A stretch of 64,000 nucleotides of DNA, taken from NCBI GenBank assembly GCA_003693705.1, contig RBZT01000146.1:1-64000 (forward strand), given 5' to 3'. The notes below the pieces were generated by a model. The model was given only the letters and a program-made list of their open reading frames with translations. It searched no databases and was not told where the DNA came from. The position numbers and the translations under genes are program-made. How positions within the stretch are numbered: the stretch's first letter is position 1; every line of letters starts with the position of its first letter. This DNA is from Polymyxa betae A26-41. Lineage: Eukaryota > Protista > Endomyxa: Phytomyxea. This document shows, piece by piece, positions 1 through 64,000 of this stretch.

Positions 1-240
1 GCACATGATAACGAAAGTTATCAAGTTGAAAACCTCAAGGAATGTCGTTTAAATGCAGACACAAACCAACCAAAAGTATTAGTAGAATGGAGAGGTTTTT
101 CATCTGAAGAAGACTCGTGGGAGCCACTGAAGACACTATATGAAGATATTCCTGTGAGAGTAGAAAAGTATGTACAAAAATTAAAGTCAGAAGGCCATAA
201 ATTGGCTGATGAAGCATCTGGATTTTTGAAATCCAATTGA
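1..240 (+). mobile_element. C-terminal chromodomain, probably the 3' end of a Ty3/Gypsy chromovirus pol (5'-truncated by window edge)
   Basis: Frame +1 from base 1 (absent from ORF track) reads AHDNESYQVENLKECRLNADTNQPKVLVEWRGFSSEEDSWEPLKTLYEDIP...KSN*. YxVE...LVxWxG...DSWEP is the chromodomain signature; it sits in TE-rich context. Confidence 0.75.
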
Positions 241-425
241 AAGTCAATAAATATATTCATGCTTTTATCCCAATGGATTTTAATGCGAATTATTTATTTA
301 GAATGAGTAAAGAATGGATAGAATAATGAGGTCCAGAAAAGTTGAAGATAGATGAACTAATCTCAGAAGAACCTTTTTACATGAAGAATATAGAAAGAAG
401 ATGATGGCTAGCCGAAGACAGAAGA

Positions 426-513
426 CAGATGGATGTAGACAGACGATCAGATGGATGTAGACAGACGATCAGATGACTGTAGACAGATGATCAGATGATG
501 ATAGACAAATGAT
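426..513 (+). repeat. 22-bp minisatellite, 4 copies (CAGATGGATGTAGACAGACGAT)
   Basis: Two identical copies at 426-447 and 448-469, two diverged copies at 470-491 and 492-513. Confidence 0.9.
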
Positions 514-584
514 TAATTAGATGACAGAAGACATATGACAAAAAATTGAAATCAAATGACTGACGATAGAGATACTTTTTGACC

Positions 585-607
585 AAACCCTAAAACCCTA
601 CAACCCT
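585..607 (+). repeat. Interstitial telomere-like repeat AAACCCTAAAACCCTACAACCCT
   Basis: Three CCCTA-type units read directly. Confidence 0.6.
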
Positions 608-638
608 GACAGTGATATACAGGTTTTCGAGACTAGAC

Positions 639-1620
639 CAGGCCTCCTTAATTTTGGTATTTACCAAATTTAATAAAAATAAGCTAATTTTGGTACATTT
701 ATGGACCTTATTTTGTTTAATTTTGGCATTTCTGTAATGATCAAGGTTGTGCTATCTAAGCAACACGAAAAAGCCGAAATCCGTTTATTTCAGTTGTTAG
801 AGCTGATCAAACTGTTTAGCCTTCAAAACGCCTTCTAGTGAGATGTCTGATAATGACTCTCGATTCTCATTCTTCTCCCATCCCAAGACGGAAAAGTCGG
901 ATTCGACAGAAGAAGTATTCGGAAATACTGTAAACAAGGCCCCGGCAAACGACCGAAGTGTCGAGAATCGTCCATCAAGAGCGTTAATATTCCAGTGTTT
1001 CTCGAACGAATCACCGTCGCCACACTGCTGAATTGCCTGTTGAAATGCAGTGTCATTTTCGTAAGCCTTAAACAATTCCGTTTGCTCAGAGGTGATTCGA
1101 TGTAAAACCGTCGCGAAGCGTTCTCGGTATCTCACAAGCAGCGGACCGAAATCTCTGCCCCGTAACTTGGACAGGAAACTTGGAAACAGCGAAGGGAAAT
1201 CATCTTCGATCGGGCGATTTCCTGCGTCCCGCATCGTACAAATACGACTGACGCCATCTACGAACCCAGCGATTAGTTGTCCAACCTCTCTTTTCACCAA
1301 CAGCTGGTTGTCTTCAGACAAAGTTTCGACTATGTCATGAATCCACAGTCCTTGGTCATCCAAGAAGCCGGTGATAGATTCATATGATATTGTCCAATCT
1401 CCAAAGACTCGTTATCAAGCTTTGTTTCCAACTGCTCATGCGTCAATGGACCTTCCACTTCAGTCATCCTCTTTATGCGGTCAAGCATGCTGCAAATTTC
1501 CATTCTCTGCTGGGTCATCAACAGACTGAATTTTGCCTCGATCTGAAGCTTGAATTCGAAGAATTGCTACACCAGTTCGCTCTGGGCATAGAACCGTGAT
1601 CTTCCGACTTCGGATTCCGA
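639..1620 (-). mobile_element. Degenerate hAT-like DNA transposon (C-terminal dimerisation domain plus subterminal repeats)
   Basis: ORF 797-1363 ends LRSFAGALFTVFPNTSSVESDFSVLGWEKNENRESLSDISLEGVL (hATC-like). A frameshifted upstream piece lies at 1330-1521. TAATTTTGG(T/C)A repeats occur at 649, 685 and 718, with an inverted copy near 662. Confidence 0.7.
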
Positions 1621-1911
1621 TGTCTCGGGGGCATCTCCTTATTTGATAATTACACAGTAATAAAATGACAGACGGCATGGATCTAAGCTAGCGTCACTTA
1701 GAGGGTGGTTCAAGTAAAAAAAGTTAGTGTTTTCAGTCTCAGTGTTTTTGATCAGACGACTGCACGCAATCGGTATAATCGTTATACCGACAAAAGATCA
1801 GAATATTGGAAACACTAAGAATCTTCAGTCACACTCGGCCGCTGAGATACCGACGATATTCGCTGATTAAACCGACCCTTTATTTACAATTTCTTGTGTT
1901 TGCAATTGAAT

Positions 1912-3197
1912 ATGGAGTCCTTCAACGATGCCGAGGATCGCGTGATATTGGCTGCTGCACAAACATTGTTCGAGATGATAGTAGCTGTAGCCGGTGATGA
2001 TGGAAGACGCCATCGACGTCCTAGACAGATTGAAAAGGCAACCGTTCGCAACAACACTTGGGAAAATGTCGAAGCAGGGCCCAACGACGGATGGTATCGC
2101 GCGAATCTACAGGTGAATCGGGCGACGTTCAACCAAATTGTGGAAATGATCGAAGATTACGCCATTAGCGCTGAAATCCAAATGCCTGCTGCTAACGCTT
2201 ACGTTGATCTACGAAAGCAAGTTGCAATGACGCTGAAGTATCTTGCTCAAGAATCAGGATTTCAAGACACGGCAACAATCTTTGGGGTTGTAAGTAAAGC
2301 AACGACGATAAGGGCGATCAATAGAATTTTAGACATTTTGTATACTCTATCTCCTTCGGTCATCAGGTATAGGTTTAATTCCGAGTTTTAATCGTCTTTG
2401 AATAAAATCCATAGTTTTCCTAAAACCGAAGAAAAATGGAAAGAGATAATGGAAGGATTCTACCAAACGGAGAATTACCCTGGAGTCGTTGGGGTGGTTG
2501 ATGGCTCTCTTTTTGCAATTGAAAGGCCAACTGATTACGAAGGGTGCGTACTTTATTCGATGTTAAACACAAATCGTTCTTATGATCTTTTTCAGGTGGA
2601 TATGCAGGAAAGGGTTTGCTGCAGTTAATATGCAAGCGACGGTAGATCATAATGCCAAATTTATGGAATACTCTCTGCGACCAGGTTCGTCCAGTGACAA
2701 AAATCTCTGGTCGAAGTCCAGTCTAGGAAAGAATATCCAATCGATTCTTCCGCCTACAACGCATCTATTAGGAGATGCCGGATACACGATTTCGGAATAT
2801 TTGATGATTCCGTATCCCATCACCAACGACATGTCGGAGTCCGACAGACAGTACAATAGCTACCACTCAAGAACTCGCATTACTGTAGAGCGAGCATTCG
2901 GATTGTTGAAAGGTAGATGGCGCATTTTGAAAAAGAAACCAGTGAGTCAGCCACGCTAAGCTTATTATATCTTCATGCATGAAGCTACCATTGTGCCGGA
3001 ATATGGTCATGGTATGCACTGAATAGTCCCTCACTCCATTGCTGAAATGCACTAGCTCGAAGACACCATACAAAAGCACGAAAAATAATCAAAGTTGTTT
3101 AAACGGATCTTTGCAGAGAAACTAGTTTTTACGAGAGTGTTTGGCTCGAAAAACTGTAAAACGACGGTTTTGGCCTTGGTCGTTGCCAAGCGCACTC
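1912..3197 (+). mobile_element. PIF/Harbinger element: DDE transposase with two introns, 3'-damaged, and a Tourist-like right end
   Basis: Spliced product contains GVVGVVDGS, HLLGDAGY and YNSYHSRTRITVERAFGLLKGRWRIL (Harbinger DDE). Introns restore VIS|FPKT and YEG|WICRKG. There is a premature stop at 2959. A candidate terminus GCCAAGCGCACTC|TAA lies at 3185-3200. Confidence 0.85.
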
Positions 3198-3352
3198 TAA
3201 CATTCAAAAAAACTTCTTAAATAAAAAAGATTGTGAAGGCCGGTATTTGAAACCAAATGAAGACTTTGTGGATAGATGACATAGCACGATACTTTATGAA
3301 TTACTGGAAAAAAATTATAGAGGACGTATAGGTAACCCAAGGGCCAACGACT

Positions 3353-5440
3353 TCAAGGATTTTTTGATGATCTGTATAAAGCCTGATAAGCAGCTGCAGT
3401 AAATAAATATGCTGGTCCTGTCTTAGCCAATGCTGGTAAAATGCCTTTATAAAGACCTTGTAATCCCTCACGCTGAACTATAGTATTGGCAATATGTGAC
3501 ATAGAGCGTAATGGTTGCTTTTGTAATAATCCTATCTGCATACATCGTGATATAGTACGAGCTGGATATGTTGCTATCAAACTTGTCATAAAACTTAATA
3601 ATCCACCTAATTCGGGTCGAAATATTTGTGTCAGATGTGGCTCAGTCAATAAATGCATTGATATAAATGTTGTAGCGCCCTAAAACCAATACAGTAAGTA
3701 GCATGGGATGGCATGCAATATGGGACATACGAGGACATGGGGCAGTACACCCCGGGACAGGCCCGGTATAAGTCCATGGATCCGGACAGAGTTCCATAGG
3801 TAGCGAGAGATGCCGCCGGGCGCCGTACTGGCCGCCATCTGGGTCTGAGCAACATCTAACGGATAGGTAATGAGTGTTGCGAGTCCGGTGGCCATGATTA
3901 GAGAGGAATACTGTCCCTGAGTGAGATGGTCATGATTACAGGTTATGAACTGGATATATGCATAAGGTAATAAGCGAGCTGTTAAGACAGATAATAAGAG
4001 CGGTATTACAGATCATTTGTTATATACACATGACATACCTAGATTAGCTGAATGTCCTTTATATAACTGTTTAGTTATATTATGAGAGTTTCCATTAACC
4101 TGCTGTCTAATCTGTAATGTCTCTATAGGTCCAATTACAGTACGTCCAATAGCAGTAGCAATGAATGCAGGTATTAGATTTGGATATTGACAGTGACGAT
4201 CTTGATTTCGACATGTAAATAATAGACCAATTGATTCAAATCCAGGTAATAATGATACAGCCCAATACATATCAGATGTATGGTCAGCATGTACAGATAC
4301 TTTTCTATGTCCATCATCTATATAATATGCAGTACCATATCGAAATTGGGCCAGTAGCCAATCTAGAATAGGTACAGAATGATTATGATGTGTGGACTTA
4401 GTCTCTGGCCTGATTTTCAACTCAATACATGTTGTGAATAATGGCTGACCATTGCGACATATTTGTACCAACTGCTGATTCATACCCAAATAGAACATTA
4501 AATAACGATCATGAACTGAGACATGATCATTACGAACTCGATCTATATTGATATTGGCCTGTGCTTCCATACTCTCAATATATTCGTTAGCCATTAATTC
4601 CTCATCTCGACTACGACAATATGCAATAAGATTCTGTATGAAGGCCAGATTCAGCTGTTCATGCCCTAATAAGATATCACTCTCATCTAATAATGGAGAG
4701 ATGCCCATCTTCAATATAGTAGATATAACAGCTTGAGCTCGTGATAGATCATCATTGAAATGATTAGGTTTAGATACAGGTAGACTAGATGAAGAAATAC
4801 ATTTCAATAACATGAGATATAAACGACCATCTTGCAGGTCTGTACTGAAATTTGTCATTCGAACTGATGTCGCTGACAATCTATCATTAACCCAGTTAAT
4901 AACCAACTGCTTATGTTCATCTAATGATTGCTTCTGTCTTGGAGATCGGTTTAATCCAGTACGTATTCGTAATTGTCGATCTAGAAGTTGCCATAGTAGA
5001 CCTAGAACTAGACTGACATGATGTCTGGCATCAATTAGATCCTTATCTCCAATATTGACCACAACTAATCCCATATTGACAGCTGCATCAATATATAAAC
5101 GCTGATTGGCCTGCATTTCGAATGTGTTCAATGGCCTTCCTTTCATCTTTGTACTGATAATCTTATGTAATGGAATACTATCAGGTGCAATTGATCTAAT
5201 AAATGCACAGTGAAGAACACCATCACATACTTTATCCAGTAGATCAATATCATCAATGCGAATAGGTAATAAATCAGCAACTAGGTCATCATGTGCTAAC
5301 TCATGGTTCAAATGTCGTGCTAGACCTTTAATCTCAGCAGAGACCAGATCCTGTTTCTGGGGTTTATCAGACTTTGGAGAACCAGAGACTAGTTTCTGTT
5401 CTAACTCGGTAATTAGACCGACATGGTCAGATAACGACAT
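3353..5440 (-). CDS. Fusion protein: fimbrin-like tandem CH actin-binding domain + unknown linker + mitochondrial carrier (SLC25) domain; 3 exons, 658 aa
   Basis: Exons 5440-4039, 3978-3731 and 3679-3353 total 1977 nt, with GT-AG introns of 60 and 51 nt. CH motifs: DGVLHCAFI, VVNIGDKDL...LVLGLLWQL, NFSTDLQDG. Carrier repeats: PIETLQIRQQ...LYKGHSANLARLLPYAYIQF; YPLDVAQTQM; YPARTISRCMQ...REGLQGLYKGILPALAKTGP. Confidence 0.85.
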
Positions 5441-5585
5441 CTCTCTATCACCAAGATATCACAGCACGAGTCGTTGTGAAAGACCGATATTTTGTAAGTA
5501 CCTATTGTATATGATATCTACTGAAATCATAGATGGATACCATGAATACATAAATAGATATATTGATTAGATAATAGATCAATAC

Positions 5586-8500
5586 CTACATAACAATTAG
5601 CTGTAATATATAATATAATAGATCAGATAACCTATTAGGAATATGCTCATGAAATAGAGGTATGTGCTTATCATTAGATCCAATAGCTAATATTGGATAT
5701 CGTTCATGGAATGTGAGACAGTTGACATTGGCAATACGTTGACCCAAAAATCCATCATAATGTCGTATGGTGTTCAATACTGTACCGCTCAATGTTCCAA
5801 TCTAAGACAAATTAATTTCCTGAATATAACTTCAATATAGATTACAACATTGATGGATTGCTTCACAGATGCGCCTGCATACAGATTTCCACATTCACTG
5901 ATAGCGAATGTTCTCCATCGATCCGATTTCGAGCCAGATTTTGAGCCCTAAACACAATCAATGATTGTGATGGAGATAAACGATAGAACCTGAAATGAAT
6001 GCAAGATTTTGGTTGGTATACGGAGATCTGAGATATGAATAAAACCTCGATCTGAGCATGATACTAATAATGGAGATGATGTATGATGTTGACTATATAC
6101 GCCAATAATATCATCATCATGAACACATAGTGACTGAATCTGTTCATTTGCAATTAGATTCCGAGCAACAGTACCAATATCGGTCAAGAATTACGGCATG
6201 CTGGCCCAGGCGAACATCATTGAGCTGAACGTGACGGTCATCATGTGCCGTAAAGACGATATTATCACCATCCGAGCACAAAGATCGAATCCCGTCTCCG
6301 ATCATCTCACAGAAGCAAAGCTCATGGTTTAGATCCCAAACCTAAGTGGATCAGTATTATGAGCGCTGCAATCTTGTTCATTGGCATACGGTTATGATAC
6401 CTTAATCGGACTGGATCTGGACCCAGATATCAGTCTCAACTGATTGTGTTGCCACTCGGTAAATAGATAATCATGATGAGAAGCATTCATTGTCGGATAC
6501 GCGACAAAGGCCGATCGCATCATGATATCGTCTGGTGCCATACTGGACCAAATTCGAATAGAACCTGAGACCTAAATTAGAGCAAGCAGTAGAGTTTGAA
6601 TTGGATCAATACCATCATTAGATGCTGCTGATATCAGCGAACTGTGCCTTGGATTAATCAACACCAATGAAGTGATCTCTGATTCTGAGAAACAATCAGC
6701 ATAAAGAAAGAAAGCGAGGTAGAGAGAGACCAGACCTGGTTCGTTGCCATTATTAAAGATAGGACCGGTGTGCATAGAGTTGTAATTAAAAAGACAAATA
6801 CGACTGGAATCGGTTGCAAACAGGACAGGTTCGTACGGATGCAGTTTCATGTTGGTCGTCGTATCGAACGGAGATGTCAACAAAGCAATCTGTGTCAGGT
6901 TCAATCAGGAATATAATTCCAGCAGCAGAAATTTGGGGCCCGAACGCAATGGTTCAAATCACCAGCTTTATCGATTTTTAATGCTTCGTTATCGATTCGA
7001 TCATACCGATGTTGACGGGCGAAACGACTGCACTGGGATAGATCACCTGCGATATGAAACTTTTGATGTTTGATGCAATAGCTCGGTAACAATTAGATAC
7101 ATGATAGATACGACATCTCATCATCAGCACCATACAAACGAGATCGTTGATCTGAAGATCGACGAATCAAGTCAGAAGAAAACTATCGAATTAAGCTTAG
7201 CTGTTAATGAGAAAGCATAAAGAAATCAGATTCGGTATACCTGGAATAATGAGGACTGAAACAGATCTGCACTGGGTTCATGATACGACCAGGTCTCATT
7301 TTTCTGTATTTGATATGAGCAGAATCCGGCAAACAATAATATTGAAATGGTGTTACGTCATTTGATCTGCCTGATACAACTTGACATAATCTTAACACAA
7401 ACCTGTCATCAAATAGTGGTTAACAGGAATTCAATTCCTACCTTTGAGCTAATTGTGATACAGCAGAAGCAGGATCCTGACATGCGCATTTCAAAACGTT
7501 CATTAGAAATATTCGTTCCACTGTAGAATGAGTTAAACACACACAGGTCAATAATCGCAAGTGATTGCAAGTTGTACTTTGAAGTTCGTCGTCAGTGTCA
7601 TCTTGTTCCTGGGACTTCATGAAGGCATCCTGGTAACGGGAAGAAGGATCAGTACGGCAGAGAAATATGATCCCAATACCCATTACAAGCTGATCTTGGA
7701 TGAGAGCAGCGATGCAATGTATAAGCTGCACTCGCACTAGAACACAGATATCTTTAACTAATACAGAGAGTTTCTTCACCATTTCAATATTCACAGATAT
7801 CAACTATATTCAGAATAAGCCTAACAGGCAAATCTGATCTCAACCAATCATCAAACATCAACTTGTAACGATTTGTGAAAAATCAAAGCTGAAAATAGGA
7901 AAGAGATGAAATACGAAAGAGCAGTACGTGGCGATCAGAGATAGGATTGGGATCATGTCTTGATAGAAACATAGTAATAGCATAAAGAGCTGAAGCTCGG
8001 GTCTAACACAATATGTAAGTGTCACTTATTGATATAGTTAAGAGAGACATTAAATGGATATTTACCAATGGAAGTTGATCATTTAGTGCAATATCTATCA
8101 CCATATGAACAGCAGTCATACCATAGAGTTCATTAAAGATAAGGCCTAACTGCCTTCCATTACTATTAGATCTCCATACATTGCCCAGACACATCAATGC
8201 CATATGTCGAGCTAATGGACTCTCTGATTCGGATCCCGACAACTTATTCAGTAATAATCCGAACCCATTCGCCGATAGAATTGCCATCTGGCCTAAAATA
8301 ATTCGCTCGTTAATCAGTGCTTGACAACTTGAGACAATCGCATCTGACCCGGATGATAATTATCAGCAATAGCAGCCAGAACGAACAGAGCCAACGATCT
8401 TTGTAATGGTGATGATGATTGTGATGATGCTGCAGATATGAAATATAAATGATATTGATCCTTCACCAGCTCACGTTGACACGACTAATAGAAAAACAGC

Positions 8501-10598
8501 AATCAGCTTCACAATATTTGCCAGAGGTTGATCAGCGAAATTGACAGCGGAACACGAAATATGGAAATAGTTACCTGATCCAGGGCGATAATCTTGGCCC
8601 AAATAAAAACCAAGACGTTCCTTAACTCATGTGTTGGACTCTGTAATAACTTAAGTATGTATGGAAATATGCCAACAGAGAGAGCCTATAACATGATTAG
8701 AAAGAGATATGAATAATACGAAGAGAATATGAGACCTGATTAACAGCCCATGGTCCCATATCAATAAATTTAGCCAATAACTGCAGAGCTCGTAATCGAT
8801 GCGTCTGACTCAATAGTACCTAGAACTCACTATATCATTACATCGCTCAAAGCTGTCCTATGGTCCATTCCAGACCTGCAGTACGACCGGTAATTGCAAT
8901 GGCCGTTTCGATTCGGATCCGAGATCAAGCCAGATTTCGAACGCTGCCAATTGATCGGTAAAGAACGAACTGGACTAAATCGGATATTAAGAGCGTTATT
9001 GCAGCGAGAAGTGGAACCAAATTAGACCTGAAACGTGAATTGTTCGGGATCTTGAAGGTATCGACGTGTTTGTATACAGGCCCAATCAGCAATAAGATCC
9101 CATTGTTGCCACATACAATGTTGTGATGTCTCAGGTAGAGATGGTTGAGATATGGGATGACAGCCGAACTCTTGCATTAAACGACAAGCTAACAGATAAT
9201 TACGGAACTGAGACGCCACTAAAAGATCTTGACGAAATAATCGTTGAAATAAAGCGCAAGGTAATGATGACCAGGCGATGGCTGCTCAAATTACAATCAG
9301 AGCCACAAACGACGTTAAACAGCAGTGTACGAACTATCAGTGACGGCTGTAAAAATCCAGTTTAATTCGCCAATTGGAGTTTTACGATCGTTCGGTTGTC
9401 CAGGAATTTGATCAATCTGCGAATATTTAAGTAAGTAGAATGACTACCAAGAAAGCTTTACAACGCATACTTGCTCAAAAGTGATTTGACGTAAGAACGG
9501 TGGTGTAGTGAAGAGAAACCATCGTAATGCCATCTGTATCTATAGACAGTCGATAATAAATGTGATTGCAAAGTCATAAGCACAGAAGAAAGAAACAAAA
9601 TAACGATGTCAAACGAAGGAAACACAATTATGGAATGACGAATACAGGCGTAGTAAGACATGAAGTGAAGACATCAGCAACACCAAGATCCGGATTCATA
9701 GGGATGTATTCCCCAGCTGAACCTATCATAAACATCTGTAACAGGTAGAAATAATTAATCAGTATGATTACAAGCTGCTAAAATAATGGTGTCATTCTGT
9801 AATGAAGATTCGGTCTCAGCTCGTTGATGTTCATAAGAAGCGAATGCAGCCGGTATCATACCAGCATTATTGCAATCAAATACGTAGATAGTAGGAGATT
9901 GTAACCATGATACAAGTTCGTATACAGAGAGAGGAACGTATTGTGTGTAGTTCTTGTTAAATAGCCAGATTTCACCATTATCAGTAGGACGAGGGACCCC
10001 ATGACCATTATAATGGAACAGAATACGTTCACCTTTCGATGAACGACGTAATGAGATACAGAGCTTCCGTATATCATCGACTGTCTGATCTAAACTGGTT
10101 ACATAACGAGCTCGTGGCTGCCATCTTTCATATTGCTGTTGTAATCTGAGGCCAATCTGCACGAAATTTCAATGAACCAGCATTTGATTTTTAAAGTTAT
10201 AAAAAATATATATATTTGTAGCCGACAAAGTTGGCAGTATCAATGTTCTAAATATAAAATCAAAGGAAAGAAGACAAGTGAATTATGAACCGTTGCAAGA
10301 GCCTTAGTAGCAGGTAATGATTTCGGGTCAATCCAGCATTGAAGTGTAGCAGTTGGATGTGATCGAAATTGATCAGGTGGATCTACTCCTATATTTAAAC
10401 ACATAATCAGCGCTACACTAACAGTTCTCATCTGCATAGCCGTTCTTCATTAATGCCAATCTAAATTTCAGAAAGTCAACGTACGCGCCCTTTCATTCTC
10501 CAATCGATAACCGAGCTCTGATCAAATTCATATAGGCCAGCAGCGAATAGATCATGATTGGCAGTGAAGGCAATGGCTTGACTGCCATCCTGGGTCAT
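5586..10598 (-). CDS. RPTOR: Raptor/KOG1 (TORC1 subunit), multi-exon
   Basis: N-terminus DWRMKGR|[20 protein letters not shown]; [35 protein letters not shown]; [10 protein letters not shown]; C-terminal WD40 region [19 protein letters not shown]. Confidence 0.95.
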
Positions 10599-10904
10599 TG
10601 CCCTGATATAGTCGGAAATCACAGCACTATTAATCCCGCATCAACACTACGTACAATGATAAACATCCTCCCGCCCTTCCTTACCTATACGATTTAGATT
10701 GCAAATTCAGCTTTACAATGTTCTGAAGTTTTTTAGTCGTTCTTACAAGCTCAGAACCTCATATTTTCTTTTGGAATCATCGCCCCCACATACAAGTTTA
10801 AAAGTAATAAGCTTTGAAAGTGAGTGATAATATTTTTTAGATTGTTGACATTCGACACAGCTATAATGAGTGTGTATTGTATACTGTGTAATATTTGGGA
10901 CAGG

Positions 10905-11810
10905 ATGATCGAAAACTCAGATAGGCCTTATACAAGTCCATAATGATTGATTGAAGGACGAGGTATTGGATCTTACTCATTCCTATACTGAAAGTCAATG
11001 ACCTATTTATCAATGTGTAACATTATATCTGTACATACTGTAGTATTGCTCTAATAATGTTCAGCATTTTACTGTGAATATTTGACAGGACCACGGCATA
11101 CACATATGATAGATATATTAATGGGGTCTGAGATTATTATTGATATACGACATCTATCCAGTCCTTGTTGTCTTCTATCAGCATTCCTAACACATACTAT
11201 CAAGAACGATCTTAACCCAGATCTTTATCAACTTGTTTGGCAGCGTAATCATGCTGTTGTCCCTCTCCATTGCCAAACTCAGATCCTCGATGACCGGGCC
11301 ATTCTTCGACCTAAACGTAATAAATTGTCAAGCATCCAGTATTAACATTATTCAGTGGCTAATAGCTGTAACTTCAATTCGATTACGTCAGTGCCGGTTT
11401 GCTTTGCAATGTCAGGGGAAGAAAATCGAAACCGTTTACAGCACAAGGCAAACGTTCTGGTAAAATAATACGAACCATCAACACCTGTTTCTATGAATTA
11501 ATGTGAATATTAGGGATATTCTTTTATCCAATGATATTGCCTATCAGATAATCGAGGGTGATGTTCAGATTGCTGATGTTAGAATTGATGGTGGAACACA
11601 TATTTCTGATCCCTATCTTCTAATGCATACCACTCTGGTCTAAATATTGCTCATCAATGAACAATATATCTATTAATCGTTTGTTTTCAGGAAGCGATTG
11701 GATTGGGCATGATATCAAGCATTAAGCTTCATGTCAACTTCGTGCCGTCCACCTTATCTGTGGGAATTTGCTGCAACTGGTTATGTTCTGGCTTTAGCTT
11801 CGTTTAGGAG
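10905..11810 (+). CDS. Hypothetical multi-exon protein (boundaries uncertain)
   Basis: Short open segments bounded by GT-AG sites, e.g. DIAYQIIEGDVQIADVRIDGGTHISDPYLL. No recognisable domain. Confidence 0.3.
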
Positions 11811-11845
11811 CAATATCTACAAGATACGTACAGAAAGGCAGCAGA

Positions 11846-13425
11846 ATGGCGATTCAAATTGAAACCATTGGAAGTTCCCACTAACTTACGCCCCGCTGTG
11901 CTTGAAGACTCTGACAGCGAAGATGATCTTGATCCATCTGGTAGCTCAGATTTACTAATTATTTCGTCTATTCATGGCATACTCAATGTTGCTTCTTGGT
12001 TGCAGATTTCATCAATTTCAGAAATTTTGTGGATTTAAAATCTGGGAAAATCGACCGGTTGTTATGGTAATCGACTTTCTCAAGACTACATGGTTGCTGA
12101 AATTTCCGTGTAGTGAGCTTCGCAAGGAATTGCTTCTCGCGAAATTCCGCGACGTTTTAAAGACTCTGACGTTTGTCGTTCGTAATATTGTCAAGGACCC
12201 GAGTGAGATTAAATTTCGTGTGCTTAAGACAACAAATCCAACTCTAACCGAAAACGTGAAATTTATGCTGGTTTCATGTATATGGTTGTGGTTACATAGT
12301 TTTACAGTTGTTTCAATACGAGGAAGTTGTCGAAATACTTTCCACATTGGGATTCATTCACAGAGATGAATGTTATGAAATGGGAGAACAAATAGAGACT
12401 CCACTTCTAGAACGTACGCTGCTTTTGTTGCAAAGGTATTGTTTTGGGTTCGTCGTATGTCTTCACACGGAACTCATGTTTGTTTGTAGGCAGTATAATC
12501 GCTCCCAAAAGACGATCTCGTCCTTGCAGAGAATGGTATCAATTTTGTTTTCATTTATATCGTTGCCTAAGCGATACAGGTTGAAGCCGTTGCCAAACGA
12601 GAAGCGAATGATGAATCCCAGCAATTATCTGGCCCTGTTGAAAGGAATCTGACGATTTTCGATGAATCTCTTGGGGTCCCTCAAAATCGTAGGCCATCCC
12701 GGGATTCTGCAATTTTTAAGTCCCTAATTCGACGTTGCAGCACAATTAGTGGATGGTGGTTCTGATGATTATGTCGATGGTGATCTGGAAATACTGTCAG
12801 CGGCAGCTCGAGATCTTCATCGCCGAGTTAAATATGCAGAAGTGCTCGTCCCGCAATCATTTGTGAAGCAGCAGCTGCAGGCTACAAGTACCTATCTTAA
12901 ACCTACAGTACTGCTACATATTTCCTGCATGTTTAATTTAATTTATGTTGCGATTTTAGCATGCAAAGATTCGTGTTCGGATTCAACGGCACATTATAGT
13001 GCAAGCAAACTTTTCAGCTCAAGAGAAGCTGCGTGATGTTTCAGATGTTGTTCGTAGCGTGCTAAAAGACCCTCAACGACGATTCCACTTTGTTCTCCCT
13101 CCTGCTACTGTTTTTAATGATGTAAAAGATATCAGAGCCGTTGTGTTGTCTGTATAATGCGTTTTAGGGTGCATTAGATCAAACTCTGTTGGATTTGAAG
13201 ATGGCACCAAGTGCATTGATGTATGCTGAGTTTAGTGAAAGTATTCCACTAAATGAGCTCATGACTGACGAGGCACTAAGCAGCGCCAAAAAGCTAGAGT
13301 TCCAGGAATGCTCTCAGTCTGTATCAGAAAATGCAAGCAACAACATGATTACGGAGGTTCGACAGATGCCGGCCCGATCATCGAGAAGCGGTGGTGGAAG
13401 AGTACCTGCCTGGTTTAAACAATAA
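11846..13425 (+). CDS. PUB + UBX domain p97/Cdc48 cofactor
   Basis: PUB: LKTLTFVVRNIVKDPSEIKFRVLKTTN...EILSTLGF. UBX: KIRVRIQRHIIVQANFSAQEKL...LDLKMAPSALM. Ends VPAWFKQ. Confidence 0.8.
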
Positions 13426-13629
13426 AACACTTTGATGAATGGGATGAAGGTGCTACTGGTTGCTGCCATTGTCCATGTTGATAATTAATTACACGGAGAG
13501 GTAACGCGCTTAGGAATAGGTTGCGCCAAATATGTTACCTGAAGGTCTAATGGAGGGGTAGACTTGGGCCCATCCTTTCTATTTATTATCCATTTCATAT
13601 ATCTCATCTGCTAAGCTACTTTACATCAC

Positions 13630-14411
13630 ATGACTGATAGTCAGCATTTTGAATATCGCATTGTCAGCAATATGTCAACGAATAGCGTGTATTGAATGGC
13701 TGAGTGAAGTATTTAGGTGGTGCTGGGAGGCGGTGGTGTTGGTAAATCAGCACTCACTATCCGCCTGGTTACTGATAATTTTTTGGATGAATATGATCCC
13801 ACTATTGGTAATTTTATTCTAATTCTTATTTTGTTCAAGAAATGAATATGATATGTTAGAGGACAGTTATCGGAAACAGGTTATGGTTGACGATGAAACT
13901 GCTCTATTAGACATTCTGGATACAGCGGGACAGGAGGAATTTGCATCGATGCAAGATCAATGGATCAGAGATGGAAAAGGCTTCCTCCTAGTTTACAACA
14001 TTACTGAAAGGTATCCGATTAAAAGTCTTCAATGCAATGTTCAAACAATTTCTAGAAACACATTTGCAGAAATTCCTTCTCTATATGACAAAATCCTTCG
14101 AGCGAAGGATCAAGAAAGAGTGCCTATCGTTCTCATAGGCAATAAATCAGATCTAGTTGATGACAGACAAGTAGCAACATCCGAGGGCGAAGAATTAGGT
14201 CAATTGTATTATCTGGATTTAGTTTTTGCTGAGTGCTGATTATCTGTAAATTGCAGCCGGTCAATGGAAATGCCCATTCTTTGAGACAAGTGCTAAAATG
14301 AAAATCAATAACGAGGAATGTTTCTTTCAAGTTGTGCGAGAAATTCGTAAAATGGAGAAGAAACCACAGGCTGGATCCGGCCATCGGAAGAAAGTCTGCA
14401 CCATTCTATAG
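13630..14411 (+). CDS. RAS: Ras GTPase, 5 exons
   Basis: EYRI|[43 protein letters not shown]; C-terminal CAAX motif CTIL*. Confidence 0.95.
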
Positions 14412-14582
14412 ATCTTTATCGAATCGAATGAACCCATCTATGAACAGATACATCGTAATAATAATCTCCATGTATTCCCTTATTTCCTTCCCATGGGTTT
14501 CTGTAGCATATTGAAAAGACAGAATGTGGTCTTGCTTGTATCACAGCACAAATCAGGAACGTTCGTAGTTTAGTGACCCTTT

Positions 14583-15996
14583 TTAGATTTTTCTGGAAGT
14601 ATCAATGGATGCCATTGCATGAGCCAGGTCATCACCCACATAAGCCACATACAGAATGTTGCCGTCGTGATTAACGTGATTGATAAACTGTAATCAGAAG
14701 AATGTCAGAGTCGAGTGAGGAGTTAATGAAACCCAGGATTAGTCGACCTTAACTGATTATGTTTGCCTTTAAAGCGGAGAGCAGCACTGATTAGACATGT
14801 GATGAAGCCCAGAAGGATGAACGTCCCGGTTCCGGCCAGAACAGGTCCAGGTATTGACATTGCTGATCAAAGACCTGAATGACGACCTTAGTAATGACAC
14901 CACCTTATAGTTCAGGATATCAAAAGGTTGCCACAAGATGGTAACATTACATTGGGGCGCACTCTCCTTTAACATCAATTGCAACTGTTTGAAATTTGAA
15001 AGGGATTCATTACGACTCGTTATCTCAAGGTAACATTCAAGAACGTTTTGAGCACTGGCTGAGGCCTTTGATTGCTCGATGGATTGGATTTGATTCGACT
15101 AGTTCGTTGTCATTGTTTGGTAGATGCTTCTAAAGCAGGTATGAGACCAGAAGACTGATAAACAGTGCATCGAGTTCTAGATATGCAGGATCCATTCAAC
15201 TTTATAATTTGTGCCAGAGGCACTATTCGCACTGATACTTTACTTCGTTCCCACAACGAAGTTGTAATTTAGGTTGCAATCCAACAACTCCCGCAACATG
15301 AGAGTTATCTGATTGCATCTATCATAGAATTTGGTCGCGTCAATCCAGAGAATGTTCCATACTTGCTGTCTAGACATTTGGTACTGAATCTAGCCAGATG
15401 TCGTGTCGCTAGCGGTTAAGATCATGAAATGGATATCTAACAACAGGGGCGCTATTGGCTGAGGCTTACAGATTGAAGCCTGATGGTGTTTTCTACTTGC
15501 TGAGAAATTAAAAGAATAGAACTTGGTATAGAATGGTTTGCAGATATCTGATGCAGCAATCTCACTGTAAAATAGGGTCCCTGTTTCTTTATAAACTATT
15601 CACAAATATAATCTGCAGTCTGATTCTGTAATCGGTATATCAGAGCAGAGAGCGATATTACACCAAATCCAATGTCCATGCTGAATGGGGCAGTTGATCG
15701 ATACCGTTTATCGTTAGGTTTAGATCTGCCCGTGTTGATCACGCCCCGGTTCTGATGATAAACTCGGACGATTTTGGTCGATGACTTGTGGTTCAACACG
15801 AGCGTATTGCTGATCATAATCGTGACAAGTATGACTAGAATACTTTATAGGTCGCGATTGAACATACAAAGACAGCTGGTAGCGTTTGGAACAATCAAGT
15901 ATCGATGGAACTGGCTTCAATTCATGGCAATCGTGTCGAAAGATGAAAGCAGTTAAGCTTGACCAAAACGAAGTACAACAAGTTGATTGGCAGCAT
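14583..15996 (-). CDS. Hypothetical multi-exon protein with hydrophobic N-terminus
   Basis: Starts MLPINLLYFVLVKLNCF; several GT-AG-bounded exons; ends AHAMASIDTSRKI*. No family recognised. Confidence 0.5.
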
Positions 15997-16142
15997 TGAG
16001 ATTTGGATACGGGATGGCCTTGTTTGAGACTCAGAGACGATTTCGGAATGTGACGTTATGATCGGATGGGTTGTCTCATTAATTCATGGAAATATGATCG
16101 CTCTATTAGAAAAAAGTGAACACTGAGATGAGCAGTAACAAA

Positions 16143-17878
16143 TCAATCAGCTGCAGATGATTGCTGTCCTGGAAACCATGGCGTTTTGCCACTATATTTT
16201 GGTAATGGTCTGACAAAATGTAATAAGGTAATTGATGACAGACAGAACTGATATCAATTACCTAACGAAAGGTATAGGAACAGGGCATTTTCTTAAAGAT
16301 TCTTCCCAAACTTGATCAGGATCCGGCTCGACAGTTTTCCCATCTAAACGATGTCCCACATTAAGGGCAACTTGACGAACTGGGACCAGGACGCCAATCT
16401 CGAAATTATTGATGGTTAGATGAGAAGCTGATTGAGCGATCCCGCCCCAAGCAGCTCTGGTAAAGTTGTGTGAACCAAAGTATATCCAGCCAATGGGTTC
16501 TCCTACTGATACTGATCTATTTACAGGTAAACGACCAATAATCACCTATACAAAAAACATTTAAATTCAGATTAAAAGAAATAAATCTCACGAGCACCTT
16601 TGAATGCATTAAGGTTCCTGATCTAATACTAATGCAATCTCTGATAATCTCTTTGGGAAATGTTGATGCATTCCAATGTGATGGATTAAATCTGATAGAA
16701 CCTCCACCACCAAGCTGTCCTGCTAATGATCCCAATACTGTCTCACGAGTCGGGAATGCAACCTGAATTGGTGGAAGCTCTTGTTTGCGTACAAAGGGGA
16801 TCTCAGGAGCACAAGCATGAAAATAGAAGTCGCTTAGCCACGATCGATTTAATGCTCCTAATGATGAACATTGACATTCTAATTGTAGTGCTTTTAAGCG
16901 ATATTCCGATTCTGTCAGATTCAGATTCATGTGTGTGATTGCTTTCTTGAGTGAATATATTCCATATCTATCTCTATGCTGTCCTGGAATTGAAGCTACA
17001 ATACGAACCTGAATTGCGATATCAGAGGGATGGCATCAATTTGACATTAAAATCTACTAACAGTAGCAGCAGAGAAATTATACAAGTCTAATAAGTGAAT
17101 TAGTTGTTCGGGGACGGTTAGCTTATTGAGATAATCTTTGAGATCATCTCTAAAGGATGCGGCAGCCTCTGATAAAGATACTGAACCTAATTTCGGTAAT
17201 ACTGGGAAATCTTGTACAAATACCAAGTTCTGTAAATAGCAATGAGAAAGGATCAGAGCGGAACACAACATGAACCTGCCTCCATCATCTCATAATCGAC
17301 TTGAATTAGATTACCGGATGAGATCACCACACGAATATATTTGTCATTGGGAGAACGCTCATGAAATATAATCATAAGCTTGGGGTGAATACATCCAAAT
17401 CCAGTTACAATAGGTGGATGAATGTATTTACAATTTGGGTATTCAGATTGAAATATTCCTCTCTATAATGAATTAAATCAGTTATTCAATCCAATGCTGT
17501 GTGTTATATTTGTACCTTCTCCTGATCTTGTTTAGTCCAATGCTTTACCAGCCATACCTTAGCTTGTTTATTATCAATCTGGTCAAGAACCCAGCCAACA
17601 TCGACTACGAATGAAGATAGGATAACAGTCTTGATGGTATTTGATGAAGCGAATAGATTATTAATTGATATGATGGGAGATGATATCTGAATAGGACTGG
17701 CCATAGTTGGTGTTATACCAATATGACCATTGGCATAGGTTAATGATGAATCTGTCACTTTCCTTGACATCTTATTGCTTGCAGGGCTATCCGTTAAGTC
17801 GATGACGTCATCTCGCTGGCGTTTACCAGCCAGGCGGGCTAGTCGTGCCGCTTCCATCTCAGCTCGGGACTCCATCAC
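16143..17878 (-). CDS. TDP1: Tyrosyl-DNA phosphodiesterase 1
   Basis: Two HKN-type motifs: GCIHPKL...RVVISSGNL and LMHSK...YFGSHNFTRAAWG. Also QCSSLG and NNFEIGVL. Confidence 0.9.
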
Positions 17879-18140
17879 AATACAAAATGGCGCACAATCA
17901 ATTCAATTATTGTATTAACTAGTAGTAGATAAACAACTGACACAATGAGTTCGTCACGTCTTAGTTTCCAGTGTTGAGCTGTCTCAATCAGAGAGAGTTT
18001 CTTTCAGTAATGGCAACTATCTGAAGAGAGATAAATGTTGTACGATATCACGATAATGATGGGAATACCTTGGGGGGACTAAGAGGTTACCAATCGATCT
18101 TAATAGTACGAACTTAAGGTGAATCTGTTCAAGCTGCAAC

Positions 18141-19028
18141 ATGAATAGCAATGCTCGGATGAAATGGAATCCACCAACACCCAGTGTTCAATCATTGGCA
18201 TCCCTCACGAACTCGGCATCCAAGATCATGTCGCTTCCCAGCAGCGACATTCTTCTATTGAAAAATAATCGTATGCAGGCTGAGATATCGGTTCAACTTA
18301 TGGCCAACAGAATAGCATTATTGAAGGTCCTCGATTTAGAAACTGATTATGAAGAAACTCTGAAACAGTGATAGGCGGAGGAGGAGAGGGCCAAACGACG
18401 TATAAGAGCAATGAATATAACAGTTGAGGTATGTGAATGATACAGCTTAAAGACATTGTTTATAGAGAACGATTTAGAAAGTCCAAATCTGTCAGAAAGA
18501 GGAACTGGAATTAAGAAAACAGCTGCAAACAGCGAGGCAGCAAGTGCAGAAAAATATTGAAGAAACCGCCAATCGAGTTAAACAGCAATCGATAGAAGCA
18601 AAACAGAAATTGAAATTGAGGCTCGAGAACGAACTTCGGAAGAAACAGATGCAGGTGAGAGAGGATCGCGAAAAATCGTTGCTATTAAAATCAGCTCGAG
18701 AACAAATTGAGACTTTCCCTGGAGAAACTGTCGAAGGAATTCGACAGATGAAACAACAGCTGAGAAAAAGGAAAGAAGAATCTGAGGTTAACCTGGTTCT
18801 GAAATCACGAAATGCATTGCTGAGAATATTCTGATATAGGAGCGTTTGAGACAGAAACTCGAGGAGAAGCGCGAGCAGCGACTCAGGTCTGAATTAAACA
18901 AGCGAAATCAGGCCGAGAAAAGATTAGTCAAAATGGCTGAATTAGAACAGCGAATGTTGGAGAATCTGATGAATACCAGAAGCATGCAAAAGAAGGTTTA
19001 TTCTCAATATGAAAGACTGTTTAGATAA
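18141..19028 (+). CDS. Coiled-coil protein, multi-exon
   Basis: E/K/Q/R-rich helical exons (QLMANRIALLK|AEEERAKRR...). Confidence 0.65.
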
Positions 19029-19099
19029 TAAAGTTATACTTGCGGTAAGAACGCTTTGTTCAAACAGCAATACAGAAACTATAACAACAATGTCTTCGT

Positions 19100-19666
19100 T
19101 TATAAACCCAGTATTCTCTTTATACCAGCACGAGCAAATGGTATAAACGAGAGCGAATACCAAAGGGCAGCACAGAACTGACCCAGAGTGCAAAGGACGA
19201 CAAGAAGGATAATAGGGGGATTCTTAAAAGCAGCAAATAACGTCATTATCATAAAGAAAACATAGATAGCTGCCGCAACCCTATTCAAACAATGACAAGT
19301 TGCAATGGAATGAAAGCAGATTTAAATCACCATCTATTTGAACTGGTCATTGATTTGAATTGGCGGACAGGTCCTAGTAGGAAGAATGTGCCCCCCAATG
19401 ATGACACATTCCCTAATGTGTACAAAACAGCGAATCTCTTGGGAGAGAGAGCCGATAACGAGACGAAGCTCAGAAAACTAATCAACCAGCCGAATCCGAA
19501 GCAGACTGCAAATCCAATGATCCTCTATAGACTGTTCAAGGTGCAGATGCAGCAATTGACGTGGCCAGCAAACCTGTTGGTAGGTGAGTGTGCAGCAGCT
19601 GAGATCTGGAAGCTGCTGTTCGGTGTTGGACGTAGACCGGGATAGAGCCGATCGCAATGATTGCAT
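19100..19666 (-). CDS. SFT2: Vesicle transport protein SFT2/Got1 family
   Basis: Four TM segments; FAVLYTLGNVSSLGGTFFLLGPVRQFKSM and QFCAALWYSLSFIPFAR. Confidence 0.9.
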
Positions 19667-20750
19667 TGGGGAATGTGAAGATATTTGTAATATGGGGAAA
19701 TAGTTGATGTGAAATATATTGAAGATCAAGGTCAATTGACCCGTTCTATTGACCTTTATATACAGATATAATGTTACATATTGATAGATAGGTAATTCAT
19801 TTTCAGTATGGGAATGAGTTAGAGTAAGAGTAAGAACTATAACGAGTATGTAAGACCCAAATACATCGTTCTAATGGGAATTTGGCAAAATACATTCGTT
19901 GCATGTACGTATAAATATTGTAAGAGCACGCTTTGACAAATTCCAGATCGTTTGGATGCAAAAAAACACAAAAATGATAGTCCGCAATGATTATTTTCTA
20001 TTGAGCTTGAAAAAGCGCCATTCGTTGGTAGTATGAGACAGCAATTCTTCTAGAGTTTGACGGTCATGCATGGCTCCTTGCACAGGTATTGTGCGGCATA
20101 CCATCCTGTTGCTAGGACAAGAAAGTCTGCAACATCGCCGTCATCATCATCGATGCCGCAAGCTTCAAAATTTCCAGAGAAGACAGCAGAGCCTTATTTA
20201 AAGTATCCGCCCAAATACTTAGAGCTGGAAATCGTATTTTGCAGAAAATCTTGCAAAAGGTCTCCAAACACGTTCCTTTTTAAAGAGAAAAAACAATTTT
20301 GCAAAATCTTTCCCGGAAGTTTGCTAAATTGCATGTATCCAAATTCGTCAGGTTTCTCAATTTGCTTCCGATTTGTGTGTCCCGCAAAATTGGCGTTTTC
20401 GTGACTTTTGCCTTTTGGAAGTCTTCCAAAAAACAATAGCGGAACGGACTTGTGCGTACTCATTGTGGAGATTCTGAACGCCACAATATTTCCTTTACGA
20501 TCAATATGCATGGACGTTTTCTTTTGCGGTGGAGATGGTAGAGTGTAGATATACAGTATAGAATTTCAAACGTGCTACTGTATCCTTGAAGCAAGATATG
20601 AATGTAAAATTTTGTTAAATTTTGAATCTAATCAGAGAAAGCCATTTCTAGTTAAAATAGATAGATACAGTGGTCAGCTGAAAGTGAAGATGATGAAAGG
20701 CTGAGATGACTTCTTTCTCGTTTTGAAGCCTTGAATTTTTGGGGATTTCA

Positions 20751-20763
20751 TTAGGGTTTAGGG
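20751..20763 (+). repeat. Telomere-like TTAGGGTTTAGGG
   Basis: Read directly; lies in the left part of the TE island. Confidence 0.55.
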
Positions 20764-21083
20764 TTTGATCTTGTTTTTTATTGGTTGGCCCATTTGTCGG
20801 CGGTGAAGATTTGATTTTTTTTTATTTTCCACTTTAAGGTTGTTTGGGAATCGCCGAAAAAATATACGGGCTGCATCACTTTTGAAAAAGAAATCAAGAT
20901 CGGATAACAGGAAATCATTGGTCTTCAAATGCCGTGCCAATAAGGCACATGACCCCATCAAAAAGGAGGAGCAGACGGTTAGCTTCCCCCCAATTTCAGG
21001 GACACACTCTGAAAGCAGCGTGGTAGTGCGAGATCTCGGGGAATAGAAGGCACCTTGGAGGATGTAGATGAGCTTGCTCTCCC

Positions 21084-21365
21084 TGTCATGACCTTGTCCC
21101 GACTTTGATTCACGATACAGAAAATATCTTCTGTGACTGTTTACATTTATATCTTTTCACTTAATACAGCTTTGCCTATATCGGACTGAAGGCCCGGAAC
21201 AGCCTTCAGTCCGATCAACGTGCTAATCTCGTTCGTCTCGTCTCGTCTTCTAGCATCCTATTCGTCTAACCTCCCTTCTACCTTTCTCTTCCAACTCTCT
21301 CCTATCTTCTCTTGATTACTTATCGATCTCTTTATTCCTTATTTAGCGTGTGTTAGTTCATAACA
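21084..21365. mobile_element. Solo LTR (282 bp) with 5-bp TSD CTCCC
   Basis: Begins TGTCATGA and ends TCATAACA (7/8 inverted). CTCCC occurs at 21079-21083 and 21366-21370. An internal perfect 14-bp hairpin spans 21180-21215. Confidence 0.9.
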
Positions 21366-21366
21366 C

Positions 21367-21510
21367 TCCCTACCGACCCCGCCTGTAACAGCAGAGCGGG
21401 CTTAGGGAAACCCCGCAATGACGCTGTGGTGACAGTCGGGTTAGCCCGACCGGTCATCGGCATCAGGGCGGAGGTCGGGGTTGGACGGGCCCTACGCCCG
21501 GCCTTCCAAC
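21367..21510 (+). ncRNA. Structured RNA element (three-way junction, kink-turn, possible kissing loop) upstream of LINE ORF1
   Basis: Stems: 21373-85/21464-78; ACAGC/GCTGT plus GCGGG/CCCGC flanking a K-turn; GGTGAC/GTCATC plus GTCGGG/CCCGAC; GTTGGA/TCCAAC plus CGGGC/GCCCG. Confidence 0.6.
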
Positions 21511-21569
21511 AACACACAGAGCAGAATTTTTTATGTACATAGTTTGCTATGTAACATACCTCAGACTCA

Positions 21570-23415
21570 ATGAATTTTCATACAACGATTGCGCAAGCAA
21601 ATCCCTCAACAGTCAATTCAAAAGAAACTTACTCGGATCACGGAGATCACAGAACAGATATCCCTCAATCTCCTCATAACAGTAATATCACTGCCACAGC
21701 ATCCGGCAAATGTGCGGAAATGACCGACCCACGATAGACGACAGAATAGACCGCGTTCATTTTATCCCCTCGATGAACAAACGACCACGGTCCACCAGCC
21801 CGACAATGCCTGCCCGAACGAAGAAGGCTGCAAAGGCAGAAGCACCCAGTTTCAAGAAGGCAGCGTCCCAAAATCTAACGCTTGCAGCACTCAACAACAG
21901 CCTGGTCCCAAAATACGAAGAACGAACCGAAAAGAATCATCATAGAGTGGTGATAAAAGCGCAAATGTTAGACTGCAAAATGCTAAAAGGAGATGCTGCA
22001 TGCTGTAGTCATCAACAATTTGAGCAGCACTGCTCGCTTTCTGAAAAACTACGACTTTCGAAACATGACAGCTGATGATGAAGACATTATACTACGCGAT
22101 TTATTGGCAGATCATAACTTGAGACAACAACATCAACTACAGGGCATTATCTACAAATCAAAAAAGCAGTAGAAGAATTTTTAGAATCATAATTTTCCCA
22201 CATCATCCCGCCAAATCTGATGAAGACCGAACCCTGGCTGTTTCGAACTTCCAGAAATTATGGTCGATTCTTTCGAATCAACAATCCGCGCCATTTGCTC
22301 ACTTGAAAACCCGTCAAAATTCATCAAACTTATTGCGAAAAACGTTTACATAATCGTTTTCAATAGCAAAGAGGAAGAAACTAGAGCCTTATAAAAAATC
22401 CAGATCTACCAAAATCTCTTCACTGTTGCCAAACCAAAGGAGCGAATTGCAAATATATGTCAAACCTGCAAAACAATCGAATGCGAGCAGAAAAATCGAT
22501 GTTGCAATCACCTATGCGGAGAATGTGGAGAAAGCCATCGTATTTCCGCTTGCACGGAAGATCGGGAAAAAACAATATATATGTGCGTGGTCTGCTACAA
22601 CGCAGGCCAGTACTTTACCAAATGGCCGCTTGTCCATTACAGTTGATACACTACCGGGCGACGAGAATGAGAATACACCTAAAACACCAAAAACATAGAC
22701 AAAAACATAGACGACAAAATACAGCTCCTTCATTCCTTACGAATAATATGCCCATTGAAAATTCTCCAATGGAACGCTTGCTCGCTGAACGCCGAAAAAG
22801 ATCACAACTCGAACTCCTGGCTTCCCAAAGCGAATATGACATAAATACTTAAGACGACCAGGGGGTCGGAAGACCAATTACAAAGAGAGACGAATTTGAG
22901 ACGAAATAGACACGTGTTGAGAGAGAGACAAAGAACTCTAGTTGTATTATTAGAAAGGAGAAGCGGTTGCGGTGTCCGCAGAGAGGTTAGGGGGAACCTC
23001 ATATATCAGTAGCAGAATAAACAATTAAAAAGTAAAAATTAAAACTTCGCGTCACAATACTTTGTTTTTCTGAAATGGGAAACTATAGGAAAATTCGAGG
23101 CTTTCAGATCTACTATCATAGCAACGTTGACACACAAAGTGCAATTTTCTGGAGGGATGGTCTCAAGATTAAGAAAAATTCAGACAGAATTTGGTTGCAA
23201 CATGAGCGAAAATTGACAGAGTGTATAAATATCAACAGCGAACTTCTCATAATACACACATATATAGCTCCAGACAGAACCCATAGAGCCAGAAAAAAAT
23301 ATTGGCAAGACGTTCTAATATTCATTGAAGAGTGGTGCAATGAAAAATCGGTGCATAAAACGATCATTACTGGAGACTTGAATACACGCGATAAAAGGCT
23401 CGGAATCAATCATAA
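21570..23415 (+). mobile_element. Degenerate non-LTR retrotransposon (LINE): frameshifted ORF1 and truncated APE endonuclease
   Basis: ORF 23075-23461 contains IIHTYIAP...KTIITGDLNTR (APE GDxN motif). Broken ORF fragments run 21570-22850. RT is absent (truncated). Confidence 0.7.
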
Positions 23416-23826
23416 GACACTAGCGACAGGCCCTGATAAAGCTGCCGCCATTTGGATGTAGCTTATATCAGGACATGCCAGTTCGGATAAACTTTCGAAT
23501 GCTTCCCGCGACGACAGGTGGTGCCAAGCCTTGATGTAACTTGCTGATTGGCAGTAGCAACATTAGCTGCCCCTGCGAGCAACCAGGCTTCAAATGCAAC
23601 AGCCGACGCATCTAGATTAGCAGCTTGATCATGAGGCATTGCCGTATAGGCGAGCCAGGAAGACCCAATGCCGCATGCACCACATTCGGATCACCTATTT
23701 CAACGACAATTCCAGGACATGTCTTTCTTGATCGATCCAGCGATGCGGTTTTACAAGCGCAAAAGTATCGAACTCCAGATTATCAACTCTGTGCAGGATG
23801 TTCGGCTTTAGCTGGGGAGATGCATC

Positions 23827-23900
23827 TTAGGGCTCCGATCGGGTTCGGGTAGAGGGTCGATCCCCAACCCCACTCACTACCCGACGGTACCCGGCCCTAA
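23827..23900. repeat. Short inverted-repeat element (TTAGGGC...GCCCTAA; CGGGTAG...CTACCCG), MITE-like
   Basis: Nested inverted repeats read directly. No TSD found. A related GTCGGGTA/TACCCGAC hairpin lies near 24228-24246. Confidence 0.45.
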
Positions 23901-24254
23901 CAAGGACTGAATAAACCGCCACGGACTTGCGGTCTTCTCACATTTCCCTTTCTCGTTAATCAGCATCATTCCAATGGTCATGGATATGGAACCCGGATTC
24001 GGAAAACTGCTGCCTCGTCGTCTGTAGAGCTAATGGTTTGCCGATCGTCGACTCGCCTTATTATGTACCTGGTTGCCGTCCTTTTGAATCCAAGTTGTTT
24101 ATCTTCAGAAGAGGATCTCGATACTGATTACCCCGACCTTGTCAATCAATCAGACGATTTCTTTTAAAAAAAATCTGGTTGCAGATAAAAAGGTTTTTGG
24201 TCATGCTGGAGAGGAAATTATTATTAAGTCGGGTAGATACCCGACCCAACCCTC

Positions 24255-25700
24255 AGTCAGGGGCGTACGTTTCAGTCGCGCAGATGCGTGACGGCCGTGT
24301 AACGTAACATTCCCACCCTGTGCCGGCGCGGGCAGTGGATGAACTCGCTTTCCAGTAAGTCCAACTTGTGTTCAGGCAAAGGTTTCGTCATAGCGTCTGC
24401 AAGCATTCTTTCAGTTGGACAGTAATGATCTCAATTGTCCAATTCATGACTGCTTCTTATGTACATATTGATACTTTTCGATATGTTCGCTTCTTCGATT
24501 CGCCTTTATATTTCTCGCCAACATAAAGGTACTCTGACTGTCTTGTAAGACAGGAATCGGACTTTTAATCTCTTGTCCAAACTCCGCAGGTAGGTCTCGT
24601 ATCCAGGCAATCTCCTTCGTCACCTCACATAGTGAAATGTACTCTGCCTCGGTCGTCGAGAGTGCTAGGCATTGCTGCAGGCGACTAGCCCAGCTGATGA
24701 CAAATTGAAGTAATGTTACCGGAGGTTGGACGCCGCTCCGATTTATCTCTGGCATAGTCAGAATCAGCATATGATTGAAGCCCTCCATTTCCACGCTGGT
24801 AACGTATTCGGTATTCCGGCATCGAGGGTCGATTTCAAGTAACGTAAAATGTTTTACCACGCCAAACGTGTTGTGGTCCGGGGTTGCTGCAGAATTTCGA
24901 TAATAATCCGACTGAATTGTTAGGACGGCGGTAGGAAGTTGCGAGTTTATTCTCAAGGGACGGCGGGAGCAGGGTAGAGAAGGAGTTGGCAGGAATGGAC
25001 AAGCACAGGTTTCAGGATCAGACGCCGTACTCGCTGCGCATTGCGCGGGTGGTTGCGTCTGAGGGTTACGCTGGGACCGACTGGTGACTGTACTGTTGTG
25101 GACGCATAGGCGGGCCTAACATGAAAAGCAAGGTCCGGGGGCGTGTTCCGAGCATAAGGCATATCAGGCTCCCGATAGCTTGAGCGTAGGGAAAATTCTC
25201 CGGACTCCCTCATGTTTTGCGTAAATTGCTCCGGCGGCCATCATGTAGTGCGTGGCCTGCAGTTGCCCATATTGTAACGCTCCAATACCTCTAGAACTTA
25301 CTTTACTACCTAGTTTTCCTGAGTTAATGTAATAGTACCGGACGGTAGGTCGCGCTCAACTTTGATGCCTAGGATAAACTCCAGGTCTCCCACAGGTGTT
25401 AATGGCCAGGTTTGTCGTCTCCATCACTTTTGGTCTTATTACCCTTCGACTAGCTGTTTAAACTTTCGGTCGACTCTGCCACGCCTGCCCTTTGTGGATG
25501 CTCTCATTGCAGTCTCGGGTTCCTTGCTGCCACCATAATTTCCGTTTCACACGAAGTTCGACTGCCTGTAAACGCGCAATCATGTCCGTCCATGAGAGCA
25601 TAGGACGGTTTGAGAAGGCACCGAGGAGCGATGTTGAACTTCTGCAGGTGTTTGACGGCGTTCAGAATTGTGACAAAGAAATCAACCTCTGAGATTTCGA
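24255..25700 (-). mobile_element. Internally deleted Ty1/Copia retrotransposon (gag, RT and RNase H fragments, PPT and start of 3' LTR)
   Basis: Fragments: VGDLEFILGIKVERD; VLERYNMGNCRP; PYAQAIGSL...GTRP; LRYLKST; YADSDYA; ISWASRLQQCLALSTTEAEY; MLADAMTKPL. A purine-rich tract AGGGTGGGAA is followed by TGTTACG at 24309. Confidence 0.9.
24918..25121 (-). mobile_element. Solo LTR (204 bp) nested in the Copia RT
   Basis: TGTTAGG...CCTAACA perfect 7-bp termini; TSD TGAAT/TGAAA (4/5); AATAAA on the minus strand. Excision rejoins the Copia motifs DLAF and VGLLSKFCSNPG. Confidence 0.85.
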
Positions 25701-26049
25701 CTTTTCCGCACTTTTGATTTGCGGGCCAGCTCCTCCATGTAATAGACGAAATCTTGTACCGTCCGGCTTTCTTTCATCTGCTTTAATCAAAACATTTGAA
25801 ACAGATTTTAAATGCCGTAATAATCATAAATTTGGAATACCATATAAATCTAACAGACAACATTTTATTGGTGAAAAATTCCGGTGCTCGGCTTGCACTG
25901 AGGATTTTGATATTTAAAAACAGAAAACGAAATAATGATTTTATTAGAAATGCAAAAAGATATTCAAAAGAGAAAACAATGGTGGGAGTGATATTTTTGG
26001 ATTTTGGATTTGTCATTTTTGGTTTTGGTGAAATTTTTGCTTTTGAAAA

Positions 26050-26061
26050 TTAGGGTTAGGG
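26050..26061 (+). repeat. Telomere-like TTAGGGTTAGGG in a T/G-rich tract
   Basis: Read directly; at the right edge of the TE island. Confidence 0.55.
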
Positions 26062-26312
26062 TTTTTGTGGTATGGCCGGATGGGCGTGGGATTGATTTTA
26101 CTGATTCGGTATGTGTGGTTTGATTAGGGTGTTTGGGATAGGTGGGATTGATTGTCATTATGGGGTTTTTTGAGGAATAAAGTTTCTTTGGTGATGATTA
26201 CCGACAGGTTATATTTTCCCATCACATAGTGCGTTATCTGTTATCATTATAAGGGGCACTGCTATTTACTGATTATCTACTGCCTTGGTACTTTCACTAT
26301 CACTGTACTTTT

Positions 26313-28420
26313 ATGGCATTGCAAAAGATTCAGATCGTGGCCGAGACTGTTGCCGGCGAAGCCAATCTCGAATCTGCAGTTAAGACGTTTGAAGCTAATG
26401 ACTGGATCGGGAAGACTGAAGATAGGGGCGAGGCCAGAACGACACCCGATCTGACTCTCAATGTTTCGGGCATATTCTGGACTGAGGTTGCCAAAATCCA
26501 TAGCAGAACAAAGCCAGCAGGATCAGATCAGTTGCTGGTCTGGGATGATTTCAGTGAATTTCCTAGCGATGGTGAACCGGTTAAATGTCGCCGTGCTCCT
26601 TTAGGCTTACCCAATTGGAGTGGACCCTACAAGGAAATTACGACTGCATTGAACTCAGTTGCTGATGTTGATGACGCCAAACAAACCGTTCTAGAGATTA
26701 TCCGGGCAGAGCAGGCTCATCTGAGAAATTGTATTGAACAGATGCACTCGACGAATGCTGCTCTGCAATGGATCTCAATGAACCCTGCTAATGGCCATTT
26801 TCAACTCACACAACTGGTCAATATCAATCATTGGCTTGAATGCGAGCGAAGCCAAGTTCGAATCACTATCCAGAAACTCAAATCAGATGCTGAACAACCG
26901 ATTTCAGAATTTACAACACCGGATGATCAGGTTTCTTATTGTATTGTTGATTACAAAGCAATCCTAAATAAGCAATAGAAATCAGACGCTGGTGCCCCGG
27001 AAAGCCGATCGAATTTCTCGACCCCGAACATCATCCGGTACGATGTCCTTAAAATCAATCGCGTTAATCGAAACTCGCGGCGCGTCTTCGAAATCGATGT
27101 TCGTCAACATTGTTTGGCGATTGTCAGACTGGAGTACGAAATGAATTAGGATCGCTGTTTTCTCACTGTTTACTTAGAACTGTGATTTTGTCCTCTCCTC
27201 CAGGATCAGTGCACTCACGACATTCGCAATCTCAGACAAGACCTTCAACGATGGGATCTCAAAGAGGTTTCTGATCGCAACTTCTGATCTTGCTTGCTAA
27301 CAGCCAATGCTTCAGATTTGTTTTCCTTCTGCGACGATTCTGATAATATTTTACTTTCCAACACGATGATTATTGACGTTCGCCTGATCTCGCCGCAGAC
27401 ACCATCAGCCAGGAGATCTCCAACAGCCTCTCCCCGTGCTGAAATCCATATTGAGTATTTAACTAGCTCAATGAGGAAATCGAAAATATTCAAAGGTATC
27501 ACTATCTTCAATACCTTGGCTTTGTCTGATTATTACAGGTCTGATGGCAAATGTTGCTGAACGTGACCAGCTTTACAAGCACATATGTCTTTACGTTTTG
27601 CAGAAGCCGAATCTTCTCATCGCGACATTGCCTAAGGCCTGCGACACGTTAAAATCCACTGCTCCAATTGGCACAATTAGGGCGAGTGTCACAGCACGAA
27701 GAGCATTTTCTGCTACTGTGTTCGTATTCACCTTCGTACTGATTAACTGTGATTTTATATTGCTTCTATAGCGACTCTCGTATTCTTTCCCGCTCTCTGC
27801 TATCGGAATCCCATGCTCCTTCTTTAGAACAAGAGGCTCCTATTTTACCAATCCGGAGAATAACTGAACGTGCTCATTCGAACTGGGCTCTTGAAAAGCT
27901 TGCTCAAAAGTGGACCATGAGCAAGCGAATCGATTTGAATAAGAAGATACATACCGAATTGGTGCCATTTAACGAGTAACCATCATCCCTATTGTTGATT
28001 TTCGCTTTTGTTCTCAAAGTATATTTTAGGCTGACACAGGAAGCGCAGTTGTTTAAAGTTGAGTCTGTTCGCAGAATAATCGATTCGATTTGCGATTTTG
28101 GATACACGATCCAGTCGTCCGAATGCGATCCAACCGAACAAAGAAATGCCTTGGAATCGTCAGATAGGCAACAGCTACTCTCTATATTGGCAGTGACTCT
28201 TCACGAAACGTTGATTATTTATCACATTCGATCTGATATGCTTGCTGATTATTGGAAACTAGGTGGATCGATTCAGCAGTTAGTTCTGGATGGCGGTTTG
28301 GAAGCCACTTCGACGAGGTTGCAAAGCGTCATCCGAATTTAACCCCGTTTAGGTTATCTTTTTGTTTTGTTTTGTTACAATACCAATTGTGGTGCTCAGT
28401 TGCCTGGATGTGCTTGCTAG
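26313..28420 (+). CDS. Hypothetical multi-exon protein
   Basis: First exon lies within a 221-codon ORF; further GT-AG-bounded exons run to ~28.4 kb. No confident domain. Confidence 0.6.
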
Positions 28421-28849
28421 CACTGAATATACCAACCAAGCACAATTTGTTATTGATGCCATTTCCGAACTCGGTTTGTTGATCCAATACAGTCATAGAC
28501 ACGCACGAGCAAGCAGTCGTGTCCAATCTATGTAAATCGTCAGTATTATCTAGCGGCAAGCATTACAGCAAATGTCTACGGTTGCCCTAATGTAATAAGT
28601 CCATGTCAATAAGAGGGTAGTTTGCATATTTAATTATTTATTAACGATAATTCCGAATTTACCTATTATAATATTAAACCGAATTATCTTTCATAATCTA
28701 TTGCATTCCACTGCCATACATGAAAGCCAATTAGAAGATCGCTGCAAAAAAGCAGTATCGTTCTGTAGGTGATGGACTCAGGTATAGATTCAACAGCATT
28801 ATCTTTGGGAAATCAGCATAAGCAGGAACGTTGATGTGCGACACAATGC

Positions 28850-30130
28850 GGTCAGCTAGATTGAAGTCCTTTTTTCATGCAGGTTTCACTAAAACAGCGT
28901 TACTGGATGTCCTCCAAAACTGATTCATCTCCATCGCTTTGGATCTTGAAGATGATCGTTACGACAGGTATTCCATTGCCAGCAAATATTCCCCCCGCCT
29001 GTTTCACCTTCTCCATTGTCGACGTCTTTGACCCTGAAGTTTGAATCGTTGCATAACCAGCTGGTCCAGCTGCAGCAACAGGTCACCCAAGCATGATTCT
29101 CACAGCACTCATTTAGTCCTCCTGATCCGCCCAGACCACCAACGTTGAAGGGCGATGTGTCTATGGGAAGCTCTAATCGCTCATGATATCCTCGTCTGCA
29201 ATCACTCTTTCCAAAATAATCCTCTCTACTTGGCTGCCGATCGGCTTCACCATCATAGAGTCTCTCAATACGATATCCTTCATGATTTAAACCTCTTTCT
29301 AATAACCACTATCCGGATTGGTCCAGAAACTCTGCAATCCCCCTTGATGAATCTGCGTCAATTTGATCTTTCAACTCTCACTGAATACAAATCGCGTTTA
29401 AAAATGTTGTGTGTCCAACCTCGATTGGTGAGACAAAACCAAAGCGGATCAACTTCGTGATGGTCTCTGAGATCGATTTAAATCTTATGATCAGTGAAAA
29501 GTGTCGTGACAGATCCTTCACCAATCTCGAATGAAGTCGCTTATACCGTGTTCGACTTTACAGCAAGTTTCTCGACACACAATCTAATAAACCAGGGTAG
29601 CTAACACTCATCAGGCAAATGCAGACCTCGTCAGCTCCTGCCGCATGCTCTAAGCTGACACGAGGAACGTTTGCGTCGAAAGCAGTTGAATCTATTTGGT
29701 GATTGTGCCAGCTCAGGCCATTATAACGACTTTGTCCTAACAGATCACGTTATTGGCATCACATCGCCCTTTTTACAAAGTTCTACAACCAACTTAACGA
29801 TGGATCTTCAGCCTATACTGGATCTGTGCTTTATGGCAATATTTCGTATTGGGAATGATTTAGTGTATGTTGATCTTGTGATTGACAGCGGAGCTGGGCC
29901 GTCTCTCCTATCTAACTCTTTCGTTCACCAGCATCGCTTAAGCACGCCGTTAGCTCACCAACTTTCGCTCTCATCGTTCTGTGGCAGATGCAGTGATGAG
30001 TCAAGTGCCGTTATTAACTGTAACCAGGAGATATATAACTAACAAGGCATTGATTCATGGTTCTGACAAATTGTTATTATAATGTCATATTCGGTATAGA
30101 ATGGCTTTAAGCTGCCAACCCCATATGACG
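28850..30130 (+). pseudogene. Decayed Ty3/Gypsy-like gag-protease remnant
   Basis: RRKQLNLFGDCASSGHYNDF (eroded Zn knuckle) followed by LVIDSGAGPSLLS (retropepsin DSGA motif). Many stops and frameshifts. Confidence 0.6.
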
Positions 30131-30644
30131 AGATAAGTTGATGTGTTCAAGAGATATGATCGGCTGGCTACTGACAACGCTGAACACAATCAAATCGAAG
30201 GAGGTCAATCCTGCAAAGATCCCGTTCTAAGATCCTTTGTTTAGTAGTTATGATAGGTCGATAATCACGGCAGGGCTTCCTTATGGCCAGCGGCATTATC
30301 GTCAGCGCTACGAGGCACTGTTCAAGGAAACAGATCCAACATTCAATGATGAAGATGTAAATGAAAACATTCAACCAATAAGAGACATTGCAGGGATATC
30401 TCTCTCTAAGTCTTATAAACAAATGATAACAGCACATTTAAAAAAGTCAGAGCAATCAAGCAATGTAACGTAATAATGGCGTTGTAACGCAGCATCTTCA
30501 AGTTTGAAAATATTCCAAAACTGGCTGTTTGCAGAACGGAGTTTTTGCAGGATAGATTCCGGGGAATCAATCCTTGGCTCCGGATCGCATTTCCAGACTC
30601 GCATATCCATCTTCATTTCGTCAAGTTCTAGTAATAATCAAGGC

Positions 30645-31401
30645 ATGTCTATTGCACAGGGTGAGCAACAGCAGTTGTCCTGCTTCGTCGATCGTGTTGA
30701 TGGCGATGAGGGCAATAGTACACATATGCTCTTGTCCAAATGGACCCTCTGGTTTGATGCTCCTAGCCAGCAAAGACAATCGGAGAAAGACTGGACCTCA
30801 AATATGAGCGAGGTCTTCTCATTTGACACCGTCGAGGACTTCTGGCGGTAATTAGTAACTCTCTAATCTCATCAGCTTGATGTTTCTAACCGCATATACT
30901 CGCTCAGATTGTTCAACAATGTTAAAGCTCCTTCTGGATTAGTGTTCTCATCGAACTATCACCTGTTCCGTCATGGTGTAAAACCAGCATGGGAAGATCC
31001 CATGAATGAACATGGTGGAAGATGGAGATTTGAATTGAAGGGTAATCCCGCTGAATTCGACAACTGCTGGCGTCTTCTGGTAGCTATCACGTTGTTATGT
31101 ATCGAATAGTCACTAACCTCAGCTATATAGACAGCTGCTATCGTTGGAGAGCATTTTGATTTTAGCGAGCACGTCTGTGGTGTTGTTGGTAATCCTCGTA
31201 AAAACTTCCAGGTTACAACTCTCCACATTGTATATTGCCGTTTGTTGATTCTCTTTCCAGCGCATGTCGATTTGGCTGAAAAATGCTCATGATGAGAAAG
31301 CCGTTCAGGCTGTTGGACGAGCTTTGAAGGAAGCTTGCAAATCCAATGCGAGCTGGGATTTCGAAGGCCACCATAAAAACGCATTGACCTTCAAATTGTA
31401 G
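30645..31401 (+). CDS. EIF4E: Translation initiation factor eIF4E
   Basis: HMLLSKWTLWFD, FDTVEDFWR|LFNN, NYHLFRHGVKPAWEDPMNEHGGRW, RMSIW. Confidence 0.93.
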
Positions 31402-31643
31402 ATCAAACTTATACCTCTGTCAAGTACTATTGATGTATTTTAATCTACGTTCCAAACCAATCAATATACAATTATCATTTCTGATGTTATTTCCAGCTTG
31501 CCTTAGAGCGTCATTTAAATACTCAGAGTTGGGTCAAATACATTAACTTCTCTGGCATACGCCTTCAAGGCGTCGCGTGCCGCCTCCATACTGCCCTCGA
31601 GGTGCTACCTGAGTTATTCATTCTGAAAACAGACCTGAAAGCC

Positions 31644-31954
31644 ATGTCGAACTTGTTGATTGCCGTTTGCTCCATCTTAGCCATATTCAATGGCGTCACT
31701 GCTCAGATGGTATGCTTATGCTTAACTCAAAAAAGTCATGCTTTGCTTGGTGTTGAAATGGATTGAAACAGCACCCAGAAGCTCGACTAGTACAAGCAGC
31801 AATCTATGTCGGACCAGGAGAACGTTGTGGTACTGGTCTGGTACCAAGGCAGATCTGCGATGCTTCAAGCTATGACAACATTGCGTGTGGCAGCGAAGGC
31901 TTCTGTGTTTGTCTGCCGTTAGGTTCCGCCTGCTACAAGTCTTCCTATCCTTAA
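31644..31954 (+). CDS. Small secreted cysteine-rich protein, 82 aa, 2 exons
   Basis: Exon 1 (31644-31709) MSNLLIAVCSILAIFNGVTAQM is signal-peptide-like. Intron 31710-31771. Exon 2 carries 6 Cys. Confidence 0.75.
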
Positions 31955-32051
31955 ACGAAATAAAATCACTGTTTTTCAGTTCAATTTTGAATATCTTAGC
32001 TAATACCGAGGTGAGCTTATAACTTGTATAATTCATGCCGTTAATACACAA

Positions 32052-32885
32052 TTAGCAATTGCAGTTGTTAGCACCAACATTTCCAGATTCTCGCCGAGAA
32101 TGCAGTTCTACAGTCTGCCGTGCGCGAGCAGCATCCGAGGGAGCTTCTTTGGGAAGACGCTTAGCGATCTCTTTAAACATTAAGTCAATATTATGTCCGG
32201 TTTTTGCAGAAGTTTCAAAGAAGAGAATGTTATGTTCTTTCGCATACGCCTCGGCATCGGTACGAGAGATTTGTCTGCTTGCCTCCAAATCACACTTATT
32301 CCCGGCTCTGAGTAAGTTAAAAGACAGCATTAATGACAAATATGTACAGATAATTAAAATAAAGTACAAGCCTATCACAATATCATGAGATCCATGTCGC
32401 TGCAGCTCAGTTATCCAGGATTTAGCGCCTTCAAAGGTAACCTTATCCGTAATATCATACACAATTAAAGCTGCTGCAGCTCCACGATAATACATTGGTG
32501 CCAAACTTCGATACCTTATAATAACATTGGCACTCTTTTGAATTGTCTAACAGGCAAAACTGACCTTTCTTGCCCAGCAGTGTCCCATATCTCGAATTTC
32601 TAATAATTGTTGTGTTAACCACGCTTAAATGACTACCTCATAGAGCACATACCACTGTGTATCCATCTAGGTCAACAGTTTGAGTTAAAAAGGCAGCACC
32701 GATAGTAGGCTGGCCATGCTCCTCAAAAGACCGCTTAACAAACCGCGAGCACGAGCTCGATTTTCCGACAGCCGAATCGCCTATGGCCAAGAATGAGCAG
32801 GCGTGGCTGGCCTAACGCTGAATGGACCTAATAGGACCAGCTTGAAGGAAATCAGACGTGGCAGAGCCTGTGTGTTGCTTGTCAT
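32052..32885 (-). CDS. RAB5: Rab5-family GTPase, 5 exons
   Basis: [61 protein letters not shown]; CNC* terminus. Confidence 0.93.
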
Positions 32886-33038
32886 TGGGGTGCAATATTT
32901 TATTGTGAATATGTATAGCGTAGATGTGAGATAGATTCAAAACCCGGGCACGGACCATTGTCCCATATCGTCATTACCTGCCTAGGCGTATCAACATCTC
33001 TGCAAATATTTCTGCAAACATGCACATTCATTCACCAA

Positions 33039-34038
33039 TCACCAAAGACTCGACGTTGTAATAGGGCTGCTGCTGCTGCTTTTGAAGTCAAAATCGGGCT
33101 TGAAATAACCTATGCTATGACTCAAAATGCAATTACAGCAATGCTGAGCGCTTGCTCGGTAACTTGCGTTTGGTTGCATTGAGATCGGTATTATAACTTG
33201 TCTGCTTATACACGGTGGTTTTATTCCCAAATCTGTGCTGACTTAAATCTGTCGAGCCCTGGTAATCATAACTAGCACCTGATTCAAACTAAACCTTAAC
33301 TACAGCTCAAAGCCTGACCTCTTTTCCTTGCAGTGATCAATATCGGTGTCATTCCAATTTCCATATGCTGGATAAATCTAATCGAGATGAAGTTTTAAAC
33401 GGAATGCTTACGTTCGTTTCGGTAAAAGTGAAAAGCGTCCTTCATCTTGTTTGAATTGCTTCTTTGTATGTCAAAGGATGTTTTTGTCAATTGTACAGGG
33501 TTCTTAGCTCCTTGTTGGCAGCGAATGTCCAGATAATCTTGCCCATGATCAATCTGTTAACCAGCGTCATTTAAAGTTTCTACGCATCGACCACGAGTTC
33601 ACCTTTAAAGCAGGAGTGTTTGGACACCGAACAAATAACGCTCCTACAGTAGCTGACTTCGTATCTGCAATTTAGCAAAGCTGAAATCATCGTTTGTAGT
33701 AACCTATGATAGCATACTTGGTGAAGAGCTTTTTCCGGTTGAATAGCGCCTTTTTCCGGTTGAATAGCGCGCCATATCATTTGGAAGATGTTTGGGCAGG
33801 CAAATCTTAGTTGCTCTAGCATCATACTTGTAGATCATGTCATCTATCACAAACAGATCAAGATCATGGCCATGAATAAACTGTCCAGATGATTCTTCTG
33901 AATCGCGGTTCAGCTTGATCGGCACGAATTAAATCATCAAAGGCAATCACCAGAAACTAGGTCTTGCGAGTGACGCCGACACGCATCCTGGAGCAAAGTG
34001 ACGACGCAGGCAGCAGCGCTGTCGTCATGTTTATCCAT
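33039..34038 (-). CDS. Hypothetical multi-exon protein (3' end uncertain)
   Basis: Starts MDKHDDSAAACVVTLLQDACRR; GT-AG exons; an exact in-frame 21-bp duplication at 33729-33770. Confidence 0.45.
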
Positions 34039-34281
34039 CAGCAAGATTAGAAAAAGAATGAATGAGATGATTGTTTGGTAAATGACCATGACTGAATCCC
34101 ACTGAGATACGTTTCATTGATGACAACCCACTTCATCCTCTAATTAGTATTAATCACTTCTCTATTCTAACCTACATCCTTAGTCATTTCTCTCTATGCT
34201 GCTTATAATACCATGTTCCTAACACAAACAATCTGTATTGACACCAACAGCAGTAAAAGCACACCTAGCGATAATGTAGCA

Positions 34282-35264
34282 TCAGCGGGACCGCCCGCCT
34301 TTCTTCTTGCTCTTATTCGCAAGCTTCTCTTTCAGAAGCGCAGCACGATCCGGCTGAGATTTCTTTCGTTCTTCAGCTTCATGTTTCTGTTGCGCTTTCA
34401 GCAACCGGGCTTCTTCGCGTTCTTTCTGAAGTTTCTGGATTCGCTCTCGTTCTGCAAGAGCCGCCACCTCAGCTGCACCATTATCAGTATAATTGACATG
34501 AACAATGGCTGCCTACGAACCTGGCTCGAGCTTTCTTTCCTCAATTGAAGTAAGGTCCATTTCAAACTGTAATGATGCATTGGGAGGAATAACAGGTTTT
34601 GAACCAGCTGAACCATAACCATATCGGGACGTACACCTCATGGTGCATTTTTCTCCAAGACGCATTGTAGCAACGGTCATGTCCCATGCTGGAATCACTT
34701 TACGTCGACCTGATTACAATAATAAGCACATACTGCAATCAATCTTGAAAGGCTGCTACAAACCGAGATCAAAGGCAAAGTCTCTTTTCGACCTGTCGAA
34801 CTCCTCGTTTGAAGGAAACAGAGTGCCAACGTATTTTACAAATACTCGATGGACATTAGGCTGAGGAATCAGAGCATCGTCGCTCCCGTGGTTGATAATC
34901 TGCTTTATAACAGATCCATCATCGTTCACTTTTATCCACTGATCATCTAGAAAGGAGCCCTGATTAGAGACCGATAAGACAAAGCAGCGATTACAAACCC
35001 GAATCATTGCCGATCAAAGCATTGAACATGGAACGCCAACCGACAGACCTCGATTTGATGTAATTGATTGAATGGGCAGCAATGATAAACAAGTTGTACG
35101 TAATTGCGCCAATAAGACCGCAGCCATCAATCTTTCCGGCCAAGCCCTTATGTGTGACGAGACCATGGTCTGTCGCACGCTCTGCCTTCCAGAACAATCT
35201 TTTGACACGTCGTGCCCGAAGTTTCTCAACCAATGCACCTAGCGAAGCGCTCAAAAAATCTCAT
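34282..35264 (-). CDS. FKBP-type peptidyl-prolyl isomerase with basic coiled-coil tail (start uncertain)
   Basis: VFVKYVGTL...EEFDRS...FAFDLG; VIPAWDMTVATMRLGEK...YGYGSAGSKPVIPPNASLQFEMDL. Confidence 0.88.
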
Positions 35265-35590
35265 TTTCGTTAGTATTGTTGAAGCCACAAAAAAGGCAAA
35301 ACGGAATACTGCTTTGTGCTTGTTTAAGTACTCAATTTTACTACCAGGGACTACTAGTCTTCGTTGATGCTATTTTTTACAATATCAAAGACAACGGGTC
35401 CAAACAAAAGAACACAGACGAGTTTCCTTATACTCTTATAGTGTTCTAGTTCAATATTGAAAACATGCCTCGATTGTCATGCACTGCGATCACATGACTG
35501 ATTCAGATTTGCTGTCCATTCTGTTCGGATTTGGAATCTAACCAAACGCAGAAGTCAAAAGGTCACGCAGATTTCTCTGAAGTTTCGAAA

Positions 35591-37698
35591 ATGTCCATCG
35601 AGCTTGCTCTCGATGATATCGCCTCTTGTCAACATCGGCAGCTGATTCTAGGTAAATTAATTCAACATTATTTAGTGACACTTACACAACTAAAACAGAT
35701 CGCTTAAATCAATGCAAACAATCCAGCATAGCTCCATTCGATTTGCTAAATGCCTTACTTTATCGTATCGTGCAATCAGACACAAATTCTGTTGAAGTTT
35801 CCAATTACGTCTTCGCTGTTGGTTTATTTTGTACTTTGGCAAGATCGTGGTCATCAGCCGCTGAAAGACATATCGATAAAATTGTCAGAGCATTGCATTG
35901 TGTGCAAAGGGATTATGAAGCAAATGAATTGAAATGGGCCTTGTTCTCGTCGTGCTCCAGATTAGTAACATTATCAAAGCCAGAACATGCTTCAAGTTTG
36001 CATTCAGAAATGATCGCTCTTTTATTGCCTATTGTACAAACGCGAGCCGAACTTAGAGACGAAGAGGTCATGTTGCTGATTAAGGCGATTCAATACGTCG
36101 ACCAGATTGTTTGTTTTTTGCCTGAACTGTTATGCGAATCTAGCAGCACTCCTGCTTTATTTTCCTACATTTTCAATTTGATATCGAATTCTGAACATTC
36201 CGAGCTGACTCGTGTGGCTGCTCAATGCAGCTCGAGATTTATTGAATTGACCATTGCTGATTTCACGCATCCCGGGCTGCATTTAGTTGAGCCAATTTGG
36301 TTCAATGATGCTAATGATGATAACAAAATTGACGAATCCCAGCGTCAAGAGCTTGTAATGTCAGCTTTATAATCTTTGTTAATGTTCCTGATAGTGCTGT
36401 TCCAGGAAAAGCAACTGTTGGCATTCAAATTATACGATGTATCTGCTGCAGCCAAATCGTTGACCGGATCGCGCGAATTCGAGCTTGACATTAATATGCT
36501 CTATTTTTTGGCGCTATTAGCTAAATCACAAGATCCAGAAAATTGCTGTGTTGCTGGAATATATCGATACTGCTACAATGAAATCCTGAATCTAATCGAT
36601 TCTCCAGCTGTTCGTCGAAAGAAGTCCTTAAGGTCAGTAAACATAGGAAGGTCTGGCTGCTTCTTTAATCGCTTGTTTAGAAATCAAGTCTCTCAGATGA
36701 TGAACTTATTGGGCAGTTTGATCTCTCTACTTTCCAAGGAATCCATGTCTGCGGTCTTCGGCGATATTCAGATTCTCTTTAAAGAATTGAACTCGAGGAA
36801 TCTTCTGCTTGCCTCTATTCGAGGTAGTTTACATCATTGCTTCTCCCGTTATTTGCTTTCAAATCCGTCAACTGATGATCCAAACCTGGAATCGACGATA
36901 TCATTCTGTCTGGATAATCTTGCAAATCCAATTGTTACCAGCGATTGTGTTTTTATCGCTCGACTGAATCAAAAACTGTTATCATCGATTGCAGAGAAAG
37001 TACGGGATGTGATTTGTCTTGCATTAGAAGGTACCCAATTGTTTTATGAATAATTCCAAACGATGCTGATTGATTTCTTTAAAGACAGGCGCCAAGAAAC
37101 GATTGAACATGGTCTAGAAGCTGCTGGTCGAATCGCTTGCTATTTATTCAATTCTGACCAACGGATCGTTACTGATCTGGTTACTGCTGTTAACGATCTG
37201 CTTGATAAGAACCCTTCGCCTATTGCCTTGTTATCTGCTGTCCGGTTAATCACTCATACTACTTGCGAGCCGGATCAGATCGCCAGAACGCTCTCCAAAC
37301 TTATCGATCTTGCTCTGTTAAGATCTTGTTTTGATGCCTCGGCTGACGATGGAACAGACTGTGGTTCCGAGCTGCAGATTGCCTCGTTATTAGCTCTTAA
37401 AACTGTCTTTACTTGTGGCATTATCTCTGGTGAATTATTATCTGACCAAGAGGGATTCGTTAATGATCTCGTGAACGAATTGGTACTAGCTCCCTGTATA
37501 TTTGAAGACGAAGTAGAAATTCGTCTTCTAGCATTAGATGTCATTGGTGCTGTTGCTGAACGATATACCATATTCGATTGGAAACAGATTATGTATCTTC
37601 TGACAACTGTCGGTAAAGAAGCAGATATTGGTCGAATTTTGGATGGAGGCCCGTTACAAGATTTGATCAATACCATCAGTACATTATTTAAACAGTGA
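35591..37698 (+). CDS. Leu-rich helical (ARM/HEAT-like) protein
   Basis: Three consecutive ORFs of about 210 aa linked by short introns; amphipathic helical pattern. Confidence 0.65.
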
Positions 37699-37797
37699 AT
37701 GATACAGTTTATTCGTCTCGATCGTTATAGATCGACAGTATAATAACTATAATTTAACTTAAGGCCAAAATATTCAGACATTGGTTATTCCTATAGC

Positions 37798-38808
37798 TTA
37801 TTGCTGATGCAGCAACCTTTCAGCTTGACTCTCATGGAACGACATGTGCTTAGTGAGTGATGTCCTCTCAGAAAACCTTTTGTCACATAGCGAACATTTA
37901 TGAGGTCTTGGAATCTCATGTGCCCTCATATGGAATGACAGACCGCTTCTTTGCCGGAACTGTTTGAAACATATATGGCATTTGTACTTTTTCTCTTGCG
38001 AATGTGTCAACAGATGCACAGTCAGGTTGTCCTTTCGTCGGAATCGTCGCTCACAAATGTGGCATGCGAAATTCGCCGGTGAATGCTTCTTGGCGTGTTT
38101 CAGTAACGCGTCCGCCATTTTGAATTTCTTAGGGCAGTTCGGGCAATGGAAATCCTTCTCTAATCGATGTGATGATTGATGACGAGTACGTGCTGTCTTG
38201 GAGAAGAATGCCTGACCACATCCAGGATCCTGACATATAAATGGACGTATACCTGTATGTAGACGATAATGTAGAGTTAATGAGTCCTTCCGTTTAAATA
38301 TTAATTCACAACTAGGACATGCATGTTGCTCGGAATTTCTTGCTGATGGCTCGCCGGTCTCAATCCTGATTGCTGGAGAGCTATTAATCCCCAAATCAGG
38401 ACTGTCGGCCTGTTCCGAACAGTTAAAGAATGATTCCAGCGCTGCGGAAATCGGGTCGAAGTGCAAGTCGGGAATTGTTGGTAAAGGGCTAACAGGCGGT
38501 CCTTCACTTTCTAATTCGATCAGATACGGCGTCACCTGAATAGCTTTAGCTTGTGAGCCCAACCTGGGCGATGTCTGCCGGCCAGGTTTCTTGACCTCCC
38601 GGTTGACATTACTTCCTGGTTGGCCTTCGCATGAATCCGGAAATGCAATCTTACTTTCAGTTGTCAAATCCAGAAACTGATCGGCGAACGACAGCACGGG
38701 TGCGTACTGCGACATGGCCATTGGATCGTGGTCGTGCCGATTCAGTTCTGATAATGACTTCTCTGCAGTGTGGTCATAGGCCCTGGATTCACACATCCCA
38801 CTTACCAT
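37798..38808 (-). CDS. C2H2 zinc-finger transcription factor (6 fingers)
   Basis: Six CxxC...HxxxH units with an HTGIRPF linker. Confidence 0.92.
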   Translation of the reverse strand: MVSGMCESRAYDHTAEKSLSELNRHDHDPMAMSQYAPVLSFADQFLDLTTESKIAFPDSCEGQPGSNVNREVKKPGRQTSPRLGSQAKAIQVTPYLIELESEGPPVSPLPTIPDLHFDPISAALESFFNCSEQADSPDLGINSSPAIRIETGEPSARNSEQHACPSCELIFKRKDSLTLHYRLHTGIRPFICQDPGCGQAFFSKTARTRHQSSHRLEKDFHCPNCPKKFKMADALLKHAKKHSPANFACHICERRFRRKDNLTVHLLTHSQEKKYKCHICFKQFRQRSGLSFHMRAHEIPRPHKCSLCDKRFSERTSLTKHMSFHESQAERLLHQQ

Positions 38809-39310
38809 CAGTCGGATGTTTCCGAAATATCGGCTGGGCTGCGGCGGTGCCCACTCATTGGGCTCACAGTTTGCGTGTTGGCAAGTGGCGGTCGTGTCCT
38901 CCTGTGATTTTCTCTGGCGTGACCCTCCCTCCTGTTTCTATCACATTTCTGTCTCTTGGCGGTGCCTCCTGCCAACTGACACGTCTCATTCTAACTCGAT
39001 CTCATTTGTTTCCGTCTAATGTTGGGATTGTCGGTCGCCATCGTTGCTGTCTTCGAGTAAAGCGGGCTTGCGACGACCACTCATCGGGTTTGCCAGGCAC
39101 TCCAACGTTCTGGCCGTATCTGCGAATGTAATGCACTACTTTCGACAAGCGTCGTTGCACTTGATCAATTGTGAGTCTCTGTCTGAATTTCGTGTACGTG
39201 CACCCGTCTCGGAATTCACTGTTTCTAGTTTTATGTATCAAAGTGCATTGTATGCAGACTGAGTGTATTTTCATCGAAAATAAATTTTTCCGCCGCTGCT
39301 TTATCTTAGC

Positions 39311-39952
39311 TCAGATGTTGGCTGCGACAACAGCAAGAACGGCGAAAGTGATGACAGAAGGCAGCGTTGACGTGGCGGAACTCGAGTCTCCAAACCAGGA
39401 GTTTTTGTTGTCAGTAGTACCTTGCGCTGTGGTCTGACCAGCTCCTGGCGATTTTGGGGCTGCCGCAACCTTCTTACCGCCTCCATTGTTTGCAGCTGTC
39501 GATGCAGGTTTCGCGTAGTATTGCTGTTTTGGAGCTGGTGGTGCTTTATATGCGGTTGGTTTTACAGGAGCAGCATAGACATTTTTCTGGGGGGGACGAC
39601 GTTGAGGAGGAGCTACATACATGGTGACTTTGGGTTTTGGTGGTGAACAAGGCTGAATCATGTTTGGTTTTTGATACATTGTTGGTCTTGCCGAAGGAAA
39701 AGTTTTAGGTGGTGAGGGTGGTGGTCGAACAGTTCGAACAGCTGGTGGTGAATACAACGCTGGAGATGAATACAATGCAGAAGCCTGTACACGATTTACA
39801 GGCGGTCTCCCACCAAGTGGTTGTTGAGGCGATTGCAAGTTCTGAGGGCGATTGCGGTTGTTGTTGTTGTCAGCCTTGGACAGGAACATGGTAGTGTAGC
39901 TAAGCATCAACATGAAGATCAGCATTGCTTTGGTATAGCTGACAGTTTGCAT
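39311..39952 (-). CDS. Secreted Pro-rich, probably GPI-anchored surface protein
   Basis: Hydrophobic N-terminus; P/K/Y/A-rich body; Ser-rich segment and hydrophobic C-terminus (VITFAVLAVVAANI). Confidence 0.75.
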   Translation of the reverse strand: MQTVSYTKAMLIFMLMLSYTTMFLSKADNNNNRNRPQNLQSPQQPLGGRPPVNRVQASALYSSPALYSPPAVRTVRPPPSPPKTFPSARPTMYQKPNMIQPCSPPKPKVTMYVAPPQRRPPQKNVYAAPVKPTAYKAPPAPKQQYYAKPASTAANNGGGKKVAAAPKSPGAGQTTAQGTTDNKNSWFGDSSSATSTLPSVITFAVLAVVAANI

Positions 39953-40450
39953 CGGCGTTGATTTGGTTTTGTGAATTCGAGCTGGTGAGATACCACGACG
40001 GTTTTTTGGAATGAGAATTGGCGATGGAAACTCTTTCGATTTGGCCTGGAAACTCTCGGAAGTTCGGAAGCAATTCAGACGTCATGGTACGCGTGAGTCA
40101 TTGCTGCTTCTAATCATTTTTGCTACATAACAGATTGACTTCCTTCGTCTGGTTCCGGTTCCGTCTTCGGTGCCTGCGAAACCCTTCGACTTTATGCTTG
40201 AATTCTGTAGCAAGGAACGTCAACGACGTGGTCGCTTCATGAACCAGCATCATCTTCTCACGTTTTGATCACGATCTCGAACATTATTCTGGATTAGACA
40301 TGATATACAAAATAGCCTCTCTACTGTAGTTATCGGTATTCTAGATTGTTTCTATCCTCTTTTTAAGATGGGCCAGTCCGACCCAGACAGCCATTCTGCA
40401 ATCACCTCCCAAACCGTTTCTACAAATCATTCACCAATCGATAAGCCAGC

Positions 40451-41253
40451 ATGAACATGAAATGTATCATTGCGATCTTTGCTGTAATTGGATCTGTGGC
40501 CTCAGCTGAGATGATTACTGGACGTGTTACCCCAGCTAACAATATCTGGAGAATGAATTATACAGTTGACACAACTGCATCCATGTTTCATGCAACAGTT
40601 AGTTGCCGAACAAAAGGATGGATCGGTATGGGACTATCATATGATGGTCCATCAGGTCATGCTAATACCGACTCAATACTCGCCTTCCATTCAAATGGCA
40701 CACATCATATCCATGATCAGTTCTCCAACACTGGTTCCAAACCCCAGCTGGATACCTCGCTAGGCGGAAAGAATGATCTCACCCTTACAGGATGGAGTCA
40801 AGTTGGCAATGTCTCCTCAGTAACCTACATGCGTCCATTAAACACCAATGATGGATCTCGTGATGTTGTTATTGAGAACAAACCTGTGTATGTTAGTTGG
40901 GCATGTGGTAATAGCGTTCCAGTAATGAACTCAGATGGAACTGTCACCTATGGTATCCATCCAAATGGACAATTTGGTGCGCTTCAAGTCAATGTAAGTA
41001 TTAATTGTATGCAATTATCATATCACATTACTTACATATAATATAGCTATGGGATAACCAGAACCCATCATCATCATCACCTTCTCAATCAGGTAATACT
41101 GGCTCTGGTGGGAATACTGGCTCTGGTGGGAATACTGGTGGTTCATCTGGTTCATCTGGTCCTACACCTACCACCAAAAGTTCTGCTCTATCAATATCAT
41201 CCTGGTTTCCATTTGCTACAGCTGCGATTCTGGCTATTGCTGCCTTCTTCTAA
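40451..41253 (+). CDS. Secreted DOMON-domain protein with S/G linker and GPI-like tail
   Basis: Signal peptide; KGWIGMGLS...DSIL...DQFS...PQLD...RPLNTND...D...VSWACG...H (DOMON). One intron near 40994-41046. GNTGSG repeats and a hydrophobic C-terminus. Confidence 0.85.
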
Positions 41254-41600
41254 GTCTTGTTCTCTGTAATAAAAAAGCGTTGATCGTGCTCTTTGTACCA
41301 TTAGTGCATCATTCACTTCGTATTGAATTTGATGAGCTGAATTCGTCTATTTACTGTTATCCCTCGATATGGGCTTTCGACATCATGATAAACAGGTCGG
41401 TGTTACGCGATTATTTTTGCTCTTCTAACAGTGACAAGATATCATCTTGGTAAACTTGCCGATCACCTGTCATTCTCATCATCTGTTGGTATTCTTGCAT
41501 TAACTGATATGTTCGATATACAGTATCCATGTTTATATAGTCAATGATCATATTGTTGTACTATTGATCTTTTATTTGAGATTTGTATTAGGTCCATGTC

Positions 41601-43460
41601 ATGTCCACCAACAACAAACCATTACGAGGACGTCAATCGGAATCAATCGATATTTTCGTAGGAGGTTTTGTTCTATATCATCCGTATCGTCAAACGCCAT
41701 CATTCCGATGGCTCTATGTCGATTATATCAATAATTTCATTGTCTGGAATGAGAAGAAGTCAGGTGGTCGTCTGTCCCGTCTATTTCGTCCCAGCTGTAA
41801 GGCCAGTATCTCTAGTCTAATAAGAGCTGAGGCAGGACGTGGTGGTCGACCAATTTCACCCGATTATCCGATGGGCGATGATGTCGTTCCATCCGTGTTC
41901 TCTTTAATATTCGCTCCCGATGAGCGCGTCTACACATTCCAGGCCAGATCTGAACTTGAGCGGGATATCTGGCTAAAGGGGTTCCAGGACCTCATTAATG
42001 GTGTCGTTAATGTTCAGCATATTGCTCATGTATCACCTCTATTTCAATGGACTGGATCAGAATCTGTTCAGGATGCATTTGAGCTTGGCGAAAAGATCGG
42101 AGCAGGTAAACCTATTCATAGGATGGGATCAAGATTCATCACGTTTTATTGACGATTTTCTTGTTTCCTCAAAATTGTTTGAAGGCGTCGTTAGACATTT
42201 CATTGCTTGCAAGATTCAAATGTAAAATTCCCATAATTGCACATTTAGGTTCATTTGCTGAGGTCTACAAGGGATGTCATAAAACCACACAGTTTCCATT
42301 GGCTATCAAGATCGTGAACTTCACCGCTAATAAGCGATCCAGGTCGCCATCTCCATCACCCGAACCTCAATCGACCTCTCCGACACCAATCAAACGCCGA
42401 TCCAAGACGCCAGACCCTGTATTCATACCCGACTCGCAAACACCCATCGAAATCGAAGAGAAACTTCTGTTGCAATGTCGTCATCCGAACATCGTCACAT
42501 ATTTTGGGTCTCTTCGAGACAATCAAAGTCGATTGGTAACGATATTGGATACCGAAAGGGTTTTGGGTTTCTTATTGTCATACTTAGTGGATTCTAACAG
42601 AATTATGTGATGCTGGTAGTGTTCTAGATCTGATTCAGCATATTCCAATACGGTTGTCGGAATCTCAGATATCAAATGTGATAAGATCCACATTAATGGG
42701 ATTATCTTATCTGCATGCTAACAACATCATTCATAATGATATCAAATGCTCCAACATCTTGCTGAACGCCAACGGAAATGTGAAACTCGCCGATTTCGGA
42801 GTCTCGAAACAGATTGACCACGAGACGCTCAATCGTAAGAGTCGTTCGGCTGGAACATTATTATGGATGGCTCCTGAGGTAGACTAAAACACCTGTACGT
42901 TGATTGTCTATCAGTTGCTGATATATTTGTAGGTGATGGAAGGCGCTGTAAATAGCAAATCTTCAGATATTTGGTCATTGGGGATTACAGCTATTGAAAT
43001 GGCAAATGATGGAGCTGCTCCATTCAGCAATGAAACTATTGTGGATGCATTAGCGATGTTAAGGTCAGGAGAACCTCGTCCAGCATTACCAGATCACGAG
43101 CCTCGGTATTCGGCTGCTTTTCACGATTTTGTCGAGCTCTGCTTACAGAGGGATCCATCAGCCAGACCCCAGGCTGAACAACTTCTCCTGCATGAATTCG
43201 TCCAGGATTCGCATGGCCAGCCGCTTGAAGATGTTGTTAAATATCTTCTCAGAAGTCAGCTGAACGAACAGATCCGGTTGGTAGATGAGGCTGCCTCGGT
43301 CAGGGATAACCTGAACAAATTCAAAGACGATCATCGGCAGCGAATTCGCAAAAGTGAAGCATCGTCGAACACGAAACCGCAACGCAAGCCTTTATTACTG
43401 GACGTATTCGGCTCTGAAGAAACAAAATACATTTTATCACCTTCGGATAACAATCTTTAA
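41601..43460 (+). CDS. PH + CRIB-like + STE20-family Ser/Thr kinase
   Basis: [18 protein letters not shown] (PH C-terminal helix); NVQHIAHV (CRIB-like); GA|[47 protein letters not shown]. Confidence 0.88.
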
Positions 43461-43704
43461 TTAACAAAAAAAGACAAATTCGCTCAGAGACTTGATTGTC
43501 TTTAAACTGAAATGGTGGGCGATATGCTATGCACTCACCGAATAGAAGCAGCACTGATGTCAATTCATTCAAACCAATTAATTTTCCTTTTGAAAAAACT
43601 GACAGCTTCACAGGTAACAGAATCGCTGTGATATGATATGTTTGGGGTCACGGGGTGATGGGGCCGGGGTTGTGAATGGGATAGGGGGTCCCGCCTCCAG
43701 TGGG

Positions 43705-45876
43705 ATGTCGTTACATCTGGTATCATTATCTCTATCTGAATCCATTCGTCGTCTTATTCCATCATTATCTGAAGCTGAACTTACCATCTTATCTCGATGT
43801 CGCCCTGTAGAATCACGAGCTGCTCGATCTAATACCCACTGGCAATGCAATGCTGCATTACTTCTCTCGTCGGCACAGTTTGCTAAATACCGACCACCAT
43901 CATCCAAGCACTTTGCTGACCAGGTCGTTCACGACTTAAATCTACATAGGCCTGCAATGGTGGAAAGGTTACTGCTGCATTCGCCGAAAACGCCTTGCTC
44001 ATTTTGCAACATAGCGCTGTCGTTTCAGGTCCCGGCTTTATCACCATGACTGCTGATAAGTCCTGGCTATCACAGCAAATATTATCATCCAACAATATCG
44101 TTTCTGCTACGGTTCTACCGAGTAAACGCGAAAATTTCCTGGAAAGTTGTTGCTAAGACGGTTGATGCTAGGAGAGCATCATAAGAAGATACTGATCGAT
44201 ATGTCATCTCCTAACATTGCTAAAAGTATGCATGTTGGTCATATTCGATCAACAGTAATCGGAGAGGCGTTAGCCAATCTTCTGCAAGCGTAATAAGGCT
44301 ACTCTATCCGACCGCCTTTCTGTAATCTATCTAGCCAGGGGCATAAAGTCGTTAAAATCAACCACATTGGCGATTTTGGTACTCAATTTGGGATTCTTAT
44401 GGCAGCCATCAAGTCCAAGTCAGAATATTATTAATACTTGCTATATATGTTCAAATCTAACTTTCGCCAGATGTGTTGATTTAGATAAGCTCGATATTGG
44501 TGACCTCGAGGAACTCTACAGATATGGAAAGCAAACTAAAGACCACTCCTTCCTATCGCAATGCCATCAGTATGTTTTACGTTTACAAAATGGAGATCGG
44601 GAGATTACGGCTCTATGGAAAAAAATCAAGGAGATTTCTCGAAAACACTATGAGGAAATCTACAGAAGGCTTGGTATCAAATCTCTAATCGAAAGGTAGA
44701 GCGTCTTTTAATTTTACTTCTGCTAATCTTCTTCCAGAGGTGAATCGTTTTATCTTCCATATCTGGAATCGACAGTTTCGGAACTACTCGATCGAGACAT
44801 TGCTCTGCACAGCCAAGGCGCAGTTTGCATTTTTGAGGAATCAGTATGAACTTTGTTTTGAAGCTCTATTTCTGTCTAAGCGACATCTAGGAAGACTTTC
44901 CATTGATCATTCGAAAATCAGATGGCGGATACACTTATGACACGACCGATTTGGCTGCACTGCGTTATCGATTTGTAGCTGACAAAGCAGATCGAGTCAT
45001 TTACGTTGTAGATAATGGACAAGCCAAGCATTTTGAGAAGGTAGTTCATGGCTGGGATGTTCTCGTAGGTTCAGTAATACTGGATTATTAGGTCTTCTCT
45101 ACAGGCAAAAAAGCGGGCTGGATTCCATTGAACGCTCAGTGCGAGTTTGTGGGTTTTGGTAATTCATGTTGGTTTATGAGATCGGTGACAGTTTATTCTT
45201 CAACATCAGGTGTAGTGCTAGGACCAGATGGGAAACGGTTCAGAACCAGACTTGGAAATGTCATGCCTTTGTCAGAGTTATTAGATGCTGCATTGCAGAA
45301 AGCGAAAGAAGTTCTTATTGAACGCAATTTTCAAGCTGATGGAAACTCTTCTCAAAGCATTGCAGAAGCAATTGGCATCAGTGCAATCAAATACGCAGAC
45401 CTGAGCCGTCAACGTGATTCCAATATCGCTTTCGATATGGATGCGATGCTGGATTTTAGAGGCAACACATCGGTGTATCTTCAATACACTCTCTGTCGCG
45501 CTTTAAAAATCCCGAATGATTCTGAATCAACCAGTTTTAATGCAGATAATCAGTAAGAATAACGAATAACCGTTTCTGATTGTATTCACAAATTTGCAGA
45601 AGTGTTCAGATCATTGCTGATGACTTTGAACGAGATTTATGTGTTGTGATTCTGAGATATAAAGATGCAATTGACGATGCTGTGTCTCGATTGGAGCCTC
45701 ACATTTTCTGCCAATATCTCTATTCGCTGGCCTCAGCAATGAATTCGTTCTACAACAATTGCCCGATACTAGGACATGAACGGCAATCGGTGCGCGTCGC
45801 CATTCTCCGTCGTGCTGTGCAGGCTCTGGAGACTGGATTCAAGATTCTGGGCATCTCGGTTATTGATCGTATGTGA
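43705..45876 (+). CDS. RARS: Arginyl-tRNA synthetase
   Basis: [65 protein letters not shown]. Confidence 0.95.
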
Positions 45877-46294
45877 TTATAAGAATAGAATTCTGAACTG
45901 CCGAAACCCATCGTGACTCTTAGCAGTGGTCTTAAACAAATATTATAGCAGTACATCCCACATAAACTTAAGAAAAAATCCAGAAATTCGCCAGGTTTAT
46001 TCAGGTTTACGAATAACCTAGGTATGCACAATACCATGCATAAGGGAGCGGATGCTCTGGGATTAAGCCGCTCAGGTTTCTCTCCCGCTGTTTACTGATG
46101 TTCTTCTTGCAAAGAATGGCGCGAGAATTCTCAGCGATTCAGTATGCTCCTTGTCTTAGATACCTAGACTCTGTGTGAACTGTCATCGAGTTGAGAACTC
46201 AAGTTACGCTGTATTACCATAGGGCTGCATGAACATAATCAAAGGGGACATAAAGGGAGTGAACAGTAGGCCTTGTGCCATCAATCACCAAATC

Positions 46295-48353
46295 ATGATC
46301 CTTGTTATCTGCACATTAATTCTTATTCATGTCAGCTCAGCTTGGCGATTCCCTCTCAGCTTTTCACCCAGATCTGAACGCGACCTTGAGTTTTGTGGAC
46401 ATCAATTCATAGAAACATGGCATCAACAGCCTGTAGATCATGTCAGCGTCATTCAGCAGCCCCCAATTCAAAATAATGACTTGTTTGTAAATTGTAGTTT
46501 AATTTTCAAGAGCATTTGTTCTTCCAGCAACGTGTATTGATCAACAAGGACCATTTCAATCAACACGAACCGGTCGTCTTTTTCTATACAGGAAATGAAG
46601 GGGATATCGAGGTCTTTGCCAATAACACAGGCTTTATGTATGAAGCTGCTACAGAACTTGGAGCCATGCTTGTATTTGCAGAGCATCGATACTTTGGGAA
46701 GTCAATGCCATTCGCAAGCGATTCCTATCAACAAAAGAATCTGGGTGAGAAACAGCTTGGAGCTATACTCGCACTTCTAACTCTTCAAAGGCTATCTGAG
46801 CGTTGAGCAAGCTATGGCAGATTTCGCTCAGGTCATCTCCAACATTAAACAACAATATAATGTTCCAGACGCTGTTACTATCGCTTTTGGAGGCTCATAT
46901 GGTGGCATGCTCAGGTATTCATTTATAGTTTCAGTTGATTGTGGTCGCTCTAAACTTGTGCTAGCGCTTGGATTCGCATAAAATATCCACATGTAATTAT
47001 ATATAATGGATCTCGTCTGGTCTAGCTGATTGTCATCAATTTCTGTAGATTGTTGATGGCGCGATTGCATCATCTGCTCCCATCTTACAATTTACTGGCA
47101 TGGTGCCTACCGACACATTCAATGATATTGTGACGCACACGTTCGAATCGAGCTGTTCTGGATGTTCAGCAAGGATCCATGAGATGTTTGATTTGATCAG
47201 AAACAGCTCTCTGGAGATACTCACCAATGAATTCAATCTTTGTGAACCTCTACAAGATCGAGACACCTTAATCGACTGGATTTCAAATGCTCTGGTTTAT
47301 GAAGCTATGGTTGATTGTATGTGTCATGGAAAACCGCTACAATGCAGCTTATATTCTGTACAGATCCGTTCGAAGCCAACTTCATCCAAGTACAGCAGTT
47401 TGTCTTTACCTTTTGTATGCCTTAATGCCTTTATAGCCACTTCCTGCATGGCCGGTTAATGTCACTTGTTCTGAAATAACCAATGATAAGTGCAGTGACA
47501 AACCACTGGAATGCTTCGCTGCTGGTGTTAACGTATTCTACAACCATACAGGTTTTTCAAATGTTCTTGTGCATTCACGTTCTGTTTCCACTCACCTGTG
47601 TAGGGGATGCTGGTCAATGCAATGATATCAAAGGGCCTGTGTTGAAATCGTTGAAAAAAGACGGGTGGAACTATCTTGCTTGCACTTCAATGGTAATACT
47701 TAGCATGGGAGATGGGATTCTTCCAATTGCCATCTAGGTTATGCCAATGAGCTCAGGACCGAATTCGATGTTCCCACAACAGAAATGGGATCAATTGGAA
47801 AATGAAAAAGTAAGTGCATACTGAGCACGCCAAATCGAAATTAAATCTCTGTCAGGTTTGCTATTCTTTATATGGGATCATGTCGAATCCTGGATTCGCA
47901 AAAGTCCAGTATGGTGGCGATCGTATTTGGACTGCAAGCAATATTGTGTTTAGTAATGGCAAACTAGGTAAAGTGATCGTCTTATGGCCAAACACAAACC
48001 ACATAAATTGCAATCAGATCCCTGGAGTGGAGGAGGTGTACTTCGTTCTCCATCGCCGAAAATTGAGACGGTTCTTATCGAAGGGGCTGGTAGGTGATAT
48101 CGTGCACAGCACAGCTGCATTTTCTAACCATAGAATACAGCCCACCATCTTGATCTACGAGCATCAGATCCGGTATGATGTCTGTTCATGATACTTTCCC
48201 TGCTGACTGCTGCAGACTGATTCTGAAAGCCTAAAGCAAGCTCGTGATGTTCACAGGCGAAATATCAAGAAATGGATAGATGAGGTTCGAGAAAGGTACG
48301 ACAAGGCCTGGACATTCAGCATATTAGACAACACAAATTATATTTATCAATAA
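46295..48353 (+). CDS. Serine carboxypeptidase S28 (lysosomal Pro-X carboxypeptidase-like)
   Basis: Signal peptide; FFYTGNEGD, FAEHRYFGKSMPF, FGGSYGGML, SNIVFSNG, AHHLDLR. Confidence 0.92.
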
Positions 48354-48740
48354 AAGCAAGTCAGACAGAGGATTAAAGATGTTTTCTGAACAATGTCACT
48401 GAAATAAGGCTTCGTACTGATAATATTGGTGCAACGTTCTGAGCTAATCACGAAGAGCACCGTTCTAGTTATTTACATTGCTGGATTAAGCTGACTCACG
48501 AATTGCAGACAATCCAGTCCATGGATCCATGATGACCGGCATCCGAAATCAAATTCACATTACTAAATTACAATCCTCAATCGTCACGAAGACGATGCTG
48601 CTACCTTATCTGATTATCAGTGCGAGCGGCAAGGTGACGAAACAACTACTGAAATATATTATGGAGACACTGTAAACCTTATAAATTAAACCTGGGGTGA
48701 GTCAGAGCATAGAAAACAGAAATGACGACACCAATGCCAT

Positions 48741-49400
48741 TCAGATTGATTTTTTTTGCTGAAGCCATTCTCTAGCAATTCGTTGGAATTTTCGCCGGGT
48801 ACCTATCTTGGTCATACCAAGTCCAATCAGATCATTGTCGCTGAGGTCACCAATGCAATCCAAATCGATATCTTGCTCGACGAACTTCTCCATCCAAATT
48901 TCCAGATCTGCCTCTCTGAGGAACTCTACTAATTCCCGACTGGATTCTTTAGATTTTCCTCTGTTGTCGACGTTGACTAGCTTGTCGGATGTCGAGCTGA
49001 GACCGCAGTCAGAAGCAACAGGTGAAGAGCGAGTGTAAGATGCCACAGAGCTATTAGGAGAATCCATATTAACTAAACCATTCCTGGCAAAACTTAACCG
49101 TTTCATTGTCGAGCAGAGACGTGCCGTTTGTAAATGTGCCTCGATGTTGGAGGAATCCTCATCATCATCACTAACCCAGGCGCTGGCCTCTTGTCGCTCC
49201 CAGCTGGTATCAGCCACGCCTTGAGACATATCCTGAATAAAGACAACATCTGGCTGGACAGCGTCGAAGATGCTACGCGACTTCGAGTTTGTATACAGTT
49301 CGTTCTCCGGCTTGGCGACAGGGACTGGGGGAGTGGCTTTGCTCATGCTAGTAAAGCGCAGGTTAAGCGGGATAGACTGTTGCTTGTCGACGGCAACCAT
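48741..49400 (-). CDS. Protein with disordered N-terminus and C-terminal SAM domain
   Basis: VEFLREADLEIWMEKFVEQDIDLDCIGDLSDNDLIGLGMTKIGTRRKF. Confidence 0.85.
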   Translation of the reverse strand: MVAVDKQQSIPLNLRFTSMSKATPPVPVAKPENELYTNSKSRSIFDAVQPDVVFIQDMSQGVADTSWERQEASAWVSDDDEDSSNIEAHLQTARLCSTMKRLSFARNGLVNMDSPNSSVASYTRSSPVASDCGLSSTSDKLVNVDNRGKSKESSRELVEFLREADLEIWMEKFVEQDIDLDCIGDLSDNDLIGLGMTKIGTRRKFQRIAREWLQQKKSI

Positions 49401-50399
49401 ATTCTGACACTATTGATAGCAATATGAGAGAGCGAGCAATGCAATGGAGAGTGTGCAGTGTTCTGACCAGACAGTTGTCTGCGTTATGTGTTTGAAGGTT
49501 ACCGCAATGGCCCCGAGACCCCGAGACCCCAGGTAGAGAGACCAATCAGCAGCCGCAATTTTCAGCAATTGTAACATGAGATAGTCAGTAGGCTGTCTGT
49601 TGATGATGTCATAATCACTTCTGAACATGTCTCACACTCGTACTGTATAATCACTGTCTATTATATGGCAATTTGTCAACTTGCCAAGAATCCAACCCCA
49701 TCCAAGGTACCGAGGTTCCCATACTCGCCTCCTCCGACTTCCAACGAAGTATTAGGAGAATTCAAAAGCAGCAGGCTGTTTGAGAAGAGAATAACCTGAA
49801 TTAATACTGCAGTTTTTCGGAAAGCAATTTATAAGTATAGGTACGGTATATAGAATAAAAGAAGGTATATTTTCTGTTTCATTTATTTTTTCTATATCGC
49901 CTGTTTTTGAAGCATCCAAGCTTGCGGAATTCTACCACTTCACCCAGACTTTGAAACTGAGTAATTTCAAAATCAATCTCAGCGCCCGAATTCGGCAGGT
50001 AAACCCTAAAACTCTTCAGCCCGTACCCTAGAAGCCCTGAACTTTCCTAACCCTCTTGCGATTACTGCCACATACATTGCTAATTGCCATCAGTACTTCA
50101 ATAATTATTATATGTGCTTAGGCTACAACTGTACATGAATTATTAAATGCAAATTTGTATTTTTACTAAATCAAAGAAGCTTTTTTTCTAAAAAAAGTAT
50201 ATTTTTTCCTTTTGATACTTTTTTAAGATAAAGAGATGTTGCCATTTCACAGATCCATTTCCTTTAATGTGATCAAATCTTTGCCTTCTTTTGATGGTGT
50301 CAAAGTCGAATTATTCGTCAGCGTCCAGGACTAACATCATCAGCAAATTGATTTCACAGTTAGCGCAAGCCAATTTGATGGCGGTTTGAAGAAATAATA

Positions 50400-51037
50400 T
50401 TTGCCAAGTTCGGTCGCTGAAGTGATTGTCGAAAGGGCAGAGCTACATACCACCAACGACGACAATCAGAGCGAAGCTAATGAGATTGTAGCATTGACCG
50501 ACAACAAGCCGATGACAGCTAACAAAAGGAACGTCAATAAAATCGCAGAAGTCCAAAACTATATCTGAGATGAATCACGGATTCGCTCTTCCCTTTAGGT
50601 TAGACCGTTAGAGGGTTCATGGGTCGTTCCTCAAATGCTGGACCTTAACAAGAATCAAACGATGGCAATCATATTAACGAGTCGGGTATCCACATGACTG
50701 CTGCGACTTTCGATTTGATTACGCCTGCCTCAAACTTTCGAAATAATTCGGACACTATGCGTTTGTTCTCAACATGCGGTTACTCGCCGATTGCAACCTA
50801 TCGACATTTCTTCTTTACAATTTTCAGAATCTGACTTTGTATACATGCTGCTGGCACTGGATTCGTGACCGTGAAAGACAACGTGCTGTAAATCAAGATC
50901 GAGAACCGATCATCCAGAAACACGGTCAGCTGTAATGACAGCAAACGCAACGATGAGCTCAAAATGAAGGCCAGAGAGATCCCGTCGATACTCAAACTTC
51001 CACAAATCAAAAAGCAGCTTTCTGCCCCCTCCTCTTG
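50400..51037 (+). CDS. Hypothetical multi-exon protein (start uncertain)
   Basis: Open segments AEVIVERAELH...NKIAE|VRPLEGSWVVPQ and ...LKLPQIKKQLSAPSS*, with GT-AG boundaries. Confidence 0.35.
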
Positions 51038-51216
51038 AATCACAATTCCATTTTCTGTATTGGATCGAAGAGACGAGCCGGATCATCACGCCCATCGACG
51101 TAAATAGTTCCACATCCCAAAATAGCTTACACATTTTACTGAAAGCTGCTTTAATGTGAAATACCGATTTGACCAGGATAAATATAAATTTGCTTGAATA
51201 AATAACGCAGCACATT

Positions 51217-52517
51217 CTACTTTTTAAACAGCTCTTCATACGAAGGCGGAGGGGGTAAATTATCAATCTCGTCGGTTGGCATGGGCGGCCTTGAACATGA
51301 TGCAGATGAGGCATTGCTGGCGTACATTGGCTGGCCTACAGGAGCAATATTGCTGGAATACATTGAGGAGCCTATTGGAGATGCATGGCTAGTAAATGAT
51401 GACTGGCTTATTGCAGTACTCGAGTATGACTGATTTCCTGGATAACCTCCTTTCTGAGCCACATAGCCCTGTTGGGAAGCCTGTCCTCCTATATAACCAA
51501 GCTGGGGGCTTATCACCTGATTAGCATAGCCTTGCTGGGAAGCTGACATCCCTAATTGAGCTGCTTGATACTGTGCTCCATAGCTTACAGCTGACGCCGG
51601 TTGGGCATTGCCAGCCCCATAGACGATTCCGGAATACACACCGGCCGATCGCTGAGGTTGCTGAGATTGTTGAGGTTGCTGCTGGTACTGCTGAGCTTGC
51701 TGAGGTTGTTTCGGGTATTGTTGAGGTTGCTGCTGGTATTGTTGAGGCTGTTGCTGATATTGCTGAGGTTGTTGATGGTATTGCTGAGTTTGTTGTTGGT
51801 ATTGTTGAGGTTGCTGCTGGTATTGCTGAGGGTTTCTAGCCGGATTTGAAGATGCTGTTGCAGATACAGAGACATTGAAAAATGAGAGCTGTCCAATCGG
51901 GCGGTTGAACAGCGAAGCCGTTGCAGGTTTTAGATCGACCTTGAACTTGCTGCTTTTTAACAACTCTTGAACATTGAACTGGCAATCACCGAGATGATCG
52001 GGATCTGTCCCTGATTCGCCATCAGAAAGGATTAGAAAAACCAACCGATGATGTACAAACCCTCATCGTAATCAAAGCACCTTAACAGAATGGGCCGGTT
52101 CCGGTCTCCATAGCATAAAGCATCAAGAGATATCGATAATCCAGTCCAAACTGGCTTCAAGGTTTTAAACTGAACTGGCGTTGAATGGACTTTAGTCCAT
52201 CCGTTTTGTTCTAATCTATAAAACTCCAGATACGGATCGGATTTGCCATTCTAAGAGCATAATTGAATGTCCAAGCTGACCCGATTATTCAGGAATTCTA
52301 CCCAATCCGCAGCCTTGAGCTTTTTAGCTATTGCAACTGTCATTAACTGATGGGAATAGTGTACAAAGTTGATACCTTTAATCGAAAGCTGTAGAACTTG
52401 GTTATTACTAATAGAAGGTTGTTGCTGTACAGTCCCTTGTACAACGGGAGCCTGTTGCTGAACAACGTAAGCCGATTGTGATTGTTGCTGCTGGTGTAAC
52501 TCTGAAGCCCTTTTCAC
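51217..52517 (-). CDS. Copine-type C2 domain protein with Q/Y-rich low-complexity tail and C-terminal PPSY motif (5' end uncertain)
   Basis: KKLKAADW|NGKSDPYLEFYR...TLKPVW...LCYGDRNRPILLRCFDYD; 21-nt QQYQQQP repeats near 51650-51830; ends PPPPSYEELFKK*. Confidence 0.8.
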
Positions 52518-52856
52518 CTGATTTAAGCGATGGATCTGTCCTGATAAACGAAGTGTTCAGTTTGTGATTCCCCCATAAAAACGGTGGAATACCAGGATAC
52601 ATCCGGTTAACAATCAAGACGAACGACAAGAACCTCCTAAACTACCTGTAAAGGGATCACAATTTTGTCAATAAGAATGTACGTAAGTATGTACAATAAA
52701 AGTCCGCATTCAGTCCCAGGTTTTCATGTCTAGAAATCGGGCGCGGCCAGCTACCGCCAAAAGAGAGTATTGTTTTTGTGAAACTACAGTATGATTTTCC
52801 AGAATGAGCAGAAGTACCGATAGATGAATAACAATGTATTGAGTGAAGCGATGAAT

Positions 52857-54637
52857 TTAAGGAGCGCAACGTCCAACGAACCGTGGGTATAAACAAGCCT
52901 CACGAATGTGATGCAAACCCATAATCCAGCAAAGGAAACGCTCCAATCCCAGTCCGAATCCACCATGGGGACAGGATCCATACTTGCGAAGATCATTGTA
53001 CCAGAAGTAGGGCGTCGGGTCCAACTTCTTTGCCTCATAGTTGCGCATGAGCAACTGAAGGTCCCAAACACGCATACTTCCACCAACGATTTCACCGACA
53101 CCAGGCATCAGCAAATCAACGCTCTGGGTCGCCCTTGGATCACTGTCGGCAGGTGGCATGTAGAAGGGCTTCTGTTCCACCGGGAATCCTAGGGACAAGT
53201 AAGAAAAAATTAGAAACGAAGCTATATCCATACCATGCATCAAGATCGGACGGCCGATCGTGTCACACATGCGCCTTTCAGGAGCTTCAGGAATATCATC
53301 ACCAAAAACGAATGGCTTCTGCGTCTCCTCGTTAATGACGCCATTTTCATTCAGCCAAACGATGGCGTCGGCATAGGACATGCGCAGAAACGGACGCTGA
53401 GGAGGCTTAAAGTCGGGGTTCATGGCCTCCAGCATTGGACCAGCACGGGCTGCAATCTGCTCAGACACTGTGCATACCATATCTTCAAGGAAAGCCAGCA
53501 TTTCATCAAATGTGAAAAAGGCCATTTCCTAATAAAACATCAGATCCTGATAAAAACTCGCCAATCTAGAAGCTGGAATGGAAACAGAAAGCGTGGTTTA
53601 AAATCAATGCGTACTCCTTCAACATGAGTGAATTCGGAAAGATGTCTCCTAGTACGAGACTGCTCTGCACGGTAAGATGGCAGGATACAGAAAACGCGAC
53701 CCATTGAGGGAATCGCCGTCTCCAAGTACAGTTGCGAGCTCTGAGTAAGGTAGGCTGGTTCGCCAAAATAGTCGACATTGAATAGATCCGATCCACCCTC
53801 AACCTAGCAACAATATGTAAGCAGCTTCAAAACGACAGATGATAGCATCATACTTCGGTTTGGACTAAAGTGGGAGGTGTCACCTCGAAGAAGTCCTGGC
53901 TGAAGAAGTATTCACGCATGCACTGAGTAGCAATGGAGCGGATCTTGAAAATGTTTCCGAATCGACTGGATCGCATGTCGAGGAACCGGTTGTCGAGCAA
54001 GACATCAGCTGGAAAAAATTATAAGCATTATCCCATTACGCAAAATAACAGCTTACGATGCGATTCCTTGTTGAATCGGTTCTCAAGGTCGACATCACTA
54101 CCTCCAATCAGAGACCAGTAATCTACCCTCAGCTCAACACCACCGGGTGCACGCTCATCAGCCATGATAGTTCCATAAACATGGATGGTCGCTTCGCGAG
54201 TCAGCTCTTTGTTGGCTGATTTAGTCTTAGCAAGATCACCGACCAACACCATTTGAAGGGGAGTCGAAGGTAATCCAGATCCATCTCTCAAAAACACAAA
54301 GATCATAGACCTGATTATAATGTCATTCCAAGTCTTCGGCAAATGTGACAGCGTTAGGATACCCTTGGTTACGACGGTTGTGAACCCATCCACGGGTTTG
54401 AATTCGCTGTCCAACAAAATCCTTGGCATCTTTGACGCGAATCATAGAAGGCTCGGGCAGGCTGGTGTCAAGCTCGACTTCAGGCATGTACTCAGGTTCA
54501 GATACCGGCTGCTGGGCGGCGGATTGAGCAGCGGCTTCACGAGCGGCAGCCTTGGCAGCTTTCTGGGCCTGAATTTTGGCCATTTTCTCCTCTTTCTTAC
54601 GCTGACTCTTGGACATGGTAGCGTCAGGGTCCGACAT
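52857..54637 (-). CDS. NARS: Asparaginyl-tRNA synthetase (cytosolic type)
   Basis: [69 protein letters not shown]. Confidence 0.95.
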
Positions 54638-54929
54638 TCTGGAGACCGACTAACGGAGACGACGATATGACAATGAGCTGTAGAACAACGGAAATTTTAC
54701 ACAGGGAGATGTGGACTTACGTCTATATTTAGATGGTTCGCCCCCTCATTGCTCTCCAATGTCATTATTGCGCGACCTTATTTCAGTTCCATCATCCATG
54801 CGAAACCTGGATATGTGGCAGTTTCTTATCAATTTGAACTGACACTTCAGCTTTTATAAAGCTAGAAGGAACTAGCAGCCTGTGTTAATAATGGTTTACT
54901 CATATATTTAATTTGATGACCTAATCTAC

Positions 54930-55817
54930 TTAATTGATTCGCATCGTTCGCTGGCTGTTCGGCTTAGTGAAGAACATGAATACCTGTTGCGGATGCTCGT
55001 AAACCGATTCCGACGAGAACCATTGCAGGAAGACTAAGACGCGAGTTTTCGGGTCATTAGCATCATCCAGATTGTTAGGCAGAACTCGGTTCTTGGCTTT
55101 CACTACAGCAAGCATATGACCATGGCTGAAAGATCCAGTAGCTTGCCATTCATGAGCGTCTTCATGGTCTTGATGAGCAACTGGGGCACTTGCATTTTGT
55201 CCTATTGGGCCCATGGCGCTTTGGGTAGGCATATCGTTTGGAGGTAAGATAGCCGGTGTCTGAACAACGGCTGGTTGAGGAGTAGCAGCTACTAGGATGT
55301 CAGACTGTGGTAATGTTGCAGCAGGTTGAGGAGTAGCAACTACTGGAATTCCAGTCTGTGAAAATGCAACAGGAACAGCAGCTGGTAATACAATGGGCGT
55401 TGGAGTAACAGCATTGTCTGGAACAGTTGCATTGGGGCCCAAAGTTCCAGGTGCAGACGTCATTGTGCTAGATGGCCCGGCCGTTGCTGGGGCTGACGTC
55501 GGTATGGTGGTAATAGGTTCTGATGTCGGAGCCGTGGAAGTGCTGGCCGACGTTGGCGCTGGAGTTGTGGCAGGAGCGCTAGTCGCCGCGGTAGCAGGAG
55601 GATTGGGGCTAGATGATGAGACTGCAGGAGCGCTGGTAAAAGCAGGGACAGGGTTGGAGGTTGGTGAAGCGAAGTAATCAGACACACGACAGTTGCCCAG
55701 CTCATCGTACGGGCTCAATGACAGCAATGGGATGACGATGGTCTGCCCTGACCGACAGACAGATATTTCTTGAGCTCTAGCCATGGCGATCACAACCAGA
55801 AGAACTAGCTTCAGCAT
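54930..55817 (-). CDS. Secreted Pro/Thr/Ala-rich mucin-like protein
   Basis: Signal peptide MLKLVLLVVIAMARA; small 2-Cys N-terminal segment; long PTA-rich stalk with VAATPQPA repeats. Confidence 0.75.
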   Translation of the reverse strand: MLKLVLLVVIAMARAQEISVCRSGQTIVIPLLSLSPYDELGNCRVSDYFASPTSNPVPAFTSAPAVSSSSPNPPATAATSAPATTPAPTSASTSTAPTSEPITTIPTSAPATAGPSSTMTSAPGTLGPNATVPDNAVTPTPIVLPAAVPVAFSQTGIPVVATPQPAATLPQSDILVAATPQPAVVQTPAILPPNDMPTQSAMGPIGQNASAPVAHQDHEDAHEWQATGSFSHGHMLAVVKAKNRVLPNNLDDANDPKTRVLVFLQWFSSESVYEHPQQVFMFFTKPNSQRTMRIN

Positions 55818-56101
55818 CGTGAATAAAACGATTGAGTAAATAAGTTAACAAAATTAGAGTGATGCCTACGTTGGCAGTCTGACGTTGACTTTGACCATGA
55901 TTCAACGCAGAGATTCGTAACCGTTGACTCATTTCGTCTTTTCTAGCTAGGGTACCGGCAACAGTCAACCAATATCTAAATTATTTCTATGTTAAGGAGA
56001 TGATAAATCCTCTGCTAAAGAATCACATTGCTAGCCCACTAATAGCATAAATTAAGATTGTTCATACAATAATGCAACGTTTGAAGAACCTAGACGGTAG
56101 A

Positions 56102-56605
56102 TCAACGGCGGTCAACAGCGAAATTCCTTGTAGCAGCTGGTAAGCGAATCCGGATGCCATTCATATCAGGCGTAACACGAACTTGACATCCTAAACGAGA
56201 CGTCTCTGATAATCCATACGCCATGTCCAACCTAATATATTCGTCAATTAGTGAGGTAGCAGGCCGAAGACGGAATCTAAGCGACATGTCGTTCTCTTCG
56301 TCGGAAGGCTCTGGTAGACGATCATAAACGTCGCGCTCCAAGATTACATGACAGGTCGAACAAGCTAGCGAACATTCGCAAGCGCCCTCGAGATCAATAT
56401 TGTTCTCATGGGCAGCTTCGAGAAGGTTGGCGCCAACGCGAAGACGAGTTTTTATCTCTTCTCCGCTGGGCTCAATCCAGGTGGCCTCAATCCTGTCATA
56501 AAGCTCGCTGAGAGTAGGCCCCGAGACCGGCGTGGACGAATACGTTTGAGCGGCATTCGACGCGAGACGACGCCTGAAGAGGATCCGAGAGACAGAACGA
56601 ATCAT
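56102..56605 (-). CDS. Mitochondrial adrenodoxin-type [2Fe-2S] ferredoxin
   Basis: Transit-peptide-like N-terminus; EGACECSLACSTCHV, EENDM|LD and SRLGCQ; one in-frame 54-nt intron. Confidence 0.93.
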   Translation of the reverse strand: MIRSVSRILFRRRLASNAAQTYSSTPVSGPTLSELYDRIEATWIEPSGEEIKTRLRVGANLLEAAHENNIDLEGACECSLACSTCHVILERDVYDRLPEPSDEENDMSLRFRLRPATSLIDEYIRLDMAYGLSETSRLGCQVRVTPDMNGIRIRLPAATRNFAVDRR

Positions 56606-56979
56606 TGTATGTCAAGTGCACAAGACAAGCAGGGAACTGAAACGGTCTTCAGATACACCTGTTAATCGTGTCACTGATTTCACAATGATGATTGATGACA
56701 GCACTCAAAATGTCATAAACTTTGAATCCGCGGTCCGCGCACAATTTTTAATTGACACTTTTTTTCCAAATTTTTTTCATGAGCGTGTTTTACAATGCAG
56801 AATTGCTTGCCACAAAATTATTTTTAATGCAAGGTTCAGAGACAAGACAAATCGACAACAACGATTCGTCCACGCCTCTACCAACTGTCCTTACAAAAGA
56901 GAGCTGTGTTATATAAGTTACCGGACACAAGCTTCTTTGAGCTTATGTTCTATCAAGCTGAAACCGTTAGATAGACATC

Positions 56980-58678
56980 ATTAGTCCGTCCTTGGCCGAC
57001 TTCATTCCATCTCAAAGTTGAGGTCATCATATCCAGACAGGCGCGACCGAGAGCCAACCAATCCGTATGGAACGAATGATGTTTGGTAGGGCGAGCAAGT
57101 TGATCGACGTATTGCGTCGTTCCGATACCAACTTGTCAATAAACTATTGCTTGGAACACAGCCCTCTTACTCATTTCCGGCCGTCTTGGCAGAACACATG
57201 ACATTCGCTGGACGGATATCCCGATGAAGAATCGGCTGCGACAGCAGGTAACCAGTGCTTCGATCGCATCGTTCATGAACTTTAAATGCTGGGAGAAATG
57301 ATCACTGCGAATTCAGGAATAACATTAGCAAATGTGCAATAACCAGAATCGCAACGCCACTTTCTGGTTCGAATTCGAACCGCAATATCGGAACGAGGCG
57401 ATCGTCGGCTAAAAGACGCCTCATCGCGAATTCGTTTGATGCTGAAGGACGCCTTGAGCACTTGAGGACCGAAATGCCACCATGACAGCAATGCAATGAT
57501 AATGAGCTGTTTTCGGTTGTATATCTCCTCATTAGCCGGTACAGATCCGATATGATGATTTCGCCTTAGATCCAGTCTGATAGGTTTCGAAAGGTGCTGC
57601 TGTGCAACCGAAGTTGCCGTTGCAGACGTGTTCCTGCCTTCACTGGAAACTGTTCATTGAGAATGCAGTTAGTCGAAATCACGGCCAACCAACTAGTGGC
57701 AGGATCTGTGGAGCTGCATACTGCCTTTCTGTCCTCTCCATTGGTGTGTCATGCTGCTGACCAGATCAGGAAAGAACAGTGAGTGGTCGAATACACAGAA
57801 TGATAGGAATGGTGATTATTGCAGTGGGACGATTTATACACAGACCAGATGAGTGATGCAGTTCAATAAGAGATGAAGCTTGCAACTGTCAAAATCGGCT
57901 GCGTGTAAAATTTCTTTTCAGGAAAAGAAAGAAGGCCGTGTGGGCTTTGAGAATGCATGCAACAGACTTGATTCAACGAATGTTAAGCGACGTCAGTTAT
58001 CGGCCCGAATCGTGTCTGCAGTCGTGCTGTAAATAAAGATGGCAAAGGACTGATGGGATATCTGGCGCAGCTCGAAACAACAAACGAATGACCCATTCTG
58101 GCACTTTGATTAAAGCAAATGGTATAACCAAAGGTCAATGACCTTGTTTCGCGACTAACGAAAGTGATTCTTGGAAGACGCGGTTTGATTTATCATTTGA
58201 AATCAGCGCTCTGTACATGGATATTTACTGAACCAATTTTTGTTTGCATTCTTTATGTCTAAAAAAGTGAAGAATGCTGACTGCAAATGGCCAACAGGAG
58301 CGTCTTCTATCGAAAATTGATAAATTCCAGCAAGCTGGGAGTGCAAGCAGAGAACATCTCTCCATCCACGCCTGACAGATGGAATCTGTTTGCTTCACTC
58401 TCAAAAACATTCTGTGCAGAATTTAAGCCATTAAGTATCGATAAAAGCAGGATTATTTAACAGATGATTCGGGTAGGATTCAGTATTTTGTGCAGCTGCG
58501 AATGGAATTCGACTGAGCCTACAGCGCAACTGGGACTCATGATTTTACAGCTGATATCGAAAAGCAATAAAGCACGGGATGTAACTGGTATCTGTACCGT
58601 CTTCCGGCTTGAGATCCCGACGGAAACCAAATAAGCAATATGAAGGAGAAATTGAGACCAACAGGACATTGAAAGCAC
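56980..58678 (-). CDS. Hypothetical multi-exon protein
   Basis: Coding-like segments separated by short GT-AG introns. No family recognised. Confidence 0.35.
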
Positions 58679-58810
58679 GAAAAATAAAAATAACGAGAAA
58701 ATTTTTCAAAATTATGCGCGATCAGCGGAGTCCGTGATGGGAATCTGAAAGCAGTTCCAGGCTAAGAACTGAGATCGGCTGCCCTACATTAGCTTGAAGA
58801 TTTTCATTCA

Positions 58811-59497
58811 ATGGGGAAAGCTCGCAAAACGAGGAAGTTCGCTCAAGTCAAACGTCTTCTGAACCCCAACGATGCCCGCCTGAAGGCCAATGCGGCCAAG
58901 CAAGAAACCGAATTAAAAAAGAAGAAAGAAAGTACGGTTAGAAAAGTCGAGCAGACGACTCGAGCTTTGTTCTTCAGCTACAACACAGCTTTAGGTACAA
59001 TTTGTTTATCGTCATTCAAGATTCGTATTCAACATCATTAATAGGCCCTCCTTATCACATTCTGATTGATACCAACTTTATCAATGCATCCATCCAGAAC
59101 CGTCTAGATATTGTGAAGGGCATGATGGATTGTTTGCTGGCCAAATGCACCCCTTACATCACCGATTGTGTTATGGGAGAATTGGAGAAGCTCGGTCCGA
59201 AATACCGCCTTGCCTTAAGGTCAGATTTTTAACTTCTCTTATTGAATTTTCTCATGTTCGTGCAGAATCGCTAAAGATTCACGCTTTAAGCGTCTCCCTT
59301 GTCAGCACAAGGGAACTTATGCAGATGATTGTCTTGTCTCTCGAGCGGAGCAGCATAAATGCTATATTGTTGCTACTTGTGATAAGGATTTGAAAAGGCG
59401 CTTAAGAAAGGTGCCAGGTGTCCCTATCATGTACATTCAGGCTCATAAATATTCGATCGAGAGGTTGCCCGATGCTCTCAATGCTCCGAATTTCTAA
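58811..59497 (+). CDS. FCF1: rRNA-processing PIN-domain protein FCF1/UTP24
   Basis: [60 protein letters not shown]. Confidence 0.96.
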
Positions 59498-59659
59498 ATC
59501 GATTTATGTCGTCATAGTATTTATAAATCTATTTCGCTTTACAAACTGTTTCCCATCTTATATAGCAAAAGCATCGAATTTTAGAATTCCATCTTAAACA
59601 AGAGTGCTCAAGTTTATTATTAACAACTGAAGAAGAATAAATACCTTCGCCAATGCTTT

Positions 59660-62292
59660 TTATTTCTTCAAGGGGTTCAGGCTGGCAGCCATAATAGCAG
59701 CGACGAATGTCATAATCTGCAAAGTATAAATTTTTCCGGTGCCAATACGAAGTAAGAAACGTACCATCTTGTCTTTAATTTCAACGATGTCTTCAGGCAA
59801 AAGGAAGATGATACTTCCGATCTTACGAGCAACAGATATGGCATATCGAGCATTGAGAAGCTGATCGTCTTTCGTCTGCGCAGGAGTAACAAGCTATCAA
59901 AACAACTTAGTAAAAAGAAGACATTAGTGACCTCGGGTCTCACCTCCCAGTTGATGATGCGGTTCTCAACAGCATACAACAGATCGAAAAAGAACTCGGA
60001 CGTTTTTAGGGACGGGTCCTTGAATGATTGCATGCGAGTTGACCTAGCAGCATTGGCAACCTGAATGATCATTTGTTTGAGTAAACGCAACGCGGATTGT
60101 AATGATCAAACCTTATCATTGGCCCATTGAATGATCTTCTCGTCGGACATGACAACGCCGCCTCCAAGTTGCGTTAAGAATTTAATGATATGGCGACGCA
60201 TCAGTTGCCTGATCATGAGCTGTCTTAGAGCAAATTCGTACATAAAAAAAGGGGACACATACCAGGTGAGGGCCAGAACAAGTTTCCTGTTTCCATCAAC
60301 GATATCCGTTCCGCCAATACCGACCAAGCTGAATTTCAATTGCTTCCCAAGCACAATTACATAGTTCGCATTGCTGATCCGCTTAAACCTTGGATGCAAT
60401 ATGAGCATACGCTTATTCTCTGGCAGCATAGCACACTCACTTGTTACTTGGCTTTTTCTCAACCTTGCTCCAATCCACAATTCCGGGTTCAATGTGGTCA
60501 ATCACTAAGACAGAGAATGGATATGAATGGATTATAATCGTTGAACAGCTACCTTTAAGAAGGACGAGACCATCCTTGCAATCCTCGTAAAGAGCGTTTA
60601 CGTAGACTTCGTGCAGGCCGAGAGTATTAATCCACATTCGGAAAGCTATAGTTATTTTCAGTGAAAACAGAGCAGAAAATGACACAGAATCAAACCTCTT
60701 TCTTCTCGGCTGTCACCAAAGTCGTCATCCATCATTCCTGCTAACTCCATTGCCTGCAAATGTGCTTTAGAAACCGCGACTTAAGTTCGAACAACAACAA
60801 GACCTCTTCCTCAGTCAGAGGGTCCAATCCTGGGCAAGTGTTGAAAATTGAGGCAGTAAACGCCAAGTTTAATCGAGCATTGCCCTTAACAATGTCTCGA
60901 GCCTATGTCATATGTTAGTTCGACAATTATCCAGAACATTATGGTAATATGAGTTGAGTGGCACAGAACCTGAATGAAAGCATGAATGTCAAGCTTCTCT
61001 GCATTGCGAAGGACTCGGTCGGCTCTCTTGGTTAGATCCTTTTCTTCCAGCGCCGATTTGTCACAGCGTTGAGGTGCGATTTGATTGAGCAAGACTGTGT
61101 ACGCTTCAGAGTCCTAGACAATGTTATAAGACATGCAACAAATGTTATGGAACAATATCAAACCTTCACATCAGTAGCGAAGTTCGTGATGCGTTTAGAA
61201 AAGCCAGCGTTTTTTAGATGGTAGTTGAACCAACGAATCAAAAGTTGATCGGGAGGAAGTTTCAACAAATCAGCAAGCTCTTCGCCCTCTTCAAGCAGAC
61301 GAACCAGCTCTGGATGGTTCTTCAGGTTGATCGTGTTCAAGAGTTGCAATTTGACTAAATGCGCTTCAGCTATCAACCGCTAGCGATATCAGAATCAGCG
61401 TTACCGAGCTGCCACACCAGACCAAGAACAAGATGCGGGTGCTTATCACCGCTAGCAAGCTCACTGGCTCCCAAGTTCACTGTCTGGATACCAATAGCTT
61501 TAGCTGAAGCAATCACCAAGTTAAGGTTCTCATTGATCTGTTCATAGACTGCTCAGGTACAGCTCTTCAAAGATGACCCATGATCTAACCTGGAACAGAG
61601 AAAGAGGTTTGTTGTTCTTTTGAAGGTTCAGAGCACGAACATCAATGGTGTCTTTGACAGCTTTGTTAATGAATTTTGAAAGAAGAACACCATCGTTGAC
61701 TTTCTTCGCCAGCTCCTGGCCGTTAACATCGATGGGCAACAGATATCTGTTTAAAGTTTAGAATCATCGATCCGTTTGAGATCCGTCGTACTTGAGATCT
61801 GAGTCCTCTCCAAGAACCTGGTTGATATGTAAAGCGAAAGCAGTCATTTCTTCTTGTGAGAACGAGTGAACACCACCTGCATGGCCTTGAACTTGAATCA
61901 GCTCTTTCTGCTTCTCATAAACCTAATGAAATTTCAGTTTCAAGCAGATATGAGCGAACTCCATTTGATCAACCTTGGCAAAGCCAGCAGCACCAGCTGT
62001 TTTCCCTGTCCGAATCGAAGAAATGATAGCCAGAAACTCATTGAATTCGATAGTTCCAGATCTATCAGTATCAACCTAGATCCAGCATTGGATTAGAGCT
62101 TCGTCAACGTTTAAGTAAAAGCCCAACTTCGGAGATCAATGTCTTCAGCTGAGAAGCATCCTTGAACTCGTTGAGATTTCGGAGGACAGTCTCAAGCTCA
62201 AGAACGTCAATAGAGCCGTTGCCGTTTGTGTCGAATGACGCAAACTCATGGTGGAATTGTTGTAGCTCTGCAGGGGAGAAGGTGAGAGCCAT
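59660..62292 (-). CDS. Fimbrin/plastin (EF-hands + four CH domains)
   Basis: EF-hand DTNGNGSID; [58 protein letters not shown]. Confidence 0.95.
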
Positions 62293-63248
62293 GACTGTGA
62301 TAGACAGAATCAGAAATGAGCGAGTCTCCACCGAAGCACACGATCTTTACGGCAAGACGCGTGCTTCTTAGAATATCTACCATGATTCAAGATGGATGCA
62401 GACAACGGCGCCATCTGACTGAAAAATCTGCCTGAGTCCAAAAGAAGAAGAAGTGTGTAAGCTCTTGTAATACGAGGGAACCAAGAATCGCCAAACGCGT
62501 ATTATCTTGTTACATACAGTATGAGCATGAGATGGTGGAAGGCTGCACCGCAGATTGGGATTCCGTCGTGCTCTTTTGTCACTCACATTGACTATCAGCA
62601 TCGCAGTACTCGATTCTATTGGTAGGTTGGGTTTCGAGCTTCAGGCAACGATAACGGTGTATTGGGGCATCTGTGTGCCTGGCCCGTTTCGAATGGAGTA
62701 ATCCAAACCGATCATCTATAAGCAAACAAACAAGAATAGCATCCTTTCATGTTAAGCGAGCAAAAATCGCGTTTCTCAGAGATACATCCGACATAAATAG
62801 GTCAATTATTCGGTGATATTTAGAAATGAGAGTAGAGTAGGAAAGGCTTTTTTACTGTGTGAATGAACGAGCCGGGTTTTATCAGCAAACCAGACAGTCT
62901 GTAAGCAATATGGTTAACGTTGCGAATCCTTGCGGCTATCTATACAGTATGTTGACTCCTCGACCAACAATTACCTTCCGCGATTCTAAAAAGAGAGTAT
63001 ATCAAGTTAAAGTGGCTTTTTAAACATCTCGAAGTCGAGTCGAGTCGTTTGTTGACTTTGTTCGGCCTCACACTTGTTGATTGGCTTTCGTTTTTTTAAA
63101 TCTTCCGAAATCCACTGTACAGGGTAGGGCACAGCCACCGACGCTATTTATAGTTCTGAATGTTTCTCGGATTGCGTTGACCTTATCAGAAGGCCGAAGC
63201 GAAGGCCGCCCGTAGTCGTACGTTCAGGTCACATTGTTTGAGCACATG

Positions 63249-64000
63249 TTACAAATTCGTAACATTACTCCTCTCATTGTCTGGCTGTTTCTGTGTCTTC
63301 ATTGTATACAAACTTGTGATGCTGTATATCACTTGAGGCCCGCCTTCATTAGCGAAAGAGCTGTCGATCAATTACGGGCGTTCTCAAAGGTTATCAACGG
63401 ATTGCCTTCGGGGCCGCTGACTATTTCGACATTACATCCTGTAGCGAGATCTGGATTGCCTGAGATAATCTCGCTTCTATCGTTAAATAACGACAATGTC
63501 GGATGGACTGTCTGTTAACTATACTTTTCTGAGAATCGGTAAAATAGGATTGTCTGGAGCGCATTCGTCGTAAACCATTACGAAGGCGTCTTGAGCTGTT
63601 GCGAATTGCCGATTATTTAGATATGAGTATAGCTCCACCAGGCCGGCGCTCATTTCTGGAGCTTATAAGCGATATGTATGTGAGAACCTTAACAAAGTCA
63701 ATGAAAGGTGTCGGAAGTCTTTTGAGGTACCGGCGCCAACGAGAAATCGAAGACGAAGAATACCTATTTTCTGTGATTGCAAACGCACTGCCCAGCAGCG
63801 CGCTTTCATCGCCGTCATCTTGCGAATCATGTGTGGAATTACTGCCTTATCTTACAAGGGAATCCATTGATCGCATCTACCCACAAGCTCTTGCATTAGC
63901 CAGGTGTGTGAAGTTTCTGCTGTACTTTAACAGCGGTCTTCTATTACACGAGTTTTTCCTATTAATGTGCATTTAGAAGTGTCAAAAATCGCAAATCGTC
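63249..64000 (+). CDS. Hypothetical secreted protein, runs off window end
   Basis: Signal-peptide-like start MLQIRNITPLIVWLFLCLHCIQTCDA followed by further exons. Confidence 0.5.

Follow-up and report, generated by a model that had tools for sequence, protein, structure and literature searches.

A fimbrin-type CH pair fused to a mitochondrial-carrier domain in two plasmodiophorid genera: a candidate outer-membrane anchor for F-actin

We found that a single gene of Polymyxa betae encodes, in one chain of 658 aa, a tandem pair of CH domains of fimbrin type, a linker and an SLC25 carrier domain, and that the same fusion is present in Plasmodiophora brassicae. Judged from its sequence, the protein is best read as a nucleotide-binding anchor in the outer membrane by which mitochondria would be tied to F-actin, a reading to which we give a probability of about 0.4. 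The gene lies on the minus strand of the window, the 64,000-nucleotide stretch analysed here (positions 1 to 64,000 of contig RBZT01000146.1). The minus-strand ORF 5440-4013 is stop-free over 475 aa; Pfam recognises two CH domains in it (E 8e-25) and, at 421-456, the beginning of Mito_carr, and also finds Mito_carr in exons 2 and 3, giving one repeat per exon (Table 1). Removal of two GT..AG introns yields the stop-free 658-aa protein. The earlier note had proposed this frame, with two CH domains, a linker and the first carrier repeat, and the two canonical introns that add repeats 2 and 3; the ORF and Pfam confirm the former, and both intron joints were seen spliced in RNA contigs. The CH half is single-copy within the P. 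betae genome. The GC content of the gene is 53% in exon 2 and 37% in exons 1 and 3, while that of the P. brassicae gene is 69% throughout.

Table 1. Features of the fusion gene and of the canonical fimbrin gene, in positions of the window
Feature	Position	Strand	Evidence
Exon 1: start codon, CH1, CH2, linker, carrier repeat 1 to start of H2	4039..5440	-	ORF, Pfam, RNA contigs
CH1 (aa 35-158), fimbrin ABD1 type	4967..5338	-	Structure matches, tree, alignment
CH2 (aa 172-276)	4613..4927	-	Pfam, ortholog alignment
Exitron within CH1, 53 nt, GT..AG	5178..5230	-	RNA contigs
Linker (aa 277-418)	4187..4612	-	Conserved patch aa 360-406 at 4363-4223
SLC25 carrier domain (aa 419-652), three exons	3374..4186	-	Pfam, alignment
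Intron 1, 60 nt, phase 1	3979..4038	-	RNA contigs; position matches P. brassicae
Exon 2: H2 to start of H4	3731..3978	-	Pfam, RNA contigs
Intron 2, 51 nt, phase 0	3680..3730	-	RNA contigs; position matches P. brassicae and SLC25A42-like paralog
Exon 3: H4 to H6 and stop codon	3353..3679	-	Pfam, RNA contigs
3' UTR, poly(A) at about 3271	3271..3352	-	RNA contig loose end, run X4
Canonical fimbrin, 620 aa, EF-hand region and four CH domains, 15 short introns	59661..62292	-	Hand-built model

A one-to-one ortholog of 653 aa with an identical CH-CH-linker-SLC25 layout was recovered from P. brassicae using a profile in which the three exons were entered as separate rows (E 5e-47, 33% identity, 86% of exon 1). 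Its cluster holds two 653-aa P. brassicae proteins, XXQ39150.1 and SPR01341.1 (UniRef A0A3P3YMA1), and Pfam assigns it two CH domains and three Mito_carr repeats, the carrier stretches scoring 112-113 bits. For both halves of the ortholog the best match in P. betae is the fusion locus. Both P. betae introns have a counterpart at the matching codon and in the same phase in P. brassicae, which has one extra intron in H1, and the first P. brassicae exon likewise spans CH1 into carrier helix 1. The ortholog in a second genus makes the case for the fusion stronger than the sequence available to the earlier note could. The identity between the two species is 59% in CH1, 33% in CH2, 22% in the linker and 35% in the carrier, making CH1 the best-conserved part between the genera (Fisher p 2e-4 and 2e-5). 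Since the fusion is common to both genera, it is, on these gene sequences, older than the Polymyxa/Plasmodiophora split, and it was retained while the carrier drifted to 35% identity; its conservation is sampled in these two genera.

The databases name the P. brassicae proteins only as 'CH domain-containing protein' or leave them unnamed, so that the architecture is present, unremarked, in the public P. brassicae annotation. A literature search run without most subscription journals found no CH-SLC25 fusion in papers, in keeping with the earlier note, to whose author no CH-CH-SLC25 architecture was known. Single-sequence homolog searches with regions 275-467 and 30-280 of exon 1, which are of low sensitivity, returned no match, and metagenome scans gave no further relatives of the fusion; runs X13 and X14, considered as possible relatives, have a sequence identical to the P. 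betae locus. The P. brassicae gene is located 57 nt from a divergent gene and adjoins a PRELI-family gene. There is no synteny between the genera around the fusion: the PRELI neighbour is on another P. betae contig, and the peptidase neighbour of the ortholog was not found in P. betae with the query used.

Transcription of the fusion can be followed in public data, where 20 runs from eight studies contain all or part of the stretch. Single contigs in two of these studies (X3 and X4) are continuous from 5177 to 3294/3271 with both introns removed, one of them ending in a poly(A) tail at about 3271, and both are identical to the assembly. In a third study we found the intron 2 joint spliced and a piece across the border of CH2 and the linker. 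The splicing and the poly(A) tail indicate that the runs are RNA-derived, though their records carry no RNA label. Spliced contigs that span the CH domains, the linker and the carrier imply one shared transcript and exclude a mis-assembly. The earlier note had proposed looking for reads across 5440-3353; continuity was observed from 5177 to 3271, and the first 87 codons are joined to the rest through a splice bubble rather than by one long read, the contigs not being single molecules. None of the RNA contigs ends within the linker, as transcripts of two separate genes would (contigs cannot show starts), and none differs from the assembly. Together with the ortholog in the second genus, the contigs uphold one gene with one transcript.

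The RNA contigs also revealed a third GT..AG joint, absent from the earlier note, which removes 53 nt from the coding core of CH1. This splice shifts the frame, and the product stops after 74 aa. The exitron is spliced in about 40% of the P. betae RNA signal; the retained form amounts to ~62% and 61% in two runs, values back-calculated from bin depths that reproduce the neighbouring bin, contig depth being a rough measure. Its splice sites are absent in the P. brassicae ortholog, which makes the exitron Polymyxa-specific. It may be noise, a means of lowering the amount of protein, or splicing in an overlapping 3' UTR of the upstream gene, RAPTOR. RAPTOR ends at about 5577, 137 nt ahead of the fusion's start codon, and RNA contigs cross the gap (5577-5440, minus strand) unbroken, a RAPTOR contig running into exon 1; this continuity reflects either overlapping UTRs or read-through. 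On the other side of the gene, pieces of a PIF/Harbinger-type transposase (HTH_Tnp_4, DDE_Tnp_4) occupy 1894-2959 of the plus strand, and a spliced plus-strand transcript (2900-3243, with a 44-nt intron at ~3011-3054) ends near the poly(A) site of the fusion.

The CH pair has its best PDB matches among fimbrins, on the ABD1 side (E 4e-30), and groups with ABD1 sequences at 100/100 in the tree, in which the exact donor is not separated. The structure matches and the ABD1 clade bear out the fimbrin-type assignment made earlier. The fused pair is 32% identical to ABD1 and 24% to ABD2 of the P. betae fimbrin, an intact member of the parent family that lies 55 kb from the fusion in the same window and is not part of it. 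The ABD1 region of this canonical fimbrin contains five introns, whereas in neither species does a constitutive intron interrupt the more than 400 codons of the fusion's first exon, and the carrier part keeps two or three. An intronless CH part next to an intron-bearing carrier suggests that a retroposed copy was joined to a carrier gene, and the CH pair probably derives from fimbrin ABD1 in this way. The fusion and the P. betae fimbrin have a two-residue insertion in common, which was rejected as proof of the donor: it also occurs in three unrelated metagenome fimbrins. Like the ABD1 of S. pombe fimbrin (1RT8), T-plastin and the P. betae fimbrin, the fusion has CH1 and CH2 in tandem. With only two CH domains and no EF-hand, however, it falls outside the two-ABD definition of fimbrin/plastin; it lacks ABD2 and would therefore neither bundle filaments nor undergo ABD1/ABD2 auto-inhibition. 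From the P. betae fimbrin, to which it is ~33% identical, it differs further in having none of the five ABD1 introns and in being joined to a membrane protein. Another CH-containing gene, L035 (G000:C660, about 20158-23400, minus strand), has several CH domains together with a PH-like stretch and a long coiled coil.

Within ABD1 it is CH1 that engages actin. Known actin-contact residues are kept in the fused pair, as is the C-terminal actin site of CH1: F107 of P. betae and F105 of the ortholog align with F191 of T-plastin, a residue of the CH1 actin site whose mutation lowers bundling (PMC9478642). For plastin ABD1 in isolation, the affinity for F-actin is about 2.6 uM (bioRxiv 10.1101/2021.12.01.470822). 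The identity of fused CH1 to the P. betae fimbrin is 32-36%; between canonical fimbrins from distant groups it is 45-53%. Being further from fimbrin than distant fimbrins are from each other, CH1 may have changed its partner.

The linker is uneven in its conservation. A patch of ~47 aa just before H1 (aa 360-406) is conserved in the ortholog (z 6.8; 0/1000 shuffles), and the first half of the linker is not (z 1.8). The linker has no match in a representative set of 1.84 billion sequences, in the Atlas, in Pfam or in the PDB, and AlphaFold gave no usable fold, with a pLDDT of 34 for exon 1 and 36 for the linker. A weak match upstream of the carrier on C749 (E 0.001) was discarded as chance plus carrier repeat 1, partly in a 5' flank without an in-frame start. 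The linker may comprise a small folded unit carried by a flexible stalk.

The carrier domain retains the SLC25 fold, with three Mito_carr repeats and six predicted transmembrane helices, and over residues 400-653 of the ortholog the Atlas model aligns with carriers at TM scores of 0.84-0.90. The signature prolines on H1, H3 and H5 are kept (P438, P507 and P589; P422, P498 and P583 in the ortholog). At the matrix gate the sequence in both genera is E..Q, D..Q and R..S/G, which does not make up the Px[DE]xx[KR] network; of the 6 charges of this gate both fused carriers have 2, whereas 29 other P. betae carriers, modelled automatically for comparison, have 3-6. The cytoplasmic network [YF][DE]xx[KR] is not recognisable on H2 and H4 and is partial on H6. 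The binding-site residues R433, R469, G551, F555, R595 and K636 are kept. The equivalents of K30, R88, R246, R287 and G192 of the ADP/ATP carrier are present in both genera, with F for Y196, and 4 of the 5 phosphate-binding basic residues remain (residue roles from PMC7611774 and PMC10251735). At contact point II the glycine is no longer followed by an aliphatic residue (G-[IVLM]), the pair being G-A in P. betae and G-T in P. brassicae. The kept basic pocket probably still binds adenine nucleotide or a CoA-like ligand.

In the tree the fused carriers of the two species group together (100/99) within the set of AAC, APC, SLC25A42 and TPC (99/95). A bootstrap that had not fully settled gives no firm order inside this set and does not separate A42 from TPC (80/19). 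The labels of the P. betae paralogs rest on motifs. The nearest by identity is an SLC25A42-like paralog on C12 (31% and 28%), with which the fused carriers share the phase-0 intron 2 in H4 and a K at contact point III; the P. brassicae carrier scores slightly higher against TPC and AAC. The earlier note had likened the carrier to the CoA-carrier/Leu5/SLC25A16-A42 group: the nearest identity and the shared intron 2 agree with this, while the tree resolves only the nucleotide/cofactor clade. By its sequence the carrier belongs to that clade, closest to the SLC25A42-like paralog and without a firm subfamily. The SLC25A42/Leu5 group, TPC/SLC25A19 and SLC25A43/AIC are candidate subfamilies. An APC with EF-hands is encoded separately in P. 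betae (locus L056), and intact AAC-, APC-, SLC25A42- and TPC-like paralogs remain in the genome. Two closely related carriers in tandem on G000:C82 (L024 and L021), presumably folate/FAD-carrier-like by motif, have their acidic signature residues replaced.

In inner-membrane carriers both ends face the intermembrane space, from where the CH pair could not reach F-actin. A tether needs contact with F-actin and so requires a cytosol-facing membrane, a point absent from the earlier note. We propose that an intronless, probably retroposed copy of fimbrin ABD1 was inserted ahead of a duplicated nucleotide/cofactor carrier gene that had introns, and that both parents persist as intact copies. The carrier would no longer cycle as a tightly gated exchanger, and the protein would reside in the outer membrane of mitochondria, its N-terminus facing the cytosol as in other gate-less SLC25 proteins; for MTCH2 this orientation is implied in PMC12934571. 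The fusion would anchor a single low-affinity actin-binding domain; because one such domain cannot bundle filaments, attachment of the organelle to F-actin would depend on the avidity of many copies, and the kept basic pocket with its bound ligand could tune it. The loss of gate charges fits, but does not prove, an outer-membrane location: kept prolines with lost gate charges are the described pattern of the outer-membrane proteins MTCH1/2 and SLC25A46 (PMC7611774). The kept actin contacts and the lost gates, taken together, tentatively fit an outer-membrane anchor best. More doubtful is the stronger version, a one-chain organelle-actin tether in a cytosol-facing membrane whose nucleotide pocket would control attachment by energy or cofactor status. 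The roughly 40% of the P. betae RNA signal in which CH1 is destroyed counts against the tether reading, and the six helices with a nucleotide-type pocket argue for ligand binding or transport.

The protein may instead have stayed in the inner membrane, the default location of SLC25 proteins, as a weakly gated carrier that handles adenine nucleotide, CoA or thiamine pyrophosphate by uniport or by slow import. In the intermembrane space the CH pair would then be a regulatory or scaffold domain, like the EF-hands of APC and AGC, with a partner other than actin. We consider this rather unlikely. In its favour, both genera keep the basic residues, the glycine and the aromatic of the ADP/ATP carrier pocket, uniport is possible with weak networks (PMC7611774), and CH1 moved away from fimbrin and was then held constant. 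Yet the matrix gate has lost every canonical salt bridge, and an inner-membrane carrier without gates would risk leak; the intact AAC-, APC-, SLC25A42- and TPC-like paralogs are already present; a carrier with G-A at contact point II showed no ATP uptake (PMC12343136); and the actin-contact residues are kept.

An actin tether, with or without transport, could also sit on another cytosol-facing organelle, such as a peroxisome or microbody. With the CH pair in the cytosol, such a location would agree with the retention of the pocket as well as of the actin site, but the fused carriers stand apart from the models on C892 and C594, which by motif we take to be of peroxisomal type, and their grouping with AAC/APC/A42/TPC at 99/95 makes it unlikely. 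The peroxisomal carrier PMP34/SLC25A17 likewise has a weak matrix network (PMC7611774).

Still less probable is one gene whose halves act apart, through cleavage of the linker, a shorter transcript or a downstream start that gives a carrier without CH1. It would agree with the poor conservation of the first half of the linker and with an in-frame ATG at 5253 in the exitron form, from which a product lacking most of the first half of CH1 could be made; against it stand the retention of the fusion across two genera at 35% carrier identity, the absence of the exitron sites from the ortholog and the lack of RNA contigs ending inside the linker, contigs being blind to starts. A mis-assembly or two adjacent genes, as a draft assembly and the continuation of the RAPTOR RNA contig into exon 1 might suggest, is refuted by the single stop-free frame across the junction, the presence of all or part of the stretch in eight studies, RNA contigs identical to the assembly and an ortholog with the same single-exon CH-to-H1 junction.

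To our knowledge, the known SLC25 extensions are EF-hand domains, and the known gate-less members are few. The putative outer-membrane anchor shares with APC/SCaMC (SLC25A23-25) and the AGC aralar/citrin (SLC25A12/13) a large soluble domain ahead of the carrier, and APC itself arose by fusion of a soluble domain to a carrier (PMC6283063); it differs from them in having CH-CH and a linker instead of EF-hands and in the loss of its gates. With MTCH1/2 and SLC25A46/Ugo1 it has in common the kept signature prolines, the lost gate charges and a shortened matrix loop in repeat 1. Unlike these proteins, it would have a separate origin in the nucleotide/cofactor clade, keeps its pocket and carries a domain of actin-binding type, and its location is a predicted one. 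MTCH lost a helix, whereas the fusion keeps six, and both MTCH and SLC25A46 are far more diverged. The proposed role resembles that of the mitochondrion-actin anchor FHL2/TRAK, by which mitochondria are held on F-actin (PMC8340551); that anchor uses recruited adaptor proteins, whereas here a domain of actin-binding type and a membrane domain are in one chain.

If the protein is such a one-chain tether, the fusion would be an independent exit of an SLC25 protein from transport and would add a third class of SLC25 N-terminal domain. It would be a natural protein in which gating is separated from binding, and with it the gate-strength model of carriers could be tested directly, as could the way in which carriers are re-routed to the outer membrane. 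P. betae, a vector of beet viruses, and P. brassicae, the agent of clubroot, are both root parasites, and the fusion would suggest that plasmodiophorid crop parasites, a group with little-known cell biology, position their organelles by a lineage-specific mechanism.
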